Positions 1 through 64,000 of a DNA stretch of 64,000 bases are shown one piece after another; the stretch's first letter is position 1; each line of letters starts with the position of its first letter. The notes below the pieces were generated by a model, which had not been told where the DNA came from, searched no databases, and saw only the letters and a list, made by a program, of their open reading frames with translations. The stretch is taken from NCBI GenBank assembly GCA_016748015.1, contig JAAOMT010000127.1:1-64000 (forward strand). The letters are read 5' to 3'. The position numbers and the translations under genes are program-made. Origin of the DNA: Geosiphon pyriformis uo1. Its lineage: Eukaryota; Fungi; Glomeromycota.

Positions 1-1472
1 TAAGTGTTTGGCAGTTGTTTTTGGTAGTATTGGAGTATTTGGGGTGGTTTTTGAGTATTGCTTCAATTTGTGTTTGCCTTTGTTGCTTGTTTCTGTTTCC
101 AATTCAAAATCAATAGAGTATTGAGACTGCACTGGATATGTTTCTTCACAGTACTTGATAATGTTAAAATTAAGTTCTTGAAAGTAAGTGGCAAGTGTTT
201 CACTGTTAAGGTCTTCAGTTTCCAACTGTGAATAGTGTGCTAAATTATTGTAAAGATTGCTTCTAACTTCCGAGATATTGTAATTTCCAAAAAGATAATT
301 GTTGATGCAGTTTTCAATGTATTGGTATACTGATTTCTTGACAACTTCAATTCCGTCTGGAATGTTGAATCTTTGCTTGCAGTGGGTGTAAATTGATTGG
401 TAATATTCTAGAGTTGTTGCATCTGGTGTAGTCACTACTTTGAAGTTGTTTTGCTGTGTTGTTTCCATGGAAAAGCACCAAATGTTACCAGAGGTTTTTG
501 GTCTCTTTTCTTGAATGTTGTTGATGTTGATTTGCTGTGAATTCACGTTTTCAGAAAGTAGTTGAACCTCCAGTAACTGAATTTATCTTCAAATTATCTC
601 CTATAATTTGAACTGCTGGGCTTATAAGTGGAATGACCAATTTCATGCCAATTACTTTATGTAGTTACATTGTAGTAAATGTCAACTTTTTCCCAGAAAT
701 TGCTTGTCTGGAAGCTCACTAAAAATATATAATTACTTTGCTGTGAAAGTCAACTCTTCTACAAGAATTCTCGTCTGTAGGCTACCCAAATGATTTATAA
801 TAAGAAAAGAAAGAGAATAAAAGAAATGTAAAAGAAAAAGTAAAACTGATGATTTATGGAAGTCGTTTTGGATCCAGACCTGAAAGTGCTTTAACAGTTT
901 ACTGAAATTGGTAGCTAGTCAATTTCAAACTGTTAGCAGGAATTGGTTAATTTCAAGGAAAATAATTTAAGAATTTGGTTTTTCGAATTATTTGATATTT
1001 ATTTGTATTTTTGGGTGTAAAAGATTATTCTAATTGTTTTAAATCTGAAGTAAGATACATTTTCTCGAAGAGAAAAGCTCTTCTTTTATACAACTTGTCA
1101 TAACACTATTCTATGAACTCAAACTTTGCTATTTTCTACAATTTTGTTGAACTAAAGATACATTTTGGCAAACTACAAGTTATTTCTATAAACTATTAGA
1201 TATTTCAGTGAACTATTAATTATTTTGGTGAATTTCTACAAATTTTTGGTGAACTTTTTGAATGTTACATAGTTCAGAGTATTGCATGATTGATCATTGC
1301 AATTAGGTTATATTTGTGTTATGTACAAATTGGGTTATTAATTAAATGATAATTTCGGATATTTTGCTAATGTAATAAGTGATAATTTGAAACGATAATA
1401 TATGCTAATTAATGATAAAATTTATAAGAGTAATTTCATGCTAAACAATATCTCTAATTTTGTCTGGTAACA
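1..1472 (-). mobile_element. Ty3/Gypsy LTR retrotransposon related to element C; 5' LTR and start of gag only (rest lies outside the window)
   Basis: Minus-strand LTR 483-1472 (TGTTACCAG...GGTAACA) resembles LTR 29876-30886. It is followed by a TGGTGC PBS-like site and METTQQNNFKVVTTPD..., homologous to ORF 30932. It interrupts the gag of the next element at ...EAVTTYLGH. Confidence 0.9.
483..1472 (-). repeat. LTR (~990 bp), family C-like
   Basis: TG...CA termini; shares blocks with 29876-30886 and 38769-39759 (e.g. gtataaaagaagagcttttctc, agctaccaatttcagtaaactgtta). Confidence 0.88.
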
Positions 1473-3759
1473 GTGTCCCAAGTAGGTGGTAACTGCTTCT
1501 GTGTCCCCTTGTTTTAGGGTGGTGAAAGTACTTGCCAGGTGGTTGATGCTATTATTATCACTAAAATATCTTAGGAATTCTATTTTAAATGCATTAAAAT
1601 TTTGGAGTTTCTGGGCCAAGCTATAATACCATAAGTTGGCAGTATCCTTTAAGAAATATGGGATGACTTGTATAATTTTTGTGTCATTCCAATTATTTGC
1701 AGTAATGGCTTTGACGACGTCATTGATCCATATCTGGGTGTCGTCTTCTTTACTGGTAAACTTCTCAAGTTTTGCAATTGATACAAAAGCCATTGGCATG
1801 ATCAGTTGCTGTTGTTGTATTAGTGGTTGAAGCAGTTGTTGTGGTTGCTGAACCAGTTGCTGGATAAGTTGCTGTAGTGGTGGCTGTTAAAGAAGTATTT
1901 GCTGCTGTTGAATTGGTTTGATAATCAGTTCAATTGGTGGCTAATTGATGACAATATTTGAAGATAAGTTTTATTGATTAATTAAGTCAGGGTTTCGGTT
2001 ATTTTGATTTGGCAAAGTTTTGATTTGGCAGAGTTTCGATTTTTGGATCTTCTAGATTTTGATTTTGCTGAGTCTGAAAATTTGGGGTCCCAATATCCAG
2101 GTTCTCAATAATCAGGTTCTGGTAAGTAAATTCTTGATCTTCAGATTTTTTTTCCTCTTCTTCTTCTTGTTCTTTTTCCGATTCAGTTGGTTCCCATGGA
2201 TCAGTAATTCCAAAATCTGGTTGAGGTGGTGGTGATCAAATTCTTGATGGCATTGGTGATCTTGATTTGAATTCCTTGAAGTATGCATCATATGGTCCTA
2301 ATAAATCTTTTTTTCTTTGTTTACTTTGGAATGAAAATTGTCCAAATGTTAATGTTGCGTTTGATGTAGATGCACCTACTGATGCAATATTGATAGTGCT
2401 TTCAGGAGTATAATGATATGATGGATTTGTAGGTAATTCAATTCTGTGTTTCTTCTAAGTGGGTGGTTGGATCTGTTGAGGTGTTATTGCTGGTGTTTGT
2501 AATTTTTTTTTGCCTTTATTGGCATAAGTGATTGGGTAGCTTTGTTGTGTATGATGTTCAATTTCTTTATTAATCTCAGTGATGATAGATACAAAATTAT
2601 AATTTGTTGGTAAGCTGGTGTTTTGGATTAATTTGTGGTAAAAAGTTTCTCTCACTGATTCAGTGTTTACTGGTGTTCTTAACAAATAGGCAATTTTTTC
2701 ATTGACATAGAAATTGAAGGCTAATTTTGCTGATATCTGATTGTGGTTCAATTCCAAGTGTTGACAGTAGTGTTGAAATAAGGATTTCATGAATCCTAAA
2801 TGGTTTGCTCCTATACTTTTTGATTTTGCCACTGTTGATTTATTTGTTGGTGCTAGTTCTCTGTAGGATTATACCTCACAGAAAGCACCAAATGTTACAG
2901 GTGATTAATTGGTTGTTGAAGTAAATAACAAACTCATAACTTGGTGTTCAAGACTGTTGTTGATGATGGCAATCTAAAGGTGTGTTTATCTGAAGGTTTT
3001 GTTGTGGAGTTCTTTGTATAATGAACAGAGATTCAATGGTAATAGTTTTATCCATAGCTTCCTGAAACCACAGTTTTGTCAATTTCTTTTTTAACATAAT
3101 GGCTGGTGTTTCTCCTGGTAAGCTAACCTCAATCAAGTGTCCTACTCTTATTTCTGGGTCTTTTACCAGTGCTATATTCTGACATCAGTACCCCACATGT
3201 TAATCCTCAATAGAGTTAGTAATAACAACAATTAAGACAAGAAAATAAAAGAAATGACATAAAGAAATGAGCCAAGGCAATACACAAGTTAGTATCTGTT
3301 AATAGCCGTGATCAAGAGCTATTGTTTCAGTGTAATTAAGTATCATTTACTATCAACATGAAGTGTTGATAGTGAAGAGTGGATTTGGATGATAAATAAT
3401 TTATTTATTCAATATTTGTGAATGGAAGATTTCTAACTAAAGAATTCTGCTTTTTCTACATCTAATACTACCACTATATATACATAATTAATGTTCTACA
3501 AGATTGCTCACATTTCCGAGTGATGTGCTATGATTTTTTAAGCAATGCTCACATTGTTAAGTAATGTGCTCTAATTTTCTAACATTGCTCTACATTGCTG
3601 AACAATATGCCATGTTTTCTGATATTGTTCCACATTGCTGAGCAATGTGCCATGATTTTTGACATTGCTCCACATTGTTAAGCAATGTGCTCACATGCTA
3701 AATACTATTTTCTTATTGGTCTGCTATTTTCTATATCTGTTTTCTTTTTATAAGTAACA
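1473..3759 (-). mobile_element. Ty3/Gypsy element related to element B; 5' LTR, PBS and partial gag, interrupted at 1472
   Basis: LTR 2893-3759; PBS TGGTGCTTTCTGTGAGG at 2874-2890. ORFs 2455-2832 and 1422-1799 are homologous to gag pieces of element B (16558-16845, 17689-17964). Confidence 0.9.
3505..3695. repeat. ~40-bp tandem repeat (about 5 units) with an internal palindrome, in LTR U3
   Basis: Units resemble tgctc(c)acattgctgagcaatgtgccatgatttttgacat. The core cacattgct-g-agcaatgtg is a dyad. Confidence 0.8.
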
Positions 3760-4676
3760 CCACAAAACTTAGTCCAAATAACCAGAAACCAAAGATTAAG
3801 AATTATTCACACACAACAGAACTGAAGATTAGCAATAGTTATGTACTAACTAATTCTCAGTTCCTTAAATCAGACATCTAATATTATAAGTAATTTCAAA
3901 TAATTCTATAAGTACTACCAAGACCTAGCACTAACTAGGAAAAACAAAGCAAAAACTAAAACAATTAAATACAAAACTCTGTAAACATTGCTTAATTCTC
4001 AATGACTTCGAATATTGTGATGATTGTATCCTTATTCATAATTGTTATTATATATAATTTATTTAATTTCCAAAGAAAAAAAACCAATTAATAAATGTAC
4101 TTTAGAATCAGAATCAAAATTTAATTGCAATTCAGACTCTAATAATAACAATAACAACAACAGTTTTAATATTATTTACCATAACAATAATAACAATAAT
4201 AATTTAAACTTTAATTACAATCTTAAACAATATATTGTGCTTTTAGATTTTTCAAAGAAGCAAAAACTTAAATGGTTTAATGATAATAATAAAAATATTA
4301 TACTAAAACATATATATAATACTGATGTAAAGTTTGATCTTAGATATTCCAAAAAAACTGCTATTAGATTGGAATCTTATTTGTGTACCAGTATAGATTT
4401 AAAAAATTTAGAAAATCTTAACAGAGCTTAATATTAAAAGTAGAAAATAATATTACTTATAGAAATTAAGAATTATAATAATAGATAAAATAATCAATCA
4501 AAAATAAACATAGTAAAAAGAGAAATTTCAAGATTTTTTTGAAAAATTATAGGATTTCAGAATCTCAAAATTCCAGAATTTTTCTTAAAAAATTGTAGAA
4601 TTGCAGAATTGCAGAATTTTTTTAAAGAAATTGAAAGATTTTAAGAAATTTTATATAATATAATTTATTTATATAT
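3760..4676 (+). mobile_element. Heavily degraded, internally deleted family-B Gypsy relic (gag, Cys-rich and dUTPase fragments, PPT, start of 3' LTR at ~4451)
   Basis: ORF 4042-4431 is homologous to 20038-20700 (ESESK..., YIVLLDFSKKQKLKWF, DVKFDLRY). gagcttaatattaaaagtagaaaataa-tattactt matches the PPT/LTR junction at 24913-24947. Degenerate caggattcc repeats occur at 4550-4640. Confidence 0.75.
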
Positions 4677-5402
4677 TGTTACGGTTGAAACACATAGTTT
4701 TTATTAATTATTACATGTATTAGCCAATGATGTCATATAATTAGCCATCCTATTTTTAGATAGTGATCATTAACCTGATCAATGACCTGACCGTTGACCT
4801 GATTATTGACCTGATCAATGACCTGATCATTGACCTGATCGTTGATCTGATCATTGACCTGATCATTGACCTAGTCGTTGACCACTTTAGACAGCTATAT
4901 AAGCAATGATTCCCTTAGCTGTAGAAAGACATGATCAAAGTAACGAAATAAACAATATTAATTACTTCCTCTCATAATCGCTTATTCCTCTTTCCTTACC
5001 TTCAAGTATCTACTTGTTGGCATTCACATACCTTATCTTTTCCTCTTCTTGATTTGTATTTGTTAGAATTAGCCTGAGAAGCAATTGGCTTGCTCTTGTA
5101 ATTCATTGAATAAAGAAACAATTAAAAAGTACAATGATACCTGTTATTGATTCTAAGAATCGCTGAGTTGAGGCATAGAATAATAGCAGCAGTGTTATCT
5201 TGTTGACAATCATGGACTATTTTTTTACCTTCAGATTTAAGAAAAAATTAGCGACTGTGATTTTTATGAGACTGATCATGCACATTGAATTCCTACTTAT
5301 TCAATTTGCTTCCTTATTGTAATTCCTTCTTTGTTTATTTCTATCACCATACAATACTGTTCTCCCTTGCTATCTGTTAGCTTGTTACTCCAACCCATAA
5401 CA
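4677..5402 (+). repeat. 5' LTR of element A (726 bp)
   Basis: Direct repeat of 11736-12413; contains 9 copies of the 12-mer tgacctgatcat. Confidence 0.95.
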
Positions 5403-5408
5403 TAAAAG

Positions 5409-5425
5409 TGGTGCTTTCTGTGAGG
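5409..5425 (+). promoter_or_regulatory. Primer-binding site, probably elongator tRNA-Met
   Basis: TGGTGCTTTCTGTGAGG just after the LTR. Its complement CCUCACAGAAAGCACCA fits the CCUCACA-N4-GCACCA 3' end typical of eukaryotic elongator tRNA-Met. The same site occurs at 16498 and, on the minus strand, at 2874-2890. Confidence 0.7.
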
Positions 5426-5922
5426 TTGTCAAAATTCACTTATTCCCTCATTGTATAGGTGATTACTCATATCTGCCACAGCAATCAGAAGAACACTTTG
5501 CAGCACACAACAGAAATGACCAAAGTTTCATTGAACTTAATCCTCTGCCTTTCTGCTTAATCTGCTTCCCCTTTGAAGAACAATCCAGTAGACAATTCCA
5601 AGACTTTTGGAACTGGTTCCTGAATGAGCATTCAGCTGAAACCTACACAGCTTATACAACCTATTACTTTGACCAAGCTTATTTTGAAAACGACTTTAAA
5701 GAAAGAAACAACAGTATCAATCAGCTCTTATATTCTGCAATCTTTGAACAACAGCCCCCTGATTTCGAATATCTGAACCATCAAATTCACATTTGGATTG
5801 CTGCCCATCAAGCAACTGAAACTCCCTTTGAAACAGAAGAAGAAAGCTACCAAACTGTCCCTGTTTTTGATCTTTTATCAAGTAAATTAGACTCGTCTAC
5901 ACAAACAGTTACTCCTAAACCA

Positions 5923-7008
5923 ATGGCTAATGACCCCATGCAAGCAAACATTCTGGCCGCCCTCCAAGGTATACAAACTGCTTTAGGGTGAAGAAACAAC
6001 ACCCCAATATCATTATTTAGAGGTGATGCACAAGATCCAATTGAATGGTTGGATGACTTTGAAAGAGCTGCTATAGCCAATCAATATAACAATAAGTACA
6101 AGTTCCAAATTGTTGGTGGCTACCTTCAAGAATCTCCTGCTACCTGGTTCTCACAAGAAACAGATGCCAATGCCCAGCAAAGAATTGTTAAATGGACACC
6201 AACAAATGTGAGAGAAATCAACACTTCTCTCACTACCCAGTTTGAAAACAAGTTCAGAACTCCAATATTAATATCAAAATGGCATATGGAATTGGAAAGA
6301 AGAACCCAAAGTCCTGGTGAAGTTGTAACCAAATATGCCAAAGCAATCAGAAAGTTAATCAAACGAGTAGACACTGGAAGAAATTGGACAGAAGAGCAAA
6401 AAATTCACTCCTTTACAAAAGGATTGAGAACTGATCTATCGTATGCTCTTTGGCCCCTCCTGGCCCTGAAAGATAATCTCACCATGGATATGGCCATTGA
6501 ATTAGCACAAAGAATTAAAGACAACCAAAGGATGCACTTGGGATCCACACTACCAGTTTTTGCTCCTGTTCCTGTCATGGCTCCTGCTCCTCAAATGGCT
6601 GCTACTTTTTTTGCCACTCACACTCAAGATCCAAATGAACAGTTAATAGACAGACTTACAGCAAATTTTGCTCGGTTATTAGAACCCTTAGCCCAAGCAG
6701 TCAGAGAAAATTAGCAACCACAAAGATCCAGATTTGAACCACGCTTCAATCAGCCCCAGCAACCACCTTATCAAAGACAACAAAATTGTGGCCCACCTGT
6801 ATGCTATCACTGTGGATTAACTGGACACTTTTCAAGAGATTGCAACAATTCTCCACTGCCTTCACCAGTCCCCAGAAACAATGATGCTCAGAACAACAGG
6901 ATCAACAACAACAATGTGCTCAACCAAAGACCCAATCATGCCAACATCAATTTCTTTGGAGAGGATCCTCTAGTTGAAGCCACTGTTTATCAGCCTTTAA
7001 ACTGGTAG
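5923..7008 (+). pseudogene. gag: Gag of element A (capsid plus CCHC knuckle)
   Basis: ORF 6049-6714 is retrotransposon-gag-like; CYHCGLTGHFSRDC at ~6802-6843; premature stops at 5989 and 6712. Confidence 0.88.
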
Positions 7009-9695
7009 GCGCACCTCCAAAGGGTGAGAGTGCAAGCCAACCAGAAGAAAACCTTTTTTATGCTTTTAACTTAACTGATGATGACCATGACATGGATGAA
7101 TTAGCAATCAACCCCTCTGAATTCACAAGAAAGAAAAAGAAAGCCAAAGTTGATTTTGTTCTAGACCCCAATAAAGCTTCTACATCAACTGCTGACAACA
7201 ATAAGCCCCCAAAAGCCAAAGTTTTCAAGAACCCTCCAAAGTTGAAACCCCCAGAAATAGTACAAAAATCCAGTCCCTATTCTGTTGTTAAAGACCTTAT
7301 GGAAACCCCAGCACATATTATCTTTGGCCAATTGATGACCCATCCACAATTCAGAAAAGATCTTCGCAAATCCCTAATTCCAAAGAAAAAGACACCCAAA
7401 ACCAACAAACACTCTCACCAAGCTGGACTTGTTGACAATAGCAATGTCACTCCTCTAATTTGTAAAGCCCAAGTGGCTGGCTACTTCATCGATTTGATCC
7501 TAGACAGTGGATCATCTGTTAATGTTATTGCCAAACACTTTCTTGAAGCAATTGGCAGAAAAATTGATGAACCATCCACATGACCAATGACCAATGTGCA
7601 TGGTGATAAGAAGAAAGGGCTTGGCATAGCCAAAGCTATTCCTGTCCACATCAATGGCATTAGCATTGAAACTGACATGGAAGTGTCTGAAGCAAAAGAA
7701 TACACCATCATTGTTGGCAATGAATGGCTCAAGAAAGCAAAGGCTTTGCTTGATTATGAACTTTGTGAACTAACCATCAGATGTGGTGAAAAACCCATTG
7801 TGGTTAAGTGTCACCATTGGACAACTCCCCCAGTACCCAAGCAGAGCCCAAAAGAAAATGAATCAGATGAATCAGATGATGAAGAAAGTGAGAAAAAAAA
7901 AGAACAAAAAGAACAAGAAGAAACTGCTGAACTCGTCTATACCATTTTCACTAGTAATAGCAAACCACTAGATAATGTCAAGGCAAATAAAGAAGGAATT
8001 ATTGTCAATGGCAAGCTGATCTGCTGGGCTTATTATGATATGCTCAGAAGAACCTTTGACAGAAAGCCAGATAAGAAAGCCAAATACAGTTATTGATAGC
8101 ATGGTCCTTGTGCCTGGTGCTGGTGCGACAAACCATTGTATTCTTCTAGCAATGAATGCATGTCCTGCCTGATCTATTACAAAGATTGGAAACCAATCAG
8201 CTTGATACCCCAAGAGGAAATAAAAAAAGTCCAAAAGTCCTTTGAAAACAAACCACCTGAAATCCAATCACTGGTTGTAGAACAAAGAGAACTCTCTCCA
8301 GAAGAAAGAAAAGTAGACATTGAAAACCTGCTGGCTAAAAACAGCCCAGTTATCTCAAAAGAAGGTGAATCTCCTAGATGTACACATGTGATACAACACA
8401 CCATCATTACCAAAAAAACTCGCCTCATTCATTTGAAGCCTTATCAATTCAACCGACACAATGATGAGTTTATCAAAAAGGAAATAACCTGAATGAAAAC
8501 CCTTGGATTCATACAGGAAACCAAGAGTGAATGGGCATTCTCAGTTGTAGTGGTATCCAAGAAAGGAGGAACCTTACGCTTTTGTGTTGACTATCACCAA
8601 TTAAATGCCATTACTGAAAAAGACATGTACCCATTTCCCAAGATTGATGCAATGCTAGACCAATTCCATGGTACTGCTTTCTTCTCAACCATTGACTTAA
8701 CTGCTGGATTCTGGCAAGTAGAGATGGATCCAGAAAGCAGAAAGAAAACTGCCTTTATTACCAAGTATGGTACCTACAAATTTACAGTCATGCCTTTTGG
8801 TCTCACAAATGCTCCTCCCACATTTCAACACTTAATGGACAAAGTATTTAAATCAGTAAAAAAAAACTTTGTTCTAGTCTACTTGGATGACATAATGGTA
8901 TACTCAAAAACCTGGAATGAACACCTTGAACATTTGCAAAAAGTTTTTGACCTCCTTAGAAATACTGGTCTCAAGATCAATTCAATCAAATCATTCTTTG
9001 GACGTCAATCCACCCAGTTCCTTGGCCATCTTATTACAAAAGATGAAATCTTCCCTGATCCAGCCAAAATTGAAAAAGTTCAAAACATTAGACAACCAAT
9101 GAATGTTCATGAACTATACTCTTTTCTTGGTTTGGCCTTTTATTATCACAAGTTTGTCAAGAATTTCTCCAAAATTGCTGCTCCTCTCAATTAGCTACTT
9201 AGGAAAAACATCAATTATCATTGGGGCACTCATCAACAAAGAGCATTTGAAATTCTGAAGGAAAAACTGGTTACAGAACCCATTCTCATGCAACCTAATT
9301 TGAATCAATCTTTTATCCTCCACACTAATGCATCTGGCTATGAACTTGGTGCTGTTCTTTCCCAAAAAGATAAAGATAACAGAGAACATGCCGTAGCATA
9401 TGCCAGTAGAACTTTCACACCAGCAGAAAGAAACTACTCAGTTACTAAGCAGGAATGCTTAGCAGTAGTTTGGGCTACCAGCTACTGGGACAAATATCTT
9501 AAGGGTGTGAAATTTTTGGTGGTAACAGATCACCAAGCTTTGGTTTGGCTACACAACAAAAGAAACCTAGAACATAAACGGATAACTCGCTAGATACTCC
9601 ACTTGGACAAATTTGACTATGACATTCAACACTGCAAAGGAGCTAATTATCAAAATGCCGACACTCTCTCCAGACTTACCATCCAGTGATAGTAA
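6996..9695 (+). pseudogene. pol: Pol of element A: aspartic protease, RT, RNase H (in the -1 frame relative to gag)
   Basis: LILDSGSS (protease); RFCVDY, MPFGLTNA and YLDD (RT); GAVLSQ, ECLAVVWA and TDHQAL (RNase H). Ends LSRLTIQ then TGA TAG TAA. Confidence 0.93.
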
Positions 9696-9754
9696 AACCC
9701 TCTCAAACCAAACCAACTTAATTATTTGTAACTCCCCCACAAACAAACACGATA

Positions 9755-11062
9755 ATGGACTTGGACAACTACTCTGCTTTAATGAAATTTTTGGGTAAAG
9801 AACAATATCCACTGGACTATACTCGACAGCAAAGAAAACATTTGCGCAAACAATCAAATTTCTATTTGATTCGTTAAAACCAGTTATATAAAAGAAATAG
9901 AAAAGATCCTGACTGCTCCCAGAGAGTCATTAGATTTGAAGAAAGAAAAATTGTGATCTACAATATGTACACTGATCCATTAGCTGGACACTTTGGAAAA
10001 ACAAAAACAATTCAGAAAACTTTAGCTCACTATTATTGGCCTACTTTGGGAAAAAACATTGCTAAATACATCAAAACCTGTGATACCTGTCAAAGAAGAG
10101 AAAAATCCAATTGCAAGGAAGATATCCATCCAATCTCTGTTGGTCAACCATTTGATAGAATTGGTATAGATGTTGTTGGACCTTTAACAGTAACTCCTGA
10201 TGGCAACAGATACATTATCACAGCTACCGACTATTTTACAAAGTGAGTAAAAGCAAGAACCACCTCAGATCAAACAGCAGTCTCAATTGCCAATTTCATT
10301 TATGAAGATATTATCTGTCATCACAGCTGCCCTGAAGAACTTTTATCTGATAGAGGAAGAGCTTTTCTCAGTACACTGGTTGAAGAACTTTGCAGAAAAA
10401 TGGGAATACGTCATAAACTTTTTTCCCCTTATCACCCCCAAACAAATGGCCTAGTGGAATGTTTCAATAGAACACTATGTGAAACCCTAGCCAAAACCAG
10501 TAAAGAAACCAACCTATGGGACAAAGTATTGCCTTCAACCTTGTTTGCTTACAGAACTGTGAATCATGACATAACAAGTTATGAACCCTTTTATCTGCTC
10601 TATGGACGAATGACAACTCTACCAATAGAAATGAATATAGAAACAATATCTTTTAAAGAAATAACAATAAGAGATTACAAGAACATTTTGCAAAGAAGAC
10701 TTGGTACCATTCTTGACTCATTGGTAGAAGCACGAATAATTGCCTTTGAAAAGATAAAACAGTTCCAAGAGAAGCTCAAAAAGAAAAAGACCTATAAAAC
10801 ACTTTCCTTAAGTGTTGGTGACTTAGTTTTGAAATACCATTCAGACAGAGACAATGTCTATGGTGATAAATTCTCTAGCCGGTGGAAAGAACTCTTTATA
10901 GTCAACAAAGTTTTGAACAATGATTCTTATATCTTACAAGATCAATATAGAACAATATTCAGTGATTGCCCTGTTCATGGCACGCGACTCAAGAAATATC
11001 ACAAACAACCTGATTGGTTACCTGTTGTGGTAATACTAACCCAAATGATCAGCAAAAATTAG
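9755..11062 (+). pseudogene. int: Integrase of element A (separate ORF)
   Basis: Own ATG (MDLDNY...); degenerate HHCC zinc finger (GHFG...CDTCQ); IGIDVVGP, TDYFTK, YHPQTNGLVE. Confidence 0.92.
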
Positions 11063-11735
11063 ATATAAATAAATGCATCATTCCCAAAACAGAGGTATCT
11101 TTAATTGACATAAACAATTATTTCCTGGATCAAAACATTCAAAACGCTTTCTATACTCTCCATGAGTACTGGATCAAAAACTATTCAAATGCTACTCTGA
11201 CTATTGGAAAACAAACCACTATAACAGACAACAGTGAAACTCACACTGTTATTAGACCAAAGAAAACAATTACCAGAAGAGAAAAAATTGGTAGCAAAAT
11301 GGATAAATATCTGTTGGAAAACATAACAGCAATAACACTTTCACCTTCCAGCACAATTGGAAAAACAATACAAGAAATCTTGCCCATAGACAAAAACTTG
11401 TCATATGGAAGACAACTAAAACTTTATAGTTGTCTTGGTGAAATCATAGAAGACATGAAGCTTATGAAGAAAACAACTTCAGAGATACAAATGGAAATTT
11501 TGGGCATTATATGATTGAATGTCTCAAGAGTTTTGACCATTGCTAGAAGAACCAGAACTCTAATACAAAGATTTGGTCTCTTGGATACAAAGCTTATTTT
11601 GTCTCAAGTACTATATACTCTATCCACAAAAAACTTCAACATACTAGTTAGTTTTGAGTTAGACAAAACCCTTCACATAGACTATCTTATAAATAGTTTG
11701 ATTTCGCCGGAGCTCAATCTCTTTGGAGAAAATGA
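11014..11735 (+). pseudogene. Extra ORF of unknown function between integrase and the 3' LTR of A
   Basis: ORFs 11014-11514 and 11515-11766 are in one frame. An alternative frame at the end reads DFAGAQSLWRK*, like the equivalent ORFs of B and C. Confidence 0.6.
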
Positions 11736-12413
11736 TGTTACAGTTGAAACAAATAGTTTTTATTAATTATCACATGTATTAGCCAATGATGTCATATAAT
11801 TAGCCACCCTATTTTTAGATAGTGATTGTTGACCTGATCAATGACCTGACTGTTGACCTGATCATTGACCTGATCATTGATCTGGTTATTGACCATTTTA
11901 GACAGCTATATAAGTGATGATTCCCTCAGCTGTAGAAAAACATGATCAAAGTAACAAAATAAACAATATTAATTACTTCCTCTCATAATCGCTTATTCCC
12001 CTTTCCTTACCTTCAAGTATCTACTTGTTGGCATTCACATACCTTATCTTTTCCCCTTCTTGATTTGTATTTGTTAGAATTAGCCTGAGAAGCAATTGGC
12101 TTGCTCTTGTAATTCATTGAATAAAGAAACAATTGAAAAGTACAACGATACCTGTTATTGATTCTAAGAATCGCCAAGTTAAGGCATAGAATAATAGCAG
12201 TGGTGTTATTTTGTTGACAATCACGGACTATTTCTCTATCTTTAGATTTAAGAAAAGATTAGCGACTGTGATTTTTATGAAACTGATCACGCACATTGAA
12301 TTCCTACTTATTCAATTTGCTCCCTTATTGTAATTTTTTCTTTGTTTATTTTCATCACCATACAATACTGTTCTCCTTTGCTATCCATTAGCTTGTTACT
12401 CCAACCTGTAACA
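11736..12413 (+). repeat. 3' LTR of element A (678 bp)
   Basis: Direct repeat of 4677-5402 with 5 rather than 9 12-mer units. Confidence 0.95.
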
Positions 12414-12417
12414 ATAT

Positions 12418-13051
12418 AATGAGAGTGTTAAAAACAAAAAAAATATTAAAAATAAAGTTCAAATTAATTTAAACCACAATACTTTTTTTTTTAAAAGATA
12501 GTTTTTAATAACTTAAAGCAAAATTACATTAATATTAATAAAATTATTTATTATTATCTAATTCATATTATTATCACTTAATTAAAAAAATATTAATTAC
12601 TTCTATATTATTAATATTCTTTATTAATAAAATTCAATATTTAATTATATTAGACTAATAGCTCTTGATTATAATTATTGATGAAATACTAATTTTTTAT
12701 TTTTTTATTTTTATTTTTTTAATTTTTTTAATTTTTTTTTGTTTCGTTTTTTTGTTGTTTACTAATTAATTAAAAGAATTAAATACTGAATATTTGATGT
12801 CAAAAATAGTCTGGTAAAAGATCTGGAAACAATAATAGAAATTTAAAAATAGCTTACCAGAAGAGCATAACTGCCAAAATAAACTGGTTATTATGCTAAA
12901 AAAAAATTTATGGAAAAAATTATCAATTAAATTTTTGTTTATTATACAAAAAACTCAACTAAAATCTTCAAAAATTACCAATATTCTTAGCTATTAAATA
13001 CCAAGTTACAGATTTGTTATTTATTCTAATACCCTAAATAATTACCTATAA
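12418..13051 (+). repeat. Remainder of the old family-B LTR that began at ~4451
   Basis: Degenerate matches to the B LTR: atagctcttgat...tattgatgaaatactaat, gcttaccagaag, taccaagttacagatttgttattta, ttacctataa. Confidence 0.7.
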
Positions 13052-13181
13052 TTTTTTTTTTATTTGTTTAATAAGTGAGGTCCAAATACTACTTAGAACA
13101 ATACATCATAAAAGATCTAAACTAGGTGTGAATCATGTATTTCCTACACATAACCAGCCACTCAGACCAATCAGGACAACA

Positions 13182-15655
13182 CTAAGCATCTATAATAACT
13201 GACACAGAATCCCCAATGCCCGAAAAAAATAAACAAGATGTATGAAAACCAAAGTGAATGCCAAAAGCCTCCACAATACCCAACAGCTTTACCACCCCAG
13301 CAGAGAAAACTGAAGAAAGGCCATGCACTAGATCAAGAACCAAATCATTACTAAAAATCAGATCACGTTTTTCCATTAAAGCACGGTAACTTGCACAAAC
13401 CAATCAAATCTCATTCTTAAAAACAAGACAAAAATTCCACACAAATTCCACCACCTTATAACAAGCAATTTTGGAGTTTTCAAAAACCGAAACCACTTCC
13501 TGAAAACAAAGTTTGAACATAAAACCCTTACAAAATGCCACACACATCAAGGCATCAGAGACACAAAAGAGCATAAACTGTATAAGTCATAATGATGACC
13601 AAGATAAACCAGAGAGGGTTTCCCAGATAGCTGTGTGCATGTTTAACAGCTGGGTGCGGATAGCAGTATCAGAGCCACATGAAAAAACGTGATCAGAAAA
13701 TTTGACTTCACCACAAAACAAGCACAAAACACTGGAATAAGACCTACTATAAAGGCGTTTGCGAACAGCTACAGGCAGCCAATGATGTAATGCTTTCATG
13801 AAATAAGTACAAGCACCAGCAGAATGTTTACCAGTGAAATCAATGGCCATATGCATATCAGAATGCCACACAAGCGAAGACCTATGCCAGTCTATGTTAC
13901 CATGCAAACTGGTAACCAAGACTTTAGAACCAGAGCCAACCTCTCATTTAGCACAATGTACACAATAGAAAATATCACAAACAAAATGTCTAGAATTTCC
14001 AGAAACGACCACACCATCTGCCAAAATATAGTGCTTATTCAAACGTAAAGGAAAAAAAAGGTCAAACGTAGAAGCAGCTGCAGCAAAAGCATCTGCTCAC
14101 TCATTACTCACAACACCAAAATGTCCTTTGACTTTAAACCAACAGACATTCAAATTCCTATTATGAATCAAGTTGAAAATGTGATGGCGTTCTAACCAGC
14201 ATTGATTTCAAAAGTCTGGAACCACCAGACCCAACTCAGATCTGCATGCATCCAAAGCTGCCTAACTGTCAGAAAACAAATGAACAGAACTGGAGGAGAG
14301 AACACACTCAAGAGCCAAAGCAATAGTCTGCAATTCCACCATAGTAGAAGATACCAAACCAGAAACCACAACACCTAAACCCAAATCAACACCCTCAAAA
14401 AAAACTGCTGCACCAGCCCACATGCCAACAGTACCCAAACCAGCCAAAGAACTATCAGTAAATACCGAAATACTATCAGAACTGACTTCAAGTAGATGAC
14501 CACAAATCGTATCAAATTCAATCAAATTCAGGATATTTTGAGGAGCAGTTTTACCAACAGGAGAAGACATAACAGAGATAGGAGCCATTATACTAAAAAA
14601 AGCAATTGAAAGATCAAACCAGACAGAAACTGGCCCATGTGGGTCCAACTTCTTCCAACGTTTAAAAGTTGCCCAAGTAAAATTAGCTCCCTTGCAGTCC
14701 CAAAGCTGGTTCACAAAAGCAATACCATAACGCCAAAGAGATGGAAGACATCTGACAAATTTAGATTTGCCAAGAACAGACACCATAGGGGTTCCATTCC
14801 GAAGACAAAAAGCATTGGCTCTAAAGCCACCCAAAGAAAGATTATAACCATGAAAAATACAAACCAAGCCCACTAAATAATTATCAGAAGCACCAACACC
14901 AATACGAATAGGGAAATTCAAGAGATGAATTGGTCACCAACACAAAACTTGTAAGTCATGAGATCTATAAGCAAACAGATGACCCAAAATACCAACTGAA
15001 TTCGCAAAACAAACAACAAATGCCACCTTGTGCTCAGCCTGGATTTGCTCAAAAGTTTTCAAGCCATAAAATGAGGGGTGATGCAGTGCATCATTGGGAA
15101 AATCTAAAGGCAGACCAGATTTTGATTTCAAATCTCTGCAAATCATAGTATCTCATTTGTTGCACATACTAAGAGGAACAAAGCTGAACTGAGTTCTGTA
15201 ATTTACAATAGGGTGCAGAACTGAAGACACCAAATACAAAAACTGTTTATTAGAGATGGTCTTTTTTAACACAAGATTAGCAAAAAACTTGATGTCCAAG
15301 TGAGCTTTGGCCAGACTGGGTTTAGAAAGGCCTTCAGTGGACAGAAAGATACCCAAATACCAATGAGATTCTCCCTTATTGGCCACAGAGATAGGTAACC
15401 CACTTATCAAAAAAGAGGAATTTGCAACCCGGCAGTTGATAAGAATGGCCACAGTCTTATCATTGTTAATTGAAATGTCATTAATCCTGAAAAATTTGCT
15501 AACAACATTTAGTATGTGTTGTGTCGCTGCCTGACTACTACTGACCCAAATCATATCATCCACAAAAGCACCAGCAGCAAGAAAAGAAGTTAACTCAGCT
15601 TGAGATTCTACACAACCATTCTTAGAAATGAAATGAGAATTTAACTGGTATTCAC
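13182..15655 (-). pseudogene. L1 ORF2 C-terminal half: RT end, RNase H, C-terminal Cys/His finger
   Basis: AFVDD and YLGIFL (RT); VFTDSS, VELQTIALAL and FSDS (RNase H); CLFCGEVKFSDHVFSC. Confidence 0.88.
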
Positions 15656-16495
15656 TGTTACTCATAAAATATAGGAAATATAGTATTATTAGTCAATAAA
15701 TATTAGCCAATCAGAAGTAGACATAGTAAATGTGGAATTCCAGGATTCCTTTCAGGAATTGCAGGATTTCAAGAATTTCAGGATTCTCCAATAAGGAATT
15801 GCAGGATTCCAGAATTCCAGGATTCCTGTTGTGAAAAATCGAGAAATTGAGAAATCTCAATTATGTATATATAGCAGCAGGATTAGAAGCTAAAAAGAGA
15901 GCCCTCTTAGTTTAGATTTAATCTAAGCAACTCTCCAAATCACAAACATCCAATAAATAACTATTTGTTATCTCAAACCTATTACACTATCAACACTTCA
16001 TGTTGATAGTAATTGATCTTTAACAATATTGGAACAATAGCTCTTGATCATGGCTATTGATGGAATACTAATTTGTAAATTGCCTTGGCTTATTTTCTTT
16101 TCTTTCTTTATTTCTTTTCTTTCTTTATTTCTTTTCTTTTTTTATTTTTTTTTTCTGTGATTTTGTTATTGAGCACTAACCAATTGATTGAAAGCGCTGA
16201 TTACTGATGTCAAGAATTGACTAGTAAAAGACCCCTGCAAGAGGGTAAGACATGTACAAAAGATATGGATTACTTACCAGAGGATTGCCAGCCACCAAGC
16301 CAAGAAAAAAATTGACAGGCTTGTGAATCTGGGAAGCTATGGATAAAACAACTATTGAATCTCTGTCTATTATACAAAGGACTCCATCAAAACCTTCAGA
16401 TACAACTCTTCAGATCATCGACAATGAGAATAGCTTTGAGTACCAAGTTATGGGTTTGTTATTTAATTCGACAGCAGAAAAACTTACCTGTAACA
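15656..16495 (+). repeat. 5' LTR of element B (840 bp)
   Basis: Direct repeat of 24940-25801; cluster of caggattcc-type 9-mers. Confidence 0.95.
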
Positions 16496-16557
16496 TTTGG
16501 TGCTTCCTGTGAGGTATAATTCTACAGAGAACTAGCACTGACAACACCAAACCAAAA

Positions 16558-19340
16558 GTGGCAGAATCAGAAAATATAGGAGCAAACCATTTAGGATTTG
16601 CAAAATCCTTATTTCAACACTATTGTCAATACTTGGGATTAAACCACAATCATATATTTGCCAAATCAGCTTTTAATTTCTACGTCAACAAAAAGATTTC
16701 CTCTTTGTTGGGGACACCAGTGAATACTGAATCAGCAAGGGAAACTTTCTATAGGGAATTAATTCAAAATACCAGCCTACCAACAAATCATAATTTCACA
16801 TCCATCATCACTAAGATTAACAAAGAAATTGAACATCACACTTAACAAAGATATTCAATTACATATATTAGTAAAGACAAGGGAAAACTACAAACATCAG
16901 TGGTAATGCCCAAAAAGATACAACCACCCACTTGAAAGAAAACAAAAGTTGAATTACCAACTGCTTCATCTTATTACTACACACTGAGAAGCGCCATCAA
17001 TATAACATCAGCAAGCGCGTTCACATCAAATGTGATATCAACATTTGAACGATTTCCATTCCAAAGTAAACAAAGGAAAACAGATCTGTTAGGACCATAT
17101 GGTGAATATTTTGAGGGATTTAAATCACGATCACCAAGCCCATCAGGAATTTGATTACTGCTGCCTCAATCAGACTTTGGAACTGCTACTCCATAGAAAC
17201 TATCTGAAGAAGAAAAGGAAAAAGAATTGGAAGATCAAGAATTTACTTACCAAAACCCGATCACGGAAAATCCAAAAGTTGAAACCTCAAATCTTCAAGC
17301 TCAGCAAAATCTAAATCTAAAAGATTCGGAAATCAAAACTCCGAATCATCAAAGGCAGAACAATCCAAAACCCGAATTAATTAACCAGCAAAACTTACCT
17401 CCAGTAATCATCATCGATCAACTGCCGATTAATCTAGTAGTTGAATCCATACAACAGCCATTTCAACTACCATCCCAACAACCAGAACAACAACAACCAC
17501 TTTAACAGCCACCACAACAACCCAATTTAGATCCAATGGCCTATGCACCAATCGCAAAACTGGACAACTTTACTGGTGAAGAAGACAACGCGCAAGTATG
17601 GCTGAATGATGTAGAGAAAGCCATTATTGCGAATGGATAGAATAACAATCAAGCACTTCAAGCCATCCCATACTTTCTAAGGGACACCGTGAATGCATGG
17701 TATCAAAGCCTAGCTGTCAAATTCCAAACTTTCAACGACTTTAAGATGGAATTTGTAAGATATTTCAGTAATAATAATAGCATCAACAAGTTAGCCAACT
17801 TTTTTACCACCATCAAGCAAAGAGATACTAAAGCAGTTACCACTTACTTGGGACGTTTCCATAGAAACCTGCACCAGATTCAAGCAATTCAAGCTGACTA
17901 TTTTACAGTGCCACAGATTTTGAACCAATTTATTAGAGGTTTGTGTAGTAATCTTCTTCAGTGAGTATGCCCAATACATCCAGTTGACCTCTCTACTGCT
18001 GTTACACACACTAGAAATTTTGAAGCAGCTAAGTTAGAAGCCAACCACACCCAAGCAGTAAACCTAGTAATGAATGGATCATCTGAATTGGATTCCAAAC
18101 TGAAACAATTCAGTGAGTCAATTAATTAAAAACTAGAGGGATACTTAGCTGACAATTGCGCCATATATCAACCACCACAATGATGCAATAATTCAGGAAA
18201 TGTGAATTATTTCCAAAATCAATTATGTCCATCATCCTCAACAGCACCTAATCCGCCGTGGCAGCCAGAAATGCGTGTCTGCCACAACTGTAGTAAACAA
18301 GGCCATATTCAAATTAATTGCCATACTTATAGCAACCAACGATCAGGAAATCAATACAGAAACCCTGATTGCCAATTCCAAACTCCAAATCATTATTCAA
18401 ATTAAGATCAAGACCAATATCAAAATACCTACCTGCCAATGACACAGCAACTGATCTATCAACTGCCAGTATATCAACTTTCAGTTTATTAACCACAGCC
18501 ACCAGCAATTTATCAACAGCAGCCTCCAGTAATTTATCAGCCGCAGCCCCAAATAATTTATCAGTCTCAGTCATCAATTCAAACACCACTCCAAAACTTA
18601 GCTACAATAACATCAGGAAACCCGAGATCCAGAATTGCTCAAAATGGGAGATCAGCAATGGTTGTTCATCAACTAATCCCCAGCTTCTCTTACCAAAGCT
18701 CAGGATCCCGTTCTCGGAATTCGGGTACTGGTGCCACCCAACACCCGAATTCCCAAAACTATTTAAGTCTCCTGGTTACTCCAGAAGACGCCACATCCAG
18801 CAACTTGGAATCAGATCAACAGACAACACTTACTAACAACATCTCACCAACAATGGTCACCAATGACAAATCATTAGCAGCCATCTTCTCTTTTGAACTG
18901 GAGGGACCATCTTAATTACCATTATTCAGTGGAGCCGCCCTCGAGGAGAAACCCATCACAGTGATGTACACTGATGCAAAAGTAGATGGACATCCGATCA
19001 AACTCATCCTTGATAGCAGTTCAGCAGACAGCATCATTACGCGACAACTCATGGACCAATTAGGTCACTGAGTTGATTGGACTGCTAATGCTCGTATAAT
19101 CACTACTGATGGAGTGACTAAAACCCCAATTGGTGAGATAGATGATTTCCTATTTGAAGTCAATGGCATCATCACTCCCATCAAAGTCTTGGTGATAGAA
19201 GCCAGCCAATACCAAGCTCTAGTTGGTAATGACTGGCTGTTCAAAACCAACGCCGTTCTGAACTGGATGATGCAAGAGCTCCAACTAAGTGTCAATGGTC
19301 AACACACATGTGTGCCAGCCACATGTGGCCACTTCAAGGT
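16558..19340 (+). pseudogene. gag: Gag and protease of element B (single frame)
   Basis: In-frame fragments; CHNCSKQGHIQINC knuckle at ~18280; LILDSSS and ALVGNDWL (protease). Confidence 0.85.
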
Positions 19341-20559
19341 TTCTTCAAAAGAGGAACCATTGATAGAACTGAAGGAAGAAAAGAAGCCTATCTGGAAAGC
19401 TTTTCAAGTCTTCTGGGCCAATGCTGATCACAATGAACTATCACTCATACTCTCATGGAATGACAAGGGAAAAAAAAAAAAAGAAGAACTTATCTGGCAG
19501 CCAAACTTAAGAGCATGGGATGAGGACGAACTAAATGAATCAACTGCCGAGTGGACCTGGGAAGAAAAGAGAAAAGGGAAAGAAAAGAAAGACGACCAAC
19601 CACCAAGCGCCAATTCAGCTTATGTCTTATACTCTATGCCACCACAAACAGGATACTGTTGACCCAAACTAGTATGTATCAGTTGTGGTAAAAAATTGTC
19701 AACAATGGGCACATGCTGTAGTAAGGACAAAGAATAGACAACAGCAACTGAATACTACTGTCACCCATGTATCCTTGAACGTGATAGATAACTGCCAAAA
19801 ATGGGAAAATAGGACAGTACCTTGTGTTTAACCTGTGGAGATACTCTTTTGGATGAAGGAATGTGGAAAGACATTCCTGGAAGAGGGGGAGCATACAATG
19901 AAACATGCCAATACACAATCCTGATTAACAACTGGGTACGAAAGGGAACTCCAATTAACGATGCCTGGAAGCAAACATTAAAATGCCTGAAAGGATACCC
20001 ACACGACAAAGATGAGATCTGAAGAATAGCATATGCTATGTCTGAAGGCGCTACAACAGAGGAGCTGAGAGAAATTAAGAACAATTCACTATCACTGCCA
20101 GAACCAGAATATGTCCAAATGTTTGACGTCTTTGGCAATATTGAGAATGACCCAGAAGAATTTCACGAACACTACCAGCGACTAGCACCCACAAGAGAAG
20201 AACAAGAAGAACATTTAGCACAGCTAAACACTCAATTATGTGACCATTGTTTGATTCCATGTGACTTCCAATATTGTAATAAGTGTGACCTTATCTACAA
20301 TCCACTACCACGCATGATCTACATGATTTCTGAAAAAGAAGAACCAATTAGCAATTGCGCATCAGAATCAAAATCACTGATTAATCACAATTCAAATTCC
20401 AACAATGACGACGACAACAACAGTTCAAGCTCCATTCAAAATATCAATGACAACAACAATGATTCCAACTCAGATCCAAACTCTGATACAAACTATGAAC
20501 AATATATTGCACTACCAGATCTCTCCAAAAAGCAGGAGTTGAAATGATATAGTAATAAT

Positions 20560-20965
20560 GGGGAAGGTATTATGCCAAAATGCATGCATAATACTGATGC
20601 AGGGTTTGATCTGAGATATCCAGGAAAAGATGCATCAAATTGGAACCACATTCATGCACCTGCATTGATCTAAAAGTAGCTTTAGAAATTCCAGCAACAA
20701 CAATGATTCAATTAGCCTTTAGGAGTAGTTTAGCGAAAAAAGAGATTAATATAAGAAGAGAAATAATTGATGCGGGATATGTAGGAAATATCATTGCTAT
20801 GCTACAAAACGACTCTGAAAAGGCCTATATCATAGGGCCAAATGAAAAGATAGCACAGGCAATATTTCTGCCTCTGGTAAAAATAGTGCAATTAGTATCA
20901 GTGAGAAATAGAGAGGAATTAAGGATAACAGTAAGAGAGATACAAGGATTTGGATCAACAGGTAG
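20560..20965 (+). pseudogene. dut: dUTPase domain of element B
   Basis: Motifs DAGFDL, RSSLAKK, IIDAGYVGNI, IAQAI and QGFGSTG; one frameshift near 20637. Confidence 0.9.
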
Positions 20966-21479
20966 AATAGATGTATCAGTTAATATGGTGGAGAAAAAAA
21001 TTGTTGGCCAAGAAGAAATTATCTCAACCAGTCAAGCTATTTCTATTCCATCATATAACCAGTACATGCTAGCAATAAAAAGGAAGAAAAAAGACCAAGT
21101 ACAAATTTTTGAAGCAGAAGCCAGTCTTTGTGAATTAGAAGAAGTTGGACTCATTAATCTCCACATACCAGCCAAAGATTACAGCCACATCAAAATTTCC
21201 ATCTACAACAACACAGGAAATATCATAGTAATACCAGCCAGAACCATTATTGGATACTTAAACACTGAAATAGAGGATCAATTACCAAGACCCATTCCAG
21301 ACTTTCTACAACTTTGTGAATATGTCAATATTACATCACAAACAATATACGGATGAAGTGAATGTTATTTGCTCCAACCAGAACAATTGGAACAAATGAA
21401 CATGGGAAACTTAGATCCACTCCAACATATGCAACTCAAGATATTGCTCAACCAGTTCAATGACATCTTTGCCAGTGAA

Positions 21480-22796
21480 AATAAGTTTGGCCAAACTAAT
21501 ATTATCCAGCATTAGATCAAGACTGGAAATGCAATGCCAATCAAACAAAGAGCATACAGAGTGCTGCCAGCCAGCCACGAGATCATTCGTCAAGAGATAA
21601 ACAGAATGCTTGACAATGGGCTAATTCAACTATCAATAAGCCCATGGTCGTTACCAGTGGTACTTGTCTGTAAAAAGAATGAAAAAATCCGATTTTGTGT
21701 AGACTACAGAAAACTCAATAGTGTAACTCATGAAGACAGTTATCCAACTCCACAAATATAGGAATTATTCGATGCTTTTGGTGGGAACAAATGGTTCTCA
21801 ACATTGGATTTGAACAATGGTTACTGGCAAGTAGCCATGAATCCGGCTGACAAAGAGAAGATGGCATTCACTACTAGAGAAGGGAATTTCGAATTTGAAG
21901 TAATGCCATTTGACTTAACCAATGCCCCAGCAACTTTCCAACAACTAATGGAAATTGTTTATACTGGCTTATTGTGGAAATCAGTAGTTGTATACTTGGA
22001 TGACACCAATGTATTCTCAAAGATGTTTGATAATCATCTTTATCATCTTAACCAATTGTTCAAAAGACTAAGAAAAACAGAACTAAAGTTAAATGCAACA
22101 AAATGCTTCTTCGGCAAGACAGAACTAAAATTCTTGGAACACATAGTCAGCAAAGACAGCATCAAAACAGATCTGAAGAAAATAGAGATAGTAAAGAACT
22201 TTCCAGTGCTGACTAATATAACAGAACTGAAATCATTCTTGGGATTCACCAGCTACTATCAACATTTTATTAAGAACTTCTTCAAGATAGCACAGCCACT
22301 CAACCAACTGCAAAACAAAAATACAAAATATGAATGAACAGAAAGTCAACAAGAAGCTTTTGATATTCTGAAAAGAAAACTCATCCAAGCTCCAGTACTG
22401 ATCTATCCAGATCACAGCAAATCATTTATTATCACCACCGATACATCTGGCCAAGCATTAGAAGCAGTACTATTTCAGAGAGGACCAGACAGCAGAGAAC
22501 ATCCAGTAGCATATGTCAGCAGAGGTTTAATACCTGCCAAAAAGAACTATGGAACACCAGAACAAGAACACTTAGCAATATACTGGACAGTTATGAAATG
22601 GAAAGAATACTTGAGCTAGAAGTTCGAGGTGTACACAAATCACAAAGGATTAACATCCCTTCAAAAACAAGAATTTGGAAATGGAAGACAGTCAAGATGG
22701 AAAATGGCACTCACACCATATAATTATACTATACATTATAAAAAAGGAAAAGACAATAGAAATGCAGACAGTTTATCGCAAATGAGACAAATCTAA
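21480..22796 (+). pseudogene. pol: RT and RNase H of element B
   Basis: RFCVDYRKLN, GYWQV, YLDD; ends NADSLSQMRQI*. Confidence 0.92.
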
Positions 22797-22859
22797 GAAC
22801 ATTTCAACCCAAAAATATAACAAAATCAGAACAATACTAACAGAAAAATACAACAAAAA

Positions 22860-24242
22860 ATGAACATACAAAAATATTAACAATTGCAACATTATATAAA
22901 TACTTAACAGTTCAAGGAAAATTTATCTTAAACAGAACGAAAGAGTATCAAACAACAATCAAAATATTTTATTACTCACCAAAATATACTTTATCAGAAA
23001 AATAAAAGGAATTCAAATCAACCAACCAGAGTAATTACAGAGCCAGAAAAAGGGATCATATTATTCAACATGCACTCAAATCCAACAGCAGGACATTTTC
23101 ATAAAGAAGCAACCATAAAAAGAACCAGAAAGAGATACTATTGGCCATCAATGTATCCAGACATCATTCAATATGTTCAAAATTGTGATGCTTGTCAGCA
23201 AAGAGAAGGAACAAGACCCAGTGAACCATTAAGACCAATCAAAGTGGGACAACCATTCGACCATATTGGAATTGATTTAGTCAGACCATTAACAATCACC
23301 AACAGAGAAAACAGATACATAGCAGTAGCTATGAACTATCTCACTAAATGGCCAGAAATGAAAGCAATTCAAAAAGCAGATGCAGAATCCATTGCCAAAT
23401 TCGTTTATTAGGATTTGATTTGTCAACATGGATATCCAAAAGAATTATTATCAGACCAAGGAACTCATTTTGTGAACAAAACATTAACAAAATTGAGCCA
23501 AAGATTTGGAATCAAGAGACTATTATCATCACCATACCATTCACAAACCAATGGATTAATAAGAAGATTCAACAGAACATTATGTGAAACAATAGCTAAG
23601 CTCAGCCAAGAAAGCCAGAATGATTGGAATTTGTTTATACCATCAGTACTATTTGCTTATCAGACAATGAAACACAATACTACACAAGCAACATTATTTG
23701 AATTAGTGTATGAGAGAACAGCAATGTTACCAGTAAAGGAAGAAATTAATACATATCCAGCTGAACCAATAACAGAAGAAAATTTTCAAGAAACATTGCT
23801 GAGAAGAACATATGACTTAATAGAAACATTGAAAAACAAACAAAGAAAAGCAGCTGATAATATTCAAAAGTCACAAGAAAAACAGAAAAAAAGACATGAT
23901 AGTCAACTACCAGACAAACCAGTTGAATTCAAGATTAAAGACAAAGTATTACTATATTATATCAAAGCAGAAAAACAATGAAGTGGAAAATTTGACCCCA
24001 AATGGAACAGACCATTTTACATAGAAGAAATTCTAAGAAATAGAGCTTACAAATTAAGATTGGATAACAAAATCTTAACCAAAGCAGCACATGGAGATCG
24101 ACTAAAATCATACCACAACACCATACTACCATCCACCAGTAATACTCCACAATTAGGAGTATAGAGAATACTAGTCCAACCAGATCAGGTTTCATGAGAT
24201 CTGGAACCAATCATTATTATTGACAACAATACATCAAATTGA
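22860..24242 (+). pseudogene. int: Integrase of element B (separate ORF)
   Basis: ATG at 22860; HSNPTAGH...CDACQ; IGIDLV; SDQGTHF; YHSQTNG. Confidence 0.92.
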
Positions 24243-24266
24243 TTCATCAAAAAAATATATAAAGAC

Positions 24267-24926
24267 ATGGTAGACGTGATAGGAAATATCAGAAAAATGA
24301 AAATTACAGACAACATTCACTCACTAGCACAACAACTCTTTCAACTGATCCAACACCAGGAAATGGAGATTACAATCAATCAACAAACCATTTGATATTA
24401 AGATATTAGAAAGACATGGCAACCCAGAACACAGAAGAAAACTGAAACTACTGTGGGCAAAATCATTGCAAAAGTAAAATTAGTAATAAAAAAGTCAACA
24501 AAAGAGTTGCTATATCAAGAGTTGACTAAAAAAACTTGGAATTGGTGGATACAACAATTTCCACAAAACTATTGTTATTTCTACTTGGAACAACACGTAA
24601 ATATCCAGAATCTATATATGGATAAAACAAAGCGATTATTTGACAAAAGAATACTACAACAATTAGAACATTTTGAGGGAAAAAACAACTTATCCACTTA
24701 GGCCCGAGCTATATACTAAATACACACAGCATTTTAAGATAGACCAGAAATATTACTCAACAAAGCAATGGATATGGTTATCAGTAATCAATTGGGAAAA
24801 ATCACCAATGCTTAATTTGAAAAATTACAGACCCAAATAACACAAGTAATTCTCGATAATGAAATCCAGGAAATACTTCAAGAAGGGGAATTAAACGAGT
24901 TGGATTTCGATGGAGCTCAATATTAA
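24267..24926 (+). pseudogene. Extra ORF after integrase in element B
   Basis: ATG at 24267 in frame with ORF 24453-24701; ends DFDGAQY*; several premature stops. Confidence 0.65.
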
Positions 24927-24939
24927 AAGAGAGGAATAA

Positions 24940-25801
24940 TGTTACTCATAGAATATAGGAAATATAGTATTATTAGTCAATAAATATTAGCCAATCAGAG
25001 ATAGACATAGTAAATATAGAATTCCAGGATTTCTTTCAAGAATTGCAGGATTCCAAAAATTTCAGGATTCCCTGATGAGAAATCGCAGGATTCCAGAATT
25101 CCAGGATTCCTCTCAAAGGAATCGCAGGATTCCAGGAATTCCAGAATTTTTGTTGTGAAGAATCGAAGAATTGAGGAATCTCAATTATGTATATATAGCA
25201 GCAGAATTAGAAGCTGAAAAGAGAGTCCTCTTAGTTTAGATTTAATCTAAGCAACCCTCTAAATCACAAACATCCAATAAATAACTATTTGTTATATCAA
25301 ACCTATTACACTATCAATACTTCATATTGATAGTAATTGATCTTTAACAACATTGGAACAATAGCTCTTGATCATGGCTATTGACGAGATATTAACTTGC
25401 AAATTACCTTGGCTTATTTTCTTTTCTTTCTTTATTTCTTTCTTTCTTTATTTTCTTTTTCTGTGATTTTGTTATTGGGCACTAACCAATTGATTGAAAG
25501 TGCTGATTACTGACATCAAAAATTGCCTAGTAAAAAACCTCTGTGAGAGGGTAGAACATGTACAGAAGATACAAATTACTTACCAGAGGATTGCCGGCCA
25601 CCAAGCCGAGAAAAGAATTAACAGGGTTGCGAGTCTGGAAAGCTACGGATAAAACAACTATTGAATCTCTGTTCATTATACAAAAGACTCCATCAAAACC
25701 TTCAGATACAACTCTTCAGATCATTGACAACAAGAATAGCTTTGAGCACCAAGTTATGGGTTTGTTATTTAATTCGACAGCAGAAAAACTCACCTGTAAC
25801 A
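24940..25801 (+). repeat. 3' LTR of element B (862 bp)
   Basis: Direct repeat of 15656-16495, preceded by the PPT aaaagagaggaataa. Confidence 0.95.
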
Positions 25802-28016
25802 CCACATACACTCTTTTGTCTCTTAACTTTACACAAGAGAGGATCATAAAATATTCGCCAAAGGAGAGGTGAGAAAACTTTTCCTTGGTTCAAACCATTA
25901 TGCACATAATAATCATTTGTTAACCTGAAATTGGTCATAATCCGATTGGTCTGACCACCATGAATACTCCCAAAAAACTGAATAAACTTGCTACACATTT
26001 TGATTCTAACCAGACTATTCCTGAAATAGTTCCAACCAACAGAATCGTAAGCCTTTTGCATGTCCTGCAAAACCAGCCAGAGCTCACGGTTCTTCTCTAT
26101 AGCATCCTCAATTATCGAACCAACTGCAAAAATAAGGGACTGAGTCATAGTGCCCTTTAAAACTGAAAAATTGTTATCACAAAGAACATCATACTTGCTG
26201 CATGTGAATGAAATCTTGTCAAAAAGAATCTTAGATAGAATTTTGTGAGCTGTCTCAATCAGAGCAATAGAATGAGTGTTAGTGAGCATGCCTTCCCATT
26301 CATAAGACTTAGGAATCATTGACACCCAAGCCTCTTTCCAAGCACCGGGAACAGATTCATAAGAAAGACATGAATTGATAAGTACCAAGAGCATATTAAG
26401 AGCTGAACTGTCACAATGCTTCCAGAGTTCGTTGGAAATGCCCGAGAGGCCAGCAGTCTTTTCATCAGACAAATTTGAAACCACACCAAATAATTCAACA
26501 AAATTAACACAGTCCATAACATTAGCAAAGGCACCATTAAAAACATGTTTCAGAGGCTGATACTGATGGGACCAATCCTCAGGCACATCAAGAACTACAC
26601 CTCACTTCCATGTCCAACCCTCTATTATCTCATCTACTTTATTTTTAACAGGATTAGGCTCCAAGTACAACTCCTCACTCACCACCAAATGATCTAAAAT
26701 GACTTTGTGAAAGGGATGTTCTAAAACACTCCTGATAGTATGACCTTTATCAGATTTGAAGTTTTCCATCCTCTTATTGATTGCAGACTTAATACAAGAT
26801 TCTTCAGCATGTTTTGAATCTAATAACTTAGCAGCACAATAAGATTTCCTGATCTTCAAAAGAACAGACCATATATCATTCAAAGGGGAACCAGAGAAAA
26901 ACAAAGATTTCACCAATGAAGCATTAACTGGGTCAAGCCAAATCCAAGTATCCAACAACAAAGTAAACTCATCATGATCGATTAACCAGGAAGCTTTAAC
27001 CAATTTAGACACTAGGAGCTCCAATATATGAAACCTGGATGAAGTTTTGGTAAAGACACCATCATATTCCTTAAATCATTTTTTTTTGAAAACCACATCC
27101 ACCGAAAAGCATAAGATTTTGCGAATAGCATCCCACATAGTATCCAGATCTGAATGCCTTTCAGCTTCCAAAAACTCATCAAAAAACATGGCAGCATTAA
27201 CCACTGTCTCTTCCTTAAACTTAGACCACAAAGCACCACCAGCATTATTATAATTGTATTTCCAATGATTCTTATTGGCCTGTTTATGAATAGAACATAA
27301 ATAAGTGTTCAAGAGACCATCCAAACCAATTGACACAGAAATGGCTTGGTGGTCAGTATCAAAAAACTCGACCACATCCAGAATATTGTGATCCAAAATA
27401 GCATTGACCAAACCAGGAGACACAAAAAAATAATCAATAGTTTTTGTCACACTCTGGAAATTACTCCATGTAGGAATCTTTAAAAGTGGACTACTGACAA
27501 GAGAGTTAACCAGACCCAAGCTACCACACTTTTTGAAACTGGCACTTCTACACAAATCATTTTCATTAAAATTACCATCCAAGATTAAGAAGGAGAATTC
27601 ATTTACAGCTCTAACAATTAATACATTCACATTATTGGTCTAAGAGAAGCATACCAAAGCTAATGCACCAGCATACAAACCCAAGATAGAAACCAAGAGT
27701 TTATTCTTAAAAAGTAACTTGACAGAAATAAGACAACCAAGGACTTCAGAAACTCTACATACATGCTTGGCCAGAGCAATATGCATAATGATAGCCACAT
27801 CTGAACCAAGATAACCCAAATCCATACCAAAAATAAAAACTCTAACACTAGCAAACTTATTAGCAATCCACGGACAAACTTTACTCTTTAACTTTGTTTC
27901 TGTAATAATTGAAACCATATTGTTTATGCTCATATGCCAACGAATAATGTTGGCTTGCTTAGAAGGATTATTCATCTCTCTAATATTGCATGTAGCTATT
28001 TTCTACACAAAACTGC
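25802..28016 (-). pseudogene. L1 ORF2 N-terminal half: APE endonuclease and start of RT
   Basis: ITETKL, GNFNE, IDYF and TDH (APE); AWVSMIPK, QDMQKAYDSV and QGKVFSPLLW (RT). Confidence 0.88.
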
Positions 28017-29870
28017 TCATTGAAAAGAGGATAAAAGAGGTGCAACACCAGTCAAACTCAAACCATCCAAATGAGCTGTGAGACTTATTACTGAAGCAGA
28101 AAGTCCTGCAAGAATGGATTCCAATCTCTTCACCCCAAGGGAGGCAGACAAATCAGGTTTTGGAGCAGTCTTACCATTAGCAATTCCACTTGAACCCTCT
28201 CCCATCACTATATCACTCATATGATCCTGTGATGGGGAAGTCACCAGCAGCTGACATCCAGGGCTAGGCTAGAAAACCACTAGTTCAAGTGAATTCAACC
28301 TCTGAGCCAACTCACCAATTTGTTCTGCGAGACTAATAAGACTGCTCTCAATATTCTTCAAACGGTCTTCCAATTCACCATTAAAAGTTGGGAGAGATTT
28401 ACCACAAGATATGGAACTAAATTGAGCTGAACCATCAAAAGGCACTATTGGGAGTAGTTTACCAACCATGGAGGCCCAAGTTTTTCCACCAAAAGCCAAA
28501 GGATGAGAAACAGAGGCAGATTTTTTTTCATATATCTTTGCCAGATGGAACTGATCCTAAGCTGAGAGAGGAGCTCTCTTGCTCCTAGAACTTGAGGACA
28601 CACTAACAGTACAACAAGCGAGAGAAGTATGACTGGAATTTTTGCAAATCGAACACAGTGCAGTGGTTAAACAAGACCATCAGAGACCAACATCTTTTAT
28701 AACAAGAGTGTTTGCCAATACCTGAATTAGGCTACCCTCAGAATCAAAACACACAATGGCACAGCATGTTCGAACATAAGTGACAGAATTGCGTTTGATA
28801 AAACATGTTTTCCCACTGACTGAACCAATGAAGTTCCAAAGATCATGAGTGTTGGTGCCCATAGGGAGAGTATAAAGCAGAGCCCTAAACTTATCTCTGG
28901 CATCCCACATTTGTTTGTCAACATCAGCCCAGGCCACACACACCACATCTTTCTCAATAAGGATGGACCACTCAGCTGCCAAGAGATCAGTCTGATTTTG
29001 ATCCTCCAATTCGATAATCATCTTTTGCCAAAAACCTACCAACTGCATCTTGATCGACTTAATAGACCCAAATTCAGAAATGGCTGTATACACTGCCTCA
29101 ATGGAAGTTTTCACAGGAATTTCTTTCAACACAATTGCCCAATTCATATGATTGTTGATGGGGTGCTTAAGATTAGTGTTTACCACAACACCATGATCAT
29201 TTGCCAATTGTGCAGCTGTCATCATCACTTTTTTAGAAGTAAAAGATGCCCAGATGATTCCACCAAATTTTGAGGAGGTAGAGACCCCCCCAAAACCATT
29301 CACACCTGAAAAAATTTTTCTGACAAAATTGACTTTTTCCTGAGAGAATTTCCCAGCCACCACTACAAAATCAATATCTAAAGCAAAAGATTTGTAAACA
29401 AACACTTGAATAGATGGCTTGACAGGCAAAGGGGGTGGAAGAAGAAAAAAATCATCTAACACATTATCATTCATATTGACAGTACCATAATCAATCACAC
29501 TTAGAGGCTTTTCTAACACCTTTTTGGTCTTTATATGCAAACTCTTTGGCATCTGATTAGAATTCCCTTCTGTGAAAACATCATTTTCACCATAGTCAAC
29601 ACTGGTTTCTTCAACCAAGCACTCCTTCTCCATGTCAATACTCTCAGACTCAGTAGTGTCACCAGTCTCAAAACCTCATGAACAATCACCAGGAGCTTTA
29701 GCATCAACTCCTCTAATATCAATACCCTCTGCCAACACACTTCCTTTCCTCTTCTTCTTCAATACAACTGTTTTGAAACCACCCTCAGAACCAGAAACTT
29801 TAACAGTCTTCTTTATAACAGCAATAACAGAGCCAACAGTGGTCTCATAATCAAAGAATGGTTTTGATTT
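28017..29870 (-). pseudogene. L1 ORF1 (gag-like; Cys/His knuckle CSICKNSSHTSLAC)
   Basis: Fragments 28680-29633, 28269-28499 and 28017-28244, homologous to L2 ORF1 and upstream of ORF2. Confidence 0.8.
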
Positions 29871-29875
29871 ATTGT

Positions 29876-30886
29876 TGTTACCAGTAGAATTTTAGCTATT
29901 AATTAGCATGAAATTACCTTTATAATTCCAATAATTAATTGGTATATTAATATAATTTCAAATTATCATTTATTATTTAATCAATTATCACATATCACGA
30001 TTCAATTAAAATAATCTAATTAGTATAACAGAAGTAGGATGATCAAATTACACAATACCCTAAACTTTGTAACATTTAAAAATTTGCCGAAATTTACAGA
30101 AATTCACCGAAATTTATAAGAAATTCACCGAAATTTACAGAAATTCACCAAAATTATAAATAGTTTACCCGAATTAATCAATAGTTCAGTGAAATAACTT
30201 GTAGTTCATCAAAATGTATCTTTAATTCGCTGAAATTTGAGCAAAGAGAAAAAGTGCAAGTTCATAGACTAGTACTACAACAAGTTGTATAAAAGAAGAG
30301 CTTTTCTCTTCTGGAAAATGTATCTTACTTTAGATTTATCTCTTAAAACCATTCCTATACACACAAAAAGAAATAAATATCAAATAATTTGAAAAACCAA
30401 ATTCTTTAATTATTGTACTTGGAAAATTCCCAAAACCCAACTAACATTTCGAAATTGATTAGCTACCAATTTCAGTAAACTGTTAGTGACTCCCAGCCTG
30501 GATAGAAAATGTTTCTCTTGACAAAATTCTATTTCTTTTATATTTCTTTTATTTTTCTTTTCTTTTCTTATTACAATTATTAAGGTAGCCTACAGACAAG
30601 ATTCCTGTAGAAGAGTTGACTTTCACAGCAAAGTAGCTACACATTTTTAGTGAGCTTCCAGATGAGCAATTCCTGAGAAAGAGTTGATATTTACTACAAC
30701 GTAACTACATAAAGTAACTGGCAAAAAATTGGTTATTTTACTTATAAGCCCAGCAGTTCAAATTATAGGAGATAATTTGAAGAAAAATTCAGTTATTGAA
30801 GGTTCAACTACTTTCTAAAAACGTGAATTTACAGCAAATCAACATTACCAACATTTAAGAAAAGAGACCAAAAACCTCTGGTAACA
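29876..30886 (+). repeat. 5' LTR of element C (1011 bp)
   Basis: Direct repeat of 38769-39759; 4 copies of a ~20-mer gaaattcaccgaaatttaca. Confidence 0.95.
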
Positions 30887-30900
30887 TTTGGTGTTCTCCC

Positions 30901-33340
30901 ATGGAAATAACACAGCAACAACAAATTCAAAGTGGTGACCACACCAGACACAGCAACTCTAAAGTATTACCAGTCAATTTACACTCACTGCAAGCAAAGA
31001 TTCAACATTCCAGACGGAATTGAAGTTGTCAAGAAATCAGTATACCAATACATTAAAAACCGCATCAACAATTATCTTTTTGGAAACTACAACATCTCAG
31101 AAGTTAGAAGCAATCTCTACAATAATTTAGTGCACTATTTAGAAGACCTGAACAGTGAAACACTTGCTACCTACTTCCAAGAACTTAATTTTAACATTAT
31201 TGAGTATTGTGAAGAAAAATATCCAGTACAGTCTAAATACTTTTTTGATTTTGTATCAGAGACAGAAACAAGCAACAAAGGCAAACAAAGATTGAAACAA
31301 TACTCAAGAACCACTCCAAACACTCCAACACTACAAAAGACACCTGCCAAACACTTGCAAACACTTGAACAAGGAACTAGTATCAAATTACCACTTTCTA
31401 TTACACCCTTTCTAATTTCACTTATTCAACCACAAACACCAAATTCACCACTCAACTGCTTCTCCAGACCAGAAGATTTTCAGTTACTTAGAAACCCTAC
31501 TTAACAGCAGGAACCAATATCAACGAGTGCCAATATTATTGATTACTTACAAGAAAACAAAAGTAATCATTCAGAAAGCTTGGAAAGTAAAGAAACTGAA
31601 TCAGAACCAGAAGAAATTACAGAAAATGAAGAAGAAATGGCAACTGCTTACATTGCAAAAATTCCAGAATTCACTGGTGAAGACAATGATACCAGTCTTC
31701 AAGAATGGCTTGACAAGATTCAAAAAGCAGAAGATGTAAATGGTTGGATTGCAGCAAGAATGCTCAAAGCAATTCCCTACTTTTTCCAAGGAACAGCAGG
31801 AGAATGGTTTGAAAACTTAGAAGAACCATTTGAAAACTGGCAAGCATTCAAAGATGCTTTTCTACAACAATTCACCGACAACAATACCTTTATTACTCTC
31901 AGAAACTGCTTTTGCAATATCAAACAAAAAACATCTGAAACTGTTATGACCTATCTTGGAAGATTTAACAAACTTCTTAGACGAATCTGATAATTGGAAA
32001 CCAATGATTACTATTTTGATGCTCAAATTCTGGATCAGTTTATAGCAGGGTTAAAAGACAAACTGATTAAGAAAGTCCATCCATATGCTCCAACAGACTT
32101 AACAACTGCTATTAGACATGCAAAGAGCTATGAAATGGCAATGAAAAAAGCAAATCACACCAAGCTTGTAAACCTTGCAATTGGAGAAACCAGCTCAGCA
32201 GCTGAAGAGAAGATAGACTAACTCACAAAAAAGGTTGAAAGCTACTTTACAAACCAACAACAACCACAAAGATATCAATCCTCACAACGATGCAACCAAA
32301 ACAATTTTGGATCACCATCCAACAACTAACCTCAAAATTGTCATTATTGTGGAATTCCAGAACACTGGAAACGAAATTGTAGAAAATTACAAAGAGACCA
32401 ACAAAACAGGAGTAATCAATGTTACTTTTCACCACAACAATTCTATTACCAATCTTCACTACCAACCTATTATTCACCAAGACCACAAAATTAAAACAGT
32501 TACTACTTACCAGCTTCACAACCAATGCAGCAACAATATCAGCAACCTTTACCAATTCAGCCATATCAGACACCACCCACTCAACAATATCAAGTACCAG
32601 CAAGAAGATTGGTTCAACATAACCAATTCACACCTCAAAATCAATTGCAGAATAACCACAACAAAATCAATCTAAATAACCAGTTAGTTCCCCGAAATTC
32701 TGGTCAGCAAAGACCCAATCACTATTACACTCAACCCAGTTATCTTACAATATCAGAGGAATCGGATTTTCAACAAACTGTACTTTCTGAAGGTGAAGTT
32801 GCAGTGCCAAGATCAAATCCTTCCAACCACACTATTCCACCAGCTCAAATTGCCCAAAATGCCAATCTGTCAGATATATTTCCATTTGAATTTGAAGCAA
32901 ATGAATCACCATTTCTGCTTAGTAATGCAGCAGTCAATAAACAGAAAGCAATTACTGCTATGTACACAGAAGCTACAGTGGAAGGAAAACCCATTCACTT
33001 AATCTTAGATAGTGGATCGGCTGGAAGTATCATCACTTACCAGCTGATACAACAACTCAAACAAAACGTAGACAGACCAGCTTAAACAGTTATTGTCACA
33101 GCTGATGGTATGAAGAAGACTCCAGTAGGAGAAATTGATGATTTTCCCTTTTTAATTAATGGAATCACCATTCCAGTTAAAGTTCTTGTTATGGATGCAC
33201 CCCAATACCAAGCTCTAATCAAAAATGATTGGCTTCTCAAGGCCAATGCAAACCTGAACTGGGAAACTCAAGAACTTAAAATCTCATACCAAGAACAATA
33301 TACCATAGTACCTGCAATCTGTGGTACCTTTAACAAATGA
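30901..33340 (+). pseudogene. gag: Gag and protease of element C
   Basis: IAKIPEFTGE...; CHYCGIPEHWKRNC knuckle at ~32340; LILDSGSAG (protease). Confidence 0.87.
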
Positions 33341-34289
33341 TCAGAAAAAGCCCCAGTATTTGAATTCAAAGAGGAGAAAGAAATGCCACTTACTGAAACC
33401 TACATGGCTCTTGAATCAACATTCAATTGGACTGAAGAAACAGAACAGGAGATTTTTAAAGAATCAAGAGGATGGAAGAAAGTTAGATATTTTATACCAA
33501 AACCACAGAAACAACCACCCTATATTTCACTCAAATGCAAAGATTGCAACAAAAAACTTTCATCAATGGAAGCATGTATTTTTCCAGAAGAGGAATATGA
33601 AACTTGTACCTGTTACTTTTGCAAAGCATACCATAGAGAACAATTTAGATCTCCAAAAAGAAGTGGAAAATAGGACAACACATCTTGTCTTACATGTGGA
33701 GAAATGCTACCAGAAGAATGCAATTGGATTGATGTAGCAATAAGAGAAGGAGTATGTAATCAAACCTGTCAATATGCTCTATCAATTTCGGAAAAAGTCA
33801 AAAGAGGAACACCATTTGATGCAGCATACAACAGTGCTCTCAATAAACTTTACCACTACCCTCATGATGCTGAAATAATTTTTGACTTAGCAATGGCATT
33901 GATCAATGAAGCTACCAAGAAGATGTCCGCCAAATGAAAAAAGCTAAATACATTGAGTATACCATGGAATTAGCTAGATTTGATTATGAAAATAAAGTAG
34001 AAACCTACCACTAAATTGCAAGCCATATATATCCGACCAAAGAAACTCAAATTCAATGATTAGAGCAAATGAACATTCAATTGTGTGAAAAATGTGTTAT
34101 GCCTTGTGATGACCAATGGTGTTTAAAATGTTATGCTCTTAGCATTTCTCTGCCAGATGAGAATGATGAAAATGAAATCGAATTTGGAGTATCTGAACTA
34201 GTAGAAGAACTACCAACCACCCCCATCTATCTTCTTGAAAAGCAACCATCTCTACAACTTAAATATTTTGACAATTATGGCCAAGGAAT

Positions 34290-34690
34290 CAGACCAGAAA
34301 AAGCACACGAAATTGATGCTGGATATGACCTAAGATACTCAGGAAAAGATACTTTGGTTCTCCAACCAAAGTTCTTAACAAAAATTAATCTCAAAATTGC
34401 TCTTAAAATTCCATTAGGATCAATGGTTCAAATTGCCTCCAGATCATTATTGTCAAGCAAAGGAATCAATATTAGAGGAGGAGTTATAGATGCAGGATAT
34501 ACTGGAGACATTACCATCATGTTACAGAATGAGACAGACAAACCATTCAAAATTGAACATGCTAAAAAAATTGCTCAAGCGATTTACTTACTCTTAATTA
34601 ACATATTGGAATTACAATCAGTAAACAACAGAGAACAATTGGGAAAAAGTGAAAGAGAAACTCAAGATTTTGGTTCAACTGGACGATTTA
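34290..34690 (+). pseudogene. dut: dUTPase domain of element C (within ORF 34069-35271)
   Basis: DAGYDL, SRSLLSSKG, GGVIDAGYTGDI, IAQAI and ERETQDFGSTG. Confidence 0.93.
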
Positions 34691-35199
34691 CAGTTCCAGT
34701 AAACATAGCTCTTAATACACAAAATGAATCTTACCAGATTCTTCAACTTCCCCAGCCAATTACCATTTCACCTTTTGAAAAACATCATGAAATTTACACT
34801 TGCTCAAAATCCACCACTACACAACAAATCTTTGAATCCAATGAACAAATCTGTTTGAAGCATGAAATCTTAATTCCAAACGTTTATATCCCCAAAGGAA
34901 TGAAAAAATTTCAAATTACATTCTACAACCCCAATAATTACCCTATTGTCTTATTAAACAAATTAGAGATTGGAATCATACACAGCAATATTTTTCAAGA
35001 GGAAGACCCTCAAATTGTTTTTAATTTCATCGAAATTGTAAGGCACACTCTACTCCCAAATCCAAATATCATTCCCACTACTGAAAACTACCACTTTTTG
35101 GAAGAAAAACTCTCTCAAATCAACATGAGTTTCTTAAAACCTCAACAACAAAGACAATTGAAACAATTGATAGCTGAATTTGCAGATATATTTGCAAAA

Positions 35200-36531
35200 A
35201 ACAACAATGACTTGGGAAAAACAGACATTGTTCAACATCAGATCCATACAGAAGATGCTTCACCAAAATGACAACAAGCTTATCAAGTGCCACCTGTCAG
35301 CCACCAATTCATCAGAGAAGAGGTCCAAAGAATGCTCAATAATAGACTGATTCAACCATCAAGAAATCCTTGGGCCTCACCAGTAGTTTTAATTAAAAAG
35401 AAAAATAGAAAAATCAGATTCTGTGTTGATTATAGACAACTGAATAGTGTTACAATTGGAGATGTCTACCCTCTTCCAAGAATTGATGACATGCTAGATG
35501 CTCTAGGAAAAGCCAAGTTCTTTTCAACTTTAGACTTAGAAAGTGGATACTGGCAAGTCGAAATGAACCCAAAAGACCGACCCAAAACAGTATTTACCAT
35601 TCAGGGAAGAAACTATAAGTTCAATGTTATGCCTTTTGGACTCTGTAATGCACCAGCAACATTCCAGCAACTCATAGATGTTGTATATGAAGGACTCTTG
35701 TGGCAATCAGTAGTTGTCTATCTTGATAACACTGATGTATACTCACCAAGCTTTGAGACTCATCTCATTTACTTGTGAGAAGTTTTTCAATGATTATGGA
35801 AAGCAGGATTAAAGTTAAACATTGAAAAATGTCACTTTGGAAAAACAAGCTTGATTTTTCTTGGACACATAGTTAGTAAAGATAGAATCAAACCAAACCC
35901 CAGAACAATTAGTGCTGTCAAAAATTTTCAAACTCCCAGAAATACTACAGAACTAAGAGAATTTGTAGGATTAGCCTCTTACTATTGAAAATTCATAAAA
36001 GAATTCTCCGAAATTGCCAAACCACTCAATTATTTTACCAACAAAAACATACCATACAAATAGACTGAAGAACAACAAAAAGCTTTTGAAACTCTCAAAA
36101 CAAAATTGACAACAGCCCTAGTTCTTGCTTACCCAGACTTCAACAAACAATTCCAATTAGCTACTGATGCTTCACACATAGCATTTGGTGCCATTTTATC
36201 ACAATTAGATGAAAATGGCCAGGAACAAGTTATTGCCTATACCAGCAGAACACTCAAGTCAACAGAATTCAAATATGGCTCAACTGAATTGGAAGCTGCT
36301 GTAGTCATCTGGGCTTTCAAACACTTTCAACAATACCTGAAAAATAGAAAAGAATTTGACATAATAACTGACAATATTGGTCTCAAATGGCTTAATAAAA
36401 AGAAAACTAAACAAAGTGCCAAACAGTCTCAATGGAATGACTTCCTAGCAGACTACAGATACATTGTACATTACAAACCAGGAAAATTACACACCAATGT
36501 TGATAGCCTCTCAAGAATGAGACAATATTAA
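35200..36531 (+). pseudogene. pol: RT and RNase H of element C
   Basis: RFCVDYRQLN, YPLPRIDD, MPFGLCNAP, YLDN; TDAS, ELEAA; ends LSRMRQY*. Confidence 0.92.
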
Positions 36532-36598
36532 TACCAACATCAACACCAACAAAACACCAACAAACTTAACAATAGAACAAATAACAAGATCAACAACA

Positions 36599-37985
36599 AT
36601 GGATCCAGAAAACTACAACAACATCAAAAACTATTTGAAGACTCTTACCATGCCAGAAAATTGGTCTCCAAGTGAAAAACATTGATTACAACACCAATCC
36701 AAACAATATTTTATACACTATAACAAAATTTATTACAAAAATTGTAAAAACCCAAACCAACCACTCAGATTAGTACAGGAAAATAAAAAAGAAACAATTT
36801 TATATAACATGCACACAGATCCTTCTTCAGCACATTTGGGGAGAAATGGAACAATTCAAAAAACTCTTGAACATTATTTTTGGCCTCATATACAAAAAAA
36901 ACATTCAACAATATGTAGAATCTTGTAATAGTTGTCAAAGAAGAGGAAGAATCTGTCCCACAGAACCTTTAAATCCAATCAAAATTGAACAATCTTTTAA
37001 CAGAGTTGGAATTGATTTAGTCAGACCATTACCTATCACAACTCAAGGAAATTGTTATATTGCAGTTGCAGTGGATTATCTTACCAAATGGCCTGAAGCT
37101 AGAGCCATCCAAAGAGCAGATGCAAAATCAGTAGCAAATTTCATCTATGAAGACATTATCTGTAAACATAGATGCCCAATTGAATTCTTATCTAATCAAG
37201 GAACACATTTTGTGAACAACTTGATACAAAAAATTTGTGAATGGTTCAATGTCAAAAGACCTCTATTATCACCTTATCACCCTCAAACAAATGGACTTGT
37301 AGAATGTTTCAACAGAACATTGTGTGAATCTCTAGCCAAAGTTTCAACAGACTTTGAGCAGGAATGGGATATCTTTATTCCATCAGTGTTACTAGCATAC
37401 AGAACACTAAAACAAGATACTACAAAACACACACCATTTGATCTTACTTATGGAAAAACAGCAATATTACTAATTAATTTCACAGTGAAAACATATCCAA
37501 TGCAACCAATCAATGAAGAAAACTTTCAAGAAACACTCCAAAGAAGAGCCTACACTCTTCTTAGTACACTGGAAGAAAAAAGAAGAATAGCAGCAACTCA
37601 TATTAAACATTCCTAAGCTCAACAAAAAGAAAGACATGACAACAAATTACCATCTATTACCAACGAATTTAAAGTTGAAAATAAAGTTCTCTTACACAGA
37701 ACTAAGACTGAAAAACAATGGAGTGGGAAATTTGAAAACAAATGGGATGAACCATTTTATATTCACGAAATTCTAGACAATGGATCATACAAGTTAAGAC
37801 TTGATGACAAAATACTAGCAAAAGTTACACATGGAGCTAGATTGAAACACTATTATTCCAGAAACAATTCTGAACCATTAATTCCACAAATTGGTACACA
37901 TTCTCTTTTAATTAATCCTGAAAATATTCTCCAAAATTTAGAACCAATAATTATAATAGAACAACAACCAAACTTGAACACTTAA
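36599..37985 (+). pseudogene. int: Integrase of element C (separate ORF)
   Basis: ATG at 36599 (MDPENY); HTDPSSAH...CNSCQ; VGIDLV; VDYLTKWPEA; YHPQTNGLVE. Confidence 0.92.
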
Positions 37986-38127
37986 ATTTTACAATAATTT
38001 TCTAATAAAAACACAAAGACAAAAATAGTAAATAATTACAAAACACCCAAACCCAAAAACAAATAAAAACCCCATATCCAAAAATAATTTTCTTTATTTT
38101 TTCTTTTCATAATTAGTCAATTTTATC

Positions 38128-38757
38128 ATGATTATTCCCCGAAATATTCAACAAATATCCCAAAAATTAATGTTAGCCTTGAAAACACTTCCTGACTTAT
38201 CTATAACGATTAATGAAAGTCAAATTAATTACATTCAGAAAGAAACCACAGCCCCAGTAGCAAATCATTCACAGAACTATCACCCCTATAGAAGAAAAAC
38301 AAGAAGTCACTCTGAGAATAGATTACCAAGACTTTTGAAGCAAGCACTAGAAGAAAATTTTTTAATTGCCCCTATTGACATTTTACCAAATGCTACAATG
38401 CAACAAAAACTTCTACTACTTTTCAATGAACAGAACAATGAACACACCTCTATTTATAAATACTTTCACATTGGAAAAACACTTTATGAACAAAAACTGG
38501 AACTTAAAGCAACAAACCTCATTTCTGAAGCTATACAAAAACAAATCCACAATGAATTTAAAACAGCAGCTGGACCAACAAACACTCCCTACAAACTTAG
38601 AGCAGCTTTTAGACTCTATGACTTGTTTAATACTTGTGAAAATGTTCTTCACAGAACTGAAATTTCAACAATTTTCAGACCAGATTACTTCAATTATTTT
38701 GGATTACTATCTCAATATTACAGATTGTGCTTGGACTTCAACAGAGCTCAGTCTTGA
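38128..38757 (+). CDS. Extra 209-aa ORF after integrase in element C, function unknown
   Basis: Uninterrupted ATG-to-stop ORF ending DFNRAQS* just before the PPT; positional and motif counterpart of the A and B extra ORFs. Confidence 0.7.
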   Translation: MIIPRNIQQISQKLMLALKTLPDLSITINESQINYIQKETTAPVANHSQNYHPYRRKTRSHSENRLPRLLKQALEENFLIAPIDILPNATMQQKLLLLFNEQNNEHTSIYKYFHIGKTLYEQKLELKATNLISEAIQKQIHNEFKTAAGPTNTPYKLRAAFRLYDLFNTCENVLHRTEISTIFRPDYFNYFGLLSQYYRLCLDFNRAQS

Positions 38758-38768
38758 GGAGAAGATTA

Positions 38769-39759
38769 TGTTACCAGTAGAATTTTAGCTATTAATTAGC
38801 ATGAAATTACCCTTATAATTTCTATAATTAATTGGTATATTAATATCATTTCAAATTATCATTTATTATTTAATCAATTATTACATATCACGATTCAATT
38901 AAAATAATCTAATTAGTATAACAGAAGTAGGATGATCAAATTATACAATACCCTGAACTTTGTAACATTCAAAAATTCGCCGAAATTTATAAAAAATTCG
39001 CCGAAATTTACAGAAATTCGCCGAAATTATGAATAGTTCACCCAAATTAATTAATAGTTCAGCGAAATAACTTGTAGTTCATCAAAATGTATCTTTAGTT
39101 CGCCAAAATTTGAGCAAAGAGAAAAAGTGCAAGTTCATAGACTAGTACTACAACAAGTTATATAAAAGAAGAGCTTTTCTCTTCAGGAAAATGTATCTTA
39201 CTTTAGATTTATTACTTAGAACCATTCCTACACACACAAAAAGAAATAAATATCAAATAATTCGAAAAACCAAATTCTTTAATTATTGCACTTGGAAAAT
39301 CCTCAAAATCCAACTAACATTTTGAAATTGATTAGCTACCAATTTCAGTAAACTGTTAATGACTCCAGGCCTAGATAGAAAACGTTTCTCTTGATAAAAT
39401 CCTATTTCTTTTACATTTTTTTTATTTTTCTTTTCTTTTCTTATTACAATTATTAGGGTAGCCTACAGACAAGATTCCTGTAGAAGAGTTGACTTTTACA
39501 GCAAAGTAACTACACATTTTTAGTGAGCTTCTAGACGAGCAATTCCTGGAAAAGAGTTGATGTTTACTACAACATAACTACATAAAGTAACTGGCAAGGA
39601 ATTGGCCACTCCATTTATAAGCCCAGTAGTTCAAATTATAGGAGATAATTTGAAGACAAATTCAGTTACTGGAGGTCCAACTACTTCTTGAAAACGTGAA
39701 TTTACAGCAAATCAATATTAACAACACTCAAGAAAAGAAACCAAAAACCTCCAATAACA
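38769..39759 (+). repeat. 3' LTR of element C (991 bp)
   Basis: Direct repeat of 29876-30886 with 3 copies of the ~20-mer. Confidence 0.95.
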
Positions 39760-42700
39760 TTGTACTAAATAGTAAAAAAACTTCTTTCAAAAAAACTTTA
39801 GACTCTTTTTTGGGAATTTTGGATGAAAAAGAGGTTTTTTGAATTTTTGAATCTTCTAAATTACCTGTAATAATAATAACTAATTTGTTAACTAGTATAA
39901 TTTATCTTTTTAGAATAATTGAATCCTTTGTAATTAGTTTTAATAGATACAAATTATATTTATTTATTTTTGGTTTAAATAATAATATGAGAGTTTATAT
40001 AAATATATAATATTGTTTTGTTTAATCTGAATGACTAGTTATATATAATAAATATATAAATTATGTTTAATCTAAGTTATTTAGTTTAATTCTGTATACT
40101 AGATAGCAATTAAACTTTACTTATTAATTAATTATGATAAAAAAAATTTTTTTAGATTTAACAAAAAATAAAAAAATTACTTATGTTTAAACTAATATAT
40201 TAAATTATATAATTAATAAAATTTATTACAGTTTTATTATTGTTAATAAAAATATTATTGATTTTAAAAAATTTGTTTGTAATATTTAAAATAATTTATA
40301 TAATTGTATAATTATTTTTAATTTAAATTATGTTATTTATAAATATTTTAACTATAAAATAAAAAATTAATCTTATAATATTCTTAATTTTTTCAGTTTT
40401 AATTACAGATTTTAAGTTAATTTTATAATTATATAAATGTTTATACTTATTTATTTTATACAAAAAAAATCATAAAAAATTTTTATAATAGAAAAAAAAC
40501 TTTACTTTAATCTAAATTATTATATATTATATAATTTGTTATTAAACCAAATTTTGTTATAATTTTATTTATTTTATTATTATAAATATGTTTAAAAAAC
40601 CTAAATTTATTAATTCAGATTTTAATTATATTATTTTTGAAATAAAGCTAATTTATTAAATTTACAGTAAAAATAAACATATAAATAAAAATTTTTTTAA
40701 GTACAAAAAATTATTTTTTGCTGTTTTTATCAAAGTTATTAAATACATATTTATTAAAATACTTTTTTATTTATAAAACTTAAAAATTATTAAAATTTAA
40801 GTTTTTTTTATTTATTTAAAACTATTTTTATATATAAATAAAAATTTATAATATTTAACAAAAAGTTTATAACTATTTTATATATTTTATTTAAAATACC
40901 AAAAAAATTAATGATTTTGTTATTTAATATTTTTTTAATCATTTTTATTTATAATATTAAAAAAAATTTTATTATTAATATAATTATAAAAATTATATTG
41001 TAATTAATAAATATTAGAAATTATATTTAAAATTATATACTTCTTAGTTTATGTTTTTATTTATTTTGAATTTAATTAACTTAAATTCAAAAATAATGTT
41101 TTTATTAAATATTAAATAATTCAAAACAACTTTTTTAAAAAGCTTTTTTAATACACTTTTAATTTTTTATTTTTTATTTTTAACAAATTTTTTTATTTGT
41201 TTGTTAATAACCAAATAACTTTTTGTATTTTAGTTTTAAATAACTTAAAAAACTTATATAATTTTTTAATTTTAGCCAAAATTTAAAAGATTAATATAAT
41301 AAACTTTAATATTTAAAAACTTTTGAATTTACCAATTTTAAACTAATTTAATTTGATTTAAATTTATAATAAAATTTTTAATTTGATTTTATTATTTAAA
41401 CAATATGTTTTTAAAAATTTTAAATCCAATTTTTTTTATTTAAAAAGCTTAAATGTATTTTTTAACTAAAATAAATCAAAATTACAAAATTAAATTTTAT
41501 AAAATATATTGTTAGCTAATAAAATTATTATCTTTTTTAGAATTTTTTACATAGTATTAATATTAAAAAACTTTTTAATGATTTTAAAAACTTTATGATG
41601 CTTAATAAATTAACCAAAAATGTAATGGCAATTTTTTTTATTTGTTAGCATTTTTTAAACTTATATTGTATTTTTATTTGTCTTTATTAACTTGTTTATA
41701 AACTAAATTAAAATAAATATTTAGCAAACTTAATACCAAACCAAAATAATAACAAGTTTATTAAATATTATTTGCCAGTTATTAATTTATTAAAAAAAAC
41801 ACAAAAAATGCTTAAAAATAAGCTTATTTAGTTATTAATAAGTTTATAAACTTTATTAATGGTTTTTATCAAAAATAAAAATTATAAAATTTAATTTTGT
41901 ATAAATTATTAGCAACTCAATAATGTCATAAGTGAAAATACTTATTTTTATTTTGAATAGATAATATGTTATATATTTTTGGTAAATTTAAATATTTTTT
42001 AACTTTAGATTTGAAAAGTAAATATTAGCACTATTTTGTTGGTATTCAATATTAAATAATTGTTTTTTGTAATTACAAAAATCTTTAATATTTTATAACA
42101 GCTAAAACTTTTAATTAGTGCCAAGTTTGGTTCATTTTAACTTAAATTATAATTAAAAAAAAAGTAAACCTTTTTTTAATTAAATCAATATATGTAAAAT
42201 AAAATACTCAGCTTAAAGACAATTATTAAAATTATAGAAATACTTAACATTTATTTATATTAAATGTATTTTGTTAAACGATTGCAAAATACAAAAAAAT
42301 AATTGAAATAGCTAAAAAATAATTTTCAAGTAAATTAATACTTGCAACCATAGAAATTGATTTAAAAAAATACATTTTAAATCACGCTTTAAAATTGTAA
42401 ACCAAAAATTATATATTTGACATAATTATTTTATTATATTAATTTGCTACAATTTTACTTTATTCACTTCTCTTTGACTTTTCTAACTACTTTTTGTCAT
42501 CAGAAATTATACAAATAAGAATTGCAAAATTGGTTCACTTATATTATGTATTATGTATGTTAATTAATTTCTTTAACTCTCAAAAATATTTAATGTGATT
42601 ATTATAAAAATAAGAAAATTTGGTTTAAACTACTTAATATATTATAGAAGTAAAAACATCCTTATCACTAATAATATTTTTAAAGAAATAATTTTATTAC

Positions 42701-43416
42701 CTAAACTATATTACCTAAAAATAACGCATAAAGATGCTATCCGGCTTAGTTTTAACTCGAATCATGATCAAACTTTTAAAATTAAATCTAACACAAGGAA
42801 GAATTAAAAAAAAGTATATAATAGTTACTTAAGAAATATATGTATTTAAGCAGCAAAAATTAGTATTCAAACTCATTATAAATTTGAAAGCTTGCAACAT
42901 ATTAGTAAATCAAGATATCTTATAGTTGGTTTTTTTAATGTAATTATTTTATTTATCTATTTATTTTCTAAATCGTATTTACTCCTTAGGGATTTTAACC
43001 TTGCAAAGCTATCTATCAAATATTAATTATAGCTTATAAGGAGGATAATTAAGATTATCAAGGTTTTGTACTAAATATGATATAATCCATTTTAACGCCT
43101 TCCCATCGTTAAGAACCTTATCATATTAAGGTCTTAAAATAAATTCGAAGGTGGTATTTCGAAATAATGAAATAATGAAATTTAAAATTTCTTTTAGATC
43201 TGCTCGCGATATAGATAAAGCTCATCGTTCTAGTGATGATAGGTAACAGAAAAAAGGTTATATAAGAAAGTAATTTAGTATTTATTGACTTTCAATGAAA
43301 GTTTAGATTAAAATTTATTTCCAATTGGTTTTTATTAAAAAAACTTCAAATTATTGTTTTAATCTAAAAGAGCATAGTAATAAAACATCTAAATTTCTTT
43401 TTATCTATGCGAGCCT

Positions 43417-43845
43417 TTAGCAAAGCCCACCATAACCCCGGAATGAGGATAGTCCTCCCATATAGCCAGTGCCGTAGCCGAGATTACCATATCCAACACC
43501 ACGGCCGAGATAACCATCAATTGGAGCATACAGATTACTTTGAAGAGGGGCTCCAATAATTCCATCATATCCAATTGGTGAAACGGCAAGCGGGCTTACA
43601 ATATTTTTGATCGGGGTAATGGGATTGAGCACACCTAAACCAACTGGAGCTATGGTTCCAATCTTCGCAGCTGCCGTGGCAGGCAAAGCAGTAGCAATCG
43701 GGGCTTTATTGATAATTCCATCAGAGGGTTCCCTTTTATAAAAGCTCAAATGCGAGTTTGAATTATTAATAATTGGAGCTGATTGGATTTGGATAGCGAG
43801 AAGAATTGTAAAGAAACTAGCAAAAAATTTTTTAAAGGAGGGCAT
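43417..43845 (-). CDS. Small secreted protein, 142 aa: signal peptide, KR site, Pro/Ile/Ala-rich middle, Gly/Tyr-rich tail (copy 1)
   Basis: Intact ATG-TAA ORF with aaaATG context; GC-richer than its flanks; hydrophobic N-terminus with IQS|AP cleavage; FYKR|EP. Confidence 0.85.
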   Translation of the reverse strand: MPSFKKFFASFFTILLAIQIQSAPIINNSNSHLSFYKREPSDGIINKAPIATALPATAAAKIGTIAPVGLGVLNPITPIKNIVSPLAVSPIGYDGIIGAPLQSNLYAPIDGYLGRGVGYGNLGYGTGYMGGLSSFRGYGGLC

Positions 43846-44334
43846 TTTAAAATAAAATATTTTAATTTTAAATGATATTTTTTTTAAAGAGATTATTCTT
43901 TTACAAAGAAAAAAAATGCTTTTTTAATATTAAATACTAGGAATAAGAAGAATCTTATTTATAATACCTTTTTTAGTGCTTTATGAAATTTCCGACTTGA
44001 AAAATCGTCTTTCACGCATAAATTTAGATCAAATCTTTAAAAGAGATAGCATAAAGTAATAAAATTGCTTCAACTTTTATGGCATAATTCAAGTTTGATT
44101 TTTCTAGCATAATATCATATTTTCTTAAAAAGATTAAAAACTATTTAGCATAATATAAAAACCTAATTTAATCAGAAAGCACATAGGCAGGGAAAGAAAT
44201 GGTAAAATGATTGCATTATCTAAAATTCATATTTATGAATTGCTAAACTCTTCCCCTAAAAAAAGTATCCACTCATTAAAAAATAAAAAACTCCCAATTT
44301 AAAAGCAATTTGACAAAATTTGATAATTATCAAA
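43846..44334. promoter_or_regulatory. Putative bidirectional promoter (489 bp)
   Basis: Short head-to-head gap between the two ATGs; inferred from gene orientation only. Confidence 0.5.
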
Positions 44335-45294
44335 ATGATTAACAGTAGAGCTAAGCTTGTCAAACTTTTGGTCACTCTTATTGCTCTTTCGTCTTCTATC
44401 TTCCAAAGCTTTTATGCATCTGCAGCTCCTATTGAAACGCGTAGTTTTCTGACAGGGTATAAGCCAGTTATTCTTCTCAATACCGCCCAAGAAACCATTG
44501 CATGTAATGAAGCCGCCAATACTAATCAACTCGAGATCGAAGCAGCCAATGCAGCTCAGACAGCGAATACATATGACAATGAAGCTGCAACAACTTTCTT
44601 ATTCAATAAACGGAATTTACTGCCAGGGTATAAACCAGTTATACTTTTCAATACCGCCCAAGAAACCATTGCATGTAATGAAGCCGCCAATACTAATCAA
44701 CTCGAGATCGAAGCAGCCAATGCAGCTCAAACAGCGAATACATATGATAATGAAGCTGCAACAACTTTGCTTTTTAATAAGCGCAGTTTTCTAACAGGAT
44801 ATAAGCCAGTCGTTCTTCTCAATACTGCCCATGAGACTATTGCATCCAATGAGGCCGCCAACGTAAACCAACTCGAGATTGAAGCAGCCAATGCAGCTCA
44901 AACCGCAAATACTTATGATAATGAGGCTGCTGCTACTTTACTTGTCAACAAACGGAATTTCTTGGGTCAATATAAACCCGTCATTCTACTTAATAGTGCA
45001 CAAGAAACTATCGCTTCCAATGAAGCCGCCAACGTAAACCAACTCGAGATTGAAGCAGCCAATGCAGCTCAAACCGCCTGTAGCTATGATAATGAAGCTG
45101 CGACAACCTTTTTATTTAATAAACGCAATTTTCTAACAGGATATAAGCCAGTCGTTCTTCTCAATACTGCTCATGAAACTATTGCATGCAATGAAGCTGC
45201 CAACACAAATCAACTTGAAATTGAGGCGGCTAATGCAGCTCAAACGGCAAATACATATGATAATGAAGCCGCCGCTACCCTTCTCGTAAATTAA
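44335..45294 (+). CDS. Kex2-processed repeat protein (KEP) precursor, 319 aa: signal peptide plus five 55-aa peptides separated by KR (copy 1)
   Basis: ATG at 44335 (the ORF track starts at an upstream TTG); signal ...ASA|APIETR; 171-bp repeats start at 44443, 44614, 44785, 44956 and 45127, joined by NKR. Confidence 0.92.
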   Translation: MINSRAKLVKLLVTLIALSSSIFQSFYASAAPIETRSFLTGYKPVILLNTAQETIACNEAANTNQLEIEAANAAQTANTYDNEAATTFLFNKRNLLPGYKPVILFNTAQETIACNEAANTNQLEIEAANAAQTANTYDNEAATTLLFNKRSFLTGYKPVVLLNTAHETIASNEAANVNQLEIEAANAAQTANTYDNEAAATLLVNKRNFLGQYKPVILLNSAQETIASNEAANVNQLEIEAANAAQTACSYDNEAATTFLFNKRNFLTGYKPVVLLNTAHETIACNEAANTNQLEIEAANAAQTANTYDNEAAATLLVN

Positions 45295-46772
45295 AAGCAA
45301 ATTTTTTAAAATTAATGCTAATCACACACACGTTATATTTTTCCTGTAATTTTACAAGATTAAATAATTATGTAATCGAGTTTTATTCGGTTAAATTTAT
45401 CTTGAAAAAAATTTCAGTCCGCTTAAATAAAACTTGGTTATTTTAATTTGAGGTTATCTTAAATTGAACTAGGTCTTATCTTGCAAACCTTTCTTTTTCT
45501 AACGAGTCTTGAATAATAGCTCTTTTGAACTATTAAGCAATGACGAATCAAAGTCCAAAAATAGCTATTATGAAAATTTTATAAAATACTTTAACGCAAG
45601 TTCGCCATGAAAATTGAAAATGTAATAGGATAAATTATATGCTAAAAATATCGCGGTTTTATCATTTCAGGTTTATAAAAAAACAGTTTTTTTGGAAATA
45701 TTAATTCTGTATAATCATTAATATTGTATTAAACATTGATTGCCAGAAATTGTTATTAAGGTGAATAAGTGTGATATTTTGTAACAACTAAAGTTCATTA
45801 AGACTAGTTGAAAGTTGATTTGGTTTTTTATTTTTAAATGTAATTTATAGATAGTAGTTAGATTCTTAAAGAATATAATACATTAAAATAAATGTTTAAT
45901 TAATTTAAATTAATAAATTTATAATTTAATACTTATTCTTAAAGTCTATGAGATTTTATTAAACTCTTAAAAAAATAATAATAAGAATTCTAATGAATAT
46001 TATCTGGACAAATTAAAGTAATATAATTTAATATAATTATTTTTGTATCTTTAAAGCTTTTTAATAAAATATAAATAAACTACATTATTAAAATAACCAA
46101 CTATTATTATTGCTTGTTTTGATGTAGTTTTTAATTTATTGAATTTTTAAATATATCTTCTATAACAAAATTATTTCATAAATAAAACAAAAAACAAGCT
46201 TTAAATATTGCAATTATAATGGGTATTATTTAAAATAGTAATTAGAATATAAATTTTAAAAAATATTTATAATATAATAAGTATTTTACAGCAGTATATG
46301 TTGGTATATTATTAAAAACAATTGCTAATAATTTAGTTTTTAACATCTAATATATTTTTAATTATAACTTTAATCATTTATTTTCATTTTGAACTTATAT
46401 TAATTACTTCTCAAATTTAAAATTTATTTGCTAATAAAATAATAAAAAGCCAAAAATAGGTTGGTTTAAAATATTTTTCTATTTATCAAATATCAAAATA
46501 ATTTTAATGCTGTTTTTTTTATGTAATATAATTAAATTGGCTTTTTTAGCATTTAAAATACTATTTAATAAAGCAGTTAATTAAAAAAAATTAAAATTAG
46601 ATTTAAAAATTTAAAAAATTTTGAATTATTAAATTTGTTATTTTTTTTTTAATTGCTTAATGAGTGAGGTCCAAACACTACCTAGTACTATACATCAAAG
46701 AATTGATCTAAACTAGGCATGAATCATGTACTTTCTACACATGACCAGCCACTCGGGCCAATCAGAACAACA

Positions 46773-49700
46773 CTATGCAGCTATATGAACTGATACTGAT
46801 TCACCTATACCTGAAAAAAACAAACAAGACTTGTGAAAACCAAAATAAACACCTAGAGCATTAGTGATGCCAAGTAACCTAACCACCTCTGCAGAAAACC
46901 TCTAAGCCAAACCATGAACTGAGATGATGGCCGAACCATCTAGCAGGATCAGTCCATTCTTCTCCATATATGCACGATGCTTAACACAAACCAACTAGAC
47001 ATCCTCCCTGAAAGCAAGACCAAGAGAGTGCACAAACTTGACAATCTTCAAAACAGCAATCTTGGGGTTGTGAAAGATGGAAACAGTCTCGCAAAACCAC
47101 TTATTGAAAACAAAGCCCTTAAAAAAAGCCATGGACACAGAGGAATCAGAAATACTGAATGATAACAGCTGCAATATACCTGAGGAAGAATAAGAGAAAC
47201 CAGAAAGTGCCTTCCAGGACCCTACATGAGAATCCAACAACTGACTTCGAACAGACTCGTCAACCTTGTAAGAGAACACATGATCCGACACCTCTACCTT
47301 ATCACAATACAAACACAACACGCTAAGATAATGTCTATTATAGAGGCGCTTTCGAACAGCAACTGGCAGCCGATGGTGTAAAGACTTCATAAAGTAAGTA
47401 CGCATACTGGACAAAGACCTGTTGGTGAAACCTGCAGCCATATGCAAATTAGAATGCCATACCAACAATGAGTGAGGCCAATCAACCTCAGAAGACAAGC
47501 TGCTCACCAAAACCCCAGAACCAGAACCAACCTCTCATTGTGCATGACAAATAGAATGATAAATATCATGAACAAAATGTCTCGAATTTCCAGAAACAAT
47601 ACTACCATCAGCTGACAAGAAGTGCTTACTCAAGTGAGAAGGAAGATACCAATTGGAGAGAGAAGTAGCACCAGCAATCGCGTCAGCACGCTTGTTTCTC
47701 AAAACACCAGAATGATCTTTTACCTTGTGAAAGCTAACCCTCAACTTCTTACTGCAAATCACGTTAACAATATGACGACGTTTGACCCAATACTGATTAC
47801 GATAATCGGAATACACCAGACCCAACTCCGACCTGCAAGCATCCAAAGCCGATTGACTATCTGAGAACAAACAAACAGAGCTTGATGAGAAAACACACTC
47901 CAGAGCCAAGGCAACAGCCTGCAATTCCGCCAAAGTAGACGACATCAAACCCAACACACTAACGCCCAAATCTAAACCAATGTCCTCAAAAAAAACAGCA
48001 GTGCCAGCTCTACAGCCAACCGTGCCATGATTACTAAGGGACCCATCTGTATATACTAACAGGCTGCTAGCACTGGTTGCCAAGAGATAATCACAAACAG
48101 ACACAATTCATCAGACTCAAGAATGTTTGAAAGACCACCATCACCCAAAACTAAAGACTGAACATGAAAAGATCTCACACTATTGAGAAACAAAACAGAA
48201 TGCTTGAACCACTCAGGAACTGGGCCATGGGGGTCCAATCTCTTCCACCACTTGAAAGTGTACCAATCATAGACAGCACCATGACGGTCATGAAGTTGAT
48301 CCACAAAGGCAATACTATACCACCGAAGGGAAGGGAGAAACCTAAGAAACCTTGACTCGCCCAAAAGCTCAGACATAGGCACTCCACCATAAGACCGAAA
48401 GGAACTAACTAAAGAGCCACCCAGAAACACATTGCAATCGAGAAGAACACAAATCATGCCTGCCAGAAAGTTATTAGATGCACTGACATAAATACGAACA
48501 GGAGAACTCAATGGATGAACAGGACGCCAACACAAAACTTGCAAGTCATGAGACCTGTAGGAAAACAAATAACCCAAGATACCACCAGAGTTTGCAAAAC
48601 TGACAAGGGAAGCAATCTTGCTTTCAGATTGAACTTGAAAAAATGACTTTAAACCATAAAATGAAGGGTGATAAATCACATCATTAGGGAAATCGAGTGG
48701 CAAACCAGACTTGAGCTTCAAACCTTTATGAATCAGAGCATCCCACTTGTTGTACACACCAACAGGAATAAAACTGAACTGAGTTCTGTAGCTGACTATT
48801 GGATGCAGAACTGCCAACACCAAATACAAGAACTGCTTATCTGAGACCACCTTCCTCAACACCAGATTGGTAAAAAAGCGAATGTCCGAATGTGCCTTAA
48901 CCAAGCTAGGCTTTGAAAGACCCTCAGTTGATAGAAAAATGCCCAGATATCAGTAAGATTCCCCCTTTTAGGCAATAGAAATGGGTGAACCACTAATAGA
49001 AAGAAAGGGATTGCTAACTCTGCTATTGATAGGAATGGCTACCATTTTGTTATTATTAATAGAGATGTCATTAACACGAAAAAATTCACTAGCAACATTA
49101 AGAATATGCTGAGTAGCCATCTGACTGCTGCCAACCCAAATCGTATCATCAACAAAAGCACCAGTGGCAAAAAAAAAAGAAAATCCAGCCTGAGGTTTGG
49201 AACAACTATTCTTGGAAACAAAGTGAGAAATCAACCTATACCCACATATACTCTCCTGTCTTTTGACTTCGCACAAAAAAGGATCATAAAATATGTGCCA
49301 GAGAAGAGGAGAGAAGACCTCTCCCTGGTCCAAACCATTATGCACACAATAACCACTTGTTAATCCAAAATCAGTCATGACTTGATTGGTACGATTCCTA
49401 TGAATACCGCCAAAAAACCGAATAAATTTGCTACACATCTTAATCCTGACCAAACTCTTCTTGAGATGCTCCCAGCCAACTGAGTCATATGCCTTTCGCA
49501 TGTCCTGTAAAACCAGCCAGAGTTCCCTGTTTTTTTCCAAAGCATTTTTGACCACTGAACCAATTGCAAAAATAGGAAACTGGGTCGTTGTACCTTTCAG
49601 AACTGAAAAATTGGCCCCCCGAAGCACATTAAAAGTACTACATGCCAAAGAAATCCTGTTAGAGAGGATCTTGGAAAGAATCTTGTGAGCCATTTCAATT

Positions 49701-51446
49701 AAGGCAATAAGACATGTATTTATCAAAACATTTTTCCACTCATAAAATTTGGGAATCATTAAGACCTATGCTTCCTTCCAAGGACCGGGCACTGATTCAC
49801 TAGACAAACAAGAGTTCAAGAGCACCAACAACATATCTAAAACCGACCTATCACAATGTTTCCAAAGCTCATTTGAAATACCCAACAAACCAGCCGCTTT
49901 ACCATCCGGAAGATCAGAAACCACCCCAAGGAACTCATCATACTCAATCGAACACATGACTTTAGAAAAAGCTTTATCAAAAACATACTCCAGCAGCTAA
50001 TATTGGAGGTGCCAATCATCCGAGACATTATCAATCACCCGACACTTCCTAGTCCAACCTTCTATGATCGCATCCACCTTGGACTTGACCTGCTTAGGTT
50101 CTAAAATCAAATCATCATCAACTACCAAATGATCCAGCACAATCTTACGAAACAGGCACTCTAACACACTCTTTATTGTATGATCTTTATCTACTTCAAA
50201 GCTTTCCATCCTCTTGTCAATCACAGACCTGATGTTTGCATCTTTAGTACTCTGAGATTTAACAAGCTTGGACACCCGATAAGATTTCTTGGCACCAAAA
50301 AGAGCAGAATGAACATGATTAGATTCCACACCAGATCCTAAACAACCGAAGCCTTGACACTGTTTAGAGAAGCCCAACACTTCATAAGAAAAGCAAAATC
50401 CACAGCACACCTCACACGAAACGCCTTAATAATCTTTGAAACCAGAAGTTCTAACTTGTGAAATCTTGAAGACTCTTTGGTAAAAATATCATTAAATTCC
50501 TTAAACCACTTTTTCTTGAACACTTCACTAGCCAAAAGAACTATTATCTTGTGAACAACATCCCATATTGCATCCAAATCTGAAAAACCCACAAAAATAG
50601 TGAACTCATTTGAGAATATTGTTGCATTAGCCAACGTGGCATACTTAAAATTGATCCATTTACCCTTATCAGCACCCTTGAAATCGAACTTCCATCTGTT
50701 CCTGTTTGCTTGTTTGCGAAAAGAGTTCAATTGCATATCCAGAAGTTCACCTAGACCCAAAGACACCAAAACAGCTTGATGATCTGTGTCAGAATGCTCA
50801 CTGACACCTGAAACATTACGACGTATCATCACATTGACCAGATTTGGAGAGACAAACATGTAATCAATTGTTCTCTTGACACTCCTAGAATTCTCCCAAG
50901 TGGGCATTTTTACAGCCAGGCTCCTGACCAAAGAGTTAATCAATCCCAAATCAAGGCACTTCTTGAAACTCGCACACTTACAAGAGCCATCTTCATTAAA
51001 ATCACTGCTGAGAATAACAAAGGAAGACTCATTAACAGCCTTTGCAATGATAGAGTTGATTTTGTCTGTCTGAGAGAACCAGACTGCTGAAGAAGCACCA
51101 GCATAAATTCCCAAAATTGACACAGAGAGCTTATTCTTAAAAAGTAATTTGATAGACATGAGCTGACCCAGCACCTCAAACACCTTACACACATGTTTCG
51201 CCAAAGAAGAGTTCATAACTACCACCACACCAGCACCCAGATACCCAGAATCCAAGCCAGTAGTAAACACCCAAACTCCATTAAACTTGTTAATGATCTA
51301 GGGTCGAACCCTATCCTTTAACTTAGTTTCAGTAAAAATAGAAATTGAATTGTCTATGTCCTTATGCCAACAAACAACATCACTCTGCTTCGCAGGGTTG
51401 TTCATTCCTCTAACATTGCATGTAGCAACTTTCTATACTAATTCAC
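46773..51446 (-). pseudogene. L2 ORF2 (APE-RT-RNase H-Cys/His finger)
   Basis: SDFNE, IDYM, TDH; QDMRKAYDSV, QGEVFSPLLW, AFVDD; VYTDGS, AELQAVALAL, FSDSQ, VKDHSG...AD; CLYCDKVEVSDH. Confidence 0.9.
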
Positions 51447-53344
51447 TCATTGGGAGGGAGATTGGAAGTTCGCACTACCAGTCAAAACCAGACTATCAAA
51501 ACAAGCGGACAAGCTTAACACAGATTTGGAAAGGCCCTTTAACATATTTTCTAATCTAACAACATAAGGGGATGTAGACGAGTCCACAAACATGGCAGAC
51601 TCATGGCCATTGGCCATACTCAAATCTATTTCCACTGTCACATTACTTTCTGAATTCTGCAGTGGGATAATCACTGGCAGCCAGCATTTGTGACCAGGCT
51701 GGGGAACCACCAGCATGAGCAACTCTAATTTCTTAGTTAACTTATCAATTTGTCCTGCAAGACTGACAAGACCATCTTCAATACTAACCAATTTCTTTTC
51801 TAAATTTTTTGCAACAGGAGGGGTAGGTTTACCATCGATGATGGAACCAAAATGTGCCTTACTACCAGAGAGAGAGGGAATAGAGAAAGCACCAACCACT
51901 AATGCCCAAGTTTTACTGTCAAAAGCCAAAAGACGAGAGATAGATGCAGATTTCTTTGCATAAATTTTTGCCAATCTGGATTGGTCCTGAGCCAAAAGGG
52001 GAGCCTTTCTGCCTTCTGCAATCCCAGCATTTTTGACTGATCTACAACTGAGTGCAGTATGACCAAAATTCTTACAAACCGCACATAAAGCCAAAGAAAG
52101 ACAAGACCAATGGAGACCAAGTCTTTTATAACTGGGGTTGTTGCCATTGCATTAACTAATTCCACTTCTGAGCTAAAACACACAGTGGCACAGCGGATGT
52201 GAGAATAACTGACGGGATTGTGATTGATAAAGCAGGTTTTTCCACCAATAGAACCAATAAAATCCCACAAATCATGAGCAGTAGTTCCCATGGGGAGAAT
52301 ATATAGCAAAGTCCTAAAATTATTCCTGGCATCCCATAATTGTTTGTCGATGTCAGCCCTGGCTACCCGAACCATATCCTTCTCAATAAGGATAGACCAC
52401 TTAGAGGCTAAAAAATCAGTCTGGTCTTAATCTTCCAATTCGATGATCGCTTTTTGCCATAAACTCACCAGCTGCATTTTGATCGACTTAATGATGCCAA
52501 ATTCGGCCACAGTCGTACGCACAGTCTCCAAAGATGTTCCCACAGGAATTTTCTTTAGCACAATTGCCCGATTTGTACAATTGTTGACAGGGCACTTGAG
52601 ATTAGTGTTTACCATAACACTATGATCATTAGCCAGATTTGCCACAGTTATCATCACCTCTTCAGAAGTAAACGTGGCCTGAATGATTCCACCAAATTTT
52701 GAGGGGGTAAAAGCTCCCCCAAAACCATTCACACTAGAGAAAAGTTTTCTGACAAAATGTAGTTTTTTCTGAGATGATTTTCCAGAAACAGCCACAAGAT
52801 CAATATTCAAAGCAAAGGATTTACAAACAGAAATTTGAATAGAAGGTTTAAGCAGAAGAGGTGGTAGAAGAAGAATAGAATTATCCAAAACATCATCATC
52901 ATCATTGCTTTTTCTGCCAAAATCAATAGTACTTAGAGGCTTTCCAAGAACACGCTTGGTAACAATTCTCTTGGGACCTTTGGGTGTTGCTTCAATGTCA
53001 TTACCTCCAGACTCTCTTTTACTCTCAAGCTGAAAGCTTGTTTCTTCGATCAGATATTTTTCCCCTATATCGACACTTTCCAACTTAGTAATATTTCCAC
53101 TCTCATGCCTAACCAAATTGCTAGAGGCGGCACCTGCAGAGACACCAACTATCTTGACAGGTTCTTTCAGCAACCCACCTTTGCATTTCTTCCTGGAAGA
53201 GGAGTTGACTACAGCTGTACCAGAAAGTGATTTTTTTTTGGACCCCTTTATAACAGAAATGCCACCGCCGACAGCAGCTTTGTATTCAAACAAAAACGGT
53301 TTTGAAGTATCTAACTGAATAGCGACAAAAAATACGAGAAACAA
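51447..53344 (-). pseudogene. L2 ORF1
   Basis: Fragments 52427-53344, 51899-52375 and 51447-52094 (CAVCKNFGHTALSC knuckle); homologous to L1 ORF1. Confidence 0.82.
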
Positions 53345-55208
53345 AAAACTTTTTTCAAAATATGTACTTTTTCAGAACTTTGGGAAGTAGGAGAGAAAGA
53401 AGTTTTGTTTTTTTTTCTAACAAAAATGTTGACAGTTATTTTGATTTAATTAAACTACTTAAGCTCATTAAAGTCTTTTGTTATCTATTAAAATGTTTAT
53501 TTATTTAATATTATTATTCAAAACAATAATTACTTTTTTTTATAATATTTTTAACAATAAAATTAATTATTAAATTTAATAGTTTTTTAAATAATATAAG
53601 TAAAATAAAAAAACATTAAAAATTATGTTGCTTATATAAGTATTATTATTTATCAAAAATAATAATTGTATATATATATAATACAATTTTTAAAAATTAT
53701 TAATTAATTAATATGTTAATATTTTGCGATTTTTTTAAGCTTAAAAACATTTGCTTTATTATTTGTCTTGTTATAATAAATGTTTACAACTTCTTAAGAT
53801 TTTAGTTTAGTATAAAAATATGTATATTTTTTTAAATAATTTTAAATAATGTTTTTAATGAATAAGTTTTTTAAAGTTTTTTTTATAATTAAAAGCTTTA
53901 TTACAAACTTTATATATAGGATAATTATTGTATTTATTTGTAGCTTTTACATTAATATAATATTATTTGTAAATTTATGTTTTTTAGAACTATTAATGTG
54001 TTGTCAAGCTATTTTATATATATATACAATTATATATTTATTATTTTATATGTAAAAATTCTTTTACCAAGTTATTAAAAACATTAAACATTATTGAATC
54101 TTTTAATAAACAAAAATTTTAAATAAAAAGATTTAGGATAATTTTTTATTAGAAGTTGTTTTATTATATAATTCTAGTTTAGTTAAGTTCAATTTTAGTA
54201 ATACTTACTGGATATTTCAATGAACATTATTAATATATATGCTCTAAAGTAAACATAATTATGTATTTTTTACATATAACTAGCTATTCAAATTCAAATA
54301 CAAATATAAATATCTTTTAAATATTAATTTTGTTTTTTAATTTTCAATGTTATTTATAAAAATAATTAGTTTTATTCAAATGCTTTTTCTTGTAGTTGTA
54401 TGCTATAAACTTTTTAAAATTTATTGTTTGTTAAAAAAATTTTTTATAATTAGTTCAAGATTTTCAATTTTCAGGTTTTTATTTTAGATTATTTAAAAGT
54501 CGAGAGTTCAAAATATGAATAATATCTTTTTTAGAATCGGGAATCTCTATTATTTTATATTATACTTTAAATAATAATAACAATAAGTTAAAACTTAAAG
54601 AAATTTATGACTAAAAGAAATAATAGTTTCAAGATAAAATTTCTATTAACGTCAATATTCTTCTAATTTCTTTAACTATTTTATTAACTTAAAAAAAATC
54701 ACTTAGTTTATTGCTTTTAAAATATTTTATGCAAAATTCAAAATTCTGCAAATAGAAGTTATGCATTTATTTAATACAATATTAATGATTATACAGAATT
54801 AATATTTCCAAAAAAACTGTTTTTTTATAAACCTGAAATGATAAAACCGCGATATTTTTAGCATATAATTTATCCTATTACATTTTCAATTTTCATGGCG
54901 AACTTGCGTTAAAGTATTTTATAAAATTTTCATAATAGCTATTTTTGGACTTTGATTCGTCATTGCTTAATAGTTCAAAAGAGCTATTATTCAAGACTCG
55001 TTAGAAAAAGAAAGGTTTGCAAGATAAGACCTAGTTCAATTTAAGATAACCTCAAATTAAAATAACCAAGTTTTATTTAAGCGGACTGAAATTTTTTTCA
55101 AGATAAATTTAACCGAATAAAACTCGATTACATAATTATTTAATCTTGTAAAATTACAGGAAAAATATAACGTGTGTGTGATTAGCATTAATTTTAAAAA
55201 ATTTGCTT

Positions 55209-56168
55209 TTAATTTACGAGAAGGGTAGCGGCGGCTTCATTATCATATGTATTTGCCGTTTGAGCTGCATTAGCCGCCTCAATTTCAAGTTGATTTGTGT
55301 TGGCAGCTTCATTGCATGCAATAGTTTCATGAGCAGTATTGAGAAGAACGACTGGCTTATATCCTGTTAGAAAATTGCGTTTATTAAATAAAAAGGTTGT
55401 CGCAGCTTCATTATCATAGCTACAGGCGGTTTGAGCTGCATTGGCTGCTTCAATCTCGAGTTGGTTTACGTTGGCGGCTTCATTGGAAGCGATAGTTTCT
55501 TGTGCACTATTAAGTAGAATGACGGGTTTATATTGACCCAAGAAATTCCGTTTGTTGACAAGTAAAGTAGCAGCAGCCTCATTATCATAAGTATTTGCGG
55601 TTTGAGCTGCATTGGCTGCTTCAATCTCGAGTTGGTTTACGTTGGCGGCCTCATTGGATGCAATAGTCTCATGGGCAGTATTGAGAAGAACGACTGGCTT
55701 ATATCCTGTTAGAAAACTGCGCTTATTAAAAAGCAAAGTTGTTGCAGCTTCATTATCATATGTATTCGCTGTTTGAGCTGCATTGGCTGCTTCGATCTCG
55801 AGTTGATTAGTATTGGCGGCTTCATTACATGCAATGGTTTCTTGGGCGGTATTGAAAAGTATAACTGGTTTATACCCTGGCAGTAAATTCCGTTTATTGA
55901 ATAAGAAAGTTGTTGCAGCTTCATTGTCATATGTATTCGCTGTCTGAGCTGCATTGGCTGCTTCGATCTCGAGTTGATTAGTATTGGCGGCTTCATTACA
56001 TGCAATGGTTTCTTGGGCGGTATTGAGAAGAATAACTGGCTTATACCCTGTCAGAAAACTACGCGTTTCAATAGGAGCTGCAGATGCATAAAAGCTTTGG
56101 AAGATAGAAGACGAAAGAGCAATAAGAGTGACCAAAAGTTTGACAAGCTTAGCTCTACTGTTAATCAT
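55209..56168 (-). CDS. KEP precursor, 319 aa (copy 2)
   Basis: Translation identical to 44335-45294. Confidence 0.92.
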   Translation of the reverse strand: MINSRAKLVKLLVTLIALSSSIFQSFYASAAPIETRSFLTGYKPVILLNTAQETIACNEAANTNQLEIEAANAAQTANTYDNEAATTFLFNKRNLLPGYKPVILFNTAQETIACNEAANTNQLEIEAANAAQTANTYDNEAATTLLFNKRSFLTGYKPVVLLNTAHETIASNEAANVNQLEIEAANAAQTANTYDNEAAATLLVNKRNFLGQYKPVILLNSAQETIASNEAANVNQLEIEAANAAQTACSYDNEAATTFLFNKRNFLTGYKPVVLLNTAHETIACNEAANTNQLEIEAANAAQTANTYDNEAAATLLVN

Positions 56169-56657
56169 TTTGATAATTATCAAATTTTGTCAAATTGCTT
56201 TTAAATTGGGAGTTTTTTATTTTTTAATGAGTGGATACTTTTTTTAGGGGAAGAGTTTAGCAATTCATAAATATGAATTTTAGATAATGCAATCATTTTA
56301 CCATTTCTTTCCCTGCCTATGTGCTTTCTGATTAAATTAGGTTTTTATATTATGCTAAATAGTTTTTAATCTTTTTAAGAAAATATGATATTATGCTAGA
56401 AAAATCAAACTTGAATTATGCCATAAAAGTTGAAGCAATTTTATTACTTTATGCTATCTCTTTTAAAGATTTGATCTAAATTTATGCGTGAAAGACGATT
56501 TTTCAAGTCGGAAATTTCATAAAGCACTAAAAAAGGTATTATAAATAAGATTCTTCTTATTCCTAGTATTTAATATTAAAAAAGCATTTTTTTTCTTTGT
56601 AAAAGAATAATCTCTTTAAAAAAAATATCATTTAAAATTAAAATATTTTATTTTAAA

Positions 56658-57086
56658 ATGCCCTCCTTTAAAAAATTTTTTGCTAGTTTCTTTACAATTC
56701 TTCTCGCTATCCAAATCCAATCAGCTCCAATTATTAATAATTCAAACTCGCATTTGAGCTTTTATAAAAGGGAACCCTCTGATGGAATTATCAATAAAGC
56801 CCCGATTGCTACTGCTTTGCCTGCCACGGCAGCTGCGAAGATTGGAACCATAGCTCCAGTTGGTTTAGGTGTGCTCAATCCCATTACCCCGATCAAAAAT
56901 ATTGTAAGCCCGCTTGCCGTTTCACCAATTGGATATGATGGAATTATTGGAGCCCCTCTTCAAAGTAATCTGTATGCTCCAATTGATGGTTATCTCGGCC
57001 GTGGTGTTGGATATGGTAATCTCGGCTACGGCACTGGCTATATGGGAGGACTATCCTCATTCCGGGGTTATGGTGGGCTTTGCTAA
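56658..57086 (+). CDS. Small secreted Gly/Tyr-rich protein, 142 aa (copy 2)
   Basis: Translation identical to 43417-43845. Confidence 0.85.
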   Translation: MPSFKKFFASFFTILLAIQIQSAPIINNSNSHLSFYKREPSDGIINKAPIATALPATAAAKIGTIAPVGLGVLNPITPIKNIVSPLAVSPIGYDGIIGAPLQSNLYAPIDGYLGRGVGYGNLGYGTGYMGGLSSFRGYGGLC

Positions 57087-58097
57087 AGGCTCGCATAGAT
57101 AAAAAGAAATTTAGATGTTTTATTACTATGCTCTTTTAGATTAAAACAATAATTTGAAGTTTTTTTAATAAAAACCAATTGGAAATAAATTTTAATCTAA
57201 ACTTTCATTGAAAGTCAATAAATACTAAATTACTTTCTTATATAACCTTTTTTCTGTTACCTATCATCACTAGAACGATGAGCTTTATCTATATCGCGAG
57301 CAGATCTAAAAGAAATTTTAAATTTCATTATTTCATTATTTCGAAATACCACCTTCGAATTTATTTTAAGACCTTAATATGATAAGGTTCTTAACGATGG
57401 GAAGGCGTTAAAATGGATTATATCATATTTAGTACAAAACCTTGATAATCTTAATTATCCTCCTTATAAGCTATAATTAATATTTGATAGATAGCTTTGC
57501 AAGGTTAAAATCCCTAAGGAGTAAATACGATTTAGAAAATAAATAGATAAATAAAATAATTACATTAAAAAAACCAACTATAAGATATCTTGATTTACTA
57601 ATATGTTGCAAGCTTTCAAATTTATAATGAGTTTGAATACTAATTTTTGCTGCTTAAATACATATATTTCTTAAGTAACTATTATATACTTTTTTTTAAT
57701 TCTTCCTTGTGTTAGATTTAATTTTAAAAGTTTGATCTTAAAAAAATATAAATTAATCCAAATATAAATTTTTTATTTTTTAAATTAATAAAGCAATTAT
57801 ATAGACAATATTTTAAAAGCAGATTAAACATATTAATATATTTTTGGTATTTATTAATGATTTAAGACTTTTAAAAAGCTTTATTTTGTTTTTTTAATAG
57901 TATAATATAATACACAAATATTAAATTACTTATAATATAACTAAATTATAACAAAAGAATCTTAACAATATTTTTAAATTGACAAAGACTTACTGTTTTT
58001 AAAATATTATCAAGCTTAATTTTATAAAATTTTTAAATAATTTATAGATTATGTAATTACAATTAAGATAATTTAAAAATAATAACACAATATAAAC

Positions 58098-61000
58098 TTT
58101 TTTTTTTTTTTTTATTAAGCTTTTAATAAGTGTAGCCCAACTACTACCTAAACTATAGCAATATACAAAATTCTATATTAAGTGTGGCTCATGCACTTCC
58201 TACACATAACTAGCTACTCAGACCAATTAAGACAACACTAAATACTTAAACCACCAATTATTAGAAAGTCATTTAAAAAACTGAAATGTGCACTGAGCAG
58301 ATGAGGATGTAAATTATAACATACATGAATACCTAGTCTGATACCAAAATCAAAGATCGCACTGAGAGACCACAAAGAAGCCAGACCAGATACCACTAGT
58401 ATTACAGATTCATCACATGACAAAAAACTACACTTCTTATAAAGTACTCTTAACTTGGTGGTTAGCAGCTACATAGCAGATCTATGACTTTTAGCAAAGC
58501 TTCAGACTAAACCAATGACTAAAGACTTACTGTCAGAGCCACCATCCAGCAGATAAACTGTATCAGCCACCCAATTTCTCAAAACAAAGCCCTTGGCTAA
58601 AAACATATATAAACAATTTAATGACTCAGTGTCTTATAGAGAGCAAATTACCACACTGTCAGCAGCAAGACCACTAAACATATTAATCTAACAATCAATA
58701 GTCTTTGAAATTAACTCTTTTCTAGCACCAGCATCATAAATGCAAAAGAACATGTGATTAGAATCCTCAACCAACCCACATCAAATACATAGCATGCTCA
58801 GATAACCCAGATCATAAAGCCTTTTCCTCTTGGCTATAGAAAGACAGTTGTGAACAGCTTTTATAAAGTAGGATCAAAGACATACAAAAGAATAGCTGGT
58901 GAAGCCTAATTGAAACTAATTGTCAAAATACTATACACTAAACATATATTGTATATTAATCTCATTGTACAGCATTTTTTCTACAGCATAGGTTGCACAT
59001 TTGGCTTCTCAACTGACAAAGCTCACAGTATTAAAAAGATGCCTAACAAAATGGTGGGCATTTCCAAAGACAGATTTTTCTTTAATAGACAAAAAATGGC
59101 AGAATGTTCTAACAGATAGCATAGTGTCAGAGCTAGTAGCAGTATTGGCCAATAAATCAGCGTGTTTATTGCCATAAATCTCAGAGTGGCTCTTGACTTT
59201 ATTCCAGACTACTGACAAGTTTTTCAATATAATGGTCTGCCAGATCCACTCCCTTTTAATTCAACATTTATTACGAAAATCAGAACCAGTAAAATTTTTA
59301 TAAGAGGTACAAGCATCCAAGAATGCCTAACTGTTTGTGAAAAAAGTAACCAAACTGGAAACAGGAACACACTCCAAAGCAAGAGTGATGGCATGTAATT
59401 CAGTCAGAGTTGACAAAAGCAAGCCACTTACTCCAACTTTCACACCAACATTAATATTGGGAAAATAAGCAGCAACACTACTATGAGCACTTATAGAACC
59501 CAAACTTTTAACTGAGCCATCAGTATAAACCACTACACCATCTGAAGTGTTTTCAAGAAGACATTCACTGATAGAACTTAGACTAACTAGACAATCACCA
59601 GGAATTGGATTAAAAGCTAGGACATGACTACTGACCAAACCACCATTTCCAATGAATTTTGTTAACATACTAAACCAACTAAAAGCCAGACCTCTTGAAT
59701 TTAGTCTTTTTTATCTGTGAAAATTACTTCATGTAAAACATGTACTGTAATGGTCCAAAAGTTGGTTTGCAAAAATAATGCCAAATTTCTTCAGCAAACC
59801 AATCATACTTATATACTAATCCAAACCCAAAACATCAACAACAGTTATGCCACTACCAGTCTAGAAAACATTTGGCAAAACATTGCCCAAGAAGAGTCTG
59901 CATGACACTAGAGTGTTGGTTACATTAGCTAAAAAGAAATTCATAGGATCCAATAACAACATGACCAGAAAACTAAAGAATTGCCAGGACATTCAACTAA
60001 TGGCCTGTAGATTCATTGTTCTGTGTTCGAATAATCTGCTGAGAATGCTTTTCAAATTGGCAAACAGTACCAAATTAGCCAAAGAGTTTTCAGCTTACAG
60101 CTGTCTAAAAGTCTTGAGACCATATAATTCAGAATGTGAAATGGCTTCATTGGGGAAATCCATGAGCAAGTTGGCTTTAAGTTTCAGATTCTTTTTTAGC
60201 AGACTATTTTATTTCTCACAAACATTCATAAAAGCATGACTAAACTACAATCTATATTTAATGATAAGTTGTAAAACAGCAGACACCAAATAGAGAAACT
60301 GTTTATCAGAAACTGCTTTCCTCAAGACCAAGTTAACAAAAAATTTCACATTTAACTGGGCTTTGGCAAGGCTGGGCTTTGAAAGACCATCAGTAGATAA
60401 AAAAATTCCTAAGTATCTATGAGCCTTGCCTCTTTTAGCAATTGAAATATCTGAACCACTAATTTTTAAATAAAAAACTTCAACTCTGCGATTAATAGGT
60501 ATAGCTACTGTCTTCTTAGTGTTAATTGAAATGTCATTAAGATGGAAAAATTTACTAGCTATATTCAAGATATGCTGGGTAACAGCCATGTTATTTCCAA
60601 CCCAAATAATATCATCCACAAATGCCTTTGCAGCCAAATATAATATCAAACCATCCTTGTAATCCCATTTGCAAGTTCATGTAAAAAATTTTGAGTCTAG
60701 CTGGTATTTATACAAACTTTTATGTCTCTTAACCTTATATAGCAAAGGATTATAAAAAATTCTCCATAACAAAGGTGAGAATATCTTATTCTGATCCAGG
60801 CCATTATGAACAATGTATCCATTAGTGAGTCCAAAATCTGTTATTATTTGATTAACATGGTTATTATATATGCTCCCAAAAAACTCAATAAAATGGGGAC
60901 ACATTTTAATTTTGACTAAGCTGTCTCTTAAATGAGACCACCCAACTGAATTATAAGCTTTACACATATCCTGAAGAACAAACCACAGCTCATAATCCTT

Positions 61001-64000
61001 CTCTAGAGCATTTTCAATAATAAAATCTACAGCAAAAATTGGGGTTTGAGTGAAAGTGCTCTTCAAAACTAAAAAATTATCTCCATGTAACACATTATAA
61101 TTGCTACAAGCCAAGGAAATCTTATCAGACAGAATTTTGGATAAAATTTTCTGAGCTGTTTCAATTAATGTTATTGGTCTTATATTAGTGAGAGCTCCCT
61201 CCCAATCATAAGGCTTTGGTATTATAAAAATTCAGGCCTTTTTCCATTGCTTAGAAACTGTACCAGATCTTAAACACTCATTCAAAATATTCAGCAAGCC
61301 ACTGAGAATCTGCTGGTCATCATGTTTCCAAAGCTCATTAGGAATACCAGAAAAACCAGTAGTCTTCCCATCAGGCAGAGACTTAACTACCTACAAAAAC
61401 TTATCAAATCCAATATCACACATAATGCCTGAAAAGACCACATCATCAACATAATTAAAAGGAGCATATTGGTTGAGCCAGCGAACAGGAGTAGAACTAG
61501 GCACCAAATGCTTTCTTATCCATTTTTTTATGATATTATTGATCATTAATTTGACTATCTGAGATTCCAAAACAAGCTTGTCATCTACCACCAAATGATC
61601 AAGTATCACTTTTCAAACAGGACGATTTAGGACACTTCTAATTATTCTACCCTTATCAAAACAAAATTTTTCCATATGTTTGTTAATAGCTTTCCTGATG
61701 GAATTATCTCTGGCAGCCTTGAATTTATAGTATTTGGACTTGTAATAACTTTTCTTGACACATAACAGATGATGTAAGACAACACCAGAACAAATACCAC
61801 TTTCAATCATGCCACAAACTTTGACAGCTTCTCCTTCATCAATGGCAGCCCATGTGTTAATAAAATGTGCAATCCTCAAAACTTGATTAGAGCTCATGTT
61901 TTTCACTAGCTTTGCCACCAACAATTCAAGTCCAACAAACTTTGACAACTGTTTATCCACTGAGACATTGGACCCAGAAAACCACAACCTAGAAAACACC
62001 TCATCAGCAGAAACTACCACCATCTCCTTCAGAATCTCTCATATTGAGTCCAAATTTCCATGATACTTAGCACTATTGAAAACTCCCAACTTCTCCAAAA
62101 ATATGTTCAAAGAACAGCTTCTAAATTGCAACCAACTCTCATTACTAGCATCCTTGATTTGGAATTTCCATCTATTTCTGTTTGTCTGTTTATATATACT
62201 GTTAAGATATACATCCAGGAAACCACCCAAACTAACCACTATTAATACTGCTTTGTGATTAGTATCAAAAAATTTAGAAACTGGCTCCACTTTATGGCCA
62301 ACAATAGCAGATACCAGACTGTGAGTAACAAAAATAAAATTAATGACTTTTTCTATGCCTTTAGAATTGCTCTAAATACATGACTTACCTAATGAATATT
62401 CATGAAAAGAGTTGACTAACCCCAGATCCATGCAAAACTTGAAACTTGCACTCTTTTTAGTATCATCTTAATTGAAATATCCCACTACTGCAAAAGTACT
62501 GGAATTGACAGCTTTGGCAATAAAAAAATTAATTTTAGATGTTTGACCATATTTTGCCTCAGCAGACATACCAGCATATAATCCTAAAATTGTAACAGAT
62601 AACTTCTTCTTAAACAAAAACCTAATAGAAATAATTCATTCAGAAACTTTTTCAATTTTAAAAACATAATAGACCAAAGAATTGTTCATAATAATGGCCA
62701 CTCTGGCACCAAGAAAACCCTTGTCCAAACCAGAAGAAAAAATTCACACCCCTTCAAATTTGTTTATAATTCAAAGTCTAATGCTAGGCTTTAACTTCAT
62801 CTCTGTGACAATTGAAATCATGTTACCCAAATCTATGTGTTAATGCACAATGTCATTTTGCTTAGCTGGAACATTAATGCCATAAATATTGTATGTAACA
62901 ATTTTTCAAACCAGATTATTCATTGGGACAAAGAAAACATCAAAAAACTTAAGCCAGCATATAACTGATCTAACTTCACCAGAACTGAGTTTACAGAGGC
63001 CTCAAAAGCCACAAATTTTAACTTTAAACTGTTCACCTTGGCTGTCAAAATTTTTGAACTACTAATACCCAAAGCTAAAACATCATAAACAGCATGAAAG
63101 AGAGATGAAAAGACTAATTCAGAACCATCCAAAACCATGTCTTGGCCCAAATTCAAACTGACAGTTATTGAAATAGCTGAAATGCTAGAATGAGAAAGAG
63201 AAGCCAGGGGCACTAATTTCATGCCACTCAATTTTCACACAATGCCAGAAATCTGATCCACTAAAAGCTCCAGAGAATATTCCAAAAAAACCAACTGAGC
63301 ATTCAAAGCTAAATTATTAGCTGAGACAAGAGAGGAATCACCACCCAAACCAGAGATGTCAGTAAGAGGGAGAACCAAAACCAGAACCAGAACTAAAAGA
63401 AGAGCTACCTAAGACTAACTTAAGTAAAACTATCTGAGCTCAAAACTTGCCACCAAAAGCAGCAGGACGAGAAATTAGAACACACTTTTTAGCATACAAT
63501 CTAGCAAGCTGAAGACAGATTTCTTCCAAGACAACTTTTTTATAAGATCTTTGGAGGGATGAGACTAACATATTTAAGGAATCACACTTAAGAGCAGAAT
63601 GCCCAAAACAGCCACACCTCTTATAATGAACCAAATCTATCCTAGTCCATAAAAGTCTAATACCACCAAAAATTGGCTTCATGTGAAATGCAGATTCCAG
63701 GTCTTTATCTGAATTAAAACCAATCACAGTGCAGCAAATCTGATTGCCAGTAACAAGAGAGCAATTAATAACACATGTTTTCTCATCAGCTTTTTTTAAC
63801 AAAGTCCCTAAATTATAAGATGTTGTTCTCACAGGCAGAGTAAACAAAAGTGCTCTAAATTGATCCCTAAAAGTTCAAATCCCACAATCTCTTACAGCCT
63901 TGGCTATACACACAGTATTTTTCCCAATTAGAAATGATTATTTAGCCACCAATTAATTAGCCTGGCTTGATTTAGCAAATTCTATTATAGCTTTTTGTCA
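58098..64000 (-). mobile_element. LINE L3, a more diverged relative of L1/L2; 5' end outside the window
   Basis: T-run 58098-58113; QDMCKAYNSV, AFVDD and YLGIFL (RT); VYTDGS and VKSHS...ADL (RNase H); ORF1 pieces 62920-63231 and 63440-63847. Confidence 0.9.

Follow-up and report, generated by a model that had tools for sequence, protein, structure and literature searches.

A Glomeromycotina family of 55-residue peptide units in KEP-type precursors and its head-to-head neighbor gene in Geosiphon pyriformis

[quoted passage not shown] In Geosiphon pyriformis, a glomeromycete that hosts a cyanobacterium, its representative, gene A, lies head to head with a second secreted-type gene, gene B. We favor, with moderate confidence, the reading that gene A would supply unglycosylated, beta-rich peptides for a wall or surface polymer that works like Rep1 of Ustilago maydis, with gene B as a lineage-specific neighbor.

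The locus and its inverted duplication

The window analyzed, a stretch of 64,000 nucleotides, contains two intronless, divergently transcribed genes 489 bp apart, and the coordinates confirmed both open reading frames and the gap that the initial annotation had described. Gene A (44335-45294, plus strand; ATG at 44335, stop codon ending at 45294) encodes a KEP-type precursor of 319 aa, and gene B (43845-43417, minus strand; ATG at 43845, stop codon ending at 43417) a protein of 142 aa. The ATG-to-ATG spacer between them (43846-44334) is AT-rich and represents a putative shared promoter region. Both genes are contained in arm 1 (42766-45733, plus strand) of an inverted duplication whose arm 2 (54770-57737, minus strand) is identical to it, with 0 mismatches across 2,968 bp. 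Arm 2 carries a second copy of gene A (56168-55209, minus strand) and of gene B (56658-57086, plus strand), in agreement with the earlier claim that the pair was duplicated as a unit. Since no difference was found over approximately 3 kb of mostly AT-rich DNA, the second copy would derive either from a very recent inverted duplication or from an assembler placing a single consensus twice. Just outside the breakpoints no older homology was detected between the flanks, and therefore nothing points to gene conversion of an older copy. In both copies, the duplication end at 42766 / 57737 falls precisely on a GATC word, which may be due to chance or be a library or assembly signature. AT deserts flank the arms at 40000-42766 (GC 8-19%) and 53000-54770 (GC 18-23%).

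A fragmented LINE-type retroelement with endonuclease, RT, and RNase H pieces lies between the arms (46640-52943, minus strand), and the window outside genes A and B consists of gypsy-type and LINE-type retroelement debris. The remaining long ORFs were retroelement-derived, with matches to gag, RT, integrase, dUTPase, RNase H, endonuclease, and protease. Among 35 further ORFs, 30 were similar to retroelement copies elsewhere in the window or at other loci, and the other five sit among retroelement ORFs. This agrees with the earlier statement that genes A and B are the only intact host-like genes. A dUTPase domain was observed in gypsy-type elements at 20640-21356 and 34069-35271. A Pfam scan of 20 window ORFs other than A and B gave no match to DUF3328, tyrosinase, or methyltransferase, which bears out the initial annotation on the local absence of these enzymes.

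The gene A precursor and its unit family

KEPs combine a signal peptide with near-identical motifs split by KR, yield many copies per transcript, and are frequent in Glomeromycotina (PMC6339444, PMC7329392). Gene A has a leader, repeated near-identical motifs, and KR between the motifs, and its assignment as a KEP, with predicted KEX2 cleavage, could be retained. A signal and pro region (aa 1-36; 44335-44442) that ends in a single Arg is followed, all on the plus strand, by five 55-aa units with a period of 171 bp: unit 1 (44443-44607), with six Asp/Glu and one Lys, unit 2 (44614-44778), unit 3 (44785-44949), unit 4 (44956-45120), and unit 5 (45127-45291), which runs to the stop codon. KR pairs separate the units at residues 92, 149, 206, and 263, and the single Arg before unit 1 brings the canonical sites to four out of five. 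The leaders of genes A and B were judged by Kyte-Doolittle hydropathy rather than by a signal-peptide predictor. In gene A the best 11-residue mean, starting at residue 8, was approximately 2.5-2.6, in the same range as that of gene B, and homologs of gene A have similar leaders. The claim of a leader and KR processing in both genes thus stood for the hydrophobic leaders and for the KR sites, apart from the single Arg at the first site of gene A, with cleavage as a prediction. A proprotein-convertase P-domain is present in the Geosiphon genome.

Unit 3 has 22% Ala, 15% Asn, 11% Leu, 11% Thr, 9% Glu, and 2% Gly. The units have a net charge of about -5, conserved Glu/Asp columns, a Tyr in each unit, and 0-1 Cys per unit. 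While gene A resembles KEPs in its leader, repeats, and KR pairs, its 55-aa unit had neither a Pfam family nor a sequence match in PDB. Pfam matches on the whole of gene A (EF-Tu D3, CATSPERG_NTD) had zero passing stretches and disappeared when single units were queried; they were discarded as artefacts of repeat summing. The unit motifs were not found in the supplementary text of the 2020 KEP survey, a text that may omit some sequences.

A search of 1.84 billion proteins with the unit profile retrieved 19 matches, and the named fungal ones were all glomeromycetes. They belonged to Archaeosporales (Ambispora and Geosiphon), Diversisporales (Dentiscutata, Gigaspora, Racocetra, Acaulospora, and Diversispora), and Glomerales (Funneliformis). 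Other searches added homologs from Entrophospora and Glomus cerebriforme, and the unit occurs in four Glomeromycotina orders; Rhizophagus was not among the unit matches identified by name. ESM Atlas feature searches with gene A retrieved nothing. The homologs keep the 55-aa length and the C-terminal K(R), and the family is old within Glomeromycotina. Glomerales precursors have a single unit, and other peptides delimited by KR come after it. In two of them (L025:10001-10489 and L026:9412-9900) a conserved C-terminal Gly/hydrophobic peptide of approximately 46-55 aa forms a separate unannotated family. In Diversispora epigaea, the annotated 55-aa spliced model (L039:10001-10267) seems to be a mis-annotation of the frameshifted remains of a precursor with several units.

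Within Geosiphon, the annotated paralogs of the A and B proteins are G9A89_023661, G9A89_023662, and G9A89_023667. Two intact gene A paralogs on contig C789 (G9A89_023661/2; L012:5158-6478, C789 ~334900-336240) form a tail-to-tail inverted duplicate with 98.6% identity over 1.3 kb. Together with the duplicate in the window, this suggests that the gene A family underwent inverted duplication at least twice in this genome. A further copy, G9A89_008472 (L015:4887-5110, contig C614), has a single unit and a damaged leader and is probably a pseudogene.

Purifying selection on the gene A unit is strong. Nine out of ten unit pairs had dN/dS values of 0.04-0.12 at dS 0.76-2.5, the young pair 1-2 had 0.24, dN between units was 0.04-0.16, and the comparison of gene A with its paralog G9A89_023661 gave a dN/dS of 0.10. 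The fungal units are also depleted in N-glycosylation sequons. Across 26 non-redundant units, N-x-S/T was seen twice against 34.4 +/- 4.9 expected, while the control motif S/T-x-N was seen 29 times against 34.8 expected and other spacings were also at expectation. A column-aware test gave 2 against 17.8 expected. The significance of these tests is overstated because the units are homologous, but the controls are specific. This avoidance indicates that the peptide would pass through the ER and that selection would act against bulky glycans on it.

These data also bear on two other proposals for gene A. The first is that its peptides are soluble, acting on the plant or Nostoc partner as signals or apoplastic effectors, or binding cations as polyanions. 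On the one hand, both pheromones and host-induced peptides are found among KEPs (PMC6339444), the negative charge and the conserved acidic columns are compatible with such roles, and strong conservation could reflect a receptor. On the other hand, the length of 55 aa greatly exceeds the 9-24 aa of the pheromone class (PMC6339444), both the conservation and the avoidance of sequons span the whole unit, and the unit is alike even though the hosts differ (a cyanobacterium versus plants). We consider soluble peptides an unlikely account. The second proposal is a dikaritin-type RiPP precursor with its enzymes encoded elsewhere, for which the KEP architecture and the Tyr in each unit could be invoked. 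Conservation along the whole unit, as opposed to around a short core, speaks against it, as does a genome search for DUF3328, which gave 0 matches with an uninformative control. The absence of DUF3328 from the scanned ORFs, along with a survey of 1,461 strains that found none outside Ascomycota and Basidiomycota (PMC7329392), makes this proposal extremely improbable, and the initial annotation was right to call a dikaritin cluster unsupported.

Copies of the unit were also detected in two bacterial sequences. A soil-type contig with actinobacterial features (JGI 3300037258) contains a gene for a secreted-type protein of 137 aa (L022:909-1322; gene GC 69%, GC3 0.90) that adjoins a VOC-family gene. 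The C-terminal 48 residues of this protein share 69% identity with the Geosiphon unit, above that with any other fungus. The other copy is a weaker, partial unit at the start of an RTX / serralysin-C-terminal-type gene (L027:6001-6564), apparently split from an upstream RTX piece on a bacterial contig, with 39% identity to Acaulospora over 51 aa and a profile E-value of 6e-4. A sequon is present in both bacterial copies. No further bacterial copies came up in four scans of contigs from GTDB and JGI or in a plasmid search. A transfer of the unit between fungus and bacterium is possible, each copy being known from a single record.

Gene B and the head-to-head arrangement

Gene B has a hydrophobic leader of about aa 1-22 (best hydropathy from residue 8), a propeptide whose end is a single KR at aa 37-38 (43732-43737, minus strand), a predicted Kex2 site, an Ala/Pro/Ile-rich middle (aa 39-90), and a tail (aa 91-142) with 31% Gly, 13% Tyr, and a terminal Cys, the only one in the protein. 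With no repeats and one KR, it falls outside the KEP class. Secreted repeat proteins with KR motifs, proposed to be surface or amyloid-like, are known as GpRIC1-3 in Geosiphon and as AGL/IDP in AMF (PMC8786786); compared with AGL proteins, gene B is Gly-rich (19%) but with 10% Pro and 11% Ala. No homolog of gene B was found outside Geosiphon, and its own paralog was the only match among proteins of comparable length. An ESM Atlas feature search with the paralog on C789 retrieved one weak arthropod hypothetical protein (0.78, below the chance threshold). Comparison with the broken C789 copy gave a dN/dS of 0.41-0.49 (p 0.02-0.04), which suggests that gene B is a real gene under modest constraint. 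It is a secreted-type, Gly/Tyr-rich, Geosiphon-specific protein and probably also a wall protein.

A third gene A paralog on C789 is placed head to head with a gene B paralog across a 321-bp spacer, of which both gene-proximal blocks could be aligned. This pair has diverged from that of the window by a dS of about 0.17 in gene B and 0.28 in the gene A leader, and the A-B linkage therefore predates one segmental duplication (C736/C789). Both members are broken: the A copy (L013:6495-7276) by the same one-base insertion at the ends of two consecutive units, and the B copy by a premature stop at codon 121. In their first 92 codons, the intact gene A paralogs of C789 are both 93% identical to the broken A. 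Upstream of them, the A-proximal spacer is matched only weakly and gene B has left no trace; A was therefore copied without B and remained intact. Outside Geosiphon, neither a gene B homolog nor a divergent secreted-type ORF was found near gene A homologs (0/10 loci in both cases, eight other genera), although one of these loci extended only 730 bp upstream, and a B that is spliced and has diverged beyond recognition could have escaped detection. The genes upstream of these homologs were unrelated (Gpr1/Fun34, IF-2B, Na/Ca exchanger, and a BTB-like ORF).

The initial annotation had proposed that the two genes form a head-to-head module, and had named a lack of conserved linkage, together with uncorrelated expression, as a ground for rejecting it. 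The first of the two was observed, as linkage was not conserved across taxa: gene B is confined to Geosiphon, the ten loci in eight genera lack it, the intact C789 paralogs do without it, and the other pair is broken. In such a module, the two genes would form an obligate pair, co-regulated from one bidirectional promoter, and their products would build a two-component coat that consists of a peptide scaffold and a Tyr-cross-linked matrix. The short divergent spacer, the persistence of the linkage in the diverged C789 pair, and the secreted-type nature and joint duplication of both genes in the window all agree with it, and the decay of both C789 partners would fit coupling weakly. Against it, in addition to the distribution of gene B and the intact A paralogs, the spacer identity is about that expected from the neutral divergence of one segmental duplication, and a genome search for tyrosinase gave 0 matches (a search without a working positive control). 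Moreover, the Gly-rich tail peptide of the Glomerales precursors is not detectably related to gene B; it resembled B by eye and had been considered as a fused gene B (Rosetta-stone), an idea that was rejected (hhalign probability 0.2%; shuffle fractions 0.16-0.91, HMM 0.85). We do not think an obligate pair likely. The head-to-head pair is a Geosiphon-specific arrangement and not a conserved two-gene system. Gene B joined A as a divergent neighbor before the segmental duplication, and the two may be co-regulated from a putative shared promoter in Geosiphon, but A can do without a nearby B.

Predicted fold and candidate role of the peptides

AlphaFold modeling used a 46-row alignment of two units with the C789 paralog as query, in which the two units stay joined, unlike the mature peptides. 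Each unit was predicted as a long beta-hairpin with strands at about residues 9-25 and 37-55 and an 11-residue loop, and the two linked units packed as a four-stranded sheet. The two-unit model had a pLDDT of 80-84 in its best strand blocks (mean 68, pTM 0.49), and two out of five models were above pLDDT 60. Covariation by mutual information gave no clear hairpin register. A shallow full-length model (8 rows) was helical with pLDDT 32 and was set aside as uninformative. The gene A unit is most likely a beta-hairpin, a prediction in which we have moderate confidence. Three ESM Atlas clusters (139-181 aa, 65-116 members) matched the two-hairpin model with TM 0.76-0.78.

The packing of linked units raises the question of whether the precursor stays whole, or is cut at some sites, and functions as a single beta-sheet protein with many hairpins, as the monobasic first site would also allow. 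This seems very unlikely in view of the family alignment, where the terminal position is K without exception among the units extending that far. In addition, the linkers between units vary widely, with extra KR pairs frequent in Acaulospora and Dentiscutata, and the Glomerales precursors have one unit each.

The nearest structural matches of the model were the pore stems of CDCL, MAC/perforin, and gasdermin/RCD-1 (best Foldseek E-value 0.027; VIA Z 8.6, rmsd 5.9). Such matches would suggest antimicrobial or anti-grazer pore peptides whose hairpins oligomerise as membrane-piercing beta-barrels. The likeness to MACPF/CDC and gasdermin stems is one of geometry only, namely two long adjacent beta-hairpins. 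Identity was 3-12%, the two-hairpin model had no Foldseek match at E <= 0.001, and the Z value was near the tool's background for unmatched models. Neither a head domain, a sequence match, a significant fold match, nor a lipid-facing hydrophobic face was found that would place gene A in these families. The hairpin faces have a mean hydropathy of -0.1 to 0.5, with conserved acidic residues along the strands. The net charge and the lack of a hydrophobic face make membrane insertion unlikely, and pore formation is in our view highly improbable.

Rep1 of Ustilago maydis, which gives rise to KEX2-released peptides of 34-53 aa that form a wall amyloid (PMC3133707), is the functional analog that we propose for gene A. 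Both would release peptides of similar size and both would contribute to a beta-rich wall polymer. Rep1 is amphipathic, whereas the gene A unit is acidic and weakly amphipathic, which makes water-repellency doubtful; amyloid is proven for Rep1, whereas the gene A polymer is putative. No Rep1 homolog was among the 19 matches of the profile search (a comparison by profile), and gene A would at best work like Rep1 without being homologous to it. GpRIC1-3 share with gene A the organism and subphylum, the KR motifs, and secreted repeats, but they are Gly/Asn-rich, while the gene A unit has about 2% Gly, lacks Gly- and Asn-rich repeats, and is predicted to be ordered. Hydrophobin features were also missing: there is no eight-Cys pattern in either gene, given the few Cys residues noted above, and no Pfam match. 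A search of the Geosiphon genome for hydrophobins, without a working positive control, gave 0 matches; a single candidate is reported from Rhizophagus irregularis (10.1101/2022.08.19.504535). By its sequence, gene A is neither a hydrophobin nor a Gly/Asn-rich GpRIC.

In the reading that we favor, the gene A precursor would enter the ER via its leader and a Kex2-type convertase would cut after the KR pairs, freeing five near-identical, acidic 55-aa peptides per transcript. These peptides would carry no N-glycans, would fold as a long two-stranded beta-hairpin or beta-arch, and would join at their edges, many copies together, to form a beta-sheet polymer at the wall or at the hyphal or spore surface. 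We infer such tight packing of peptide copies from their conservation, the avoidance of sequons, and the predicted hairpin. Of the earlier proposal of self-assembling surface peptides, the part that concerns gene A is thus still the best reading, on account of purifying selection, predicted hairpin, and sequon avoidance, while the part that made it a conserved two-gene module did not hold. A far-reaching extension, which we regard as rather unlikely, is that the hairpins, with the geometry of a MACPF/gasdermin stem but no head domain, build giant single-layer beta-sheets, rings, or tubes that serve as a scaffold of the wall or the spore surface across arbuscular-mycorrhizal-type fungi, take over part of the role of hydrophobins, were passed at least once to a soil actinobacterium, and in Geosiphon co-assemble with the gene B protein expressed from the shared promoter.

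Given that gene B is lineage-specific and its linkage to A is not conserved, a two-gene framing adds little. If more genomes bear it out, the near-identical unit of the actinobacterial-type gene would be an unusual exchange of a secreted structural module between a fungus and a bacterium. A 2025 review points out that no study has yet looked at wall components of AM fungi of the kind of hydrophobin rodlets, and asks for wall proteomics (PMC12165283). The gene A unit family, which is conserved, short, synthesisable, and found in four orders of Glomeromycotina, provides a specific candidate structural surface protein.
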